Shown piece after piece: positions 1-59,062 of a DNA stretch of 59,062 nt. The translations under genes were made by a program, and so were the position numbers. The DNA is from a virus (lineage: Duplodnaviria; Caudoviricetes). Below the pieces are notes generated by a model, which saw nothing but the letters and a program-made list of their open reading frames with translations, was not told the DNA's origin and did no database searches. The stretch lies in IMG/VR virus record IMGVR_UViG_3300020178_000191, positions 1-59,062 of that record. One strand, 5' to 3'. Positions within the stretch are counted from its first letter, which is position 1. Each line of letters begins with the position of its first letter.

Positions 1-229
1 CTTGTTCTTCCATCTTTTTAAATACTTCATCAGCATTTTCAGATGTTATAATAATCCATTTAATCTGTTCTAATTGTAGAGGTGTTGGTTTCTCTAAATT
101 AAGTTCTTGTCTTTTGACTTCTTCTTTAAATATGCTTAACTGCTTTACTCCACTACAATTAGTAAGGAATATAAGCGGGATTAGCAATAGAAGGACATTC
201 AGGATTGATTTCTGACTTCTTTGTAGCAT
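1..229 (-). CDS. o-spanin-like outer-membrane lipoprotein (3' end runs off the window)
   Basis: Not in the ORF track; manual translation MLQRSQKSILNVLLLLIPLIFLTN-CSGVKQLSIFKEEV... gives a hydrophobic signal plus lipobox Cys, and it overlaps the 3' end of the i-spanin-like gene in another frame. Confidence 0.7.
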   Translation of the reverse strand, partial: MLQRSQKSILNVLLLLIPLIFLTNCSGVKQLSIFKEEVKRQELNLEKPTPLQLEQIKWIIITSENADEVFKKMEEQ

Positions 230-626
230 TCTTTTCTTCTTCCGTTAATGGTGAACCACTAGCGATTTCAATACATCTTTTAGCGTTTTCACTACCTTTG
301 TTTATAATTCTTTCTATGACCTTTGTTCTTTCAATGGCCAGTTTACCAATATCTCTTTCTTTCTTATTAAATCTTTTATCTAAATCATCTAAGTCTTTTT
401 TGAGATTATTGACTAATTCATTTATCTTTTTATTTGCTTCTAATATTTCAGCAAAGTCTTTCTTTTGATTTTCAATAACTTGTTTCTGTTCTGATATGGC
501 AGATTCTAATTTAACTGCGTTTTCTTTTAGAATAATGTTATCTCTTTGTAACTTCATAACATAAGCACCAGCGCCTATGACGGCGCTGATGAGTAGTCCA
601 ATAAAAAATAATCTAAAACTTAACAT
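159..626 (-). CDS. i-spanin (Rz-like) inner-membrane protein
   Basis: N-terminal TM helix, long coiled coil, two C-terminal Cys; overlapped by a lipoprotein gene. Confidence 0.65.
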   Translation of the reverse strand: MLSFRLFFIGLLISAVIGAGAYVMKLQRDNIILKENAVKLESAISEQKQVIENQKKDFAEILEANKKINELVNNLKKDLDDLDKRFNKKERDIGKLAIERTKVIERIINKGSENAKRCIEIASGSPLTEEEKNATKKSEINPECPSIANPAYIPY

Positions 627-629
627 AGT

Positions 630-788
630 TTAGTCTTTCTTCCAGATAGCCCACAGACCCCAAGCGATTGAAGCCCAAGCGGCCATTTTAGCAATAGGAC
701 TTGCAAATAAAATTATAAGACCCATAGCTATTAAAGCACCACCGTGTAATGATGATAACTCTTTCATTCTAGCTTTTAACCATTCCAT
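630..788 (-). CDS. small two-TM membrane protein, possible holin
   Basis: Manual translation MEWLKARMKELSSLHGGALIAMGLIILFASPIAKMAAWASIAWGLWAIWKKD (52 aa); AGGAG RBS; directly upstream of the spanins. Confidence 0.5.
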   Translation of the reverse strand: MEWLKARMKELSSLHGGALIAMGLIILFASPIAKMAAWASIAWGLWAIWKKD

Positions 789-804
789 ATTAGTTTCTCC
801 TTTG

Positions 805-1383
805 TTACTTTATTTGTTCGTTTCTTTTTCTATGACCATTCCAAGCTACAAAGCCACCTAGTCTTAATGACCAATAAGCAAGGTAATTCATAAAATAGAA
901 ACCGTTTACTTCTATGTTTATATCTCTAAAGATTTGATCTGCTCTTTTTTGATTTACTAATAGAAGTGAACCCGATTTATCTGCTGGTTTACAAGCAGCA
1001 TACTTGTACATATAATCGTGTACAAGACCGCCAATTAATAACACACCAACTGGTGAAAAAAACGTTCTTAAAAATTTTGGTATACTTGCACCATCAAATT
1101 GAAAACCTTTTGGTATTACATACTCAGTACCATTTATATTGTATCTCCAATTCTTTGTTAGTTCCCAATTTCTTGTTGACATTAACCACATAATAATACC
1201 TTTCCAAAATCCTTTTCCTTTGGTAGCAATTCTTACTGGTTGTAAATGTGGTAGTTCTTCGTATGAAAACTTTAAATTAGATTTTCTTTTATCTAATAAG
1301 TTTATAATAAATCCTATGATAACACATAATATTAATAATGACCACTGCCAAAATTTCATTGCTAAAGCTATTAATAGTTCCAT
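805..1383 (-). CDS. DUF1353-like protein with N-terminal TM
   Basis: IPKGFQFDGASIP, LVHDYMY and RADQIF motifs typical of DUF1353. Confidence 0.65.
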   Translation of the reverse strand: MELLIALAMKFWQWSLLILCVIIGFIINLLDKRKSNLKFSYEELPHLQPVRIATKGKGFWKGIIMWLMSTRNWELTKNWRYNINGTEYVIPKGFQFDGASIPKFLRTFFSPVGVLLIGGLVHDYMYKYAACKPADKSGSLLLVNQKRADQIFRDINIEVNGFYFMNYLAYWSLRLGGFVAWNGHRKRNEQIK

Positions 1384-1384
1384 A

Positions 1385-2038
1385 TTAGTCCTTCTTTTTG
1401 TTAGTATCTATAAATGATTGATATATTCTATGAGCGGCACCTAAATCTTTTTTCTTTTTAGGGTCTTTTGCTCTTTCACTAGCAACTTTCGCTCTTTGTG
1501 ACATTGCGATAGCCGCTTGAATTTTGTGTGCGTGTGATTTACCAGAGTTCTTTATTTTGTTTACAGATGTTCTTGCCGTTTCAGCGTCTGTAAAACCTAA
1601 ACCGTGTATTGTGCCTTTTGGATTTTCATCTGTATATAAATCTGAATGTTTATCTGAACCAGCTTTCTGTCCTGGTTTTCTTGGTATTCTATTTGTGTCT
1701 TCTCTAATACCTAATCTTTTTTGTACTCTTTCAATTTCTTTTTTAATTTGTTTTTGTTTTTCAGAACCTGGCATAACTGACATAGCCTGTCTTACAAGTT
1801 TCATATACAAAGCTTTATCTTTTAAATCATATTCTTTATTAGCTGTTATAAATGGCCTCATTGTGCCAGCGGCCTGTGATGTATAATTGGCATTTAAACC
1901 AACACCTCTACTATCTTTACCTGCTTGGCCTTTTGGTGGTGTATCACCTAAACTAACCATTGGAGATATATTATCTACATAACCAATTCTATAACCACCC
2001 ATATAACTAATATATTCTTTTAATGTTTTAATTTTCAT
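1385..2038 (-). CDS. basic hypothetical protein, possible internal head protein
   Basis: ORF (likely start MKIKTLKEY); Lys-rich; HSDLYTDENPKGTIHGLGF module seen in marine T4-like phages. Confidence 0.55.
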   Translation of the reverse strand: MKIKTLKEYISYMGGYRIGYVDNISPMVSLGDTPPKGQAGKDSRGVGLNANYTSQAAGTMRPFITANKEYDLKDKALYMKLVRQAMSVMPGSEKQKQIKKEIERVQKRLGIREDTNRIPRKPGQKAGSDKHSDLYTDENPKGTIHGLGFTDAETARTSVNKIKNSGKSHAHKIQAAIAMSQRAKVASERAKDPKKKKDLGAAHRIYQSFIDTNKKKD

Positions 2039-2120
2039 ATGTGTACCCATATCTTATATACATTTCATCTTTCCAGTCTTCATTGTATTCACACTCTTGG
2101 AAAGAACCAGCGTTAGGCAT
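2028..2120 (-). CDS. small hypothetical protein (30 aa)
   Basis: Manual translation MPNAGSFQECEYNEDWKDEMYIRYGYTYEN; fills the gap between two genes and overlaps both. Confidence 0.3.
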   Translation of the reverse strand: MPNAGSFQECEYNEDWKDEMYIRYGYTYEN

Positions 2121-2466
2121 TATATTTGTCCTTAAAAGTTTTGTATTCTTTTTTTTCTTCTATTTTAATTTCAGTTTTACCATAAATCTTTTCATCTATT
2201 TTAGTATCAACTCTATCAAGGCCATCTAATACTTGTTTTAAAAGTACATTATTATTATCGTTATTTTCTTTGACCATTTGACTTATCTTTTTAGATATTT
2301 TTTCTTGTTCATCACCTTGTTCTTTTTTTCTACGTATCATATGAGGAGATTGTGATACAGCAGCATTAGGAGCCAAGTCAACACCACCACCTGCAACTGA
2401 ATTTGCTGGAGCGTCTTCTTCCATTCTACTTACTATGTCTTGTGCTATTTCTTTAAAACTTTTCAT
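2113..2466 (-). CDS. hypothetical protein, possible internal head protein
   Basis: Likely start MKSFKEI after GGAGG; EEDAPANS resembles the gp23 processing site. Confidence 0.55.
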   Translation of the reverse strand: MKSFKEIAQDIVSRMEEDAPANSVAGGGVDLAPNAAVSQSPHMIRRKKEQGDEQEKISKKISQMVKENNDNNNVLLKQVLDGLDRVDTKIDEKIYGKTEIKIEEKKEYKTFKDKYNA

Positions 2467-2932
2467 ATTCGTCCTCCGAATAAAGTTGTCCATCTTTTTC
2501 ATACACATCAATACCAAAACAAGTCATTAATGGTTCTGTTTCATAGATAGGTTTAACTTCGCCTTGTTCTGTTAATAGTTGCTCGTATTGATTTGTTTCT
2601 TTTAAATAAGTAATAACGGCACTTTCAATAAGTGTCTTATGTGGTTCATACTCTTTTTTTTCTTTTAAAAGTAATGCTAGAGCAACAGCAAAAGAACCTA
2701 ATTTACTACCTAAACCTACTTTTTTAAGTATTCTTTTTAAATTAAAAACAAATCTATGTAAATAAGTATAGGCTTTTTTTTCATTTTCAGTTTTTAATTC
2801 TTTATTTTTCTTTAATACATTACCGTCTTTATCAATTATACCTTGTTTAAACGCCTCTTGTCTTTCAAAAGGTGTTACAAGTAATTTGATAACTCGATAA
2901 GTTATTAATGTATCAACTAATCTACTAGCCAT
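2453..2932 (-). CDS. conserved T4-like phage hypothetical protein
   Basis: Full ORF in operon; LLVTPF...GIIDKDG motif. Confidence 0.6.
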   Translation of the reverse strand: MASRLVDTLITYRVIKLLVTPFERQEAFKQGIIDKDGNVLKKNKELKTENEKKAYTYLHRFVFNLKRILKKVGLGSKLGSFAVALALLLKEKKEYEPHKTLIESAVITYLKETNQYEQLLTEQGEVKPIYETEPLMTCFGIDVYEKDGQLYSEDEYEKF

Positions 2933-3296
2933 TTAATTCCTTATTTAAAAGTTCATCTATTTGTTTATCTGTATTTACATTATGTAATTCGTGTGGATAC
3001 AGATAGTTCAAATTATTAAGTATAGATTTTAAATAAGGCCAATAAACTCTATCTATTTTAAACAATAATAAAGTTACTGCTGCCTCAACTCCAAAAACAT
3101 TTGCTAAGACTATTACGTGATTAACTGCTAGTCTTACTTTAATTTTTTTGGTTATCTTATACTTACGAAATAACCTTTTAAGATATTTAAACCGTTTAAT
3201 ATCATCATAAAATTCCTGTTCCTTTTGTAAGGTAGGATTATCATAATTTTGTTGTGCAAATAACAGCCAATTATCTTTGGTTATCTCTTTGAACAT
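2925..3296 (-). CDS. conserved T4-like phage hypothetical protein
   Basis: LFAQQNYDNP...DDIKRFKYLKRL...NHVIVL motif common in marine T4-like phages. Confidence 0.6.
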   Translation of the reverse strand: MFKEITKDNWLLFAQQNYDNPTLQKEQEFYDDIKRFKYLKRLFRKYKITKKIKVRLAVNHVIVLANVFGVEAAVTLLLFKIDRVYWPYLKSILNNLNYLYPHELHNVNTDKQIDELLNKELNG

Positions 3297-3299
3297 TGA

Positions 3300-3731
3300 C
3301 TACACTAATTTAGCGTAGACCTTAGATGTTCCGTTTTTAAGTGTTTCGTAACTAACTTCTAGTTTTAAACCACTTTCTTTTCTATGAGATATACCATCAT
3401 CATTAATATCGGATCCATCGGTATCTTTACCAAATCTCCCACCAAATTGTTTCACTTCAGCAGTTACTTTACCATTATCACCGTTTAAATCAACTGGCGA
3501 TACTGTTAAACCTATTCTATGTAATTTCTCTCTAAGTTCATCTACAGCGTGTTGAGGTTTAATAAACTCTCTTTCTGCAATTGAACCCACGAAAGCATTT
3601 ACTCTTTTAAGTACGTCAGCGTTTTCTATGTTATGAACACCAATAGAGCCATCTTCAACTGAATTAGATGTAGTAACTCCAACGCCCAACGGTGACATAC
3701 CTTCTTTTACGTGTTGTTTAAAAGTTTTCAT
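3300..3731 (-). CDS. hypothetical protein with capsid-targeting-like N-terminus
   Basis: MKTFKQHVKE start; AGGAG RBS. Confidence 0.6.
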   Translation of the reverse strand: MKTFKQHVKEGMSPLGVGVTTSNSVEDGSIGVHNIENADVLKRVNAFVGSIAEREFIKPQHAVDELREKLHRIGLTVSPVDLNGDNGKVTAEVKQFGGRFGKDTDGSDINDDGISHRKESGLKLEVSYETLKNGTSKVYAKLV

Positions 3732-3740
3732 TGTTCTCCT

Positions 3741-3950
3741 CTACTTATATTTGTCTGATACCTTTTTTTGTCCATCTGAACGAGGTATCAATCCTTTTGC
3801 TTTTAGATGTGCCTTATCTGTAAAACCTGCCTTACCTGCCTTATAACGTTTCATTGCGTCAGCAGTATTAGGTGGTGTTTCACCCAGCAAGTCTTCTTCA
3901 AAGTCTTTTAGTTCTTCTTCTTTTACAAAAGATTTAAACTTTTTTACCAT
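3741..3950 (-). CDS. small basic hypothetical protein with capsid-targeting-like N-terminus
   Basis: MVKKFKSFVKEE start. Confidence 0.55.
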   Translation of the reverse strand: MVKKFKSFVKEEELKDFEEDLLGETPPNTADAMKRYKAGKAGFTDKAHLKAKGLIPRSDGQKKVSDKYK

Positions 3951-4134
3951 CTTTGTTTTCCCTACTTAACTTTAATAATTTTTCAGTTTGTTGAATAGCA
4001 CCGTAAAGAGCATTTAAATTATTTCTCATACCTATAACTTCTTTTTCAATGCTTTCAATTTGTTTTTTTGTTTTATCAAAATCAGATTTTAAAGTTGTTA
4101 ATTCTTCTTGTAATATTTTTTCATCAATTGCCAT
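3934..4134 (-). CDS. small coiled-coil protein
   Basis: Heptad pattern; GAGGAG RBS. Confidence 0.55.
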   Translation of the reverse strand: MAIDEKILQEELTTLKSDFDKTKKQIESIEKEVIGMRNNLNALYGAIQQTEKLLKLSRENKDGKKV

Positions 4135-4148
4135 AATATCTCCTCAAA

Positions 4149-4610
4149 TTAAGCGACTACTTGTCCGTTACCGCCAATTACATTCCAGTTACTATCTTTA
4201 AAAAATAAAATCACACTTCTACCTGGTGCGTCTATGTTTACAGTTGTACCTGAAACAAAATTATCAGGTGTAATTGTTACTGCGTTTGAACCTGAAGTTG
4301 ATTTATTAATAATAATTTTAACTTGACCATCAGCGCCGTCACCTACTGTTACTGGAGCTGCACCTGAAGTTGCGTTAACTAAAGTTGTACTTTCAGTAAG
4401 TGTTACTGCTGTTGATGTTGAACCATCACCAGTAATTGTTTGAGCAGTATCTTTTAATCCTATCCAAGATGGAATATTATTAAAGACATCTTCTGCTGTT
4501 ATTTTTTTGTTGATTGGTGTACCTGACGGATCGTCAACTACGTGAAACAAGTCTGCACTTGCTAATGCGTTACCTAGATCGGTCAACGCCGTTATTTTTT
4601 TGTCTGCCAT
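4149..4610 (-). CDS. putative virion structural protein
   Basis: [10 protein letters not shown] start; Thr/Gly-rich beta composition; late-promoter-like site upstream. Confidence 0.55.
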
Positions 4611-4684
4611 TTTTTTCTCCTGTTAACCCTTTCGGGAATGCTACTCTAGGTATTTGCCTAGATCAATTTGTTCATATAGTATAT

Positions 4685-4710
4685 ATAAGGGCACTTTGAG
4701 CGCCCTTATA
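4685..4710 (-). terminator. hairpin / probable intrinsic terminator
   Basis: Minus strand AAGGGCGC-TCAAA-GTGCCCTT directly after the stop of 4722..5279. Confidence 0.5.
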
Positions 4711-4721
4711 TGATTTTGTTA

Positions 4722-5279
4722 TTAAGCTGCTACAGTTAATGTACCTGCTTGAGCAGCGTTTGTAATTGTAGAGTTTGTTGTTGTATTAGCATCTTTGATA
4801 GCACCGCCGTTAAGTGCTACTGCGTTTGTACCAATTGATAGTACATCATCTTCAGCAATACCACCATCTGCAGCACCATAAGTTGCTCTGAATACAATTT
4901 CGTTAGTTCCTGTACCAGAGTTGTAATCTGCTGTAAATGTAGCGTCTGTACCACCACCAGCTTGTGAATTAGTTACTGTTACTTGTGGTGTTCCTGTAAT
5001 GTCAACTCTTTCGTTAAATCTTACTCTAACGTCAATGTTTCCACCAGCAGCTTCGCCGATTGATGTTGTTACAAATTCTACTTGTGTGATATTTGCTGAA
5101 CCCATATTTGTAGTTAATCCGCCGATTGCTACTAATACTTCTGGATCTGCATTTGGATTACCATTACCTGATAATACTGAGCCAGCTTCTCTTACCCAAC
5201 CTTGAGAGGTTGCATAGACTTCTTTTTTTTCTTCGTCTGTAAGATTTTTAGGCTTTATATCATTTCCCCATAAAGACAT
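4722..5279 (-). CDS. putative virion structural protein (Ig-like)
   Basis: MSLWG start; VRFNERVDITGTP and YNSGTGTNEIVF Ig-like motifs; TATAAATA promoter upstream. Confidence 0.55.
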   Translation of the reverse strand: MSLWGNDIKPKNLTDEEKKEVYATSQGWVREAGSVLSGNGNPNADPEVLVAIGGLTTNMGSANITQVEFVTTSIGEAAGGNIDVRVRFNERVDITGTPQVTVTNSQAGGGTDATFTADYNSGTGTNEIVFRATYGAADGGIAEDDVLSIGTNAVALNGGAIKDANTTTNSTITNAAQAGTLTVAA

Positions 5280-5319
5280 ATATCTCTCCTTAAATTTAAT
5301 ATTTGTTATATAACTCTAC

Positions 5320-5327
5320 TATTTATA
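5320..5327 (-). promoter_or_regulatory. T4 late promoter TATAAATA
   Basis: Exact gp55-type consensus in intergenic DNA upstream of 4722..5279. Confidence 0.75.
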
Positions 5328-5337
5328 AGAATAGATA

Positions 5338-5838
5338 CTAGAAACCTAGTTTTTTAAGTTCTCTAATAGTATTGGAAGTAGTGGTATGTAGTATTCCTAT
5401 ACCACCTTTTTGTGTGAATTGATCTGTGTTTTTCTTGTAATCGTCAATTAAAATAGCAGGTTGGCCTGCCACTTTGGCATAGTTTTGTTTCTGTACTCTT
5501 TTTACCAGATTGACATTACCTGGAGCAATTCCTAAATTAGTTCTTGCCCAATGTGATTTACCTGGTATACAATTTGGATCAAAGCTTTCTTCAACGTATG
5601 CTGATAAGATATGTGGTTTATATTTTGAAATAAAATTCCAAAGGTCTTTACCGCCTGCCATCCAAGGAAGTGTATGCCAAAATTTTGGTGTTGCCTTTAT
5701 TTGATCCCATTTTTCAGATTTACTGCCGTAAGACCATTGAGTTATAGATTTACCTATAACTTTCTCAACACCTTTGGCAAAGTCACAAAGGACTCCATCC
5801 ATATCACAGTAAATTCTTGATTTCATAGTGTTTTCCAT
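5338..5838 (-). CDS. HAD-superfamily phosphatase (5'(3')-deoxyribonucleotidase-like)
   Basis: YCDMDGVLCDF motif I, ILSA motif II, LIDDYKKN motif IV. Confidence 0.8.
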   Translation of the reverse strand: MENTMKSRIYCDMDGVLCDFAKGVEKVIGKSITQWSYGSKSEKWDQIKATPKFWHTLPWMAGGKDLWNFISKYKPHILSAYVEESFDPNCIPGKSHWARTNLGIAPGNVNLVKRVQKQNYAKVAGQPAILIDDYKKNTDQFTQKGGIGILHTTTSNTIRELKKLGF

Positions 5839-5844
5839 ATCTAT

Positions 5845-5872
5845 ATACTATCATATCCTAGCCAAAAGTCAA
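5845..5872 (-). promoter_or_regulatory. sigma70-type early promoter
   Basis: TTGACT-N16-TAGTAT with TG extension; flanked upstream by palindrome GTGTCA-TTC-TGACAC (5873..5887). Confidence 0.55.
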
Positions 5873-5896
5873 GTGTCATTCTGACACAGCTAGATA

Positions 5897-5911
5897 GAAC
5901 AAAAAGCGAAC
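5897..5911. promoter_or_regulatory. alphaproteobacterial LexA-box-like motif
   Basis: GAAC-aaaaagc-GAAC (GTTC-N7-GTTC on minus strand) in intergenic DNA. Confidence 0.45.
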
Positions 5912-5914
5912 AGA

Positions 5915-6535
5915 TTAATTTTTATACTCAACTTCAGGTGAAGTATCAACTGGAGTAGCTTTTGAACCTGTATCTGCCTTTGCTTTTGATTTTTTAATGT
6001 CTGGATCGTTTTCTTTAGGACCCTCACCAACTCTTTGATTCGCTTGATCGGCCGTAGCGTCACCAACAGTATTCATAGCTTCTTTTTTAACTTTTTTATA
6101 AGCTTCTTTAAACTTCATTTTAGGAGCTGGATCAACAATCTCTTTTTCACCCTTAGCATCCTTTTTACTCTTGTTCATATCTTTTGTCATAAAAGAATGA
6201 GTTTCATTTTTTTGATCTTTTTCAATTGACTTAGCAATATCGTGTGCTTTAGTAATTGTAGATTTTTTTAAAGGTGGTTTGTCGTTCTTTGCTTTCATAG
6301 CAGCAGCCATACCCACAGCATAAGGATTATCTACCTTTTCATTTTTAGCAGTGTATTTTGAATCTATTTTATTAAAGAATGCCTTTTTTTCAGCAGGTGT
6401 CATTGAACCAATGCCCTTACCAGCTTTCTCTAATTCTTTTTTAAACATTTGTTGGTATTCTGATTCAGCAGCATACTTACTCATACTAGCAGCTACTTCT
6501 TCAATACTACCTGGTTTAGTATTTAAGTATTTCAT
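5915..6535 (-). CDS. Lys-rich hypothetical protein, possible internal head protein
   Basis: ORF; NPYAVGMAAAMK module; abuts the upstream gene. Confidence 0.55.
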   Translation of the reverse strand: MKYLNTKPGSIEEVAASMSKYAAESEYQQMFKKELEKAGKGIGSMTPAEKKAFFNKIDSKYTAKNEKVDNPYAVGMAAAMKAKNDKPPLKKSTITKAHDIAKSIEKDQKNETHSFMTKDMNKSKKDAKGEKEIVDPAPKMKFKEAYKKVKKEAMNTVGDATADQANQRVGEGPKENDPDIKKSKAKADTGSKATPVDTSPEVEYKN

Positions 6536-8088
6536 TATTTTTCTCCCTTTACTTTAGCCGCTAAATCTTTATCAGCGCCTCCCCAAGTTCCTGAGGATTT
6601 TGTTACGAATGAATTTACTCTAGCAAGTGCCCATTGGACTTGGCCAGCACCTGGTCGGTGTCCACCTTTCCAAGCGGCCATTCCTCTATCGTAAACTTGT
6701 TTTAATATTGAGTAAGGCATACCTGTTTTTTCTGCCTTATTTTTAACGGCAGCAATTGACTCAATATATAATCTCATTTCTTCTTTCATATCTTCTTTTT
6801 TCTTAGCTTCTTTTTCAGCTTTATCTTTAAGAAGTTTATTAGCAATACCAATTGTTAGTGGAACTTCACCTGTTTCAGGATTTGGTTCTGGCTTGATAGC
6901 TTTATGTTTTTCATTTTCTAATTTTGTTTTTAATAAAGCAACTTGATCTTTTAGAGCCGCTACTTCTTTTTCTTTTGAAGCAACTTCTTTTTTATCATCT
7001 TTATCTCTTTCAGCTCTTATCTTTGCTATTTCAACACCATCTTCCTCTTTTAAATCTTCAAACTTACCTGTCTTTTTGTAAATTTTATTTCTAGCAAGTG
7101 TTGATATAAAAGGTATATTAGCTTTTACTAACTGTCTTAAAGTATTTAAATCATATGAGGGTTGGTCTAAATGTTTTGATATTTTAGTTGCCATTTGAGG
7201 TGAAATAGTTTTACCTTTTAAATCAGCATAAGCTTTTTGTAAGTCTTTTATAATACTAGCGGCCACTTTTTCGTTCATCTTTTCTTTTTCTTTTGAACTA
7301 TGACCAAAATGTTTGTGTACTATCTTGTCTAAATCTGTATGAAACTTATCTATTTCTTTGTCATCATAAGTTTTTTCATCTAAAGATTCTTCACCTAGTA
7401 TTTTCTTAACATCAGCAACTGACATTTTTAATTTTTTAGCAATTTCATCTGCCTTTTGGCCTTCTTGGTTGGCCGTAAATATGTCTTTTAAACTTGCTTC
7501 TTCTAATTCAAATTCTTCTTTTTTTACTTTAGCACCTTTACCATACATATCAACAAATCTTTGTGCTTCAGCAGCTGTATTGTATCTGCCTAACTCCATA
7601 GTAGTGCCGTCTTTTTTAGTAATCTGTACTGTAAATTTTTCTTCTAAACTTTCATTATATTTCATTAATTCTTTTTCAACTGTAGGATTTTTAGATAAAC
7701 CTTTTTCTAGTTTTTCTATTTCATCTACAGCTTTTGTGTAATTATTAGCATACTTTTTAGCAAGGTCTTTTGCTTTTGAAACTAAAGTCCAACCATAAGT
7801 TTTTTCTTGTAGTTCTTCGTTTTGTTTCATATCAGGATTATACATTAAATAATCTGAAACGGAGTTGATATAGTCTTTTGCTTTTGTAATTTTAGATTGT
7901 ACCCAAGCCTCTAAAGGATTGCCTTCATCTGATTTACCTTGTAACATTGAAGCAAGTTGAGTTGCTTTATCAGCGATAGCTTCTAGTTCACCACGAGCCA
8001 TTGAAACTTCGTGGTCTTTATCATCTTGTTCTTTAATGCCTCTAACTTGTTTTAAAAGTTCAGACATTGTGTTTCTATATCTACTCAT
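6535..8088 (-). CDS. large charged modular protein, possible internal head protein
   Basis: Likely start MSRYRN after AGGAG; repeated L-x-E linkers; C-terminal ILKQVYDRGMAAWKGGHRPG...QWALARVNSF module. Confidence 0.55.
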   Translation of the reverse strand: MSRYRNTMSELLKQVRGIKEQDDKDHEVSMARGELEAIADKATQLASMLQGKSDEGNPLEAWVQSKITKAKDYINSVSDYLMYNPDMKQNEELQEKTYGWTLVSKAKDLAKKYANNYTKAVDEIEKLEKGLSKNPTVEKELMKYNESLEEKFTVQITKKDGTTMELGRYNTAAEAQRFVDMYGKGAKVKKEEFELEEASLKDIFTANQEGQKADEIAKKLKMSVADVKKILGEESLDEKTYDDKEIDKFHTDLDKIVHKHFGHSSKEKEKMNEKVAASIIKDLQKAYADLKGKTISPQMATKISKHLDQPSYDLNTLRQLVKANIPFISTLARNKIYKKTGKFEDLKEEDGVEIAKIRAERDKDDKKEVASKEKEVAALKDQVALLKTKLENEKHKAIKPEPNPETGEVPLTIGIANKLLKDKAEKEAKKKEDMKEEMRLYIESIAAVKNKAEKTGMPYSILKQVYDRGMAAWKGGHRPGAGQVQWALARVNSFVTKSSGTWGGADKDLAAKVKGEK

Positions 8089-8096
8089 TTTTTCTC

Positions 8097-8405
8097 CTAT
8101 AACGCCGAATAAATTGCGTCCCAATTTTTAATTTTTTTTTTCAAATCGTTCATTAATGTTTTTTCTAATCTTTGTCTAATTTGTATAGCGTCATTTCCAA
8201 TAATTGAACCATAATTGTCGTGTACCATTTCTAACGCTTTATAAGCATCTGCTAATTTTCTATCTCTTAAAATTTTATCAGCAATATATCTTCTTGCTTC
8301 AAAATGATTGTTGTTTGCAGTTTTTGCTCTAACGTATTGTAGATCGGTTTTACTCGCTTCCGCTTCTTGTAAATCTAATCTCATTTCTTTTAGTGTCTTA
8401 CTCAT
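8097..8405 (-). CDS. hypothetical protein
   Basis: ORF in operon; MSKTLKEM start. Confidence 0.55.
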   Translation of the reverse strand: MSKTLKEMRLDLQEAEASKTDLQYVRAKTANNNHFEARRYIADKILRDRKLADAYKALEMVHDNYGSIIGNDAIQIRQRLEKTLMNDLKKKIKNWDAIYSAL

Positions 8406-8694
8406 ATTCTTTTATCTCCAGTTTCAGTTCCGAATTACCTTTATGTAATCTGTGAAACTGTTCCTTTTTAATATAATAATTGTTACCTATTTCTAATTCT
8501 GTAGGTAACTCATTATCATATTGTAGTTTCCATCCTGTTCCATAAATCACTTTGACAGTTCGATCTTTTCGATCTTTGTGCCATATCAATTGTTTGTCTT
8601 TAATATTTTGTTTAAAGACTCTAGTAAATATATTTTTGTAAATACTATTTTCAAAATCTTCAAACGGCTTGTAATAATCTAGTAAGTCTTTCAT
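8398..8694 (-). CDS. small cupin-like protein
   Basis: LIWHKD...FHRLHKG His pattern. Confidence 0.45.
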   Translation of the reverse strand: MKDLLDYYKPFEDFENSIYKNIFTRVFKQNIKDKQLIWHKDRKDRTVKVIYGTGWKLQYDNELPTELEIGNNYYIKKEQFHRLHKGNSELKLEIKEYE

Positions 8695-9230
8695 TACCAA
8701 TAAAAATTACCGCCGCCTGACATTCCTAAAGACTTGGCATATCGTGGTAGGTTACACGCCCAATATGCCGCTTTAGTTTTATCTTTCTGCTGGTCACATC
8801 TATGACGAGCAGCAAAGCTTTTTCTTGCTTCAGGATTTTTAAGTTTAACACTTAATCCTGTTGTGTCGCCCCAAGTGACTTTTTTAATCTTGTCACCATC
8901 ACGGACAAACACATAAAATTTTTTAGGTCCACCTCTTTTTGGTTTGTTAAGTGGTGGATTTTTTTCTTCTTCTTCAATTGGTATATCAAGTGGTACTTTT
9001 TGATCTTCGTAAATACCAAACTCACCAATATCAGATTCTAATAGTTGTTTATCCCAATCGTTTAATTCAGTCAAAAGGCCTTCTTTAAATAACTCTCTAG
9101 CCTCTCTAAACAACCTATAAAATTCTTCACTATGGATTCTATAGATATTTTCAGCAAACGGTATATTATTTTCAACATGATACATAACCGATTTACTAAT
9201 CTTATCTTTATAGTCTGTAAAACTTAACAT
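8694..9230 (-). CDS. conserved phage hypothetical protein
   Basis: C-terminal KKFYVFV...KKVTWGD...ARKSFAARHRC...AAYWAC module. Confidence 0.6.
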   Translation of the reverse strand: MLSFTDYKDKISKSVMYHVENNIPFAENIYRIHSEEFYRLFREARELFKEGLLTELNDWDKQLLESDIGEFGIYEDQKVPLDIPIEEEEKNPPLNKPKRGGPKKFYVFVRDGDKIKKVTWGDTTGLSVKLKNPEARKSFAARHRCDQQKDKTKAAYWACNLPRYAKSLGMSGGGNFYW

Positions 9231-11881
9231 TATATCTTCTCCATCATTCGTTTCACTACTTCATCCAATTTAGAACGCCATTCTTCAGCGTATCTTTTCT
9301 TATATTTATCTATTGTTTCATCTGAAAGTGACCATTTTTCAACATCTTCCTTAGTAATATCAGCAGTTTCTTTATTAGTTACTACTTGTTTTAAATTCTT
9401 CTTTGGATCACTTGGTTTGTATGAACCACCTTGGAATTTAGGGTCATAACCAGATTGACCTGGTGTTATTTTATTTGTGTATTCAGCGTAATCGTGCCCT
9501 ATATCATATGCCTCTGGCACACAATTAGGCACTTTTTTACCATCTTTATCTTTTAATCCCACTTGTTTATATCCTTTCCAACAAGCATCCGCTAAATCCT
9601 GTTTTAATTCACCAAACATCTTCTTATATTTTTGTGTGTGTTTACTAGGTTTAGTTTTTGCTTTCTCGTCACCTGGCGCTGGTTTGTATGGACCTTTTTC
9701 TGTATCTTGTGATTTAAAGTGAGCCGCTCTTTTTGATTTAACATTTTTTGATAAATCTTTATAGTATTTTTTAGGTTGTGTACCTTTTACTTTACCAACA
9801 TCTTTATCTTGTGGTAAACTGTCAGTATGGCCGTATTCTTTCTTTTCTGATACGGCTTCAAATCCATAATCTACATCTAAATTATATTCTCTCACTTCGG
9901 CCTCTCTATCTGCTGGTACTGGAATACAGTCCCAAATCCAAGCCTTGTGTAAATTGTTATTATTATCTTCTAGTACAACGTAATTTGTACCTCTTCTTTT
10001 TATTGTTCCTTGTACGTCTTCTTTGACGTAATCTACTTTATCTCCTATGTTAAAGATCATTTCTCTAACATATAAATCTCTTATTTGATTTTGTTCAAAC
10101 TCTTGTAAACTAGCTATTGGTTTAGCACCTGAAACTTGCATTAATCCACCATAAGCGGCTGCTAAGTTCATTCCTTTTCTTACCATTTTCATAAGTTGTG
10201 GTACTTTTCTATAACCTGATGGTACACCCATTGAAAAAGATTTTTCATCTCCTTTTTCAGCAGCTGATCTCATTTTACTTGCTGACATACCAGTAGCACC
10301 TTCAGCGTCTGGATCTCTTTCGCCAGCAGATACAACTTTAATACTATCAAAGTCATAAAAACCGTGTCTGTTTCTTTGGCCATTATATTTCTTTAATATG
10401 TTTTCAAACTCTCTTACTCTATCACTACCTGCTACCATAGTTACATCTGTATAACCTTTGTTATATAAATCAGTAGCTAAATCTAAAACCATATTGGTAG
10501 GATTTAGTTCTATATTTCTAGCGTGTTGCGGAAACATATCTTTCATTACATTTAGTTTATCTCTTGGACTTAATGGATTCTTTTTACTATCTTGTGATCT
10601 ACTTAAAAATATTTTGTAATCATTTGTAGATAATGATTTAACTTTTTTAATTAGTTTTTCGTGGCCAATAGTAGGTGGATTAAATCTACCAAAAGTAAAT
10701 GCTACTGACTTGGCTTCTGGTAAAAATTCTTCGTGTACCATACTTTGTAATTTTTTAGGATTAATGTCGTGGAAAGTATCAGCAACAGCAGCCGCATAGT
10801 AACCTATGTCGTGTCTTAAAGGTAATCCTTCTTTTGATCTTTCTTTTTTCTTTCTATCAATCACATCTTGTAAAACTTTAGCAGCGTATTCATATCTTTT
10901 AGAAGTTGTTGCCATTCTTCTAATCTTATCAACAACACCTTTAGACCACCTTTTAGCGGCCATTTTAATGTCGTTTAATGAAACTGCTTCTGTTTTTAAA
11001 CTATCAACTTCTTGGTCTGTTACAATACCATCTTCTAATATCTTTTTACATTTTTTATAGAATTTTAGATAGTGATACTTCTCTAACATTTTGTAAATAA
11101 CATTTTTTGGTAATCTGTTTTTAACACCATATTGTCTAATCTCATCTGGCGACATATCTGTATCAAAGGCCGCTCTTCTTTCGGCGTCAACGTTATCACC
11201 TATTTTTACAATCTGTTCTAAACTATTTTCTATTTCTTCTAGTTTATCTTTTATCTTATCTTGTAAATCTAATACATCATTTGGTTGTAATTCTGTTAGT
11301 TCATCATAATCTATTATATCTCTTTTTAGTTCACCTTTAACTACATCTAATTCTTGTACTTTTCTTTCAAACTCATTTACATATAAGTTAGGATCAAAAA
11401 TAAATTCTTCAGGTCTTTTTACAAAAGTATTACTTTCAATATCAAATACAGCATCAGCCTTTTCTTCTTGGTCATCATAAGTTTTCTTATCTGTAATGAA
11501 ATAAAAATTAATTGGATGTTCAGAACCAGGTATTAATTGACCTTGTATATTATCTGGATTAGAAGCTGATAGATATTTTTTAGAAAGTCTTACTCTTTCT
11601 TCCTCTTGTTTTTCTACAGGCACATCAAACAATACATTGATGTCTAAATCAGCGTCATTTCTATATCTTTTTGTTAAGATAGAACCGATTAAACCTGTTT
11701 TAATAATAGGATATTCTTTTTCAAATTCTGATAATTGTTTATCTATTTGTGCTTTAACACTAGGTTTGATTTTTGGATTATCAGTATCAGCATCATCAAA
11801 TACTTTTGGTGCGTATATTCTTCTAGGAATATCAATGATACTTTCTACTAAATTAAATTTTTCTTTAAATGATTTTATCAT
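9230..11881 (-). CDS. multidomain protein: Pol-beta-type nucleotidyltransferase + HIGH-type cytidylyltransferase-like domain + basic modules
   Basis: GLIGSI...DADLDINV (GS/DxD); FGRFNPPTIGH, VAGSDR and MSASKMR motifs; CWKGY...VPNCVPE module. Confidence 0.7.
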   Translation of the reverse strand: MIKSFKEKFNLVESIIDIPRRIYAPKVFDDADTDNPKIKPSVKAQIDKQLSEFEKEYPIIKTGLIGSILTKRYRNDADLDINVLFDVPVEKQEEERVRLSKKYLSASNPDNIQGQLIPGSEHPINFYFITDKKTYDDQEEKADAVFDIESNTFVKRPEEFIFDPNLYVNEFERKVQELDVVKGELKRDIIDYDELTELQPNDVLDLQDKIKDKLEEIENSLEQIVKIGDNVDAERRAAFDTDMSPDEIRQYGVKNRLPKNVIYKMLEKYHYLKFYKKCKKILEDGIVTDQEVDSLKTEAVSLNDIKMAAKRWSKGVVDKIRRMATTSKRYEYAAKVLQDVIDRKKKERSKEGLPLRHDIGYYAAAVADTFHDINPKKLQSMVHEEFLPEAKSVAFTFGRFNPPTIGHEKLIKKVKSLSTNDYKIFLSRSQDSKKNPLSPRDKLNVMKDMFPQHARNIELNPTNMVLDLATDLYNKGYTDVTMVAGSDRVREFENILKKYNGQRNRHGFYDFDSIKVVSAGERDPDAEGATGMSASKMRSAAEKGDEKSFSMGVPSGYRKVPQLMKMVRKGMNLAAAYGGLMQVSGAKPIASLQEFEQNQIRDLYVREMIFNIGDKVDYVKEDVQGTIKRRGTNYVVLEDNNNNLHKAWIWDCIPVPADREAEVREYNLDVDYGFEAVSEKKEYGHTDSLPQDKDVGKVKGTQPKKYYKDLSKNVKSKRAAHFKSQDTEKGPYKPAPGDEKAKTKPSKHTQKYKKMFGELKQDLADACWKGYKQVGLKDKDGKKVPNCVPEAYDIGHDYAEYTNKITPGQSGYDPKFQGGSYKPSDPKKNLKQVVTNKETADITKEDVEKWSLSDETIDKYKKRYAEEWRSKLDEVVKRMMEKI

Positions 11882-13095
11882 CTTTTTTTAGCCTCTAATT
11901 CTTTTCTTATCCAACTTAATGCTATACCGTTTTCTGGTTTGGTTCTTAATCTACTTCTAATAAATTTAGCCGCTGTGTTTAATGTTTGAGTTACTAATTC
12001 TTGTTCACTTCTATTATTATCTACAACTAACATTTTATTAGGACTAAAAATTCTTTGAAAAGAACCTATATTAGCCTGAACACCTTGCCAACTTTTCTGT
12101 ACAATGTATTCTGGTATTGATCTTGGTCGTTTTTTATTTCTTTCTAATGCCACATCTAAACTAGTGTTTACAAATACCATATAACAATCATAACCAATAT
12201 TTCTTAACATACCTACTTGTCTTTGTACTAAGTCTAAATCTCTACCTGTAGCGTCAATAACTAAACCTAATCTACCCTCTATATAAGTATTTAACATTGT
12301 AGAAGCTGTCATTTTTGCTTTTGCTCTTACAATATTTCTAAAGTATTCTTCTTCATCTGGCATTTTTAAAGATAAATTTGCCTGTTTTAAACCTCTTTCA
12401 AAGGCAGCATCCGAATTAACTACTTTTAAACCTGTACCACCAAAAGCAGAAGCTGTTACAAATGTTTTACCAGAACCAGGACCACCTGCTAAAAAGAAGG
12501 CCTTAAAAATACCTGGATCGTAAACACCTTCATTTAAATATTCTCTAAATTCTCTTAATGGTTTTGCCTTTAGTTGTTTTATAATTCTATTTGCTATTTC
12601 TTCAGGTTCACCGCCTTCAGCTTTTACTTCTATAAAACCTGGTTTTTTTCTGTAATACTCAACTACAGGACCAGTTTCTTTTTTATATAAAGCAATTCTG
12701 TTTTTAATAATTTCTGGTTTATCATCTTCTCTACCTCTAGCCGTTAGTCTTCTTATAACTTCTTCAGGACTTACATTTAAATAAACCACTTTATCTATTT
12801 TAATTCCTTCTCTTTCTAAATCTCTTACTTGTTGCATATATCTTGGAAAACCATCAAATACAAAACCATTATCTGCCTTTGCTACGGCGTCTTTTACAAG
12901 TTTTAAGACAATATCATTAGGAGCAAAACCACCTTTACCTAAATCTGATAATCTTTTGGCCATTTCTCCGCCTTGTGCCTTTGCCTTTCTTAATAGTTCA
13001 CCAGGATAAATGTGTTCTATATCAAACTCTTTGGTAATAAACTTAGCATAAGTTGATTTACCTGAACCTGGACCGCCTATTAAAATAATATTCAT
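11878..13095 (-). CDS. adenylate kinase fused to a second P-loop (zeta-toxin/PNK-like) kinase
   Basis: GGPGSGKST, GELLR, FDGFPR, RGREDD (adenylate kinase); second FLAGGPGSGKT, VIDATG, ERNKKRPR. Confidence 0.75.
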   Translation of the reverse strand: MNIILIGGPGSGKSTYAKFITKEFDIEHIYPGELLRKAKAQGGEMAKRLSDLGKGGFAPNDIVLKLVKDAVAKADNGFVFDGFPRYMQQVRDLEREGIKIDKVVYLNVSPEEVIRRLTARGREDDKPEIIKNRIALYKKETGPVVEYYRKKPGFIEVKAEGGEPEEIANRIIKQLKAKPLREFREYLNEGVYDPGIFKAFFLAGGPGSGKTFVTASAFGGTGLKVVNSDAAFERGLKQANLSLKMPDEEEYFRNIVRAKAKMTASTMLNTYIEGRLGLVIDATGRDLDLVQRQVGMLRNIGYDCYMVFVNTSLDVALERNKKRPRSIPEYIVQKSWQGVQANIGSFQRIFSPNKMLVVDNNRSEQELVTQTLNTAAKFIRSRLRTKPENGIALSWIRKELEAKKR

Positions 13096-13835
13096 TAACT
13101 ACCTGTGTACATTGTTCGTGGAACATCTACTAACACACCATCAAAAGCGGCTGTATATCTTCCGTTATTACTTCTTGTTTGTATTCTAACATCTATATCT
13201 GATTTTTCTGGTACAGCAAATGGTACAGTAAAATCATATTCATAACCATCTGAACCTGAAACTTCAAATGTGTGTTGTATTCTAAATGCTGTTTGACCAA
13301 AAAATCTTACATAAAAGAAACCTGAAGCGTCAGCACTTGCCTGTGAAGTACAAGCACCTTTTGTTAATAATAATTGTTTACCAGCGGGTACAGTATAAAT
13401 CATCATTAAAGTTTGTGCTAAACCTACATTAATATACAATACAGTTGTTGCGCCAATTCTTACATCAATTACACCAACATTGTTTGTACCTGTTGAAATG
13501 TAACCTCTATACACTCTTAAAAATTGTTTTGTTGTACTTGCTGTACCACTACTTGATAATGTAATTGTATCTGTTTGTGGTTCGTAATTACTATCTAAAC
13601 CTTCAACTGTTAAAATCTTTCCGTTATCACTAGCATTAACGGCCTGTGCTGTTAATACACTCGCACTTGAAAATGCTGACCAAGGATATAAAGTATCATT
13701 TTTATCCCAACAAGTACCTGTCGTATTAATTGACATAGCAGGAACCGCACCAAACTTATGTATTGAAGAAGCTCCTTTTATCAAGCCTCTAGCAATTTGA
13801 TAATTCTGTTCGCTTATATAACCTGTGCTTGCCAT
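13095..13835 (-). CDS. hypothetical beta-rich protein, possibly virion-associated
   Basis: Ser/Thr-rich; YTVPAGK and PEKSDI motifs. Confidence 0.5.
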   Translation of the reverse strand: MASTGYISEQNYQIARGLIKGASSIHKFGAVPAMSINTTGTCWDKNDTLYPWSAFSSASVLTAQAVNASDNGKILTVEGLDSNYEPQTDTITLSSSGTASTTKQFLRVYRGYISTGTNNVGVIDVRIGATTVLYINVGLAQTLMMIYTVPAGKQLLLTKGACTSQASADASGFFYVRFFGQTAFRIQHTFEVSGSDGYEYDFTVPFAVPEKSDIDVRIQTRSNNGRYTAAFDGVLVDVPRTMYTGS

Positions 13836-15061
13836 TAACCTTTAACCCAATCTTTCTCAGCCGTAAAATTGGCTCTACTAAATTCTAATCTATCTACTAA
13901 CTTGACAGCACCAGCCACTCTATCAACGGCCACAAATCCTTCAGGAGCTGTTACTTTATATCCTGTAGATGTTCTTAAAAAATGGCCAATACTTTGTATT
14001 TCACTTAACTTATTAACCAAATAATTTTTAGCATTCTGTAAGGTAACGTGTGAAGCAATAGCAAAATATAAGGCTTGTTTGTTTCTATTAATATAAACCA
14101 TATTCTTTTTTAAAATATCCTGATATTTCTTTTTACCACTTTCTGTCTTTCTACTATCTATTTCTGCTTGTAAAACATTTTCATAATATTCACCAAACAT
14201 ATCTACAAGTGTTTTTACTTTAGCCATATTACCTTGTGTATTTCTTATATAGTGATTAAAAAAAGTCTTTAATCTAAAACCTACAGATAATGCATCAGAC
14301 GAAGATTTGGCCATTTCATCTAACATAGAACCAGCTTTTGATAAAGATCCTTCAGCCATTCTTATTCTAGCATTAAAGGTTGATAATTCGCTTGATGTTA
14401 ATTTAGCTGAGCCACTTACATCTCTATAAGCAGCGTCAGCTAAAAACACGGAAGATATTCCAGATCGACCGGAAACTGTACCAAAACCTGCTTTTAAATC
14501 TTTCATTGTTTTACCAGAGTAAGATGTATGAAATACTATACCCATTCTTGCTCTTTTAATTCTTTTACCAATATCTGAATCAATAGGTACAGCATATGTA
14601 ATAGTATTAGGTGTAAAAGTTAACATATTTTCACCATCTATTTTTGCTGTTTTTAAATCTGATTTTGAAAACAAAAAGTCACCTTGTAATATACCAGATA
14701 TGTTTAATTTTTTAAGTTCTCTTAATGCTATAGATAATTTGTTAGCCAATTCACCACTATGATTTCTTCTTATATCAGATGATGTATAGTTTATTTTAGG
14801 ATTTACATTGAAAACGGCCTTTGTACCTACAAAAAATTCACCATTTTCTGGATTAATACCACAGACTATAGCAGGAGCTCCGTCCCATTTGACGGACATA
14901 TTGACTTTACTACTGGAAGAACCAGCTAGCATATCTCTTATTGAATTAAGAAAATTAATAGCATTTTGACCACCTTTTGAACCACGATTTATTATATCGT
15001 CTTCCAGATGTTCTAAATGTGTATTTTTTTCCTTTGTAAAAAATCCTTTAAAACTAAACAT
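13835..15061 (-). CDS. DUF6267-like protein with ATP-dependent ligase-superfamily motifs
   Basis: NTHLEHLED start motif; KWDG (motif I), LQGDFLF (III), PEGFV (IV), AVKLVDR (V). Confidence 0.6.
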   Translation of the reverse strand: MFSFKGFFTKEKNTHLEHLEDDIINRGSKGGQNAINFLNSIRDMLAGSSSSKVNMSVKWDGAPAIVCGINPENGEFFVGTKAVFNVNPKINYTSSDIRRNHSGELANKLSIALRELKKLNISGILQGDFLFSKSDLKTAKIDGENMLTFTPNTITYAVPIDSDIGKRIKRARMGIVFHTSYSGKTMKDLKAGFGTVSGRSGISSVFLADAAYRDVSGSAKLTSSELSTFNARIRMAEGSLSKAGSMLDEMAKSSSDALSVGFRLKTFFNHYIRNTQGNMAKVKTLVDMFGEYYENVLQAEIDSRKTESGKKKYQDILKKNMVYINRNKQALYFAIASHVTLQNAKNYLVNKLSEIQSIGHFLRTSTGYKVTAPEGFVAVDRVAGAVKLVDRLEFSRANFTAEKDWVKG

Positions 15062-15122
15062 TTCTCTCTCATTTTTCCCATTACTATAATCACTTGTTCC
15101 ATATAAATCAATTATTTACTAA

Positions 15123-15130
15123 TATTTATA
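15123..15130 (-). promoter_or_regulatory. T4 late promoter TATAAATA
   Basis: Exact consensus heading the 15061-to-5915 gene run. Confidence 0.75.
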
Positions 15131-15133
15131 ACA

Positions 15134-15397
15134 CTAAACACTTACCCATAAGAATTTTGGTATGCCTCCATTAGGCTCCCATACCTTGTTTTTATTCTGA
15201 AACTTCACTAATTTGTAAGCGTCTTCTTCAAAAAAGAATTGAGCAATCACATTATTATTAGGTTTTTCAATGACTTCCCATATAATATCTTTCTTATGTT
15301 TTTTCATCTTCTTTACATAAGAAAGATTTGGTTGTTCATTATTAGGCCGTCTATCACCTTTGTGAAACTTTACTTTTTGTATTCTTTTTTTTACCAT
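15134..15397 (-). CDS. basic hypothetical protein
   Basis: ORF coupled to the gp41 stop. Confidence 0.55.
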   Translation of the reverse strand: MVKKRIQKVKFHKGDRRPNNEQPNLSYVKKMKKHKKDIIWEVIEKPNNNVIAQFFFEEDAYKLVKFQNKNKVWEPNGGIPKFLWVSV

Positions 15398-16797
15398 TAT
15401 ACTTTAAAATCAGAAAACTTATCATAAGCCTGTTCAGGTGTAGGATAACTTTCCTTTTCTTTTGTTTGGTTACTATCTACTATATTTTGTGCCGTATTTT
15501 CCACGTCATATAATCTCATTTTTGCTCTATCAACACCTACAATAAATGCTCTGTTTAAACCAGGATCATTGTATCTATTCTTTAATTGTTTTACTTTCAT
15601 TTGCCCTAAAGATTCTAATTCTTCATTAGACATTAAGGCAAACATAAAGTCGGCTGTCGCAGGTAGACCAAAACTTTCTGAAGTATCTTCTAAACCAATA
15701 TCTGTACTTACGTAACCAGTTCTAGTTGTTTGTGTAGCAGAAAAGATAGGTAAATTAAACTCAACTGCTAGGCCTCTTAATTCTTCAGCAATTGCCTTAA
15801 TATAAAAATAAGAAGATATATTACCACCTTTAAATCTGCTACTAGCACAAATATTTAAATAATCTACAAACACAACATCTGGTTTAAAACTTTTCTTTAA
15901 TGATAGTTCATTAATTAATGCTCTAAAATGACCACTATGAGCTGACGCTGTTGGATATTCTTTAATGATTAATTGACCTGTTGTTTTACTTCTTAACTTG
16001 GCCATTTTATTATCATATAGTTGTTTAGGCATATCGTGTAAATCATCCATTGTAACGTCCATTAAATTGGCGTCAATTCTTTCAGCAATTCTTTCTTCAG
16101 CCATTTCTAAAGTAATGTATAATACATTTTGACCTTGTGTTAAGAAGTTAGAAGCTACGTGACACATAAACAAAGACTTACCAACACCAGTTCCTGCCAA
16201 AGCGATGTTTAGTGTTTTACTTGGTACACCACCTTTTGTAATTTTGTTAAAGAAAGACAAGTCAAAAGGATATCTTTTTTCTTTTGTATGGTACCAATCA
16301 AATCTACTTTCAGCGTCACCAATATAATCGTGTCCAATATGATTGTCAAAACTAACGGCCAATGCCTCACTTAATATGCTTGGTATTGCCTCTGGCTGTC
16401 TTTGTTTATCTTTGCCATCTAGTATCTTAATGCCAGATAATACAGCGTTATGTACTGCTCTATCTTTACAAAACTTTTCTGTTGTATCTAACAACCATTG
16501 TAAATCAGACTTTTCATCTGTAAAACTAATAACAAGTTCTTTAATTAATTTTAATTCTTCTTCATTTATATCTTTTCTACGGCCAAACTCAATTAAAATG
16601 GTTTCTTTTGTAGGTAGATTTTTATATTCTTGTACAAACTTATCTATTTCTTCGTACAATAGTTTTTCTATTCTATTTGTAAAGTAATCAGGTTTTACAA
16701 AAGGTAAAGCCTTTCTTGTAAACTCCTCATTATAAAAGAAGTTTCTTAAAATAGTTATTTCTATTCTTTCGTTATTTGTCAAAGACAACGGTGCCAT
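15397..16797 (-). CDS. gp41: replicative DNA helicase
   Basis: LAGTGVGKS Walker A, ITLEMAEE, VDYLNI, SESFGLPATAD, QLKNRY. Confidence 0.95.
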   Translation of the reverse strand: MAPLSLTNNERIEITILRNFFYNEEFTRKALPFVKPDYFTNRIEKLLYEEIDKFVQEYKNLPTKETILIEFGRRKDINEEELKLIKELVISFTDEKSDLQWLLDTTEKFCKDRAVHNAVLSGIKILDGKDKQRQPEAIPSILSEALAVSFDNHIGHDYIGDAESRFDWYHTKEKRYPFDLSFFNKITKGGVPSKTLNIALAGTGVGKSLFMCHVASNFLTQGQNVLYITLEMAEERIAERIDANLMDVTMDDLHDMPKQLYDNKMAKLRSKTTGQLIIKEYPTASAHSGHFRALINELSLKKSFKPDVVFVDYLNICASSRFKGGNISSYFYIKAIAEELRGLAVEFNLPIFSATQTTRTGYVSTDIGLEDTSESFGLPATADFMFALMSNEELESLGQMKVKQLKNRYNDPGLNRAFIVGVDRAKMRLYDVENTAQNIVDSNQTKEKESYPTPEQAYDKFSDFKV

Positions 16798-17101
16798 CTG
16801 TTACCTGTTTTTCCAATTGTTCCATTAATATATCACCAATAAAATCTATAAAGTCTTGTGAATCAATATCTGCCTTATTAGGATTACTTACTATATCATA
16901 ATCAAACTTCATAGGCAACGTTCCGTCTGGATTTTCATCTCTAGCAAATCCAACTTTGCCGTACTTATAGATAACGTTTTCAAATTTACCATCAACGATT
17001 TTTATACAAGTAAAATCGTCACCTTCTTTTTGAACAAAAACGTATCTTTTTTTATTCTTCGTCTGATCCGTAGCTGAATTTCTTTTTGGCATATTCATCA
17101 A
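16772..17101 (-). CDS. hypothetical protein at the T4 gp40 position
   Basis: Lies between uvsX and gp41; start uncertain. Confidence 0.45.
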
Positions 17102-18077
17102 TCTTATCTAATACTTCCTTTGTAAAATATTTTTCAGGCTCATCATTGATATTTTTACCAAATACTTTAGAACCATCTGGCATTTCAAATCTAGTTGATA
17201 CCTTTTTAAAGATACCAACTTCTTCGCCTAGTTCTAACAGACCGTAATACTTATCAAGTCCTTTTTTATAAGTTAGTTTGACATCTATTTGAGCATTTTC
17301 TTTTGTTAATCTACTTTTATAATTTTTACAATGTATAATATTACCAACTACTTCAGTACCGTCTTTTTCTTTTCGTTTACCTAAGTAGATGATTGATGAA
17401 GCGGCGTACTTCAAACCTGAACCGCCACCCATTTCTTTTTGTGGGAACATAGAACCAATAACATCATAAGTGTGATTGGTCATTATCATAGGTATATTTG
17501 CTTTACCTAATTTAAGTGTTAAAACTCTAAACGTTGATTTGACTATTTGTGATCTAGTCATATCTCTTGTTTCTTTACCAGCAGCCGTATCTTCCATTTC
17601 TTTTGTAGTAGATAACATACCTAAACTATCTAATACAAACATTAATGGTTTACGTTTATCTTCTGGTTGTTCTAAATATTTGTCTATAATTTTAATTGAT
17701 TGATTTCTAAATTCTTGTACTGTGGCAACTGGCACAATTACCATTCTACTTGAATCAACACCTCTACCCTCAATCATCTCTTTTGAGATGGCACTTTCTG
17801 ATTCAAAATAAATTACACCTGCGTCTTTGTCTGTATCTAAAAAATGTTTACAGATACCTAAAGCAAAGAAAGTTTTACCTGTTGCGGCTTCACCAGCGAT
17901 TGCTGTGATTTTATTTCCAGGCATACCACCGTAAATACTACCTGATAACAAAGCATTAAAAGAATACGAGCCTGTATCAATAAAACTTGTTACGTCTGCG
18001 CTATCAACGCCTTCACTTACAAGTGTAGCGTACTCATTACCTGTTTCTTTAATTATGTCCTTTAGAAAATTGCTCAT
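17052..18077 (-). CDS. uvsX: RecA-like recombinase
   Basis: [32 protein letters not shown]. Confidence 0.95.
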
Positions 18078-18234
18078 ATTCCATTATCTCCTTTTCACTA
18101 TATTTTAATATGTACCACTTGATGTTATCATTATAACAGAAATTCTTAATTTTGTCAAGCTCCTGTGGCTTAAAATGGTACCGTTCTACAATTTTACCCT
18201 TATTATATATCATTATTTCCATTATCGTCTTCAA
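18049..18234 (-). CDS. small hypothetical protein
   Basis: ORF overlapping both neighbours. Confidence 0.45.
18130..18158 (-). promoter_or_regulatory. sigma70-type promoter for uvsX
   Basis: Perfect TTGACA-N17-TATAAT. Confidence 0.7.
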
Positions 18235-18574
18235 AGGCCTCTTGCCACCTTTTAATATCTTTTGCCTTTAAAGCGATTCTATCACCTTTTGGCGTATCTA
18301 TTTCAAAGTTAGGCATATTAGCTTCGCCTTCCCATTCAAACCTATATTTTTCATTTATAGGCACCCAACCTTTTCTTGGATTTTCATAATCTTCAGGTTT
18401 TACCCTCATCCATAACAATTCTTTCATATCATTAAGGTTGACAGGTCCAAAATCATTATATACACGACCCTCAAAAGAATCGGCCATATTAAATACAACC
18501 TCTTTATTGTATTCTACCTTTCTTTGGAAGTCCCAATAATCTTTTAATTCTTCGTAATCTTTTTTTGTTATCAT
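18203..18574 (-). CDS. hypothetical protein
   Basis: Likely start MITKKDY overlapping the upstream stop (ATGA). Confidence 0.55.
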   Translation of the reverse strand: MITKKDYEELKDYWDFQRKVEYNKEVVFNMADSFEGRVYNDFGPVNLNDMKELLWMRVKPEDYENPRKGWVPINEKYRFEWEGEANMPNFEIDTPKGDRIALKAKDIKRWQEAFEDDNGNNDI

Positions 18575-19674
18575 CTGATTATCTGTATTTGTGCATCCGG
18601 TGACCATATTTCAAGTTCTTTCCTCAAACGATTTTCATTTTTAAGATTATTATAACGATTGGTTGCTTTCTTTTTCCACCACTCTATAATATTATTTAGG
18701 TTATGTTTGTCGTAGTTTTCATCTTTGACTATATCTGTTTCTGTACCATTTACAATATTGATATAGTTTTTAATACCATAATTACAAGCATAATATCTTT
18801 TTCTTTCTGTAAGTTTTTTAGCATTACTAATAGTTGTGTTAAAATTTTCTAAATCTGTACCATCTAAACTTCTTTTAACTAAACCAATAATAGCCATAGT
18901 AAGTTTTAGTTTTTTACTTGAAGCGTCATCTTTTACTAATTTGCCTATATTGTTTTCTACAAACTTAGCCAAATCGTGGTAGGGTTTACCGTGTATTAAA
19001 GGTATAAAGTCACTATCAGTTAAGCCTTTATATCTTAAAAATGGTTTCATACCATCATATTGGCTTGATGATTTGCTATTACCATATAAAGATGTTGTTT
19101 CAAATAAGGCCATATTCATATCATATTTAACATTCATCTTTTGTCTTACTTCGTGTGAACAACAAACAGCGGCCAATAGTTTACCACCCAAATAATTAAA
19201 ACCAAATGGTTGTACAGGCACAATTACAAAACCCATAATAGAAGTTTTGTTAAATGATTTTAAATCAGGCACTTGTCCTAACATCTCATTACGAGGTTTC
19301 ATATTAATTACAGGAGATGATAGTCTAATAAAACCAACTATCTTTTGTGTATTAGTTTCCATTACAACTATCTTTAAGTTCTTACCTGGAACATTTGACA
19401 TATTTGTATGTGAAGAAACCATATTTAAAAGTTTATCAAATCTTTCATTAGTAATCTCTTTTATTTCAAAGTTCATTTCTTCAGGTGATATGTCACTATT
19501 AAACAAGTCTTCTTCAGGACCATCATCAAATAATGTACCAGCAGAATTATTTGTTTCTAATTGAGATAACTTTTGATCTCTCATATACTGATCTATTCTA
19601 TCAAACTGACTAAAATAGTCATTGAATATATTAGCACAATATAGGGCTTGTTCTTTATTTAGGGTCTTCATCAT
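18571..19674 (-). CDS. DUF4338/DruA-like, Mom-like GNAT-fold protein (paralogue 2)
   Basis: IVGFIRLSSP, IVPVQPFGFNYLGGKLLA, FETTSLYG, SQYDGM; motifs shared with 36040..37341. Confidence 0.6.
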   Translation of the reverse strand: MMKTLNKEQALYCANIFNDYFSQFDRIDQYMRDQKLSQLETNNSAGTLFDDGPEEDLFNSDISPEEMNFEIKEITNERFDKLLNMVSSHTNMSNVPGKNLKIVVMETNTQKIVGFIRLSSPVINMKPRNEMLGQVPDLKSFNKTSIMGFVIVPVQPFGFNYLGGKLLAAVCCSHEVRQKMNVKYDMNMALFETTSLYGNSKSSSQYDGMKPFLRYKGLTDSDFIPLIHGKPYHDLAKFVENNIGKLVKDDASSKKLKLTMAIIGLVKRSLDGTDLENFNTTISNAKKLTERKRYYACNYGIKNYINIVNGTETDIVKDENYDKHNLNNIIEWWKKKATNRYNNLKNENRLRKELEIWSPDAQIQIIR

Positions 19675-19762
19675 TCCATTTTCTCAATAACCAAATAGGT
19701 ATAATATACACTATTACCATAAAAATGGCAACCATTAATCCTACTCCAAACATTTCAATCAT
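19655..19762 (-). CDS. small single-TM protein (35 aa)
   Basis: Manual translation MIEMFGVGLMVAIFMVIVYIIPIWLLRKWNDEDPK; ATGA overlap with the MT-A70 stop. Confidence 0.45.
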   Translation of the reverse strand: MIEMFGVGLMVAIFMVIVYIIPIWLLRKWNDEDPK

Positions 19763-20295
19763 ACTTCATTTCCCCAATAGTCCCAATTTTTAAATGGCTT
19801 TTTTCTAGCAAACAACTCTATGTATGGACCATCTACAAGAGCTTCAATCTCTTTGTGTAATAATGGTTTCTCGGAATGTCGACCTCTTTCCTGTACCACT
19901 AATTGTTTTACACCCATTGATTTTCTTTTTGGTTTGCCTTTAGTAGCCAACAAACACATTTCAGGATTGGCTCTAGTCCAATAACCTAAACCTGTAAAGA
20001 AACCCATTTTAGTTCGATTCGTTTTTGCCCAAGTAAATCCAACTGTCTTATACTTGAAGCCCCAGGCGTCAATAACTTTAAACGCCTGGTCTAAAAGTGG
20101 ATCTACAACCCACATTAAAAGGACTGCATCGTCCTTAGCAATTCGGTCAACAGGTAACCGAATAATGTCAGCGATAGACATACAAGGATAATGTCTTTCA
20201 GGACTTTTATCCTTTCCTTTGTTACTATACGTTTTAAAATACCAAGGAGGGTCAGCATATATTACTCCATATTGTTTGTTAGTTTGAAAGTCCAT
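19759..20295 (-). CDS. MT-A70 family N6-adenine methyltransferase
   Basis: VIYADPPW, LLMWV, WGFKY, GYWTRANPE, HSEKP, IELFAR. Confidence 0.9.
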   Translation of the reverse strand: MDFQTNKQYGVIYADPPWYFKTYSNKGKDKSPERHYPCMSIADIIRLPVDRIAKDDAVLLMWVVDPLLDQAFKVIDAWGFKYKTVGFTWAKTNRTKMGFFTGLGYWTRANPEMCLLATKGKPKRKSMGVKQLVVQERGRHSEKPLLHKEIEALVDGPYIELFARKKPFKNWDYWGNEV

Positions 20296-20434
20296 AAGCC
20301 TGTATAAAATATCTAATCATTAATATTATTATTAAAAATTGAGGTATACTTAAATTAGTTCTAGCAGCCAATATGGCTCCTGTGGCAAAACCCCAATGTA
20401 TAGTTATTATTAATAAAAATAAACCTGTTATCAT
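20279..20434 (-). CDS. small membrane protein
   Basis: Two hydrophobic stretches; likely start MITGLF overlapping the gp43 stop. Confidence 0.45.
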   Translation of the reverse strand: MITGLFLLIITIHWGFATGAILAARTNLSIPQFLIIILMIRYFIQAYGLSN

Positions 20435-22920
20435 CCAAAAAATGCCTCTAAACTGGCCTTTTCTTCGTGTTCCCAACCAATCGCCTGTAATATAAATCTC
20501 ATAGGATCTAAAAATGTTTTTTCAAATTGTGTTTCATAATCAATATATTCTTTGAGTTTAAACTCTTTAGGTAGTTTAGTAATATAACTTATTACATCAA
20601 ATTTAAATGGATTTGCCTCTAGTAATTTTAAAAACTTGATTTTATCACCCTCTTGTATGTAAGGGTATTTGTTTTGTAACTTAAATTGTTTTAGTTGATG
20701 ATTATAAATCAAAGCACCTTTAACGTGAATAGGTGTGCCTTTAATAAACACATCATTAGCGTGTTTGTATTTTCTTAAATTATTACAACTTCTAGGAAAA
20801 GATATTTGTTCAGCCGACATTTGAAAAAACTCTTTTTTAAATTCAGAAATAAAATTGTGTAAATCAGATTGTTCTTTAGACATAATAATCTTAATGGCTT
20901 CTTTAATCTTACCTCTACAAACTTGTGGTGTTGATGACTTAACTGCTTCAATACCCATAATCTTTAATTTAGGATCAGATAGTCTAACGCCTTCTTCATC
21001 TAATACATTTAACATATATCTTTTTTTAGCTACCCATATACCTTTATTGGCAATTACTTCTCGTTTCATTACCATACAATTTTTAAAAGCATTTGTATAA
21101 TCAGCCAATTCAGCAAAACATTTTTCTAAAAATGGTTCTATTCTACTATCTACAACCTTGTTTAAGAAATTACATATCTGTTCATTATCTTTACCTTCAC
21201 AAGTTTTTTCTACTAACTTGTCAAGTGTTACATAAATTGAATCTGTATCAGACGCCACAATATAATCTAACTTATCGTGTGTTTTTAATATTTTATTTAA
21301 ATATTCATTTACTTTACTTTCAATAAAACGAATAATAAACTGGCCTGCCGTTGTAATGGCACTTGCCTGTCTTACATCATAATATCTAAAGTATTGATTG
21401 CCTACGGCACCATAAGCACTATTGAGAGCAATCTTTCTAGCCCATTGAATATTGTGACAACGAGATATTTCTCTTACAAGTTTAGGATCTTTTGTTTTTT
21501 CATATTCTTTTTTTGCCTTTAACATTCGTTTCTTGTAAATAACTCGTTCATTGTACATTGTTTCCATCATTTCAGGTAAAAAACCTTGACCATCTGTTTT
21601 AAATAAAGCACCATTAGGTGTTATACAAGCGCCTTCAGTTTTTAAATGAGTGAGTGGTGTCCTTTGTTCTAACATTTTATTTACTGAAACGCCAGATGAT
21701 TTAACTCCTATAATCTTTTCGGGAGAAATATTATACTGTATGATAATATGAGGATATAGAGAGTTAATATCAAACGACACCACCCATTTGTGTTGACCAA
21801 GTTGAGGTTCTTTTACATAAGCGCCTTCGTATTTTGTTTCTTTTAAATGTTCTTCTCTTGGAGGCACACAAATATTTTTTTTCATTAAATGGTTTGCTAT
21901 CAAAGTGTCCCATACTCTAACTTGTGAAAATATATCACCATAGTTTACTTTACTTTCATAAGCAACGGTTAATGACAAGTCAATTAGGCCTAGTTTATCT
22001 TCTAGTCCATCAACAATTTCTACGTCTTGTATATTGTAATCAACAAACGATTGAAAGTCTTTAGTATACCATTCTTTAAATGTATCATATGGCATATCAT
22101 CTTTACCACGGCCAAGTTCTAACTCACCGATAAAGTCAAGTTTATAACTTTCTTGTCTTTGTGGTACAAACCATTTGTATAAGTCCAAGTAATCTAAATT
22201 TGTAATACCATAAATTGTATATACGGTTTGAGGTCTACCTCTTACAACAATCTCCTCACTTTTAATTAAACCCCAAGGCGACATTTTATTGGCCACTTTA
22301 TCGCCAGCAATCATTTTAATTCTATTCATCAAGTAAGGTAAGTCAAAGAATTTTGTATTCCAACCAGTAATTACATCTGGATAGTTCTTAATCCAAAACT
22401 TCATAAACTCAAATAATAACTGATTTTCATTCTTACATTGAACGTAAGTTACATCTGATCTATCAGTTTTATATTCACCTGTACCCCAAGTAATAATTTG
22501 TTTGTTAGATTGATTTTTAACTGTAATACAAAGTAATTCTTCAATAGGATTTTCCACATCAGGAAAACCATTTTCACAACTTGTTTCAATATCAAGTGTG
22601 AAGATTTTAATATGATCTTTATCCCATTTAATATCTTCAGGATATTCTTTACCAATATATTGATAATGGTATCTTTCTAATCCGTAAATAGGTGAATTTT
22701 GAGTTACAACTTCTCGTCTAAACTTACGAGCAGAGTCTATGTTTTTAAATGTGATTGGTTTTAAATATTGGCCTTGTAAATTTTTATATTCAGTTTCTTG
22801 TTGTGTTAAAGCATATAGAGTAGGACCAAAATCTAACTTTTCTTTAAAGTCTTTACCCTCGTGTATACCTCTTACAAGAAGTTTGCCTTTGTGTTCAATT
22901 ACTGATTTATAAAAATTCAT
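20431..22920 (-). CDS. gp43: family B DNA polymerase
   Basis: LDIET exonuclease, SFDINSLYP, KIALNSAYG, SDTDS. Confidence 0.97.
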   Translation of the reverse strand: MNFYKSVIEHKGKLLVRGIHEGKDFKEKLDFGPTLYALTQQETEYKNLQGQYLKPITFKNIDSARKFRREVVTQNSPIYGLERYHYQYIGKEYPEDIKWDKDHIKIFTLDIETSCENGFPDVENPIEELLCITVKNQSNKQIITWGTGEYKTDRSDVTYVQCKNENQLLFEFMKFWIKNYPDVITGWNTKFFDLPYLMNRIKMIAGDKVANKMSPWGLIKSEEIVVRGRPQTVYTIYGITNLDYLDLYKWFVPQRQESYKLDFIGELELGRGKDDMPYDTFKEWYTKDFQSFVDYNIQDVEIVDGLEDKLGLIDLSLTVAYESKVNYGDIFSQVRVWDTLIANHLMKKNICVPPREEHLKETKYEGAYVKEPQLGQHKWVVSFDINSLYPHIIIQYNISPEKIIGVKSSGVSVNKMLEQRTPLTHLKTEGACITPNGALFKTDGQGFLPEMMETMYNERVIYKKRMLKAKKEYEKTKDPKLVREISRCHNIQWARKIALNSAYGAVGNQYFRYYDVRQASAITTAGQFIIRFIESKVNEYLNKILKTHDKLDYIVASDTDSIYVTLDKLVEKTCEGKDNEQICNFLNKVVDSRIEPFLEKCFAELADYTNAFKNCMVMKREVIANKGIWVAKKRYMLNVLDEEGVRLSDPKLKIMGIEAVKSSTPQVCRGKIKEAIKIIMSKEQSDLHNFISEFKKEFFQMSAEQISFPRSCNNLRKYKHANDVFIKGTPIHVKGALIYNHQLKQFKLQNKYPYIQEGDKIKFLKLLEANPFKFDVISYITKLPKEFKLKEYIDYETQFEKTFLDPMRFILQAIGWEHEEKASLEAFFG

Positions 22921-23243
22921 TATAAGTCTTTTAATAATGTAGCTATCAAACCATTATGTTTTTTAGTCAATGTAATTTGACAAGATAATCTACTTTGTTT
23001 AGGTTTAAATTCAGGTTCATATTCTAACAATTCAATTTCAGCTGTATCTGTAGGTATAGATTCATAATACCTTTCATCAATATGTACGTGACAAGTAGCA
23101 CAAGCACAACTACCAGAACAATCTGCTGGTATTTCTGGTATGGATACTTTTGAATAATCTCTAGCAGCCTTCATTAGAGTAGTGCCTTCAGGCACATCAA
23201 CTGCTATCTTTGAGCCATCACGTACAAAGTAAACAGTTATCAC
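22920..23243 (-). CDS. fdx: 2Fe-2S ferredoxin (adrenodoxin/ISC type)
   Basis: CSGSCACATCH...RLSCQ. Confidence 0.9.
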   Translation of the reverse strand: MITVYFVRDGSKIAVDVPEGTTLMKAARDYSKVSIPEIPADCSGSCACATCHVHIDERYYESIPTDTAEIELLEYEPEFKPKQSRLSCQITLTKKHNGLIATLLKDL

Positions 23244-23560
23244 TAATCTAATTTAGGTAATTTAGTTTCTGTAATTAATCCTGGTGATGTTAAAATACTA
23301 CTTGTATTTTTTTGATATGATTTTAAAATATCTTCTTTAGGATCTGTTATGAATACAACTTTGTCTTTTGATACCGTAACAGTATCACTTTTACCAAAAG
23401 CATTATATAATGACATCATTAATTGTATTGGTTGGCCTGGTGCCGATTGTTGAGGTATAATAACAAATGCTTTGTTTAAATTTACACCTTGGTCGTCTTC
23501 TTCTACTCTAGCGATTACATCTTCGCCAGTAGCTAGTCTTAATAGTTTCACGTCTGACAT
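23243..23560 (-). CDS. conserved T4-like small protein (Sm-like fold)
   Basis: VKLLRLATGEDVIA motif. Confidence 0.55.
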   Translation of the reverse strand: MSDVKLLRLATGEDVIARVEEDDQGVNLNKAFVIIPQQSAPGQPIQLMMSLYNAFGKSDTVTVSKDKVVFITDPKEDILKSYQKNTSSILTSPGLITETKLPKLD

Positions 23561-23582
23561 AATATTTCTCCTTATTGTTTAT

Positions 23583-23611
23583 AATATAACATAAATTGAC
23601 TAAATTGTCAA
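23583..23611 (-). promoter_or_regulatory. sigma70-type promoter upstream of the gp43 operon
   Basis: TTGACA-N17-TATATT. Confidence 0.6.
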
Positions 23612-23613
23612 TG

Positions 23614-25134
23614 TTATTTCTTTTCAAAACCCACTTTGTCTTGTTTACCTTCTTTTTCAATAGGTCTTAATCTCTTACTTAATACAAATGTTCTATTAGG
23701 GTTGACACTTACATTCATTTGTCGCATTAATTCTCTATTAACTAATATATCTGAGCCTGATCGTGGTCTTTGGTCTAAACCAAATTCAATATCTTTATAT
23801 GTAAAACCATTAAATGTAATATCTAATAATATCGTTGGTCTAATTTCTGATGGCTCTTCACCGTCAGCATTTGCTCTATAAACTTTACTTGTACCGTGTC
23901 TTGGTTTAGTATGAGTTTTTCCGTCATATTTCCATTTAACTATTTTACCATCTTCTAAAATTTCATCAGCGTGTAAGGCACAAGCAAGTGAACCATTTCC
24001 TGTATCAAATTTTGCTCTAACTTTTCCTAGTTCATCTAGTTCAACAGTTTCTAACCAACCACATTCACTATTTGCTTGTCTATCCCAATGACTTCTTTTT
24101 GATACCCAATCTATAATATCATACATTAATTCTTCGCCACCGATAGCGCCTGATGGTTCTGGTTCTGAATAGTAATCTTTATATTGATAACCTTCATATT
24201 CGGCACCTGAACCTGGACTACCATTGATTTCTAATACATAAGGTTTACCCTTGTAAATGATATGATCTACGCCTACAAGGTACGCTTTGGACGCTCTAGC
24301 GGCTTTTAAAATGATTTCTTGTTCTTCTTCACTTAACTTATATGGTTTTGGTGTAGCGCCTCTATGAGTGTTGGATCTAAACTCACCTTTAGCGGCAACT
24401 CTATTTGTTGACGCAAATATCTTATTATCTACGACTAAAGTTCTTACATCACCATCTACTTCCATATATTCTTGTATTAATACTTCTGCATCGTGTTTCC
24501 ATAATGCTTGTATTGTAGATACTAAACTATCCATACTTTCAATTTTAATTACACCAATACCTTGAGTACCAGTTAATGTTTTAAGTATGATAGGAAATTT
24601 ATTACCAACTAATTTTACAGCGTCTTCTATGTTTTTTTCATTTGATACAAACGCTGTTCTTGGTGTAGGTATACCAAACTTTTCAAATAGTAATGCTGTT
24701 GTTAATTTATTATCACAAGTCAGCATAGCTGATCGTGTGTTTAACATAAATGCTGATGAGTTTTGAAAGGCTGATATTAATGATAATCCAGCTTCGTCTT
24801 CAATAGAACCTGCTCGTGTAATACAAACAGTATCTTTACCTATAAATGTATGTTCAGAATCTTTACCATCATAATTATAAATGGTTAAAGTATTCTTATC
24901 TTCGTCTTTACCAGTGATGATAGCGTGTTTTGTATTGATGACAACACACTCAAAACCTTTTTTCTTACAAGCCTTTTGAATTAAACCAACTGTAAGTTCT
25001 TTTTTAGGAGCTTCACCAGCTTTTTGTTTTTTAACATTTGGATTAGACTTCGTAATAATTGCAACCGTAATCGGTTTATTTTTACGTTCTATATTTTGCT
25101 CAGTAATAAAATCTTTAAACTTCGGTACTTGCAT
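23614..25134 (-). CDS. RimK-like ATP-grasp ligase fused to a RimK-associated aspartic-protease-like domain
   Basis: GIPTPRT, ILKTLTGTQGIGV, LIQEY, FRSNTHRG, GVD, LEINGSPG; C-terminal RAKFDTGN. Confidence 0.8.
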   Translation of the reverse strand: MQVPKFKDFITEQNIERKNKPITVAIITKSNPNVKKQKAGEAPKKELTVGLIQKACKKKGFECVVINTKHAIITGKDEDKNTLTIYNYDGKDSEHTFIGKDTVCITRAGSIEDEAGLSLISAFQNSSAFMLNTRSAMLTCDNKLTTALLFEKFGIPTPRTAFVSNEKNIEDAVKLVGNKFPIILKTLTGTQGIGVIKIESMDSLVSTIQALWKHDAEVLIQEYMEVDGDVRTLVVDNKIFASTNRVAAKGEFRSNTHRGATPKPYKLSEEEQEIILKAARASKAYLVGVDHIIYKGKPYVLEINGSPGSGAEYEGYQYKDYYSEPEPSGAIGGEELMYDIIDWVSKRSHWDRQANSECGWLETVELDELGKVRAKFDTGNGSLACALHADEILEDGKIVKWKYDGKTHTKPRHGTSKVYRANADGEEPSEIRPTILLDITFNGFTYKDIEFGLDQRPRSGSDILVNRELMRQMNVSVNPNRTFVLSKRLRPIEKEGKQDKVGFEKK

Positions 25135-25576
25135 TGTCGCTATCTTTTACTTCTTCCTTATTCTCATCAATTTTTTTACCAATATTATATTTAGCTGATA
25201 GCGTCCATTCTTTTTTTTCTTTAAAAGGTAATACTTTGATTTGACTTAATGGTGCTTTGTTTTCAGCTTTTGCTGGTTTTACAATGTCAATTAAATTCCA
25301 ATCCTGTAAAAGAATAGCAATAGTATTTCTTCTTTGTATATCGTTTTCAACCAATGTAGCCTTTTTACCGTCTAAAGCAAATAGTTCTTTAAAGTGTGTT
25401 ATAAAGTATTTACCTTGTTTATGTAAAATGTGACACGATTGATAAAGTGTTTTGTCTTTTCGGGACGCTACACCAATTCTAGTTAATGTTTCTCTAACTT
25501 TAAGGAAGTCGTCTGGTTGTTTGATTGTGACCTCTAACATACTTTCAGGCGACCAGTTTACAATTTCTTCGCTCAT
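25115..25576 (-). CDS. regA: translational repressor RegA
   Basis: DDFLKVRETLTRIG, LYQSCHILHKQG, HFKELFALDG. Confidence 0.95.
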   Translation of the reverse strand: MSEEIVNWSPESMLEVTIKQPDDFLKVRETLTRIGVASRKDKTLYQSCHILHKQGKYFITHFKELFALDGKKATLVENDIQRRNTIAILLQDWNLIDIVKPAKAENKAPLSQIKVLPFKEKKEWTLSAKYNIGKKIDENKEEVKDSDNASTEV

Positions 25577-25965
25577 TTTTTTCTCCCACCTTTGTTCAAG
25601 GTCTCTTTTATAAATTCAATTTGTTCGTCTTTTAGTATGCTAAGTGCTTGTTTTGCTTTCTCATTACTATATCCATAATATTCTTTGACATACTCTAAAT
25701 TCTTCAATTTGGCTTGTGATAACCATTTGCCACCAAATCGCTTCTTTTTTCTAATACTATTTATCAAAAAATGAAACTGGACTTTCTTATCTAAAAAGTG
25801 ATAACCATTCATTTCATTGGCAGCTGCTATACTGTCATAATGCATTGATAAACACTTGTTAATGATAAACGGTGGATACTTCTTTTCCCACGTTAAATCG
25901 TCTGTATCTAATAGATTTTCTTTAGTAAAGTTTATAGCGTTTAAGTAATCTTTCAATTCGTACAT
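25573..25965 (-). CDS. gp62: clamp loader small subunit
   Basis: YPPFIINKCLS, YYGYSNEKA; position between gp44 and regA. Confidence 0.9.
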   Translation of the reverse strand: MYELKDYLNAINFTKENLLDTDDLTWEKKYPPFIINKCLSMHYDSIAAANEMNGYHFLDKKVQFHFLINSIRKKKRFGGKWLSQAKLKNLEYVKEYYGYSNEKAKQALSILKDEQIEFIKETLNKGGRKK

Positions 25966-25973
25966 AATAATTC

Positions 25974-26047
25974 TGGAGCGGATAGGCGGTAACGCTCCGC
26001 CATCTCCACGTTGGCAACGTGGCGTAATACTTCTATACCATATCCGC
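25974..26047 (-). tRNA. tRNA-Gly(GCC) with non-canonical T- and D-loops
   Basis: GCGGATA/TATCCGC acceptor stem, CCACG-TTGCCAA-CGTGG anticodon arm, GGCGG-AGCGTTA-CCGCC T arm, U73 and encoded CCA. Confidence 0.85.
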
Positions 26048-26055
26048 TTATGGTT

Positions 26056-26193
26056 TTACTTTCTTTTATTGTGTCTACCCATATACCAATCACCAGGTTC
26101 ATAATCCCATCTTTTACCGTGATGTCCTCGTATATCAGCATACCATATTCTTAATTTTACTATTAATTTTCTAAAAAATGTTCTTCTAGCCAT
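26056..26193 (-). CDS. small basic hypothetical protein (45 aa)
   Basis: Manual translation MARRTFFRKLIVKLRIWYADIRGHHGKRWDYEPGDWYMGRHNKRK. Confidence 0.5.
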   Translation of the reverse strand: MARRTFFRKLIVKLRIWYADIRGHHGKRWDYEPGDWYMGRHNKRK

Positions 26194-26202
26194 TCTAATC
26201 TC

Positions 26203-27147
26203 TTATTTAAATTTACAACTCGCCATTATTTCTGTAAGGCAGGCAACCATATTTATCTCCTGGTCAGCAACAAAGGCAGATTTATATTGATACCCAGCCA
26301 AAATTAATATAGATTGAGGAATAGATTTAGAGTCTAGTGCTGTATAGAGAACATCATAGATAGTTTTAAATAGAAAAGAGGCCTCTTTGTCCAAGTTCTG
26401 AACAACCCATTTTCTCATATCATTAAATCTTTTTTCTTTTAATGATACTATGAGTTCTTTGGTATTAGCTTCTGATAGACTAAAAAGAATACCACTATCA
26501 ATCTTACCTCTAACTGAATATCTTTGTAGTTCGTTGATAGTTCTTCTAAAGTCTGGATAATACTTTTGTATTAATTCTGACAATACTTTTTTGTCATATT
26601 CTATATTCTCATCATCAAGTATACCACCTAATCGTTTCATAAAGGCAGTAGCCGTCTTTACCTTTTGACCATTTTTTATGGCAAAATCAATGACAGTACA
26701 ACGACTATGTAATGCTGGTATTATCTTATTGACATAATTACAAGTAAATATAAATCTACAATTATTGTAAAATGTTTCTATAAAGTTTCTTAAAGCAGGC
26801 TGAACACTATCAGCGTTCATATAATCTGCCTCATCAATTATGACAACTTTATGATTAGCGTCTTCGGTAAGAGATACAGTAGAAGCAAAGTTTTTAATCT
26901 TATTTCTTAATGTATCTATTTGACGGCCTTCGTCTGAACCATTAATAATGATATAATCACTACCTAGTTCTTCACATAAGGCTCTTGCTACTGTTGTTTT
27001 ACCAGTACCGGCAGTACCAGACAACAATAGGTTAGGTATTTCTTTTTGTTTTAGAAATTGTGTAAATGTATTCTTTAAATCTTCGGTAAGAATACAATCG
27101 CTTATCTTTTTTGGACGGTATTTTTCAACCCACAAAAAATCTGACAT
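26203..27147 (-). CDS. gp44: clamp loader large subunit
   Basis: LWVEKYRP, GTAGTGKTT, IIDEAD, SRC. Confidence 0.95.
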   Translation of the reverse strand: MSDFLWVEKYRPKKISDCILTEDLKNTFTQFLKQKEIPNLLLSGTAGTGKTTVARALCEELGSDYIIINGSDEGRQIDTLRNKIKNFASTVSLTEDANHKVVIIDEADYMNADSVQPALRNFIETFYNNCRFIFTCNYVNKIIPALHSRCTVIDFAIKNGQKVKTATAFMKRLGGILDDENIEYDKKVLSELIQKYYPDFRRTINELQRYSVRGKIDSGILFSLSEANTKELIVSLKEKRFNDMRKWVVQNLDKEASFLFKTIYDVLYTALDSKSIPQSILILAGYQYKSAFVADQEINMVACLTEIMASCKFK

Positions 27148-27172
27148 AATATAAACCTCACTTTATTCATTA

Positions 27173-27520
27173 TTAGGGTGTTTCCATTGTAAATTCTTTT
27201 ACAATTTCACTATCAACATCATAACCACCTTTATTCATTGTCCAACAATCTTCTTCACGGTCATAATCGTGTTCATCAACAAATTCTTGTACTTTATCTG
27301 CCAAGTCTTTGTCTTCTTGTGAAGCTTTATGATAGTCGTTCCAATTAAAGTATAAACCTTTTTCAAAGGTAGGCAAATCGCCAAACTCCTCTATAATATC
27401 AGAAACAGCAATTTGTCTATTAAGATAATGTGTTGTTTGATGATATTCTCTGGTTTCTACTTTTAAGTAGTCGTCTGCTTTGTATTCGGTACCGTCTTCT
27501 AATTTATAGACTTCAGACAT
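27173..27520 (-). CDS. acidic hypothetical protein
   Basis: ORF between gp45 and gp44. Confidence 0.55.
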   Translation of the reverse strand: MSEVYKLEDGTEYKADDYLKVETREYHQTTHYLNRQIAVSDIIEEFGDLPTFEKGLYFNWNDYHKASQEDKDLADKVQEFVDEHDYDREEDCWTMNKGGYDVDSEIVKEFTMETP

Positions 27521-27521
27521 A

Positions 27522-28187
27522 TTAAAACTCCGAATCTGGTTCTAATGCTATCCAATATTGTATAGGTTTATTTCTGTTTACAAAATGACTTATCTTTTGT
27601 TTAGATATTGCTACATCATAATCATCTGAAACCATTTTAAAGTTTTCAGTTTTAAAATAGGCCGTAAATGTTTTATCGGTCTCACCAACTTCAATAGAAT
27701 AATCATTTGAAGATTTGTTTTTCTTATCTGTAGCAATTAATTTAATTGATTTACCATCACCTTTAACGGCAACATCTGGTAAATTTAATGTAGTAGCTGC
27801 TTTTAGTAATTTAGAAAAGGTTTCTTTTTTAAATGTAAAAGTAACTTCTTTATCTGGCATTGTAATATTCTTTGTAGGCGAAACAATAACTGATTTGTCA
27901 GCAAAGAAATATTTTATTGCCTGTTTAGAATTAGAATCAGCAATCTGAACATTTGATCCACCATTAAACTTTAGTTCTGGTTTTTCAAAAAGTTCTACTG
28001 ATCTCAAAAATTCTGGTAGATCATAGATAGCAAATTCGCTTTCAAACTTTTCTGATATTTCAGCTTCTGCTAAAATATTTTTCATTGTAGAGATTGTCTG
28101 TACTTTGTTTCCAGGTTTAACCAATATATTTTGATTAATGTCTGAAAAGTTTTTTAATACAGAAACCGTATCACTTGATAGATTCAT
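27522..28187 (-). CDS. gp45: sliding clamp
   Basis: LKNFSDINQ, FAIYDLPEFL, YWIALE. Confidence 0.93.
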   Translation of the reverse strand: MNLSSDTVSVLKNFSDINQNILVKPGNKVQTISTMKNILAEAEISEKFESEFAIYDLPEFLRSVELFEKPELKFNGGSNVQIADSNSKQAIKYFFADKSVIVSPTKNITMPDKEVTFTFKKETFSKLLKAATTLNLPDVAVKGDGKSIKLIATDKKNKSSNDYSIEVGETDKTFTAYFKTENFKMVSDDYDVAISKQKISHFVNRNKPIQYWIALEPDSEF

Positions 28188-28217
28188 ATATCACTCCTTC
28201 ATAATTTAACATATTAT

Positions 28218-28246
28218 AATATAACATAGTATAGTTTTTTTGTCAA
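28218..28246 (-). promoter_or_regulatory. sigma70-type promoter for gp45
   Basis: TTGACA-N17-TATATT. Confidence 0.55.
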
Positions 28247-28248
28247 TG

Positions 28249-28791
28249 TTATTTTGATTTCAAATAACTTATCATATTCTCTGGTGTAGTTTCAACGTAT
28301 GGGTCATTATCTGATCCGTCATTATTGATACCTGGTTCTTGCCACCACTTTTCAACAACTCCATCGTTAATAACTGCCATATATCTCCAACTTCTATTAC
28401 CAAAGCCTTTATGATTTTTTCCAATTAACATTCCCATAAATCTAGTAAAATTACCAGATCCATCAGGAATTACTTTTACATTTTTGATTTTTAAAATTTC
28501 TGCCCAAGCGTTCATAACAAATGTATCATTTACTGAACAACAATAGATTTCATCTATTCCAAGACTTTTAATTTTTTCATAGTTTTCATCAAAGCCTGGT
28601 AATTGAGTAGATGTACAAGTTGGTGTAAAAGCACCAGGTAGAGAAAACAATACAACTCTTTTGCCTTTAAAAAAGTCGTCTGTAGATTTTTCTACCCACT
28701 TACCCTCATCAAAGTTACAGCCATCTTCTAATACAGAATCGCCTTCTCTTATTTTAAAATTAGTTTTTGGTATTACAAATTTATCAAACAT
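28249..28791 (-). CDS. peroxiredoxin (Prx5 type)
   Basis: LPGAFTPTCT, SVNDTFVMNAW, DGSGNFT, RSWRY. Confidence 0.92.
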   Translation of the reverse strand: MFDKFVIPKTNFKIREGDSVLEDGCNFDEGKWVEKSTDDFFKGKRVVLFSLPGAFTPTCTSTQLPGFDENYEKIKSLGIDEIYCCSVNDTFVMNAWAEILKIKNVKVIPDGSGNFTRFMGMLIGKNHKGFGNRSWRYMAVINDGVVEKWWQEPGINNDGSDNDPYVETTPENMISYLKSK

Positions 28792-28813
28792 TATTTACTC
28801 CTCGTTCAAATTT

Positions 28814-28887
28814 TGGAGCGGATGGACTGTACTGCCCAATCTTTTCCTGGTTGGAAACCAAGTGTATTACTTTTATACGACATCCGC
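28814..28887 (-). tRNA. tRNA-Gly(TCC) with non-canonical T- and D-loops
   Basis: GCGGATG/CATCCGC acceptor stem, GTAT-AAAAGTA-ATAC D arm, CTTGG-TTTCCAA-CCAGG anticodon arm, GATTG-GGCAGTA-CAGTC T arm, U73 and CCA. Confidence 0.85.
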
Positions 28888-28894
28888 ATTATTT

Positions 28895-28923
28895 AATATA
28901 TCACAAAGCTATTCTAAAGTCAA
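28895..28923 (-). promoter_or_regulatory. sigma70-type promoter for tRNA-Gly(TCC)
   Basis: TTGACT-N17-TATATT with TG extension, ending 7 nt before the tRNA. Confidence 0.6.
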
Positions 28924-29733
28924 TGCTGGTTTATAATTCATAATTAATACTTCTTTACCTTTACCAGCGCCTTTGTTTTTACTAGCGTTTTGTTTATTAA
29001 ATTCTTTTTCTATCCAAGTGTATTGATCTTTTGGAAACCACTTTTGTAAATCTGGAAAGTCATAATAAGACAATACAAATTTACCTTTTATTTCTTTTAG
29101 TTTATTGGCCAGGTCTTCGTGCTGGCTTCTTTGAAAGTCTTTTACATAGTAATCTTCCATTTTATAGTATGGAGGATCAACATAAAATAATGTATCTTCT
29201 TTATCATACATATTAATAACTGTTTCATATGATTCGTTATGAATATGATTTATGCCTTTAATAAAATATAACCATTTTTTATCACTAATTTTATCTATAA
29301 AATGTTGATACTTTGATTTATATTTACCTTTTAAATTTACAAACTTTGTTTTTTCATTTAGAGTATCACCACTAAAACTTTGAGTTTGTAGGTAGATATA
29401 TTTTGTGGCTCTTTCAATATCACCTAGTTCAAAGTCTGTATTAAATGGTATTAAATCTGATTTAAATTGATTAAAAATTTCTTCTTGTTGTGGTTCATAT
29501 GACAATAAAGATTTTAAAAATTCTCTATCTTTATGTCTGGCACAATGAAATATATTTGCTATATCTCTATTAAAATCATTATATACATTTGTATGAGCCT
29601 GATCTATTTGGTGGTTGGCCACAAAATAAACCCAATAGGCACCACCAAATGGTTCAACATAAGTATTATGTTTTGGAAAGTTGGAGGCAATCCATTTTGC
29701 CTGAAACTTTTTACCACCAAGATAACTAAACAC
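28909..29733 (-). CDS. Dam/D12-class N6-adenine DNA methyltransferase
   Basis: SYLGGK, YVEPFGG, VYND, FYVDPPY, FVLSY. Confidence 0.9.
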   Translation of the reverse strand: MFSYLGGKKFQAKWIASNFPKHNTYVEPFGGAYWVYFVANHQIDQAHTNVYNDFNRDIANIFHCARHKDREFLKSLLSYEPQQEEIFNQFKSDLIPFNTDFELGDIERATKYIYLQTQSFSGDTLNEKTKFVNLKGKYKSKYQHFIDKISDKKWLYFIKGINHIHNESYETVINMYDKEDTLFYVDPPYYKMEDYYVKDFQRSQHEDLANKLKEIKGKFVLSYYDFPDLQKWFPKDQYTWIEKEFNKQNASKNKGAGKGKEVLIMNYKPALTLE

Positions 29734-31138
29734 TAACTTTCACCTTTTTTGTACCTGTTTTCCAGTTATCTATATCTGTCTGAATAACCGTATTATCTAT
29801 TGAAGTATCACCTGTATCTCTATAAGAATTTACGTGTCCTTTATGATATTCTTTTGTTTGTAATTTTGATAAATCAATATCTTTTCCTTCTGGTGTTTTA
29901 AAGTTATCTCTGGCAGCCACAGCTAGTTTATCACTATCATTGACAACTCTTTTTGAATCCATTTTAATAAAGTATTCATCAACATCAAGTTTTTCCATAA
30001 TCATCTGATTTCTTTTAACATTGTTGGCTGCTTGTCTGCCACCTACCATTGTTTCAAACGATTTAGGGTCACCTTTACCACAAGGATATGGAGTTTTATC
30101 TCTTAATAAATCACCTACTACTTTTACATAGTGATTAATAAAAGCGTCTTCTTTACCTGGTTTAATTTCTTTTTTATCATTTTTTAAATCTATGAAAATT
30201 ATCCATAAATCAAAGATAGAGTTTCTATTAGGTATAGCATTTAAATCACCTTTTGATACCCAACTCATAAACTGATTAAATCTTTTTTTAAATAGATTTA
30301 TGTTTTGATCTACTTCGGAACCAATTCTATACATAGAATTTAATGAAGCTGGTGATATTGTTGTTTCAGCACCTTCAAAAAATACGTGGCACATACCAGC
30401 AATAAAATCATCTAAGCCTCTTCTATTTTGTTGTTCTGGTGTAAACCATTTAGTAAGTGAATTAAAGAATCTATCTTTATGTTGTTCAGCTAATTCTCTA
30501 ATTACATTAGCAACATCACTAGTTCTAGCATTTCTTTTTTCAGGTTCATTCAAAGGTTTACCGTCATTAATTCTAGTAAACACTTCGGATAATTCTTCTC
30601 TCGTTGTATCTGTATATATTTCTAAATTTACTCTTGCTTCTAAAAATGCTGATACAATTGCTTTAGGTAAAGTTGTTTTTGTATAATCAACTTCATTTTT
30701 TTCTCTATCAAAAACAAGTTTATCATTTAAATCAGTTTTAATTTTAAAAATATTACCCTCAATTTCGTAAGTTCCTTCTTCAACACCAAAACTACCGTCA
30801 ATAAAACCTACAATATTGATTGTTCTATTATTAGAATCTAAATTTAAATATGTAACACCAGCGTCTAGCCATTTTTGGAAATATTCTTCATCTATTTTTG
30901 ATTCTCTTTCAATAGCAGATTTTAAACACTTTTCAACATCACAAAATATAAATTTACTAGGTGCCATATTTCTAATTGTAGAAGTCATATAACTAGAGCC
31001 TTGCTCTATTTTCCACCTTGTAAATTCATTTGCTTGAAAGGCCTTGTCGGCTGCTTGATTTGGTTCTACCCTTTTGATAAAATCCAACATTGGTACTTCT
31101 TCAGTATCAGATTTCACTTGTCTAAAAATAATACTCAT
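29726..31138 (-). CDS. DUF262 (ParB-like) + C-terminal HNH-like protein (GmrSD-like)
   Basis: LDSNNR (DGQQR-like), VFTRINDGKPLN, HKGHVNSY...GDTSIDN. Confidence 0.6.
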   Translation of the reverse strand: MSIIFRQVKSDTEEVPMLDFIKRVEPNQAADKAFQANEFTRWKIEQGSSYMTSTIRNMAPSKFIFCDVEKCLKSAIERESKIDEEYFQKWLDAGVTYLNLDSNNRTINIVGFIDGSFGVEEGTYEIEGNIFKIKTDLNDKLVFDREKNEVDYTKTTLPKAIVSAFLEARVNLEIYTDTTREELSEVFTRINDGKPLNEPEKRNARTSDVANVIRELAEQHKDRFFNSLTKWFTPEQQNRRGLDDFIAGMCHVFFEGAETTISPASLNSMYRIGSEVDQNINLFKKRFNQFMSWVSKGDLNAIPNRNSIFDLWIIFIDLKNDKKEIKPGKEDAFINHYVKVVGDLLRDKTPYPCGKGDPKSFETMVGGRQAANNVKRNQMIMEKLDVDEYFIKMDSKRVVNDSDKLAVAARDNFKTPEGKDIDLSKLQTKEYHKGHVNSYRDTGDTSIDNTVIQTDIDNWKTGTKKVKVSV

Positions 31139-31174
31139 AATATAATAACCTCCACAGTTTATTTTTTATAATAT

Positions 31175-31217
31175 AATTATAACATAAAAAAGGCGGAAAG
31201 TCAAGCTCTCCGCCTTC
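31175..31217 (-). terminator. intrinsic terminator after hsp20, overlapping a sigma70 promoter for the DUF262 gene
   Basis: Minus strand AAGGCGGAGAG-CTTGA-CTTTCCGCCTTTTTT; TTGACT-N17-TATAAT is embedded in it. Confidence 0.65.
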
Positions 31218-31228
31218 TATTTTACTAT

Positions 31229-31675
31229 TTACTTAATATTAATTGTTCTTGGTTTTTTAGACTCTGGAACAATTCTTTCTAAAGACACTTTTAAAAGACC
31301 ATCTTTTAATTCAGCGCCTTTAACTTCAACATCATCAGCGATTGTAAAAGATTTAGAGAAATATCTTTTAGCGATACCTTTATGGATTACTCCATCCTCG
31401 TCTTTGTCTTTAGTTGCTTCTACAGCTGATTTAATATTTAAGACACCATCTTCCATATTGATTTCAATATCTTTTTTACTGAAACCAGCAAGTGCTAGTT
31501 CAATATTGTAAGTAAAGTTACCTGTCTTTACGATATTGTATGGTGGATAGTTATATCTAACCATTTCGTTGAAATTATGGTCGTCCATCATTCTTTCAAA
31601 GTGGTCGAACACGTTATCAAACCCAACGGTTACCGGTCTTAATTGATTAAAAATAGAAAGTGCTTTATTAGTCAT
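31229..31675 (-). CDS. small heat-shock protein Hsp20 (IbpA-like)
   Basis: NYPPYNI, ELALAGF, HKGIAKR, LKDGLL. Confidence 0.95.
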   Translation of the reverse strand: MTNKALSIFNQLRPVTVGFDNVFDHFERMMDDHNFNEMVRYNYPPYNIVKTGNFTYNIELALAGFSKKDIEINMEDGVLNIKSAVEATKDKDEDGVIHKGIAKRYFSKSFTIADDVEVKGAELKDGLLKVSLERIVPESKKPRTINIK

Positions 31676-31729
31676 ATTTTCCTCCTTATTAAAGCAAGTT
31701 AATTTAAGAGCCCATTATGGCGCTCTTGT
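31676..31729 (-). promoter_or_regulatory. ROSE-like RNA thermometer in the hsp20 5' UTR
   Basis: 5' hairpin AAGAGCGCCATAATGGGCTCTT, then CTTGCT-TTAATA-AGGAGG (UUGCU pairing with the SD). Confidence 0.55.
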
Positions 31730-31734
31730 TATTA

Positions 31735-31762
31735 ATATAAGTATGAATTTCTACCTTTCAAG
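31735..31762 (-). promoter_or_regulatory. RpoH (sigma32) promoter, alphaproteobacterial type
   Basis: CTTG-N17-CTTATAT. Confidence 0.6.
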
Positions 31763-31787
31763 TGGTCAAAAATGTCACACTCAATAT

Positions 31788-31795
31788 TATTTATA
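31788..31795 (-). promoter_or_regulatory. T4 late promoter TATAAATA upstream of hsp20
   Basis: Exact consensus in intergenic DNA. Confidence 0.55.
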
Positions 31796-31796
31796 A

Positions 31797-31936
31797 TGGT
31801 AGTTTCTTTTATCACGGAGTGAAACTACCAAACTTCACCGTTTTTGCGACACCGATAAATTTTATCGGGTTTTTACGCCGTTAGGACTTACGAGCCGCCT
31901 AACAATAATATATATACATCAACACAGGCGTAAAAT
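31797..31936 (-). ncRNA. candidate multi-stem structured RNA
   Basis: Four or five stems in a GC-enriched intergenic region (TTTTACGCC/GGCGTAAAA, GTTAGG/CCTAAC, CCGATAAA/TTTATCGG, TGGTAGTTTC/GAAACTACCA); strand inferred. Confidence 0.45.
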
Positions 31937-32146
31937 CTAAAAACCTCTTTGTTGTTTTAACTTCTTTTGTTGTTTTTTAAAGTTAGCAATACCTTCTTTT
32001 TTCTTACGTCTTTTTATTTCTGACGGTTTTTCATAGTATTGTTTTGCTTTTAAAATTTTTAACTGGCCATCTTTTTGTACTTTTTTCTTAAGCACTCTCA
32101 TAGCCTGTTCTAAATTACCGTTTCTTACTTGTATAGTTATTGACAA
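31937..32146 (-). CDS. rpsU: ribosomal protein bS21
   Basis: VRNGNLEQAMRVLKKK...YYEKPSE; TTG start after GGAGG. Confidence 0.9.
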   Translation of the reverse strand: MSITIQVRNGNLEQAMRVLKKKVQKDGQLKILKAKQYYEKPSEIKRRKKKEGIANFKKQQKKLKQQRGF

Positions 32147-32170
32147 AATGTTTTTACCTCCTCTCCTGTA

Positions 32171-32220
32171 AGTGTAGATAAAATGGTGGAGGGCACAACC
32201 CCTCCACCTAGGACTACACT
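32171..32220 (-). terminator. GC-rich hairpin between cobS and rpsU (terminator or structured leader)
   Basis: GGTGGAGGG/CCCTCCACC stem nested in AGTGTAG/CTACACT. Confidence 0.5.
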
Positions 32221-32233
32221 ATGTGTGATAGAT

Positions 32234-33466
32234 TTAGATAACTTCGTCATCCGACTCACTATCATTGTCATCCGTTTGAGCTTCTACTTCAGCTTTTCTT
32301 TGGTCTTCTATAATGTCTTCGACACTAGCGCCAGAGTCAACTTTTGTATATAACTCAACAAACGAATTTTTTGTATCATCATCAAATCTATTAGTACACA
32401 TTTGAATTGCTTTCATCTTATTGTCAAAGATTGAATACGCTTGTGTAATGTGGACTAATCTTCTGGTAGAGATAATCTCATCAACACCACCATCAAAGTA
32501 GGTTTTTCTAATCACATCTGCCCACGTTGTTAACTTGTCAACGAATTTGGCATCTGATTTACCATAAGACTTTAATGTATTGTTAAGTATCTTTTTTTCA
32601 ATACTAACACTTGGATATTTCTGCTCAAAGGTAATTGGAAATCTTTCCAAAAACGCCTCGTTAAGAACATTGGTACCGATAAACTTACCGTCTTCGGATC
32701 CTTGCCCTTTAGTGTTAGCAGTAGCAATCACATTGAAGCCTTGAGCTGGTTTAACATACTTGTTAATTTTTTTAACAAACACACCAGAACCTTCTAGGAT
32801 TGGTTGTAAACACATAATCTTATTACTTGCTAAGTCAATCTCATCAAGTAGAAGAAGAGCGCCTCTTTCCATCGCTTCAATTACCGGACCGTTTTGCCAT
32901 ACAGTTTGGCCATCTTTAAGTCTGTAACCACCTAATAGATCGTCCTCATCTGTTTCAATTGTAATGTTAACTCTTATTAATTCTTTTTTAGCCTCGGCAC
33001 AAGCTTGAGTAACACCCATAGTTTTACCGTTACCAGACAAACCAGTAATAAACACAGGATAGAACCTGTTAGATTTAATAATTGATTTTAAATCTGGATA
33101 GTTACCAAAACTAACGAACACAGGATCTTTTTTAGGTACGATATTACCTGTCAAAGATGAAACCACATAAGCGGCCTCTTTTTTAGTTTCATTATCAGGG
33201 GTTAATATTTTTTCATTATCAGTATCAGCTTCTTTTACTTTTACTGATTTAGCTTCGCCATCAACTGGCAGTTTAAATAAAGACTTACCAACTTTGTAAT
33301 CTTTATTTTTAATTAACCATTGTGGAGCGTATTTACAACCAAACTTAGCGTTGGCTTCTTTTAACTCTCCTACAGTTAATTGTGATTTGCCAAACTTCTC
33401 TAAAGCGTGTTTAACAAATTCTTGTTGTTTAGTATTTAACATAATGTACTCCTTTTTTGTTTTCAT
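32234..33466 (-). CDS. cobS: CobS-like MoxR-family AAA+ ATPase
   Basis: GLSGNGKT, LLLDEID, ATANTKG, AFLERF, ISTRRL. Confidence 0.88.
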   Translation of the reverse strand: MKTKKEYIMLNTKQQEFVKHALEKFGKSQLTVGELKEANAKFGCKYAPQWLIKNKDYKVGKSLFKLPVDGEAKSVKVKEADTDNEKILTPDNETKKEAAYVVSSLTGNIVPKKDPVFVSFGNYPDLKSIIKSNRFYPVFITGLSGNGKTMGVTQACAEAKKELIRVNITIETDEDDLLGGYRLKDGQTVWQNGPVIEAMERGALLLLDEIDLASNKIMCLQPILEGSGVFVKKINKYVKPAQGFNVIATANTKGQGSEDGKFIGTNVLNEAFLERFPITFEQKYPSVSIEKKILNNTLKSYGKSDAKFVDKLTTWADVIRKTYFDGGVDEIISTRRLVHITQAYSIFDNKMKAIQMCTNRFDDDTKNSFVELYTKVDSGASVEDIIEDQRKAEVEAQTDDNDSESDDEVI

Positions 33467-33472
33467 TGGTAT

Positions 33473-33500
33473 ATCCTATCATAACCATCATAGAAGTCAA
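33473..33500 (-). promoter_or_regulatory. early promoter, TAGGAT class
   Basis: TATAGGC-TTGACT-N16-TAGGAT. Confidence 0.55.
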
Positions 33501-33531
33501 GCCTATAAAAAGCATAGTAAAATCAACCATT

Positions 33532-35841
33532 TTAAGCAACCTCCTCTATGAATTTGTTTAATAACGATCTGGAAACGATTCGGCCTTTCATTGATTTACT
33601 GAATAACTGTTTAATCTTACCAGCTTTCATACCGTCATTTACTGCTGAAAGGTCAGTATTCTCAACCGCCATTGTTTTACCATTTAATAAAAAGTATCTA
33701 TTGTAACCTGGTTTGTTAACATCAGCTACTTTTTCTTTATTAAATTTATTTTTAAGAGCTTGTAATTTATTGTGTTTATCATTCCAATCTTTGTATTTAC
33801 CGATCATACCTTCTAGTTCCCACATTCTGTTTAATCTTTTAACAACATAGAAACCAATTGTATTAATATTGTACTGAGATTTTAAAACATCTAACAATAA
33901 AGTAGTCATTTGGCCAGAAAAATAATTATCTTCAACTGTATATTGTTTTTTACCCATTGTGATAACTGGCGTACCAGCTGATGTTTTTTCTACACCTAAA
34001 CCTTTTTCAGTATTAACAACTTTTTCAGTACCATAATTTGAATTAGCGCCGCCATCTGTTAATGTAATAAATGTCATTTTTTCAATGTTATATTTCTTTT
34101 TAAACATTGGTACAATTTTATTCATAACAACTAAAGCTTCGTTTAAAGGTGTAGTACCTAACCAAAATTCTTTTGGAATATCAAATCTATCACCTTTGTA
34201 ATAGTAACTATCCATATAGCTTCTGTTAGTGTATCTATCCTCATAATATAAACCCATATGATATAAGTACATTAAAGACTCATCTAAATCAGTTTTTTTC
34301 ATTCTGTGGCTGGCAATATTAATTAGATTAAAATTATCAAATAAACCATCACCGTGTTTTAAATTCCAAGTTTTTGATTTTATATTAATTCTGTTACCTT
34401 TATCATCATAGTCATATGATCTTAATTGTCTATCGCCGTCCATTTCACTAGTAAATAGGTAAACTTCATAAGGTATATTAATTTTTTGGCAGAACCATAC
34501 TAGATTTAAAAGTTGATCAATTGTCTGTTTAATAACATCACACATTGAACCAGACCAATCTAATAACATCATCATACCGTGGTTTTTTTCATTTGGTAAG
34601 ATAGTTAATCTTTTAAAGATGTCGTCACTAAATTTGTAATCTTTTAATTTAAGAGGATCAATAACACCAGTTTTATCTGTACTTGCTCTTTTGTAAGCTG
34701 TAGCAGATTTTTTCATTTCAAATTCTTTAACTAGGTAGTTAACAGTTTTTTTGTTATCGTTTTTAAATTGTTTAAAGTTATCTTTTAACCAATTAATATA
34801 TTCAATTCTTTTATTATGCTCATAAGAATAATATTCATTCTTTTTAAAAGCATATTCTTTCCATTTTTTAACCCAATCTTTGCCTGATACCATAACATTT
34901 TTTAGATTTGGTTCTGGTAAATTAAAGTAAGTATATTTTGTTTTGCCGTCTAATAACTTTTCTTTGTTTTTTTCGTAAGATGAATCTGTAATAGCAACTA
35001 ATTTTTGAGGATCCACACCACCGTCACCACCAGCACCATCAGTATTGTAAGAATTGGCTTCTTTACCATTCTCATCATCTTCAATATTCTCATCTGATTT
35101 GTTTGCTTGTGATTCTTGGTCGCCATCATTACCATTATCGTTGTCTGAATTGTTACTTTCAATATCTGAATTACCATCTTTAGTATTAACATTATTATCT
35201 GAATCTTGCTCATCATCTAAATTGTAGTTTTCAACTAAAGGGTGAGTATCAAAATCTGGCAATTTTTTCATTTGTTCAATTTGATCTTTTTGCCAGTTTA
35301 ACATCTCTTTAGCTAACTTAACAACTTGATTAAAAGTTTTAAGAGCGTCAACTTTAGTTAACCAATTTTTTTCTTCACTTGAAAATTTAAAATTAATTCT
35401 ATTCATTGACTTTGATCTCATATTAATTTTATCAATTAACATCAAATCAGTATTAATATCTTTACCTCTCAAACCAAAGAAGTTTTGTTTTTCCATAATA
35501 TCAAAACCATTAAGATAATTTCTAACTACACCTGGATATTTTTTTTGAATTAACTTGTCAATTCTAGTATCTTCTAAAACATTTACATAAGCTCTTAACT
35601 CATCATCACCTGAAATCTTAGTCCAACCATCTGTTGGTGTAAATAAAGCGTGAGAACATTCGTGTGCTATTAACATATCATAAACATCACCACTTTGTAC
35701 TTTAAAGATTGGTAATGTTAAGATACGATTAACAGTATCAAAACTTGCTGTCTTAACTTGATTATGTTGAATTATAATATTTTCAGTAGCAATCAATTTT
35801 GCTAACTGTGATTTAGTGTCTATGTTTATTTGTGTAGTCAT
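33532..35841 (-). CDS. CobT-like protein (HExxH domain + acidic linker + vWA)
   Basis: AHECSH, NVLEDTRI, LLDWSGSM, GTTPL, LTDG; partner of the adjacent CobS. Confidence 0.8.
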   Translation of the reverse strand: MTTQINIDTKSQLAKLIATENIIIQHNQVKTASFDTVNRILTLPIFKVQSGDVYDMLIAHECSHALFTPTDGWTKISGDDELRAYVNVLEDTRIDKLIQKKYPGVVRNYLNGFDIMEKQNFFGLRGKDINTDLMLIDKINMRSKSMNRINFKFSSEEKNWLTKVDALKTFNQVVKLAKEMLNWQKDQIEQMKKLPDFDTHPLVENYNLDDEQDSDNNVNTKDGNSDIESNNSDNDNGNDGDQESQANKSDENIEDDENGKEANSYNTDGAGGDGGVDPQKLVAITDSSYEKNKEKLLDGKTKYTYFNLPEPNLKNVMVSGKDWVKKWKEYAFKKNEYYSYEHNKRIEYINWLKDNFKQFKNDNKKTVNYLVKEFEMKKSATAYKRASTDKTGVIDPLKLKDYKFSDDIFKRLTILPNEKNHGMMMLLDWSGSMCDVIKQTIDQLLNLVWFCQKINIPYEVYLFTSEMDGDRQLRSYDYDDKGNRINIKSKTWNLKHGDGLFDNFNLINIASHRMKKTDLDESLMYLYHMGLYYEDRYTNRSYMDSYYYKGDRFDIPKEFWLGTTPLNEALVVMNKIVPMFKKKYNIEKMTFITLTDGGANSNYGTEKVVNTEKGLGVEKTSAGTPVITMGKKQYTVEDNYFSGQMTTLLLDVLKSQYNINTIGFYVVKRLNRMWELEGMIGKYKDWNDKHNKLQALKNKFNKEKVADVNKPGYNRYFLLNGKTMAVENTDLSAVNDGMKAGKIKQLFSKSMKGRIVSRSLLNKFIEEVA

Positions 35842-35848
35842 ACTGTAT

Positions 35849-35877
35849 ATCCTATATTATTTTATTAAAAATGTCAA
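35849..35877 (-). promoter_or_regulatory. early promoter, TAGGAT class
   Basis: TATAGGC-TTGACA-N17-TAGGAT, 7 nt before the ATG. Confidence 0.6.
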
Positions 35878-35890
35878 GCCTATAAATTTT

Positions 35891-35950
35891 GTAGAAAGCG
35901 GCTAGCAAGAAAGAAAAAAAATGAGAAATAAAACAACTAACCGCTTTCAT
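35891..35950 (-). ncRNA. candidate ~60-nt hairpin sRNA with pyrimidine-rich loop
   Basis: 13-bp stem GAAAGCGGTTAGT/GCTAGCCGCTTTC, 29-nt loop, own promoter. Confidence 0.5.
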
Positions 35951-35956
35951 AGGATA

Positions 35957-35985
35957 ATCCTAACGCAAAACGCTTTAAAAGTCAA
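35957..35985 (-). promoter_or_regulatory. early promoter, TAGGAT class
   Basis: GGC-TTGACT-N17-TAGGAT. Confidence 0.6.
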
Positions 35986-36022
35986 GCCATTAAATTTTGT
36001 TGATTTTACTTACTTTTTAAAA

Positions 36023-36037
36023 GAACAGAACCAGAAC
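36023..36037. promoter_or_regulatory. alphaproteobacterial LexA-box-like motif
   Basis: GAAC-agaacca-GAAC in intergenic DNA. Confidence 0.45.
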
Positions 36038-36039
36038 AC

Positions 36040-37341
36040 TTATCGGCCTACTTGATTTAGAAAGTGATTCTTACATTCTTCCCAATTCATATAGATTAAT
36101 TCATCATAAAAATGGCTGTCTGTATTATATCTGCCTTGTTCAACCAGTGATTTTACACGTTTTTTAGCGTGTTTTTCTTTCCATACTTTAACTAGTGATT
36201 CGGTACTACTATCAAATCTTTTAACTAAATCTTTCGCCTCTATCTTACCACATAGAAATTCGTTAGTATTTTCATATAATTTTGTAAAGTAGATACCTCT
36301 TTGGTGTTCAGTTCTAATATATTCTTTTGGTATATCTAGTTTTGAATACGTAAAGTTTAGTGATCTATTCTTATGATCTCTTTTTAATGGTTGGCCGTTA
36401 GGTCTTTTGGCTTCGTGCCATTCCCAATACTTTCTAGTATGATTTTTCTTTAACCAAGTCCATATCATATTTCTAACTTTTCTACTAGGTTGAAATGATA
36501 CAGAACCAGTTGTAAAACCCATTCTTTTCCAATATTTTAAACCATCATATTGAGATAGTGTATTGGCCTTTGCCTTACCGTATAAACTAGTAGTTGTTAC
36601 GCCAACTAACTTATCACCATATTTTTCTTCCCATATTCTTTGTACATCATCTGATAAACACAGATACGCTAATAATTTACCACCTGTAAATGAATATCCT
36701 AATGGTTGTGTTGGTACAATAGAAGAACCTATTGCTGTATGATTAATTTTACCCTCAAAGGTTTTAATTTGTCTATCCCAACCTATAAACTTATCACGTG
36801 GTGTTAAATCCATAAAGTCACCTGAAATACAAATGACACCAAGGTATTTGCCTGATCTATTATCTTTTACTATAAAAAATAGTTGTCTACCAATGTTTGA
36901 ATTGTTTTTCATAGTAGATAAGAAAGTTCTTAATGTATTCCACTTTTCTGATAAATCACCTCTCTTTTTAGAACCATCAAATCTTGTTTCTGTATCATCT
37001 GTAAATTCTAATACAGGTTCTAACTTATCAATATCTTCTGGTGATTCTGGAATCCAAATATTATTTTTAACTGTTTTAATAAAGGCCTCTTGTTCAGGAT
37101 TGACAAGGGCAGGTTTATCATCAAAGAAACTATTTGTTTCTGCTGTAGGATATTTTTCGTGTACTTCTATCCATTTCTCGTACAATGTATATTCTTGTAC
37201 GGTCATTTTAGATACAAAGGCTAAATCTTTTTCAACCATTAATTTTAAATGGTTTTGGTCTATATCTTCTACTTTAGATATATCGTTTTTTTCACACCAC
37301 TCTTTGTATTGATTTTCAACAAATTGATCTTCACTACTCAT
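36040..37341 (-). CDS. DUF4338/DruA-like, Mom-like GNAT-fold protein (paralogue 1)
   Basis: GRQLFFIVKD..SGKYLGVICI, RDKFIGW, IVPTQPLGYSFTGGKLLA, TTTSLYG, SQYDGL..WKRMGFT.G. Confidence 0.65.
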   Translation of the reverse strand: MSSEDQFVENQYKEWCEKNDISKVEDIDQNHLKLMVEKDLAFVSKMTVQEYTLYEKWIEVHEKYPTAETNSFFDDKPALVNPEQEAFIKTVKNNIWIPESPEDIDKLEPVLEFTDDTETRFDGSKKRGDLSEKWNTLRTFLSTMKNNSNIGRQLFFIVKDNRSGKYLGVICISGDFMDLTPRDKFIGWDRQIKTFEGKINHTAIGSSIVPTQPLGYSFTGGKLLAYLCLSDDVQRIWEEKYGDKLVGVTTTSLYGKAKANTLSQYDGLKYWKRMGFTTGSVSFQPSRKVRNMIWTWLKKNHTRKYWEWHEAKRPNGQPLKRDHKNRSLNFTYSKLDIPKEYIRTEHQRGIYFTKLYENTNEFLCGKIEAKDLVKRFDSSTESLVKVWKEKHAKKRVKSLVEQGRYNTDSHFYDELIYMNWEECKNHFLNQVGR

Positions 37342-37348
37342 AATATAT

Positions 37349-37377
37349 ACTATATCACAATTATTTTAAAATGTCAA
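37349..37377 (-). promoter_or_regulatory. sigma70-type promoter
   Basis: TTGACA-N17-TATAGT with TG extension, 7 nt before the ATG. Confidence 0.65.
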
Positions 37378-37597
37378 CGCTGGCTTCGGTTTCAATTACT
37401 ACACGAGCACCACAAGACAATAAAGGCTTATCATTACCACCATAAACCACAACGGATGGTCCGTTAATAGCCACTTTATGGCAATAAACATTCTTACTAC
37501 CTTGCTTAACCGTAATAACTGGATCATCTGTTCCATTTTTCTTATTACTTCTTATTACGTGCTGGTTTACGTGTATGTACGTTTTTCTTTTTCTCAT
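37361..37597 (-). CDS. conserved phage hypothetical protein
   Basis: IHVNQHVIRSN...LSCGARVVIET. Confidence 0.6.
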   Translation of the reverse strand: MRKRKTYIHVNQHVIRSNKKNGTDDPVITVKQGSKNVYCHKVAINGPSVVVYGGNDKPLLSCGARVVIETEASVDILK

Positions 37598-37715
37598 TTA
37601 ATATTCTTCCGTAGTTTGGCCATCCAAATTTATCTGGTGATTCGTCAACATATCTCCAACGAATAACATCTGTCATTGGATTTCTTTCATATATTTTTGG
37701 TCGTTCTTTTGGCAT
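37545..37715 (-). CDS. small basic hypothetical protein (56 aa)
   Basis: Manual translation MPKERPKIYERNPMTDVIRWRYVDESPDKFGWPNYGRIL...; AAGGAG RBS. Confidence 0.5.
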   Translation of the reverse strand: MPKERPKIYERNPMTDVIRWRYVDESPDKFGWPNYGRILNEKKKNVHTRKPARNKK

Positions 37716-37716
37716 A

Positions 37717-38292
37717 TTACTCCTTACTTATTGGTTTTTCAATAATTCTGGCGTCTTTATCTTTCTTTAAAGTATCAATCATTTTTTCAGCCTTTTTATA
37801 AGCTCTATCTAATTTAAATTTAGATACGTGTTCAGTAAATGTTCTACCTAACATATGGTCGTATTCGTGTTGGAATACTCTACTCATCATACCGTCTAAA
37901 TGGCCTTCTTTTAAATCACCATTTTCATCTTCATACTTTACAACAACTTTACGAGGTCTTTTGATATGTAAAAATACAAAAGGAAAAGTTAAACAACCTT
38001 CTTGCATCATTACTTGTTCCTCACTACTTGTTATTATCATAGGATTAAAACAAGTCATTTTTAAACCGTTTTCTATTTGTAAATGGCCACCCATAACAAA
38101 CATATTAAATGGTAAACCTACTTGATTAGCAGATAGACCTATACCACCATATTTTTTCATAGCGTCAAACATCATATCTGATAGTTCTTTTCTATCTTTA
38201 AATCCTTCTTCTTTTAACATATCTTCCTGAAAAGGTGCTATGGCCGTTTGTACTCTTGGATCTGTTGGTGGTATTAATTTCAATTCTTTCAT
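37717..38292 (-). CDS. def: peptide deformylase
   Basis: GIGLSANQVG, EGCLT, QHEYDH. Confidence 0.95.
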   Translation of the reverse strand: MKELKLIPPTDPRVQTAIAPFQEDMLKEEGFKDRKELSDMMFDAMKKYGGIGLSANQVGLPFNMFVMGGHLQIENGLKMTCFNPMIITSSEEQVMMQEGCLTFPFVFLHIKRPRKVVVKYEDENGDLKEGHLDGMMSRVFQHEYDHMLGRTFTEHVSKFKLDRAYKKAEKMIDTLKKDKDARIIEKPISKE

Positions 38293-38300
38293 ATTATCTC

Positions 38301-40016
38301 CTATGTTTGTTGTAGCCTTGTAAAGTTTTTATATTTCTCAAATTTAACTATGTCTGTAAACTTATCAAATAGTATATCGCCTTTATGTGATATAATAAAA
38401 ATGTTTTCTTTTGTCATAGTTTTTATAATCTTAAAAAAGTCATCTGTTCCTTGACCATCTAAACTTGAATCAAAGATTTCATCTAATACCAACAAGTTTG
38501 TATTGACACTATTTTTCATTTTAGCAATTTGTCGCCAAGTAAATAGTAAGGCTAAATCAATTCTCATCTTTTCACCCTCACTAAAGTTATTATAGTTAAA
38601 GGTATCTCTAAATCTACTTTTTACTGTTTCGTTAAATTCTTCATCTAAATGAAACGATATAAAAAAGTCCATTGATTGTAAATACTGATTAATTAAAGTA
38701 TTCATAATTGGTACATACTTTTTAATTATTTGAGATTTAGCGCCTTTATCATTTAAGATTTCTCTTAATATATCTACATAACCTTTTTTTTCTATAATTT
38801 TATCTCTTTCAACTTTAGTATTTTCCAAATCAGATTTTAATTGCTCTAAATGTTTTTCTATTTCTTTACCATCTGTTTGTTTGTTTTCTAAAGATTTAAT
38901 TTCTTCGTGTATATTATTTGAATACTTATTTAATTCTTCAATTGATGTTTGTAGTTTAGACACTTCTACATTCATTTCATACATCTTATTAGACATTTTT
39001 TCCATAGCCGTAATAAGTTCTTCTTGTCTGGATATTTCTTCCATTAATTTTTTCATACCATCATTTAAAGTAACTAATTTACCTTTTTCGTAAGCAATCT
39101 TTTCACCTCTAAACTCAGCCTGTAATGGTTGTGTACAAGTAGGACAATTATCATTTTCTTCAAAAAACTCTAAATTCTTTTTATGTGTAGATAGATTTTG
39201 TTCTATTTTGGCCTCCAGTTTAGATAGTTTATTTAACTTGGCCTGTTCTTTGTCTTTGTATTTTACTTTATCCTGATATGATTCTAGTTCTATATTGATT
39301 TCTTCTATCTTTTTATGGTATTGATAACTAACCTCACCATTCTTCTCTAATGTCTTCCTTTTACCATCCAGGTCGTTCAGGTTAAGGTCGGAGAGCGCTT
39401 TGTAGTGTTTTAATTCTGTTTCATACTTGGATTCTATAAGATCACATTTATGGCGTAATTCTGTTACGTTTCTAGTTAATTCTGATTGTTGAGGTCTTAA
39501 TATTAAATCCATAAGTCCAAATACTCTTATGTCTAATATTTCTTCTACCACCTCTCGTCTATACCTTGGTTTCATTTTCATAAATGGCTCGTAAGATGAT
39601 GAACCTAACAATACAACTTGTAAAAATGATCTATAGTTTAATCTCATTATATTGTTTTCTAAATATTTTTGATAGTCAATATTAGAGGCGTCTTGGTTTA
39701 ACAACTGGCCGTCTTGGTAAATTTCAAATATGTTTGGTTTGATGCCTCTTATAATCTTATATTTTTTTGTACCCACATCAAACTCTACAACTATTTCACA
39801 ATCGCCTTGATTTACTGTATTGACCATTTGTTCTTTTTTAATAATTCTAAATGGTTTATTAAATAATACAAAACATAAGGCGTCTAATAAAGTTGATTTA
39901 CCAGATCCATTACTACCTACAATCAAAGTGGTGTTTGATTTGTTTAGATTTATTTCTATTGGTGTATTACCAGTTGATAGAAAGTTTTTATATCTTATCT
40001 TTTTAAAAGTTATCAC
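38301..40016 (-). CDS. gp46: Rad50/SbcC-like recombination ATPase
   Basis: NGSGKST, CPTC zinc hook, FSEGEK, LDEIFD, ISH. Confidence 0.95.
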   Translation of the reverse strand: MITFKKIRYKNFLSTGNTPIEINLNKSNTTLIVGSNGSGKSTLLDALCFVLFNKPFRIIKKEQMVNTVNQGDCEIVVEFDVGTKKYKIIRGIKPNIFEIYQDGQLLNQDASNIDYQKYLENNIMRLNYRSFLQVVLLGSSSYEPFMKMKPRYRREVVEEILDIRVFGLMDLILRPQQSELTRNVTELRHKCDLIESKYETELKHYKALSDLNLNDLDGKRKTLEKNGEVSYQYHKKIEEINIELESYQDKVKYKDKEQAKLNKLSKLEAKIEQNLSTHKKNLEFFEENDNCPTCTQPLQAEFRGEKIAYEKGKLVTLNDGMKKLMEEISRQEELITAMEKMSNKMYEMNVEVSKLQTSIEELNKYSNNIHEEIKSLENKQTDGKEIEKHLEQLKSDLENTKVERDKIIEKKGYVDILREILNDKGAKSQIIKKYVPIMNTLINQYLQSMDFFISFHLDEEFNETVKSRFRDTFNYNNFSEGEKMRIDLALLFTWRQIAKMKNSVNTNLLVLDEIFDSSLDGQGTDDFFKIIKTMTKENIFIISHKGDILFDKFTDIVKFEKYKNFTRLQQT

Positions 40017-41059
40017 TCACTAGCCTCTACATAAAGTTCTTTAGCAAACTCTTTTAATTTATGTTTATCTAAATCAGTATCTACTTGGTCAATATAATTT
40101 CTTAAAAATGTTAATGTATCTTCACCTTGTTCTAGTATGTCTTCTCTTACTGTAGATTTAATATCTGTAGGGTCATCAACAATTACCAGTTCGTGTACAT
40201 TAATATCATTATAAAATCTTTCAATTAGTTTACTATACATTTCTTCTTTTGTTTTTTGAGATACAAATAACTTGACAAAACAGTTTTCATAATTATCAAG
40301 TTTTTGGTGTGTATAATCATATTTTGTATCATCATATATAAACTTTTTAAATATTACATTTGGATTTTCTACTCTTTCAAGTTCTCTAGTATTTGTATCA
40401 AATATATGAAAGCCTTTTGGACAGTTGTGATCTGACCACATAATTTGATATTGAGTTCCTAGGTAATAGATATGACCATCATCTGATTTTTTATGAAAAT
40501 GGCCTGATAATACTTTTTCAAATCTTCTAAATTGATTTCTTTCTAAGCCGTGTTCATTCATATGCCCACCGTGCATCTCAAATCCTTTTATCTCTAAATG
40601 ACCAAAACATATATCAGCATTTGAGTGATCTATGGCGTGTATTGATTCTTCATAATTATCATCACATATCCAAGGAAGAAACTGTATTTTAGTACCATCA
40701 AATTCTACTTCACGTGGTCTTGTATAGATTGAAGCTTGTGATGTTATATTTAAATTTTCCATAGCATTGACTTCATTTGTATTCTTATAATAAGTATCGT
40801 GGTTACCTATAATAATATGAGTATCAATGTTTAAGTCTTCTAGTCTATCCCAAAACTTAACTCTAAAATTATGTGCTGTATTGTGATTAATAAACTTTCT
40901 TCTATCAACCACATCACCTAAATGAACAAGTGTTTTAATATTGTTTTCTATAAGATAGGGAAAAAATATCTCATCATAAAATTTGTTTTGATACTCTATA
41001 AAGGCTGGAGAGTCATTTCTACATCCAAAATGGGTATCATTTAGTAAAGCAATTTTCAT
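40013..41059 (-). CDS. gp47: Mre11/SbcD-like recombination nuclease
   Basis: DTHFG, LGDVVD, GNHD, SGHFH. Confidence 0.95.
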   Translation of the reverse strand: MKIALLNDTHFGCRNDSPAFIEYQNKFYDEIFFPYLIENNIKTLVHLGDVVDRRKFINHNTAHNFRVKFWDRLEDLNIDTHIIIGNHDTYYKNTNEVNAMENLNITSQASIYTRPREVEFDGTKIQFLPWICDDNYEESIHAIDHSNADICFGHLEIKGFEMHGGHMNEHGLERNQFRRFEKVLSGHFHKKSDDGHIYYLGTQYQIMWSDHNCPKGFHIFDTNTRELERVENPNVIFKKFIYDDTKYDYTHQKLDNYENCFVKLFVSQKTKEEMYSKLIERFYNDINVHELVIVDDPTDIKSTVREDILEQGEDTLTFLRNYIDQVDTDLDKHKLKEFAKELYVEASE

Positions 41060-41061
41060 AA

Positions 41062-41604
41062 TTAAGCAAAGAATTTAGTTGATGCGACCTTTTTTTTCTT
41101 TTTAGTTTTTGGTTTATCTTTTTTAGTAGGTTCTTCAATTCTCATATTCTTTTGTAAAAATTCTTTAAACTGATTTTTAAATTCACCATCATCGCCTGGT
41201 TGTAAAGCCACATCATCATAATTGTTATCCATAATTAACTTTTGTTTTATTGTTACTTGTTTCTTTTCTTTTTGTATTCTTCTAATAAAGGCAAAATAAA
41301 TGATTTGAGTAAAATAAGCAAATGGATTATTTGATTTGGCAGGATTAAAATTGTCCAAGTATTGTAAACAGTTTTCAATACCATCACTAATCATATCATC
41401 TCTAAAAGTATAATTAATAAAATTTGGTCTGTATGATAAGTGATTTGCTATTTTTAAAAAACAACTACCAATGTAATCTGTTACTGGTGGTTTTTCTTTT
41501 TTTTCTCTTATAGATTTATTTACAGCTTTCTTGTAGGCTTTCATAGCTTCTAAAAATTCAGCATTATTAACGTAATGTTCGCTTTTCTTTTTTGTTCTAG
41601 TCAT
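41062..41604 (-). CDS. gp55: late-transcription sigma factor
   Basis: HYVNN, PNFINYT, DMISDGIENC, NPFAYFTQI. Confidence 0.95.
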   Translation of the reverse strand: MTRTKKKSEHYVNNAEFLEAMKAYKKAVNKSIREKKEKPPVTDYIGSCFLKIANHLSYRPNFINYTFRDDMISDGIENCLQYLDNFNPAKSNNPFAYFTQIIYFAFIRRIQKEKKQVTIKQKLIMDNNYDDVALQPGDDGEFKNQFKEFLQKNMRIEEPTKKDKPKTKKKKKVASTKFFA

Positions 41605-41611
41605 AATGTAT

Positions 41612-41640
41612 AATATACTATAAATTGTTTAAAATGTCAA
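41612..41640 (-). promoter_or_regulatory. sigma70-type promoter for gp55
   Basis: TTGACA-N17-TATATT, 7 nt before the ATG. Confidence 0.65.
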
Positions 41641-41652
41641 TGTTATTATGAA

Positions 41653-41841
41653 TCAATCTTTGATTAATTCTACAGTAACGGCTTCTGCCTTACCATAGTC
41701 TTCATAGTTTTTATTATAGTGTTTCCAAATTCTATTTTCTAATTGTTTAGGAGTGCCTTTGAAAGGATAAGTAAGTTCACAATATTTTTTCCAATTATCA
41801 CTATTATAAGTAACTCTTATTATCCATTCACTTTTTTTCAT
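41653..41841 (-). CDS. small hypothetical protein
   Basis: Likely start MKKSEW within the track ORF 41653..41940. Confidence 0.5.
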   Translation of the reverse strand: MKKSEWIIRVTYNSDNWKKYCELTYPFKGTPKQLENRIWKHYNKNYEDYGKAEAVTVELIKD

Positions 41842-41848
41842 ATGAGCA

Positions 41849-41876
41849 TTGACTTTTATAAAAATTTGTATATAAT
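41849..41876 (+). promoter_or_regulatory. plus-strand (antisense) sigma70-type promoter
   Basis: TTGACT-N16-TATAAT. Confidence 0.45.
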
Positions 41877-41911
41877 AAGCGTGTAGCGGATGATATGCTG
41901 GATACTCCAGG

Positions 41912-42346
41912 TTAATGGAGTGTTCCTCCACCATCATCATCTAAATCACTAAACTCATCAAATATTTCATTTACTTTATCATTATCTTCTTTATTAAACA
42001 TAGTTCTTTTATAATCATTATCTTTTCTTGGAGCTTCAAGTTTTTGATAATCGTTTGACATATGTTCAAAAGTTTTAGACATTTCGGAAGTGGCATTTGT
42101 AATTGTCAAAATCTTTTTAATAGGTATAGTTATTATTTCATCATTAGTGTAGGCCGCCCATTTAATAAGAGCCACATAATCTTTGAAACCTTGTGGTGTT
42201 AATTGAGGTACATATTTAATTAATAATGGTTTTACTAATCTGATAAGGCCTGTCTTTTCATCTAATTGATCTTTAGGAAAAGCACAAACAATATCGTCAC
42301 CATTATCAAGTTTAATAACTTTTACTGTTACTGCTGGTTGATGCAT
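41912..42346 (-). CDS. conserved T4-like protein (Sm-like fold) downstream of uvsW
   Basis: VIKLDNGDDIVC motif; acidic tail; usual position between uvsW and gp55. Confidence 0.6.
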   Translation of the reverse strand: MHQPAVTVKVIKLDNGDDIVCAFPKDQLDEKTGLIRLVKPLLIKYVPQLTPQGFKDYVALIKWAAYTNDEIITIPIKKILTITNATSEMSKTFEHMSNDYQKLEAPRKDNDYKRTMFNKEDNDKVNEIFDEFSDLDDDGGGTLH

Positions 42347-42347
42347 C

Positions 42348-43829
42348 TTACTTTAACTCCACGTTATGGATTTCATAATTAAAATCTTCTTCATTGTAAA
42401 TATTTATCCTTTCTCTAAAATGAGCTAAAGTGTAATTCTCCTTTTCGTTGTAAGTTAAATCATCAGCAATATCATATAAAGTAGCGGATGAATTATTATC
42501 CTTTAACCTAAGGCCACGACCAATAGATTGTAAATTTCTAATACGAGATTTGCTAGGGGAACTGAAAACAATGTTGTGAAGATTCCTAATATTAACCCCA
42601 GTGGAAAAGACACCATAACTAGCAATAATGATAGCGTTATCGGACTTCTCCGTAATAGCTCTAATATCTTCTCTAACATCAGCATCTACACCTCCGTGTA
42701 CATAAAACACTTTTCTATCTTGTGCTTTATCTTCGATTAGTTGTTTAAGAATCTCACCGTGTTTTTCAACGTATTGAAATAAGCATAAAGAATTGCCTTG
42801 TAAAGAAAGACAAAGATTCCTTATATATTTATTTCTTTTTTCGTTAGAAACCAAATAATCCATTTCTTCCTGATATGTTTTATCTTTTAAAAAATGTCTA
42901 GCGTCTTTATCGTGTTGTAGTATTAAACAAAATATTTTTAAATCAGCTAACTGTTTTTTTTCTTGTAATTCACTTGTAGATACAACTTTATTTACAGTAC
43001 CAAAAAGGCCTTCTAATACAAGTTTATGAGTTTTTGTACCATCTAAAGTACCTGTAAGACCAATTCTATATTTACATTTTGTTAGTTTGGTCATAATCTT
43101 TGTTAAAGAAACGGCCTTAAATAAATGTGCCTCATCACCGATTACAGTACCTACATCTGAAAACCATTTTTTAGGCATATTATATACCGATTGCCAAGTG
43201 GTAATAATAACTCTTTTGTTTGTTTCTTTTTCGTGGCCTGAATAGATTCTATGTACATTTCTTTCACTATTATAACCATAATCTTTAAAGTCTTTAAATA
43301 ACTGTTCTACTAGTGATGTTGTTGGCACAATAATAAGTATCTTATCTTGTTTTGTATCTTTTAATCTTAATAAGTTAAATATTAATATTAAGTATATAAT
43401 AAGAGATTTACCAGAGGCAGTTGGAGATAGTAGTAAACATCTATTTTTTTTAACGGCGTGAACAAATGCCTCTTTTTGATAATCTCTTACTTCTATTTTT
43501 GGTATTTTAAGTGCCTTTATAAACTGATCTATTTTTTTATCTTCTACATTGGTGTCTTTTATTTTAGTACCATCTACAACTTGTACATTATTATTTTTAC
43601 ACCAATTTACAATATAAGGATAAAGGCCAGCATATATTTGACCTGTGGCATAACTGAATAATCTTATTTTTCCGTCCCATACCCTATTGCGATATTGGGG
43701 CATAAACTTATAACCAGGCACTTCAAATGTAAAGTATTCACCAAGTTCTCTACGAATATCGGCGTCTGCCTCTATCTTTAAATAGACTTCATCTTTTTTA
43801 TCTATAATTAAATATCTTGTTGTAGTCAT
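42348..43829 (-). CDS. uvsW: SF2 DNA/RNA helicase
   Basis: RDYQ, PTASGKS, DEAH, GLTGT, QSIGRGLR. Confidence 0.95.
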   Translation of the reverse strand: MTTTRYLIIDKKDEVYLKIEADADIRRELGEYFTFEVPGYKFMPQYRNRVWDGKIRLFSYATGQIYAGLYPYIVNWCKNNNVQVVDGTKIKDTNVEDKKIDQFIKALKIPKIEVRDYQKEAFVHAVKKNRCLLLSPTASGKSLIIYLILIFNLLRLKDTKQDKILIIVPTTSLVEQLFKDFKDYGYNSERNVHRIYSGHEKETNKRVIITTWQSVYNMPKKWFSDVGTVIGDEAHLFKAVSLTKIMTKLTKCKYRIGLTGTLDGTKTHKLVLEGLFGTVNKVVSTSELQEKKQLADLKIFCLILQHDKDARHFLKDKTYQEEMDYLVSNEKRNKYIRNLCLSLQGNSLCLFQYVEKHGEILKQLIEDKAQDRKVFYVHGGVDADVREDIRAITEKSDNAIIIASYGVFSTGVNIRNLHNIVFSSPSKSRIRNLQSIGRGLRLKDNNSSATLYDIADDLTYNEKENYTLAHFRERINIYNEEDFNYEIHNVELK

Positions 43830-44383
43830 TATACAAATGGTTTTCCTACTATCCAGCCAACTAAAGTTTTTCTAACACCGGATGTTACTTTGTGTACTTT
43901 GTGCCAGATATGTGAGGGAAAAATTATTATTGAACCTTTTTTTAAAAAGTGTGATGTTATTATATTCTTTTCATTGATAGGGTGTGGAGAACATAGTTCA
44001 AATAAACCACCATCATAATCATCATTTAAACAAATAGTAAAACTTAACTTTCTAATTAAACCATTATCATATGGTTTTAAACGACTATCTATATGCCAAT
44101 CATAAAAATCATTTTTATTATAAACTGTATATTGTAATGGTTCAAACTCTCTTAATAAAAAGTTCCAACCAGATTTCTCATTTGCTTCATTTATTACTTT
44201 AGTTATTTCTGTTTCTATATTTCTATCTTTAATAAATGAAATTTTAGAATTTCTATTTGATTGATTACCGCTAGTTATTTTTGCTTTTTCTAGTTTCTTA
44301 TTTTGGCCTACTTTTATTATATTATCACAAAAAGATTGTGAAAAGGCTAGTTCTTTTATATAATGAGAAGTATTTAAAAACAT
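43829..44383 (-). CDS. 2OG-Fe(II) oxygenase
   Basis: YDWHID, RKLSFT, YDGG, FPSHIWHKV, R..LVGW. Confidence 0.9.
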   Translation of the reverse strand: MFLNTSHYIKELAFSQSFCDNIIKVGQNKKLEKAKITSGNQSNRNSKISFIKDRNIETEITKVINEANEKSGWNFLLREFEPLQYTVYNKNDFYDWHIDSRLKPYDNGLIRKLSFTICLNDDYDGGLFELCSPHPINEKNIITSHFLKKGSIIIFPSHIWHKVHKVTSGVRKTLVGWIVGKPFV

Positions 44384-44385
44384 TG

Positions 44386-44814
44386 TTAAATAGCACCACT
44401 TGTAAACTTTCTCCAGTCTATGGCGTTTTTAATAGTAAAACCTCTATTACCTATTTGTCTAATTGTTCTATCTAAAAAATCAACTGTAGTGTTTAAATAG
44501 TCAACTTTTTGTTTTTGTTTTTGTAAATCAATATCTGAATCTAAATATTTGTCTATATCTGTTCTTAATATTTTTAAATCAAAAGGTTTTTCGGCATATA
44601 CAGAAGCGTCTGCCTTTCCTGTATAATATTCCCACTTTTCCTTTTTCATAATATTATATTCAGTTTCAGCACGACTCAACATTAACTTATACTTTGTTAA
44701 GTGTTTTATATATTGATTGTGTAATTGAGGTGTCTTTAATGATTCTAAATCTAGTTCTGTATCATTAATTTTTAGGTCTTTATCGGCCTGTTCTTGTAGT
44801 TTTTCTAAATCCAT
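44386..44814 (-). CDS. uvsY: recombination mediator
   Basis: KWEYYTGK, IKNAIDWRKF; position upstream of uvsW. Confidence 0.9.
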   Translation of the reverse strand: MDLEKLQEQADKDLKINDTELDLESLKTPQLHNQYIKHLTKYKLMLSRAETEYNIMKKEKWEYYTGKADASVYAEKPFDLKILRTDIDKYLDSDIDLQKQKQKVDYLNTTVDFLDRTIRQIGNRGFTIKNAIDWRKFTSGAI

Positions 44815-44823
44815 AATATCTCC

Positions 44824-44852
44824 ATTTTATCACAAAAGCTTTTAAAAGTAAA
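44824..44852 (-). promoter_or_regulatory. sigma70-type promoter for uvsY
   Basis: TTTACT-N17-TAAAAT with TG extension. Confidence 0.5.
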
Positions 44853-44856
44853 GTTT

Positions 44857-45483
44857 TTATGATGTTGTAACGCTAGTTGTAGATGAACCTACAGTAGCAA
44901 AGTCATATATTTCATAATTAAAGTTAACAGTTGCCGTCAAATATTCAACATCTGTTGCTTGTTGATTGTAGTCTAGTCCTGTCAATGAAGTAGGAAACAC
45001 ATTTCTAAATCTTACTTCTAATTGAGGATTATTTTTACTTGTTAATACAGTAAGTGTGGCGTCTGAATATGTACCACCAACATTAGGTGAACCATATTTT
45101 ACTTTACCTGGTTCTGTACTGATAGACTGATTTTTGGCTGGAAATCTATCATCACCAGCTGAAACCAAACCTCTAAATTCTGAATAGTCACGTGGAAAAC
45201 CTAAACCGACTAACCAACCGTGTATTTCTTGGAAGTTTTCTAAATTTTCATCAACTAAAAATGTCATATTTAAAGCTTCATAAGTTAATTTATCACCAGG
45301 CAAAGGTAAATCTTTAAAAGGTGTCTGCTGTGTAATATTACCACCAAGTGTTATACCTGGTATATTTACTGCTGTACAAAAATATTCTACTTTTGGTAAT
45401 TTAAGTATGTTAAATTTAAACTGTGTGGGGCTGGCATAATCTTGTGCCGTTGGTTGCCTACTATATGATTTTGTAGTTGTCAT
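44857..45483 (-). CDS. gp3: tail tube terminator / tail completion protein
   Basis: VNIPGI, PGDKL.Y, FLVDENL, SDATL, FPTSL. Confidence 0.85.
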   Translation of the reverse strand: MTTTKSYSRQPTAQDYASPTQFKFNILKLPKVEYFCTAVNIPGITLGGNITQQTPFKDLPLPGDKLTYEALNMTFLVDENLENFQEIHGWLVGLGFPRDYSEFRGLVSAGDDRFPAKNQSISTEPGKVKYGSPNVGGTYSDATLTVLTSKNNPQLEVRFRNVFPTSLTGLDYNQQATDVEYLTATVNFNYEIYDFATVGSSTTSVTTS

Positions 45484-45488
45484 ATTAC

Positions 45489-45496
45489 TATTTATA
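45489..45496 (-). promoter_or_regulatory. T4 late promoter TATAAATA
   Basis: Exact consensus just upstream of gp3. Confidence 0.7.
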
Positions 45497-45498
45497 TA

Positions 45499-45738
45499 CT
45501 ATTTAGGAAGTGTTCCTGATTCACCTAGTTTCTTAATGGCCTCACCTATAACACTTATACTTTCACCGTCTTTTTTACAAGGGTTTTCTTCAGTAGATAC
45601 TTGGTATTCTTCACATATGGGTAGTGTTTCATCTACTTTAATTTTTTCTACTTCACAAGCATTTGCCCAAGTAAAAATAAGCAAAATTATTAGTGTTATA
45701 ATGAATATGTAAAAGTATTGAATTAGTATTTTCTTCAT
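45499..45738 (-). CDS. small exported or membrane-anchored protein
   Basis: MKK + hydrophobic stretch + ANA signal-peptide-like start; three Cys. Confidence 0.5.
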   Translation of the reverse strand: MKKILIQYFYIFIITLIILLIFTWANACEVEKIKVDETLPICEEYQVSTEENPCKKDGESISVIGEAIKKLGESGTLPK

Positions 45739-45760
45739 AGTTGTCCTGTATTTAGTGCAT

Positions 45761-45793
45761 AAAAAAAGGGCGGTTTTTTAGGCCGCCCTTTTT
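45761..45793 (-). terminator. intrinsic terminator after gp23
   Basis: AAAAAGGGCGG...CCGCCCTTTTTTT. Confidence 0.85.
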
Positions 45794-45809
45794 AAATAAA
45801 TCAAAATGA

Positions 45810-47174
45810 TTACATTAAGTTCGCTACTTTGACTCTTCTGTAGTATCTGTTAGCGTTAGCATTACCAGCGCCATTGATTACAGCATTGTCAGATACGCCT
45901 GCTTCAGCAAATGGGTTTGCTTGTAAGCCGTATCTTGTTTTGAACCCAATTTTAGGTTGGAAAGTGTCCTGACCAACAGCTCTTACCATTTGTAGAGGTA
46001 CATATGGGCAGTAGAATATACCAGCATCATATGGTGAAGTACCTTTGTAACCTACAACAAAGTATTGAGCAGCAGCGTTATTAGCACTATATGGATCAAT
46101 GTACACTTTGTACTTACCGTTTAATACACCAGCAAAAGTATTACCTGTGTCGTCAACGTTTAGGTTATTGTTAAGAGCAGGTGTGTAGTCTAACACGCCA
46201 GCCATTTGAAGTGCAGAAGCGACATCTGAAGAACAGATAATCATATTTCCTCTACCTCTTCTTGTTCTTTGAGCGATAACGTTTGCTTCTCTCTCAACTT
46301 GGAACATTAGGCCTTTAAATCTCTCAACTGACCATCTACCGTTTGAGTCTGTATCTAAATCAAAGATACCAGCAGTAGTTGTGTTGATAGCATTAACAGA
46401 ACCAATCGCTGTAGAAGCGTTGTCTGATGCACCGATTTCAGCGTTGATGTAAATTGTTCTTACAACTTCTCTATTGATTTCCGCAAGGATCTCAGCAGAT
46501 AGGATGTTAGCCAATTCTGTTTCAGCGTCTAAACCGTGGATTGCTTTAAGGTCTTGTGCAAGTTCCATAGTGTACTCAGCTTTAAGAGCTCTTGACTTAG
46601 CAGTCACAGTTGATTTCTCAATTGAGAAAGCCATTTGAGCAAAAGCGTTATTAGCAGAATCACCTAAAGCTTCAGCAGTAGCAGTTGCCATACCTTGGCC
46701 TCTAGTGTAAGCACCAGCAGGATCATCATTTAATAAACCTGGGTTTGCACCAGATTGAGTTGGTCCAGAAGCGGCAGTTGAGTCACCAGCAGCATTTCTA
46801 CTAGAGAAATCTGTGTCAGCTTCGTCAAATAATGCTTCAGTACCTGATTGGTTAGTATATCTGCTTCTCATAGCAAAGATAAGGCCAGTTGGTCCAGTCA
46901 TTGGCTGAACGCCAGCAATATCGTAAGCAATCAAATTAGGCATAGCTCTTCTAACTAAAGAAATTAGGATTGGATCCCAATTTTGAACTGATGAACCAGT
47001 TGCGTTAGTTGGAGCAGCTTCATTTAAGAAAGCAGCGTCTTCTTTTGATGCTCTCTCTTGGTTTTCCAAGATAGTAGCAGTAACGGCACGTCTGTAAGAA
47101 TCCGTGATCTTTGGAAGATCAGCGTGTTCTAGGACTGGCTGCCATTTTTTTTCGTATTGTTCTGATAAATACAT
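45810..47174 (-). CDS. gp23: major capsid protein
   Basis: LVRRAMPNLIAYDIAGVQPM, SRALKAEY, ELAQDLKAIHG, YCPYVPL, GFKTRYG. Confidence 0.98.
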   Translation of the reverse strand: MYLSEQYEKKWQPVLEHADLPKITDSYRRAVTATILENQERASKEDAAFLNEAAPTNATGSSVQNWDPILISLVRRAMPNLIAYDIAGVQPMTGPTGLIFAMRSRYTNQSGTEALFDEADTDFSSRNAAGDSTAASGPTQSGANPGLLNDDPAGAYTRGQGMATATAEALGDSANNAFAQMAFSIEKSTVTAKSRALKAEYTMELAQDLKAIHGLDAETELANILSAEILAEINREVVRTIYINAEIGASDNASTAIGSVNAINTTTAGIFDLDTDSNGRWSVERFKGLMFQVEREANVIAQRTRRGRGNMIICSSDVASALQMAGVLDYTPALNNNLNVDDTGNTFAGVLNGKYKVYIDPYSANNAAAQYFVVGYKGTSPYDAGIFYCPYVPLQMVRAVGQDTFQPKIGFKTRYGLQANPFAEAGVSDNAVINGAGNANANRYYRRVKVANLM

Positions 47175-47195
47175 TTGTTTTTATCTCCCGTTTTA

Positions 47196-48359
47196 TTATT
47201 TCGACAATTTAATGTCTTTTGTTTTACTTATAGCGGCGGTATAAGCAGCCATAGCATTAGATAAATCTTCAGGTTGTGAAGATTCGCCTGCCGCTACATC
47301 ATCTATCTCATTACCACTAGCTTCAACTTTTTTACCAAAGTAACTTTCTTTGATAGTTGCAACTTTAGTTGTAAAGTCTTTCTCATTAGAATACTCAACT
47401 TCTTCAGCAAGTTTGTTGAATTTCTCTTTAGCAGTGTCAGCTAAATCAGCAGACATTTCATCAATGATGTCTTGTCTTTTCATTTCGCCATTTGCTTTGT
47501 TTAGTTCAACATTCTTTTCTACTTGTTCGTTAAGTTTCTTTTCAAGCTCTTCAATTTTGTTTGCTTGATCTTCTAGTACATTGTATTTCTCATCTGGAAC
47601 ATCAATGTAATGATCTTCAAACAATTTCTTTAAGCCAGAAATAAAGTCTTCAGCGATCTCACCTTTGATTCCTCTTTCGATAGCGATAGAGTTCTCTTTC
47701 ATCCATTCTTCAACTACGTAGTTTAAGTATGAATCAACTTTTTCAGTAAGTTCAGCTTTCTGAGCTTCAGTTTCTTCTTTTAATTTTTCTTCATAACTAG
47801 CATTCATCTTTTTCTTCATTTCTGAAACTTTTGATTTCAGAGCAGCTTCAAAGATTGTAGATGCTTTTGCTTTGAAGTCTTCCGATAAGTCTTCATCTTT
47901 AGTTAAAGCTTCAACGTCTGCAGATACGTCAATTAAATCTTCTTCAGATTCTTCTTTCATATCTTTTTTCTTTTCGTCTTCGTGTGACATCTCTTTTTTA
48001 TCTTGCGATTTTTTAAGAGCGTCTAGTGCTGCCTTAGGCATTTCACCTTCTTTAACTTCAGATTTTTTCTCATCCGAATCAGTTTCTTCTTCCTCTTTTA
48101 GCTTAGGCATAGCGTCAGCTGAACCTTGAGCTTTTTGTTGAGGATCACCAGAAACTTGACTTATTTTCTTTGTGGCGTCAGGATTGCTGTCAGTCGGTTT
48201 AGTAACCGCTGAGCCTAAATCTTCAGCATCATTTTTCAGATGAGAAGGTTCAGCCGCTACAGCATTCTTTTTTGGAGCATCAGCTTGCGGATTAGCAGCG
48301 TTAGCTTCTAATACAGCTTCTTGTTCCATCGCCTCAATAGTTTTTTCTGTTTCGGCCAT
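47196..48359 (-). CDS. gp22: prohead core scaffold protein
   Basis: IFEAA, VDSYLNYVVEEW; acidic coiled coil; position between gp21 and gp23. Confidence 0.92.
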   Translation of the reverse strand: MAETEKTIEAMEQEAVLEANAANPQADAPKKNAVAAEPSHLKNDAEDLGSAVTKPTDSNPDATKKISQVSGDPQQKAQGSADAMPKLKEEEETDSDEKKSEVKEGEMPKAALDALKKSQDKKEMSHEDEKKKDMKEESEEDLIDVSADVEALTKDEDLSEDFKAKASTIFEAALKSKVSEMKKKMNASYEEKLKEETEAQKAELTEKVDSYLNYVVEEWMKENSIAIERGIKGEIAEDFISGLKKLFEDHYIDVPDEKYNVLEDQANKIEELEKKLNEQVEKNVELNKANGEMKRQDIIDEMSADLADTAKEKFNKLAEEVEYSNEKDFTTKVATIKESYFGKKVEASGNEIDDVAAGESSQPEDLSNAMAAYTAAISKTKDIKLSK

Positions 48360-48411
48360 TGAAAATCTCCTTTTTTTCTTTATAAACGTTTATAAATTTT
48401 CTTTGTAGATA

Positions 48412-48419
48412 TATTTATA
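48412..48419 (-). promoter_or_regulatory. T4 late promoter TATAAATA
   Basis: Exact consensus upstream of gp22. Confidence 0.75.
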
Positions 48420-48422
48420 AAA

Positions 48423-49067
48423 CTACAGCTTTTTAAGAAACGATTCGAAGACTTTTAATTTAGCTTCTTCTAATGAACGCTGTCTAGCGGTACGGACTTG
48501 ATTTTTCCAAGATTCTATGTCTTTTTCCTTGAGTACACCATTGTCCCAAATCCATTCTTTACTCTCCATAATACCTTCTACGAAAGCGTCTGGAGCAGAT
48601 GGATCTGCCACAATATCAGCGGCCGTAGCTAAGTAAAAATCATCTTTTACATAGTTTACACCGTTTCTTTGTATTAAAGACCCCATACCTCGACTAGATA
48701 CTCCTAATTGAGCACCCTCGTCAATAAGACCTTTTACGATCTTTCCGTATGGTGTGTCCATAATTTTTGCCTCACCAATAAAATCTTTGCCGTCCTGTTT
48801 CAATGACTTAACCATATGACAAACTCTTTCTAAATTAACAGTCGGTCCGTCAGGATGTCCTAACTCGCCAAAGGCTCTATTTTTATTGATAAATTCTTTT
48901 GTGTATCGATTCACTTCTCTAACCAAGATTTCTCTAGGATAGACTCTTCCATTTCTATTTTTAATTTCAGATTGTAAGAATACACCTCTTATCTTGTATT
49001 CTTTTTTGCCGTTATTTTCTTCTATAAGATATTCGGCGTTTTGTACTTCTTCGGAAATAAGTTTCAT
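48423..49067 (-). CDS. gp21: prohead protease
   Basis: NRNGRVY, GELGHP, GVSSRGMGS, DIVADPSAPDA. Confidence 0.95.
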   Translation of the reverse strand: MKLISEEVQNAEYLIEENNGKKEYKIRGVFLQSEIKNRNGRVYPREILVREVNRYTKEFINKNRAFGELGHPDGPTVNLERVCHMVKSLKQDGKDFIGEAKIMDTPYGKIVKGLIDEGAQLGVSSRGMGSLIQRNGVNYVKDDFYLATAADIVADPSAPDAFVEGIMESKEWIWDNGVLKEKDIESWKNQVRTARQRSLEEAKLKVFESFLKKL

Positions 49068-49088
49068 AAATTCTCTCTCTTATGTATA

Positions 49089-49096
49089 TATTTATA
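49089..49096 (-). promoter_or_regulatory. T4 late promoter TATAAATA
   Basis: Exact consensus upstream of gp21. Confidence 0.7.
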
Positions 49097-49124
49097 AACT
49101 TTTTTATCTATAAACTACAATTAT

Positions 49125-49376
49125 TTAACTTCTCGGTGAGCCAACAGCCGCTACTGAACCTGCAAATGTAACTTCATCTGTAGGGTGTTTTTCTATAATG
49201 ATTTCATCACCCGCTAAATGTAAATAAGCAGTTCCAATAGTTACTGAACCACCGTCTTCTTTTAATGTTACTGTTTGAGCATTAGCTGTTGCTACACATC
49301 TAACAAAAACAGCTCCGCCAATATCATTGTCCGTAACGTTAGTTGTAGCAGAACCTTTTATTATAAATGTTGCCAT
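49125..49376 (-). CDS. small beta-rich hypothetical protein in the head cluster
   Basis: ORF with AGGAG RBS. Confidence 0.55.
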   Translation of the reverse strand: MATFIIKGSATTNVTDNDIGGAVFVRCVATANAQTVTLKEDGGSVTIGTAYLHLAGDEIIIEKHPTDEVTFAGSVAAVGSPRS

Positions 49377-49377
49377 T

Positions 49378-49620
49378 TTATTTTTCTCCTAATTGTTCTA
49401 ATATTTCTTTATCAAAATATTCATCAAATTCTTCTAAATTAATATTATGAAATTCTGCTATCTTATTAACAGCATTTTCAAATCTTTTAATAGCATTACC
49501 TTGTTCTTTTTCAATCAATTTAAATATATCACTTACAGCTTCTTTCATTTTAGGACTTAATTCCTTAAATGCTTTAGAATCTATTTGTAAGTTTTCTTTA
49601 ACTATTCGGCTCACCTGCAT
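49378..49620 (-). CDS. small prohead-core-like protein
   Basis: Position between gp20 and gp21 (gp67/gp68 region). Confidence 0.5.
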   Translation of the reverse strand: MQVSRIVKENLQIDSKAFKELSPKMKEAVSDIFKLIEKEQGNAIKRFENAVNKIAEFHNINLEEFDEYFDKEILEQLGEK

Positions 49621-49927
49621 CTTCTACACCTTGTGATAAGTCTATTTGTGCTTCACCATCAGCAGATTGTCCTGCTGTTGTAGTTGGCGAAATTGAACCG
49701 TCTGGATTAAAAGTTCCTGGATCTGCTACAACCGGTTTAGGGTCGCTATAATCTGCTGCCTCAACATTTCCATTAAACATATTACCAGCAATATCTTTTC
49801 TAGCATTATCCAAAGCATTTGCTACTTTATCTCTTAAAGCGTCTTTAAATGCTTCTCCAGCATCTATGCTGTTACCTTGTGATAACTGATCTATAAAGTT
49901 TTTTGTGTTGTCATTTATATCTGCCAT
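49598..49927 (-). CDS. acidic prohead core protein (gp67-like)
   Basis: Immediately after gp20; N-terminal helix then acidic tail. Confidence 0.55.
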   Translation of the reverse strand: MADINDNTKNFIDQLSQGNSIDAGEAFKDALRDKVANALDNARKDIAGNMFNGNVEAADYSDPKPVVADPGTFNPDGSISPTTTAGQSADGEAQIDLSQGVEDAGEPNS

Positions 49928-49939
49928 AATTTACTCCTT

Positions 49940-51457
49940 TTATATATTTTCTAAATCGGAAGATTGAGCTGTAGGACTAGCAATAATGCCGTCATCAATT
50001 TCTTTTTTGATTTGTTTATCCATATTCTCAATTTCTCTTTCGTTTTGTTTAAGTACATTTTTTCTAACATATTCTACAGAAAAATACTTACCAATGTAAT
50101 CTCTCATTTCATTGGCTAATGCTAATCTTTCTCTTAACATTTCTGTTTGTTTTAATTCGGCGAAATGGCCATCTTGTAAGAAATCATAATTAATACTATC
50201 TCTTACTGTATACCAATCGTCTTCACTTATAATACCTTTTAAGATTAATTGTGTTCTTAATAAATCATTAAAAAGTTCAGTAAATTTCTTTCTTAATCTT
50301 TGAACAAATTTAGTAAACTTCAATTCATCTCTAGTAATTTCTGAAGCTCTACCTAAATTAAATCCTTGATTTGCTTCTAATCTACTTGCCGGAACATTTA
50401 AACTTCTATAAAGTTTTGCTCTAAAGTATTCTATATCAGCAATTTCTCCTAAATTTTGGCCGCCAGGTAGTGTAGTAATATCTGTACCTCTACCACCCTC
50501 TCTACTTGGTAACCAAAAGTCTTCTAACATTGACATATAGTTTCTATCATCTCTAATCTCACCTGTAGAAGCGTCATAAACAAGTTTGTTTCTATATCTT
50601 GCCATTACATCACGTAGATATTGTTCAGCTTTTACTTTTGGTAGATTACCAACGTCAATCTTAAATATTCTTCTTTCTGGTGCTCTTGCTATTCTGTAAA
50701 TAACAGTAGCGTCTTCTATCATTCTTAATTGATTAACAGGTTTAATCGCCTTATGTAAATAAGACAATACCATATTTTTGTTTTGGTCAATTAATCCTGA
50801 AGGGCAAAAAGCAATTGTGTCTGGTGCTATTTTAATACCAGCACCTGAAGTTGAACCAGAAACACCTTTTTCATTATAAACAAAGTATTCAACATACTCA
50901 TCTACTACTGAAAGGCCGTGTGGAACAGGTCCGTCTGGTCTTTTCTTTCTGATCTCTCTAATCTTTTTAACTTTACGAGGATCAATATATTTTAATTCTG
51001 TAATACCTTTTACAGGTGAATTTCTATCTATAATTTTGTGATAATAAATTCTGCCATCTACGTACCATCTTCTAAAGATGTCGTGGCCTTTTGTATTAAA
51101 GTTTAATAATCTTAATACTTGCTTAAATTCGTCTTCTATTTTTCTTCTTACTTCTTGTCCGTAAGGCAAATCTGATACATTTACTCTTACAGCGTCTTTC
51201 AATTCATTAGCGACAATAGCTTCGTTGACAATATCTTCAATTGCCATATCACACTCGGGGTGTAATGCTACTTCTCTATATCTACGTATTAAATCCGCCT
51301 CACTCTTTGCCGTACCTTCCATATCAAGGTACTGACCAAAATAACCTCCAGCGGCAACCGTTTGTGTACCGTCATCTGCTTGGGTTGTTGTGAAACTTTG
51401 TTTTGGATCGGCTTGTTTTTTAGCCCTTGTAATACTAAATCCAAATAATTCAGCCAT
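49940..51457 (-). CDS. gp20: portal protein
   Basis: FRRWYVDGR, YRIARAPERRIF, EDFWLP, ITRDELKF. Confidence 0.97.
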   Translation of the reverse strand: MAELFGFSITRAKKQADPKQSFTTTQADDGTQTVAAGGYFGQYLDMEGTAKSEADLIRRYREVALHPECDMAIEDIVNEAIVANELKDAVRVNVSDLPYGQEVRRKIEDEFKQVLRLLNFNTKGHDIFRRWYVDGRIYYHKIIDRNSPVKGITELKYIDPRKVKKIREIRKKRPDGPVPHGLSVVDEYVEYFVYNEKGVSGSTSGAGIKIAPDTIAFCPSGLIDQNKNMVLSYLHKAIKPVNQLRMIEDATVIYRIARAPERRIFKIDVGNLPKVKAEQYLRDVMARYRNKLVYDASTGEIRDDRNYMSMLEDFWLPSREGGRGTDITTLPGGQNLGEIADIEYFRAKLYRSLNVPASRLEANQGFNLGRASEITRDELKFTKFVQRLRKKFTELFNDLLRTQLILKGIISEDDWYTVRDSINYDFLQDGHFAELKQTEMLRERLALANEMRDYIGKYFSVEYVRKNVLKQNEREIENMDKQIKKEIDDGIIASPTAQSSDLENI

Positions 51458-51494
51458 AATTTATATTCTCCTTACTACTACTTATAAGAGTTTT

Positions 51495-51526
51495 AAAAAG
51501 GCGGCCTGGAGAACCAGGCCACCTTT
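51495..51526 (-). terminator. intrinsic terminator after gp19
   Basis: AAAGGTGGCCTGG-TTCT-CCAGGCCGCCTTTT; late-promoter variant TATAAGTA follows at 51479..51486. Confidence 0.75.
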
Positions 51527-51533
51527 ACTAATA

Positions 51534-52061
51534 TTAAGTTGTAGTATTTGTTTCAAAGTATTGGTATTGAAATGTTACCGGGAACGTTTCAATAGCCGTT
51601 TTTTCATCATAGTCTAATGCAATTTCACCAATAGATGTCGGGAATGCTCCTCTCAACGTATAGGATTTAATTGTATTACCATTTCTGTCTAAATGATCTA
51701 CAAACGCATCCACTTGATAATCAACTGGATTAGTTAAGCCTTCGTTATCAGACATATTGTTGATACCGTTTTGCCATCTTTCAAAAGCATTTCTTAACTT
51801 AAAGTTTGTGTCATTGTAAACAGTCACAGACCATTCATCAATTGTTCTATCACCTGCTATTTTTATGTTTCTACCTCTAAAGGCTACGTTTACATTTGTA
51901 ACCGTCATAGCTGGAATTGATGTTCCTTGACATAAAAAAGCTAGGTCTTCTATTTCGCCACCAACTTGTGCGTAACCAGGAAAAGGCATTATTACCTTAA
52001 ACTGATTGGCTCTTGCGCCACCGCCAGCAAGTTTAGCTTTGAAGTCGTTTATGTTTGGCAT
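51534..52061 (-). CDS. gp19: tail tube protein
   Basis: GGGARANQF, KIAGDRT, W.VTVYND, FPT. Confidence 0.95.
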   Translation of the reverse strand: MPNINDFKAKLAGGGARANQFKVIMPFPGYAQVGGEIEDLAFLCQGTSIPAMTVTNVNVAFRGRNIKIAGDRTIDEWSVTVYNDTNFKLRNAFERWQNGINNMSDNEGLTNPVDYQVDAFVDHLDRNGNTIKSYTLRGAFPTSIGEIALDYDEKTAIETFPVTFQYQYFETNTTT

Positions 52062-52083
52062 ATTTTATTCTCCTTCTCTACTA

Positions 52084-54063
52084 TTAACCGCCAGCAACTT
52101 CGTCAAAGCTGACGCCAGTTCTGGTTGCGATGAATTGAAGTGTAATAAAGTTAATCGATCTAGCAGGTTTAATAAAGATTTCTGCTATAAACTCATTACG
52201 GTCAATTACTTCGCCTGTATTGTTAGTTTCATCACATACTACTAGGAAGTCTGTGATACCTCGTCTACCTTGTACTTCTCGTAAGAATGGCTCTACGATA
52301 TTTCTAAAGTTAGCTCTTGTAAATTCATCATTGAACTCAAAGAGTTGGAATTTAGAAGCTGTAGAGATTGCTTTTTCTAGTACAATAAACAATCTTCTTA
52401 CGTTGATTCTATCAAATGCAGACGGCGCTGATAATCCAGTTTTGTCACCGAAAAGAACTGTACCTTGTCCTGGGAAAAATGCCACAGGATTAACTCTCTT
52501 AGGATACAATTGATCTCTTTGTGCTTTAGTTGGATTGTAAGCTAATTTAACTACGCCTCTTACTTGACCTCTGTTAAAGCCAGCAGGTGAGTACCAAGCG
52601 TCAGCTGTTAAGTCTGTTCTAGCAGCCAAACCAGCCATATCACCATTTAATGGTACATATCTATATACATCATTATATCTGTCGTACATATATTTGTAAC
52701 CACTATCAAAAACAACATATGAAGAAGAATTAATATCTTCATAGAAGTTAATGATATTATTAGTGATTGTAGTTGTATTAGTTATATCAACAACGTGGTT
52801 TCTTGGAGGTGAAACAAACGCAATAGCGTCTTTTCTGTCCTCAGCAATTTGTAAAAGATCATTTACGTGATTTTTACCATCGCCTGGAGTTCCAATTGTT
52901 TCATTAGGTGTTTTACCACCAATGATTAAACCAACGTCAACAGTTTCAGCGTCTTGGAACTTCTCATAAGCAGTTTTTAATTGGCCTGCTGTTACAGCTG
53001 TACCATTAGAACCTGCAGATAGAGAGTTTGTTACTGGTAATTCAATTGCTGATGTGCTATCAAAATCTTTGCTAGCAACATTAGAACCAAAACCATTTGT
53101 AACGCCTAGTGTTGAGTGATCCATCCAGTAAATATATGCTGATCTATTAAAGATAACACTTGGATAGTAGTTTGTTCCGCCTTCGCTTGTTTTAGCGTCA
53201 GCACCTTTTGATACTTTAGAGTAAGTTTCAATAACTTGACCAACAGTACCTGAAATGCCACCGTCTTCGTCAATGACTACAACGTGCATTTCATCATTAG
53301 AACCACCTCTTGCTGAAGCATAAGGTGAAGTGCCTGGAGCACCGTCAACAGAGTCATAATATCTCCATCTTCTTCTAACATTAACACCATCAGTTAAAGC
53401 AGCATTTAATCCGCCTGTTCCTGATTCTTTTCTTACAAAAGTAATAGTGTTTGTTCCTGAGTCGTTTGCTGTTACTCTATATTCAAATCCGTCAGTATAA
53501 TCGTTAGTAGCCGCTGTAGTTGAAAATGCTACAATGTCGCCTACTGCAATACCTGATGAATCATCTAAAATTACTGTAGTGTCGCCAACTGCTGTAGCAG
53601 CGTCATTTACAGTTGTTACGCCTTGTTCTTCAAAGGCAGCTGCTGTTTCACAAACAGAAACAGATAGGTTATTACCCCACGCTCCTGCTGTTCTAGCTGC
53701 CCACGCACCAACAGCCGCTTGACCTGTTGAATAGTTTGAAGTATAGTCATCATTATTATTGATAGTTATACTTGAACCATTAGCAGTAGCGTTGGTTACG
53801 CTTGAATTGGTAGCTCGTACTACTCTTAAAGCATTAGAGTATTGTAGAAAGTTAGCAGCAGTAAAAAAATATTCAAAGTTATTTGAATCTGGTTTACCGA
53901 ACGTATCTACAAGCTCTTGTTCACTAGAGATAGCCACGACCTCATCTAAAGGTCCTTTACGAAATTCGCCAGCAATAGCACCAATAGATGTTGATACTGC
54001 AGGTATAATTCTAGTTAAGTCTTTTTCTTGTACGAGAACACCTGGTGATACTTGAAATGCCAT
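52084..54063 (-). CDS. gp18: tail sheath protein
   Basis: SPGVLVQEKD, WYSPAG..RG, FDRINVRRLF, FEFND. Confidence 0.97.
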   Translation of the reverse strand: MAFQVSPGVLVQEKDLTRIIPAVSTSIGAIAGEFRKGPLDEVVAISSEQELVDTFGKPDSNNFEYFFTAANFLQYSNALRVVRATNSSVTNATANGSSITINNNDDYTSNYSTGQAAVGAWAARTAGAWGNNLSVSVCETAAAFEEQGVTTVNDAATAVGDTTVILDDSSGIAVGDIVAFSTTAATNDYTDGFEYRVTANDSGTNTITFVRKESGTGGLNAALTDGVNVRRRWRYYDSVDGAPGTSPYASARGGSNDEMHVVVIDEDGGISGTVGQVIETYSKVSKGADAKTSEGGTNYYPSVIFNRSAYIYWMDHSTLGVTNGFGSNVASKDFDSTSAIELPVTNSLSAGSNGTAVTAGQLKTAYEKFQDAETVDVGLIIGGKTPNETIGTPGDGKNHVNDLLQIAEDRKDAIAFVSPPRNHVVDITNTTTITNNIINFYEDINSSSYVVFDSGYKYMYDRYNDVYRYVPLNGDMAGLAARTDLTADAWYSPAGFNRGQVRGVVKLAYNPTKAQRDQLYPKRVNPVAFFPGQGTVLFGDKTGLSAPSAFDRINVRRLFIVLEKAISTASKFQLFEFNDEFTRANFRNIVEPFLREVQGRRGITDFLVVCDETNNTGEVIDRNEFIAEIFIKPARSINFITLQFIATRTGVSFDEVAGG

Positions 54064-54158
54064 AGGTTTATTCTCCTCTTTTAATTAGCTAATTGCATTT
54101 TTGTTGTTCAAAACTCGTATTATTCATACGCCCATAGTCAAAGTTTCATTCTTGTAGA

Positions 54159-54166
54159 TATTTATA
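54159..54166 (-). promoter_or_regulatory. T4 late promoter TATAAATA
   Basis: Exact consensus upstream of gp18. Confidence 0.75.
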
Positions 54167-54177
54167 ATACCACAAAA

Positions 54178-55812
54178 TTACATACCTTTACGAATATCTA
54201 CCGGATGCCATACATCTCCGTATTCATCAACCGTAGCCTGTTCATGGTCATTGATACCATCATCTAAAAATCCAAACGGAGCCATATCTTGCTCTATCAA
54301 ATTTTGTTGTTCCACATACATTTGTTGACGAGCATTTGTGTTAGTTAATTCTTTAAAATAAGGTTGATTTGACACCCAGCCAAATATAACACAACACATC
54401 ATCAAGTCGTCATTTGCCCCATCTTCGGCCTGATAACTTTGACCTCTTTTAGCAAAGGTAGATATTTCTTCTATAATCTTAAAGGCGTTAATTATTAATT
54501 TGTCACCCTCTATCAATGTCTTTATATTGGCACAACCTATTCGTTTAATCTGTTTAGTCATACGAACACCTAAAGATGTACCTCGGCCACTATACATAGC
54601 ACCTAGTATTTGACCAGCACGACCTTTTTGAGTTGTCATCATAAGATTGTCATATTCAATTTCGAACTGTAAAGCTTCAGCAATTTGTTGGCCTATATCA
54701 TTGACTTCGGTTAATATATGTGCTCTATTGTATCCTTTACAGACTTGTTCTATAATATTAGGAAAGACAAATGGTTTTACTTCATTGTCTTTATATAAGG
54801 CCACCACCTTGTAAGGCATTTGTGTGACATCAAATACTATAAAGGCAGAATAATCTTTATCCACACCTCTGGATACGTCAACGGTACATATGTATGTGTG
54901 ACCTTTGATTGGTGCCTCAAATACTTCTACACTACCTGAAGACTTTAAAGGATTCATATAAGCCATATTTTTAATTTTAGCAGGACTTATAAGTGTATTA
55001 ACAGAGCCTAAAAATTCACATTCAAACTCTTGTTGAAATTGCTCAGGTGATGTGTTTCTAATTGTTTGTTCTTTCCAGGCCTCATCTCTACCAGGAACTT
55101 CCGACCAATGTACTTCTATAGGTATATAATCGTTTCTTTTATTTTCAGCATCTGTCCATAATTTGTAAAACTGATTCATACCATAAGGGGTTGATACAAT
55201 AATCATCTTTGTATTTTTACCAGATGATATTGTAGGATAAACTGAACTAAAGAAAGATTCGGCAATATTTGTAGGAACGAAAGCAAACTCATCAAGGAAT
55301 ATTATATTATAAGAACCACCTCGAATAGCACTTGAAGAAGTAGCGGCCGCCACAATGGTTGATTTGTTTTCTAATTCAATATTACCTTTGTTCCAATTAA
55401 TAACACCTTGTTGCATCCACTTTGGTAAATTTTCATAGGCTAATTGTAATCTACTTAATATATCTCTGGCAGTAGATGATTTATTGGCAAGTAGGGCTAT
55501 GTTTGAATTAGGATTAAATAAGGCATAATGTAATAGATAAGAAATAGTTGTTGTTGATTTACCTGACTGCCTTGGAAGTTTACATATTGTAAATCTATTA
55601 TTATGAATTGTATTAACTATCTTCTTTTGAAAGTCATACATTTTAAAAGGTACAAGTCCTTCGTCAAGTGATACAATCCTTATATAGTTTTCCATAAAAT
55701 ATAGAGGATCATTGGCACACTTTTGATATTCAACAATCTGTTCTTGTGTAAACTCTACAGGAGTGTTTACTTTTTTAAGATTAGGGTTTCCCAAATATGC
55801 ATCATTACTCAT
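54178..55812 (-). CDS. gp17: terminase large subunit
   Basis: PRQSGKST, FLDEFAF, STPYG, FQQEFEC, VDVSRG, DDLMM. Confidence 0.97.
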   Translation of the reverse strand: MSNDAYLGNPNLKKVNTPVEFTQEQIVEYQKCANDPLYFMENYIRIVSLDEGLVPFKMYDFQKKIVNTIHNNRFTICKLPRQSGKSTTTISYLLHYALFNPNSNIALLANKSSTARDILSRLQLAYENLPKWMQQGVINWNKGNIELENKSTIVAAATSSSAIRGGSYNIIFLDEFAFVPTNIAESFFSSVYPTISSGKNTKMIIVSTPYGMNQFYKLWTDAENKRNDYIPIEVHWSEVPGRDEAWKEQTIRNTSPEQFQQEFECEFLGSVNTLISPAKIKNMAYMNPLKSSGSVEVFEAPIKGHTYICTVDVSRGVDKDYSAFIVFDVTQMPYKVVALYKDNEVKPFVFPNIIEQVCKGYNRAHILTEVNDIGQQIAEALQFEIEYDNLMMTTQKGRAGQILGAMYSGRGTSLGVRMTKQIKRIGCANIKTLIEGDKLIINAFKIIEEISTFAKRGQSYQAEDGANDDLMMCCVIFGWVSNQPYFKELTNTNARQQMYVEQQNLIEQDMAPFGFLDDGINDHEQATVDEYGDVWHPVDIRKGM

Positions 55813-56107
55813 TAATTATTGCCTCTATATGTGTATAACCTAATTGTAAAGCTCTTGTTACTCTTTGACTTCCTTTATACACACTAAATTCTTTTTCTTT
55901 ATATCTTACACCTAAAGCACCAAATCTAGGAGTTGATATTATTTTATGTTTTATAACCTCGATAGGATTTTCCATTATATCAGTTATCACATCAACACCT
56001 TGATCTAATTTAGTTTTATATTTTTCGTAATGTTTATTATAAACTAAATCACTTATCTTCAGTATCGTCTTGTTCGGGTGTGATCGTTTTGCTTTTAATA
56101 TTTTCAT
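55805..56107 (-). CDS. small hypothetical protein, possibly ParB-N-like
   Basis: VYKGSQRVTRALQLGYTHIEA resembles the ParB DG.HR..A...LG motif. Confidence 0.45.
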   Translation of the reverse strand: MKILKAKRSHPNKTILKISDLVYNKHYEKYKTKLDQGVDVITDIMENPIEVIKHKIISTPRFGALGVRYKEKEFSVYKGSQRVTRALQLGYTHIEAIINE

Positions 56108-56507
56108 TTTTTAACATTTTCTGTAATTCAGCGGTTGATCCAACAAATAATGCGTTTTTTATATTAGCACTTGCCGTTTTAGGTAACTCTTTTAGGTCTT
56201 TAAGTTTCTTTTGTAAGTCTTGTAGTTTATCTACGGTGTCCGCAACGTTTTTAATTAAGGCACCAGCCACCTCATAGGCTCTCGGATGTTGTCCTTCACG
56301 TGCAACATCAAGTATGCCTTCTATGGCTTCTTGTCCTCTTTCTATCAGATTGTAATAGTTTTCTCTACTATACTTGTAATCGTTATCAACGTCTGGAGAT
56401 TCTTTATTTTCTCTACGTGGGACTAGAGGTTTAAATTCTTTTTTCTCAACAGGTGTTTTTGTTTCGACACCTAATATTTCATTAACTCTATCTTCTAATT
56501 TACTCAT
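56049..56507 (-). CDS. gp16: terminase small subunit
   Basis: DYKYSR, HPRAYEV, LFVGSTAEL. Confidence 0.9.
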   Translation of the reverse strand: MSKLEDRVNEILGVETKTPVEKKEFKPLVPRRENKESPDVDNDYKYSRENYYNLIERGQEAIEGILDVAREGQHPRAYEVAGALIKNVADTVDKLQDLQKKLKDLKELPKTASANIKNALFVGSTAELQKMLKNENIKSKTITPEQDDTEDK

Positions 56508-57310
56508 TATATATCATTTCCTGATTCTGGATCATATCGTTTTCCATCATTATAAAAATTTATTGTAGTTGTAAATCCAAAATCATCATTTGCGTCAGCA
56601 CTTGTTGGATTAGGTGTTATAATAATTCTTTCTTCTCTTGTTAAAGGAGAATCTGTATCTGTACCAATATCTGCTTGTACTGTTTTAATAACTTTTTGTG
56701 TTGATGCTGGTCCATATAGATAAGTTTTTGCTGTAAAACTTAAAGAATAAATTACAGCACGTCTTTGTGTAAAAGCACCATCATATGAATCTTCATATTG
56801 TATATTATTTAAAATTATAGGTACATCTCTTTTAATATTTAATTCAGGAACCTGATTGATTGTTACAGTATAATCAGGTTGAAAGAAAGGTAAGATTTGT
56901 TCTATAATTTGTAATCCACTTTCTGCTGTTGCTGTAAAAACATTTAAATTATATGATATATCATATGGAACAGGAGTATAATTGTAATCTAATATTTTAC
57001 CTTCAATATTTGATTTGACTGTTTTATATTTCTGTACTCTTGTTAATTTACGAGCACCGTCATATTGTATTCCTGATATTTCAAATGACATACGTGGTAA
57101 CGTGATTGCCATTTCTCTTTCATTTAAATTTGGTTGTTGATCTAATCTCGTTAAAAACTTTTCTTTTGGTGCATATGCTAATGGCACTCGAATAGTTTGT
57201 ACAACTGTATTGTTTGAGTCTTTTCTTTTGATTTGTATGTTATTAAAGATTTGACCAAACGCAATTGTCGTTTTTCTCATACCTTCGTTATAAAAATATT
57301 TTCCAAACAT
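56507..57310 (-). CDS. gp15: tail sheath stabiliser / terminator
   Basis: FGQIFNNI, VPLAYAPKEKF, LPRMSFE, QILPFFQP. Confidence 0.93.
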   Translation of the reverse strand: MFGKYFYNEGMRKTTIAFGQIFNNIQIKRKDSNNTVVQTIRVPLAYAPKEKFLTRLDQQPNLNEREMAITLPRMSFEISGIQYDGARKLTRVQKYKTVKSNIEGKILDYNYTPVPYDISYNLNVFTATAESGLQIIEQILPFFQPDYTVTINQVPELNIKRDVPIILNNIQYEDSYDGAFTQRRAVIYSLSFTAKTYLYGPASTQKVIKTVQADIGTDTDSPLTREERIIITPNPTSADANDDFGFTTTINFYNDGKRYDPESGNDI

Positions 57311-58593
57311 TATAAATCTACCTCTCCAAATGGATTACGTTCTTCAAAATCTAATATATCATCTAAAGTTGAAGCTGTATCAAATCCTGCTTCAGTATCT
57401 AAATCAGTATTGTTTGCATAGGTCGATTGAGTTTGTATATCAAAATCTTCATTAATAAAGTATTGAACTTGACCATCTGCACTATCATTTTCTAATAATA
57501 ATGATCCTGTAGCATCTGTATTTTCTGATATAGTAACTGTAGGTGACAATCCTAAATAACTTGAACCATCTACTGTAATATTAATTCTATCAATAACTCC
57601 ATTTGATAAAATCGCCTGAGCAGTTGCTGTAACAGCACCACCAGGACTGGATATAGATACACTTGTAACAGAAGAAATGTCATTAATTGTTGGCACAGAA
57701 ATTGCAGTTACTTGTCCATCTGTTAACGTTATAATTGCTGTTTCATCTGTTTTAGTTGAAGTATCTGTTGACACATAAGTTAATGTTAAGGTAGGAACTG
57801 AACTATATCCACGACCTATGTTATCAATATTAAATGAGGTCAATGTATCTCCAGTTACATTTGCTGATGCTACAGCATTTATTGTAGCAGAAGGACTAGA
57901 TATAGTAATGGTTGGGGCTGTAATATATCCCTCTCCACCTGATATAACCGGTATCGAGGTAACTTGATCTCCTGTTACAACTGGATTTCCTAAAACAGCA
58001 CCAAATGTTCCATTTTCTAAAGCAGATTGATATGCTAATCTGTCTAGTGAATAAGCAGTTTCATTATCATCAATTTGAGAATTGCCTGTATTTAATTGTT
58101 CTGAACTGTATTCCCAACGTGTTACTCTTAATTTGTAAACTGGTAATTGTCCTAATGCAAAGAAAGGTTCCTGATCTTCAACAAATTGAATTTCAAAAAA
58201 GGAATTCATTAATGGATAAAAAATAATATCACCTTCGTTTGGTCTTCCAGAAGCAATTAAGCTTGCTTTTTGACCTACTTGATATTCCCAACTTCTTTTA
58301 GACACCATAAATGTAGTGTCTTCTCTAATCTCTAATCCAAATTTAGATATTAATTCTTGTGAACCTGCAAATCCTTCAGACGTTTCAATATACATTTCAA
58401 TTAACCAAGAGTCATCAAACCTAGAAGTAGTATCTTCTCCTAGTATTAAATCTCTATTGACTAGTGTACGTGGCAGGTAATAAACATCGTGGCCATATAT
58501 CTTTAGGCCTTCAACAATTAAATCTTCGTATAATCTTTTTTCGTTTTGATCACCAATGCCGTTGCCACCTTGAAAGTAATGATTAACTGGCAT
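57310..58593 (-). CDS. gp14: neck protein with internal beta-repeat insertion
   Basis: YGHDVYYLPR, SKFGLEIR, RPNEGD, NPFGE C-terminus. Confidence 0.9.
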   Translation of the reverse strand: MPVNHYFQGGNGIGDQNEKRLYEDLIVEGLKIYGHDVYYLPRTLVNRDLILGEDTTSRFDDSWLIEMYIETSEGFAGSQELISKFGLEIREDTTFMVSKRSWEYQVGQKASLIASGRPNEGDIIFYPLMNSFFEIQFVEDQEPFFALGQLPVYKLRVTRWEYSSEQLNTGNSQIDDNETAYSLDRLAYQSALENGTFGAVLGNPVVTGDQVTSIPVISGGEGYITAPTITISSPSATINAVASANVTGDTLTSFNIDNIGRGYSSVPTLTLTYVSTDTSTKTDETAIITLTDGQVTAISVPTINDISSVTSVSISSPGGAVTATAQAILSNGVIDRINITVDGSSYLGLSPTVTISENTDATGSLLLENDSADGQVQYFINEDFDIQTQSTYANNTDLDTEAGFDTASTLDDILDFEERNPFGEVDL

Positions 58594-58597
58594 ATCA

Positions 58598-59062
58598 TTA
58601 TCCTATCATAAAAGTTGGATTCAATTCGTATGATTCTCTAATTTCTTTTTCTAGTTTATCTAAATCTGCTTGTGCTTCGCTGTAAATTTGTTGACCATTT
58701 AAAGTTACACCACCAACCATTGTAACTCCATTAAACTTAGATAGATTAGCACCCCATTGTTTTTTAAATAATTGTGTTGTATATCTCTTTAAATAGATAT
58801 CATTCCATACATCTGTATATGTTGCGGGATCAAGTTTACGATATGCTTCTATAACTAACCATTCATCTGTTTGCAAATCGTTTGTCCAATCCATATCAAT
58901 GTATAATCTATTTTCGTGTTGATTAAATCTTAATGGTTTTTCACCTACTAATATGTGATCTAAAAAGTCTAAGTGTCTTAATACAATATCATAATTGATT
59001 ACAGACGTTGAAGAAAAATCATACAAGTCATTTAATCTTAATTGATATCTTACATCAAATAG
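58598..59062 (-). CDS. gp13: neck protein (5' part outside the window)
   Basis: KKQWGANLSKF.GV...GGVTLNG. Confidence 0.9.
   Translation of the reverse strand, partial: LFDVRYQLRLNDLYDFSSTSVINYDIVLRHLDFLDHILVGEKPLRFNQHENRLYIDMDWTNDLQTDEWLVIEAYRKLDPATYTDVWNDIYLKRYTTQLFKKQWGANLSKFNGVTMVGGVTLNGQQIYSEAQADLDKLEKEIRESYELNPTFMIG

Follow-up and report, generated by a model that had tools for sequence, protein, structure and literature searches.

A tRNA gene that has intact stems and amino acid identity elements and a strongly altered elbow raises the question of whether it is a decaying remnant or a working molecule of unusual architecture. Such a gene, a tRNA-Gly(GCC), is found in the window, by which we mean the whole stretch of 59,062 nucleotides analysed here (IMG/VR virus record IMGVR_UViG_3300020178_000191). 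The initial annotation had described perfectly paired acceptor, anticodon and T stems, intact glycine identity elements, altered D- and T-loops in which A18/G55 stands for G18/U55 and A54/U58 for U54/A58, and a retained G19-C56; every element of this description is correct, the gene being read on the minus strand.

Two tRNA-Gly genes in a T4-type replication module

The only gene that ARAGORN calls in the window is this tRNA-Gly(gcc), with exactly the boundaries given in Table 1. On the minus strand it reads GCGGAUA UG GUAU AGAAGUA UUAC G CCACG UUGCCAA CGUGG AGAU GGCGG AGCGUUA CCGCC UAUCCGC U CCA, with perfect pairing in the acceptor, anticodon and T stems, a G/C-rich T stem (G49-C65, G50-C64, C51-G63), a U13-U22 mismatch in the D stem, a variable loop of 4 nt and G/U at positions 15/48. 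The identity set of GlyRS, which the relevant sections of PMC7826273 and PMC10464925 give as G1-C72, C2-G71, U73, C35 and C36, is complete, and CCA is encoded. The D-loop is AGAAGUA (A14 G15 A16 A18 G19 U20 A21) and the T-loop is AGCGUUA (A54 G55 C56 G57 U58 U59 A60). The elbow is thus A18/G55 and A54/U58 with G19-C56 retained, and of the conserved set G18, G19, U54, U55, C56 and A58 only G19 and C56 are left. The minimum-energy fold is the cloverleaf (z = -2.26; 3 of 200 shuffles equally good). A low or pseudogene-like score had been expected, and the Rfam RF00005 score indeed lies below the 62-69 bits of the three canonical tRNAs of phage Mosig; at 51.9 bits, however, it is well over the gathering score of 29. 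A 62-aa ORF at 25953-26141 (minus strand) spans the gene and is probably spurious, the same sort of call as the CDS annotated at the Mosig copy (see below).

Table 1. Positions of the tRNA genes, the promoter-like site and the adjoining genes in the window, and of A18/G55 tRNAs of other identities in other viral loci.
Feature	Position	Strand	Basis
tRNA-Gly(GCC), encoded CCA	25974..26047	-	ARAGORN, Rfam 51.9 bits, cloverleaf fold, family covariation
tRNA-Gly(UCC), non-canonical, encoded CCA	28814..28887	-	Rfam, sequence, cloverleaf fold
Sigma-70-like promoter TTGACT-17-TATATT, extended TG	28895..28923	-	10/12 matches, second best on strand
gp44-type clamp-loader large subunit, upstream of first tRNA	26203..27147	-	Pfam AAA, Gp44_lid
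gp62-type clamp-loader small subunit	25573..25965	-	Pfam Phage_clamp_A, 27.7 bits
Redoxin/peroxiredoxin, immediately downstream of tRNA-Gly(UCC)	28249..28791	-	Pfam Redoxin, 85.1 bits; RNA-library contig 28653-28982
A18/G55 tRNA-Thr(GGU)	L145:1601-1671		Rfam 51.1 bits, passes gathering score
A18/G55 tRNA-Cys(GCA)	L186:8371-8444		Rfam 43.4 bits, passes gathering score
A18/G55 candidate Ile-GAU	L189:8056-8126		Below Rfam gathering score; scanner or R1 only
A18/G55 candidate Pro-UGG	L195:2219-2290		Below Rfam gathering score; scanner or R1 only
A18/G55 candidate Thr-UGU	L238:7170-7241		Below Rfam gathering score; scanner or R1 only

The window, whose estimated completeness is 27%, has every gene on the minus strand and is related to the Pelagibacter phages Mosig and HTVC008M; it is a fragment of a T4-like pelagimyophage. 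Both tRNA genes lie in a T4-type replication module with the order RimK-like ATP-grasp, RegA, gp62, first tRNA, gp44, unknown ORF, gp45, redoxin, second tRNA, Dam methylase, Hsp20, CobS-like AAA protein, DruA-like protein, peptide deformylase, gp46/47, gp55 and UvsW. The gp62-type gene starts 9 nt downstream of the CCA of the first tRNA, and no promoter-like site accompanies this tRNA, which must be cut from the gp44-gp62 transcript. A Pfam domain search of 20 window ORFs revealed no gene for a tRNA-dependent transferase or a tRNA nuclease or toxin. Moreover, FemAB (PF02388), Acetyltransf_6 (PF13480) and Leu_Phe_trans were not found in the whole records of the window, Mosig and HTVC008M (PF02388 and PF13480 in 0 of 3 records, with positive controls). 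Two other proteins of the module can be mentioned. The 506-aa RimK-like ATP-grasp protein (23614-25134, minus strand) weakly resembles, at its C terminus, a putative ATP-dependent zinc protease family, and the corresponding protein of Mosig carries the annotation glutathione synthetase. A 433-aa protein (36040-37341, minus strand) matches the Druantia DruA family with 70.6 bits and represents a defence-system family inside a lytic T4-like phage.

The second tRNA-Gly, with a UCC anticodon, is located 2.8 kb upstream of the first one. It was missed by ARAGORN and reaches 39.3 bits in Rfam RF00005 at 28817-28887 (threshold 29), and both window tRNAs pass the gathering threshold as cloverleaves with 7/4/5/5-bp stems. 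Its D-loop is AAAAGUA (A18 G19) and its T-loop GGCAGUA (G54 G55 C56 A57 G58); positions 18, 54, 55 and 58 are accordingly A, G, G and G, with G19 and C56 retained. The pairs 49-65, 50-64 and 51-63 are G-C, A-U and U-G, and the GlyRS identity set (G1-C72, C2-G71, U73, C35, C36) is intact in the sequence. The minimum-energy fold is again the cloverleaf (z = -3.50), and none of 200 shuffles was as good. The promoter-like site of Table 1 stops 7 nt ahead of G1 of this tRNA, so that the predicted start is at, or adjoins, the mature 5' end; the total of such sites in the region (20, versus 18.1 in shuffles) shows no excess. The redoxin gene is probably co-transcribed with tRNA-Gly(UCC).

The A18/G55 family of tRNA-Gly

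Relatives were sampled with a fixed D-arm pattern carrying A18, the T arm being left free. At least 115 IMG/VR stretches matched, and the 118 pattern matches listed in them comprise 117 tRNA-Gly-like sequences and one chance match (L116); one locus (L045) is cut by its end. Together with the window, Mosig, HTVC008M and one contig of a metagenome-assembled genome (MAG), the IMG/VR matches listed gave 121 copies and 50 distinct sequences. Among the matches listed, A18, G19, G55, C56, U73, C35 and C36 are invariant in all 50 distinct members, and G1-C72 and C2-G71 are invariant or nearly so. Standard pairs occupy 88.8% of the paired cells in the alignment of the 50 members. In shuffles the figure is 72.7%, and with slid partners it falls to 33-48%. 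Changes on both sides were found in 13 of the 24 pairs, namely three in the acceptor stem, all five in the anticodon stem, four of five in the T stem, and 54/58. The family is a structured RNA under purifying selection and not a decaying gene. The covariation in homologues, with A18 and G55 jointly invariant in 50/50 distinct members listed and the stems changing in a compensatory manner, bears out the earlier proposal of compensatory redesign rather than decay. The loss of the universal U54, U55 and G18, together with an Rfam score below those of canonical tRNAs, could suggest a decaying tRNA pseudogene; that reading is effectively ruled out by the covariation and the invariant elbow residues, and also has against it the conservation in at least 115 viral stretches.

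The T-loops observed in the family are AGCGUUA, GGCAGUA, UGCAUUA, UGCAAUA, UGCGUUA, CGCAAUA and UGCGAUU. Among the 50 distinct members listed, positions 54/58 are GG in 16, UU in 11, UA in 11, AU in 10 and CA in 2. The A54/U58 swap pointed out for the window tRNA is therefore real, but it is merely one of several states in the family, 39 of 50 members being other than U-A at 54/58; A15/A48 is found in 27 of 50 (both among the matches listed). At position 34 the distinct members listed have U 31 times, A 18 times and G once, G being the window's own type. At 51-63, 43 of 50 family members have A/U in either orientation, whereas 63 of 72 canonical relatives have G/C (matches listed). The functional proposals of the initial annotation, altered use of EF-Tu or the ribosome and evasion of nucleases or modifying toxins, are speculative; only this difference, which the window's own C51-G63 does not share, bears on them, and it does so indirectly. 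Of the 50 distinct members, 40 encode CCA, which is absent from nine of the cyanophage-like UGCAAUA type and from L012; pelagiphage-like members carry an encoded CCA, whereas cyanophage-like members do not. A covariance model of the family, R1, scores members at 86-91 bits and canonical T4-like tRNA-Gly at 50-74 bits, a separation that is not sharp.

A TTGAC[AT]-N15-19-TANNNT site is located upstream of 24 of the 50 distinct members, mostly ending 7-8 nt before G1, a distance that predicts nearly leaderless transcripts. These 24 members are immediately preceded by a strong promoter-like site and immediately followed by an ORF, and the first tRNA of the window is wedged between gp44 and gp62, an arrangement that would suit a non-aminoacylated, tRNA-shaped element that signals processing or stability in polycistronic early mRNAs, at the 5' end or internally. 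We consider this very unlikely, because U73, CCA, G1-C72, C2-G71 and C35/C36 vary little or not at all, which would be needless for a mere cleavage signal, and because the anticodon is always NCC. Moreover, the genomic positions differ among phages, so that no particular downstream gene depends on the tRNA. Another conserved element was observed just upstream of the HTVC008M-type copies: at L002 5960-6005, and in the upstream flanks of L014, L081, L090 and L048, a G+C hairpin and then a U-run come after a conserved GUAGACCUCGUA... stretch, possibly forming a terminator or an independent RNA element.

Canonical and family tRNA-Gly(UCC) co-exist in five loci (L008, L016, L047, L089 and L098), which hints at a non-redundant role. 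A small subfamily (L016:8193-8264, L047:3985-4056 and L089:10165-10236) has the T-loop UGCGAUU, and the 3' strand of its T stem carries an extra A as a bulge. The L016 and L047 members have the anticodon loop CUUCCCG, with C37 and a possible C32-G38 pair; in L089 it is UUUCCCA, with C37 and no C32-G38 pair. Each of these three loci also has a canonical tRNA-Gly(UCC).

Four family members used as BLAST queries against 50,697 GenBank phage records retrieved only HTVC008M and Mosig. The Mosig copy (MT647606, 7774-7869; L001) has an ACC anticodon and is annotated as a CDS, hypothetical protein Mosig_000011. The HTVC008M copy (NC_020484, record positions 91140-91210; L002) also has an ACC anticodon and lies at an unannotated site; Table 1 of a pelagimyophage survey gives this phage 0 tRNAs (PMC7029224). 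No member was found by model R1 in Melnitz (best match 36.7 bits), and none in P-HM2. ARAGORN recovers 20 of 120 family copies. As the family is mostly missed or misannotated, the tRNA content is underestimated for some phages that rank among the most abundant in the sea, and this affects the host predictions derived from it. The pattern was additionally run against one genome each of 185,579 species, where it matched 22 stretches, only one of which holds a family member. This sole cellular hit (L140) is on a 10.8-kb contig of the MAG Alphaproteobacteria bacterium TMED93; since the MAG's own tRNA-Gly(UCC, GCC) are canonical, the contig looks like binned phage DNA, and we take it to be such. 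The A18/G55 variant is therefore essentially confined to phages. All 41 other tRNAs that ARAGORN calls in the family loci have the canonical elbow, with GG and UUCRA.

Coupling of positions 18 and 55

A comparison set was obtained with the same pattern having a residue other than A at position 18, which matched at least 120 IMG/VR stretches and yielded 72 distinct tRNA-Gly. Among the matches listed, 70 of the 72 combine G18 with U55 and two combine G18 with C55, and neither A18 with U55 nor G18 with G55 occurs in the two glycine sets (50 and 72 distinct sequences listed). Within tRNA-Gly of one D stem, the split between A18 with G55 and G18 with U55 or C55 is thus perfect (50 versus 72 distinct sequences listed). 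A purpose-written strict cloverleaf scanner, applied to 237 viral loci, gave 498 distinct hits, of which 488 have C56. These 488 consist of 441 with GG and U55, 43 with AG (no GG) and G55, two with GG and C55, one with GG and G55, and one with AG and U55. In the GG and G55 exception (L195) the GG is probably not 18-19, and the AG and U55 exception (L226) is devoid of CCA.

The A18/G55 form is also found in phage tRNAs of other identities (Table 1), which are located within tRNA arrays of other phages. The tRNA-Thr(GGU) form occurs additionally at L199; it is present in 15 IMG/VR stretches as three distinct sequences, and the stems of L309 show compensatory changes. The coupling of 18 and 55 thus recurs across identities, as true compensation predicts, and this recurrence and the split among the 488 sequences further strengthen the case for redesign.

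The two parts of the elbow change are separable, as A54/U58 stands beside a normal G18/U55 in L189 and L252. The T-loop AUCGUUA, which has A54/U58 with G18/U55 normal, was found in phage tRNAs for Lys, Phe, His, Trp, Met, Gln, Asp, Thr and Gly, for example at L171:5348, L201:1735, L211 (minus strand, offset 165) and L254 (minus strand, offset 13314). The A54/U58 part of the window elbow is a commoner phage variant.

A tree of 57 columns was largely unresolved, so that the number of A18/G55 origins within tRNA-Gly is not countable: a freely built quick tree implied 7 changes, and a tree constrained to one clade was better by 34 log-likelihood units. A single A18/G55 clade inside the canonical tRNA-Gly group was not rejected (p-AU 0.79), and on tree evidence alone the change within tRNA-Gly could be one single event.

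Probable decoding of glycine codons and alternative roles

The feature is probably a working phage tRNA-Gly decoder, charged by the host GlyRS and forming one of a GCC/UCC pair, in which A18-G55 replaces G18-Psi55. The tertiary contact G18-Psi55 would have been exchanged for a co-varying A18-G55 across the family, a large one spread among marine T4-like phages, and the retention of G19-C56, G53-C61, U8-A14 and the whole cloverleaf would preserve the L-shape. The outer platform G19-C56 is the surface on which elbow-recognising partners stack. The first tRNA would be transcribed with its neighbours and the UCC copy from its own promoter, starting at or near G1. Processing would be followed by glycylation by the host GlyRS through G1-C72, C2-G71, U73, C35 and C36. 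On the ribosome the GCC tRNA would read GGU/GGC and the UCC copy GGA/GGG. With A, A, G and U at positions 18, 54, 55 and 58, no Gm18, m5U54, Psi55 or m1A58 is possible; the elbow would be modification-free and would no longer present the U54-U55 read by T-loop enzymes.

Several observations are consistent with decoding. In the experiments described in PMC10464925, alpha2-beta2 GlyRS requires the L-shape and the one enzyme tested was insensitive to loop sequences. The glycine codons of 54 window ORFs (n=1,022) are GGT in 674 cases (66%), GGC in 179 (17.5%), GGA in 157 (15.4%) and GGG in 12 (1.2%); judged from the anticodons, GCC, or ACC in the relatives, would fit the dominant codon, and GCC and UCC together would cover the codon box in the window. 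Moreover, at L011 and L017 the family member lies between conserved flanks at the site where cyanophage S-SSM7 has its annotated canonical tRNA-Gly. Part of the stretch is present in 18 runs recorded as RNA, the four examined being represented by Logan contigs only, in which gaps in coverage carry no weight. RNA-library contigs of several studies cover both tRNAs (25953-26054 and 28653-28982), which is weak evidence of expression, as such contigs may stem from DNA carry-over and give no ends, strand or level.

Against decoding we count the freely varying position 34, which could reflect a relaxed decoding constraint, the A/U bias at 51-63, the co-existence of canonical and family tRNA-Gly(UCC), and the subfamily with the bulged T stem and the possible C32-G38 pair. 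All of these would suit a non-ribosomal glycine donor, by analogy with the staphylococcal non-proteogenic (NP) tRNA-Gly: it would be charged by GlyRS, bind EF-Tu weakly and serve a phage or host aminoacyl-tRNA-dependent transferase. The constancy of the GlyRS elements C35/C36 beside a variable position 34 also speaks for it. As far as PMC7826273 and PMC13443448 describe them, the NP tRNA-Gly share with the window tRNA the glycine identity, G55, the lack of Psi55 and a hypomodified elbow, with TGC or TGT in place of TTC (PMC7826273). They also lack the conserved G residues of the D-loop, and the C32-G38 pair possible in L016 and L047 is likewise found in them (PMC13443448). Their weak EF-Tu binding is attributed to A-U at 49-65 and 51-63 (PMC7826273, PMC13443448).

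We nevertheless regard a donor role as improbable. According to the same descriptions, NP tRNA-Gly lose both G18 and G19, whereas the family keeps G19 with C56 in 50/50 members listed. They have the weak set A49-U65, U50-A64 and A51-U63 and are all UCC, unlike the window tRNA with its G/C-rich T stem and GCC anticodon. They serve FemXAB in a staphylococci-only lineage, and no Fem-type gene or other transferase domain of those searched occurs in the window, Mosig or HTVC008M, although a host or novel enzyme might take this part. The hosts are Gram-negative and have no glycine cross-bridges, a further point against a donor. In addition, phage tRNA arrays contain the same elbow in tRNAs for Thr and Cys and in candidates for Ile and Pro, the anticodons match the codon usage, and one relative replaces the canonical tRNA-Gly at an orthologous site.

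Returning to the decoder, the reason for the elbow change has to be considered. Neutral compensated drift, independence from the modification enzymes TruB, TrmA and TrmH, and escape from a factor that reads the T-loop all fit the data. Neutral compensated change is a real possibility, and the other two are each more tentative. The last of them, suggested in the initial annotation, would sit on top of the decoder explanation: selection would have reshaped the elbow so that it evades a U54-U55/G18-reading factor, such as a T-loop nuclease or toxin of the host or a competitor, or a phage enzyme disabling the host tRNA-Gly. That positions 18, 54, 55 and 58 are all changed in both window tRNAs, that the window phage has a full replacement set (GCC and UCC), and that the variant is essentially phage-confined (one member among 22 hits in 185,579 species) point in this direction. 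The evasion of tRNA-directed defences through sequence changes is an established theme of phage tRNAs. On the other hand, no nuclease or toxin candidate was found among the 20 window ORFs, and the other tRNAs in the family loci are canonical (41/41), so that any escaped factor would have to be specific. As a single origin of the glycine family was not rejected, its long persistence may also be plain inheritance, and on the whole we hold a selected escape to be rather unlikely.

The nearest known relatives of the family are the canonical T4-like phage tRNA-Gly, such as SSSM7_181 of S-SSM7 and about 115 IMG/VR examples. They share with it the GCGG... acceptor start, U73, a 7-nt D-loop, a 4-nt variable loop and the NCC anticodon, and the IMG/VR examples also the GUAU of the 5' strand of the D stem. 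The canonical sequences, which we take to resemble phage T4's own tRNA-Gly, have G18 G19 and UUCGAUU, where the family has A18 G19 and NGCNNUA. Among the matches listed, ACC anticodons occur only in the family and not in canonical T4-like tRNA-Gly. The S-SSM7 gene has no encoded CCA, like the cyanophage-like family members.

Functional tRNAs without the canonical G18 G19/T-Psi-C elbow are known in tRNA-Pyl and type II mitochondrial tRNAs; in the account given by PMC7609411 these have short D-loops and have also lost G19-C56, whereas here the loops are standard and the inner pair is exchanged. A partial parallel is the eukaryotic cytosolic tRNA-Ala(AGC) as described by Westhof et al. 2020 (PMC7566577), with R15/A48, a non-U-A pair at 54/58 and A34 in a four-codon box. 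The family shows A15/A48 in 27/50, non-U-A 54/58 in 39/50 and A34 in 18/50 (matches listed). In tRNA-Ala(AGC), however, 54/58 is A/A and G18/U55 is untouched, and according to the authors such unusual pairs do not occur in the tRNAs of bacteria or archaea (PMC7566577).

In the literature on A18/G55, phage T-loop variants and pelagimyophage tRNAs, with the supplementary tRNA lists of PMC7029224 and PMC9004378 outside the scope of the search, no description of the variant was found. The A18-G55 elbow and the phage tRNA-Gly family thus appear to be undescribed and mostly unannotated; phage tRNAs are themselves known, and what is apparently new is the recurrent structural variant. The relevant passages of PMC7912444 regard G18-Psi55 as a universal feature of cytoplasmic tRNAs. 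It is conceivable, and we put it forward tentatively, that A18-G55 is a second recurring way of building the elbow, used by phages, essentially absent from cells and extending over several identities (Gly, Thr and Cys, with Ile and Pro as candidates), which would give phages a private pool of tRNAs devoid of the Gm18, m5U54, Psi55 and m1A58 sites. If so, host enzymes and nucleases reading the T-loop would all fail to act on these tRNAs, which would still be active on the ribosome. A large, conserved natural family also offers a ready test of the role of G18-Psi55 and of the modifications at 18, 54, 55 and 58 in folding, processing, EF-Tu binding and decoding.

Finally, A34 is hardly ever used in cellular tRNAs, according to the part of PMC11066159 that deals with it. 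In pelagimyophages the A18-G55 elbow accompanies this otherwise avoided A34 in the glycine anticodon, and the frequent ACC anticodons of the family add natural cases of A34 in a four-codon box.
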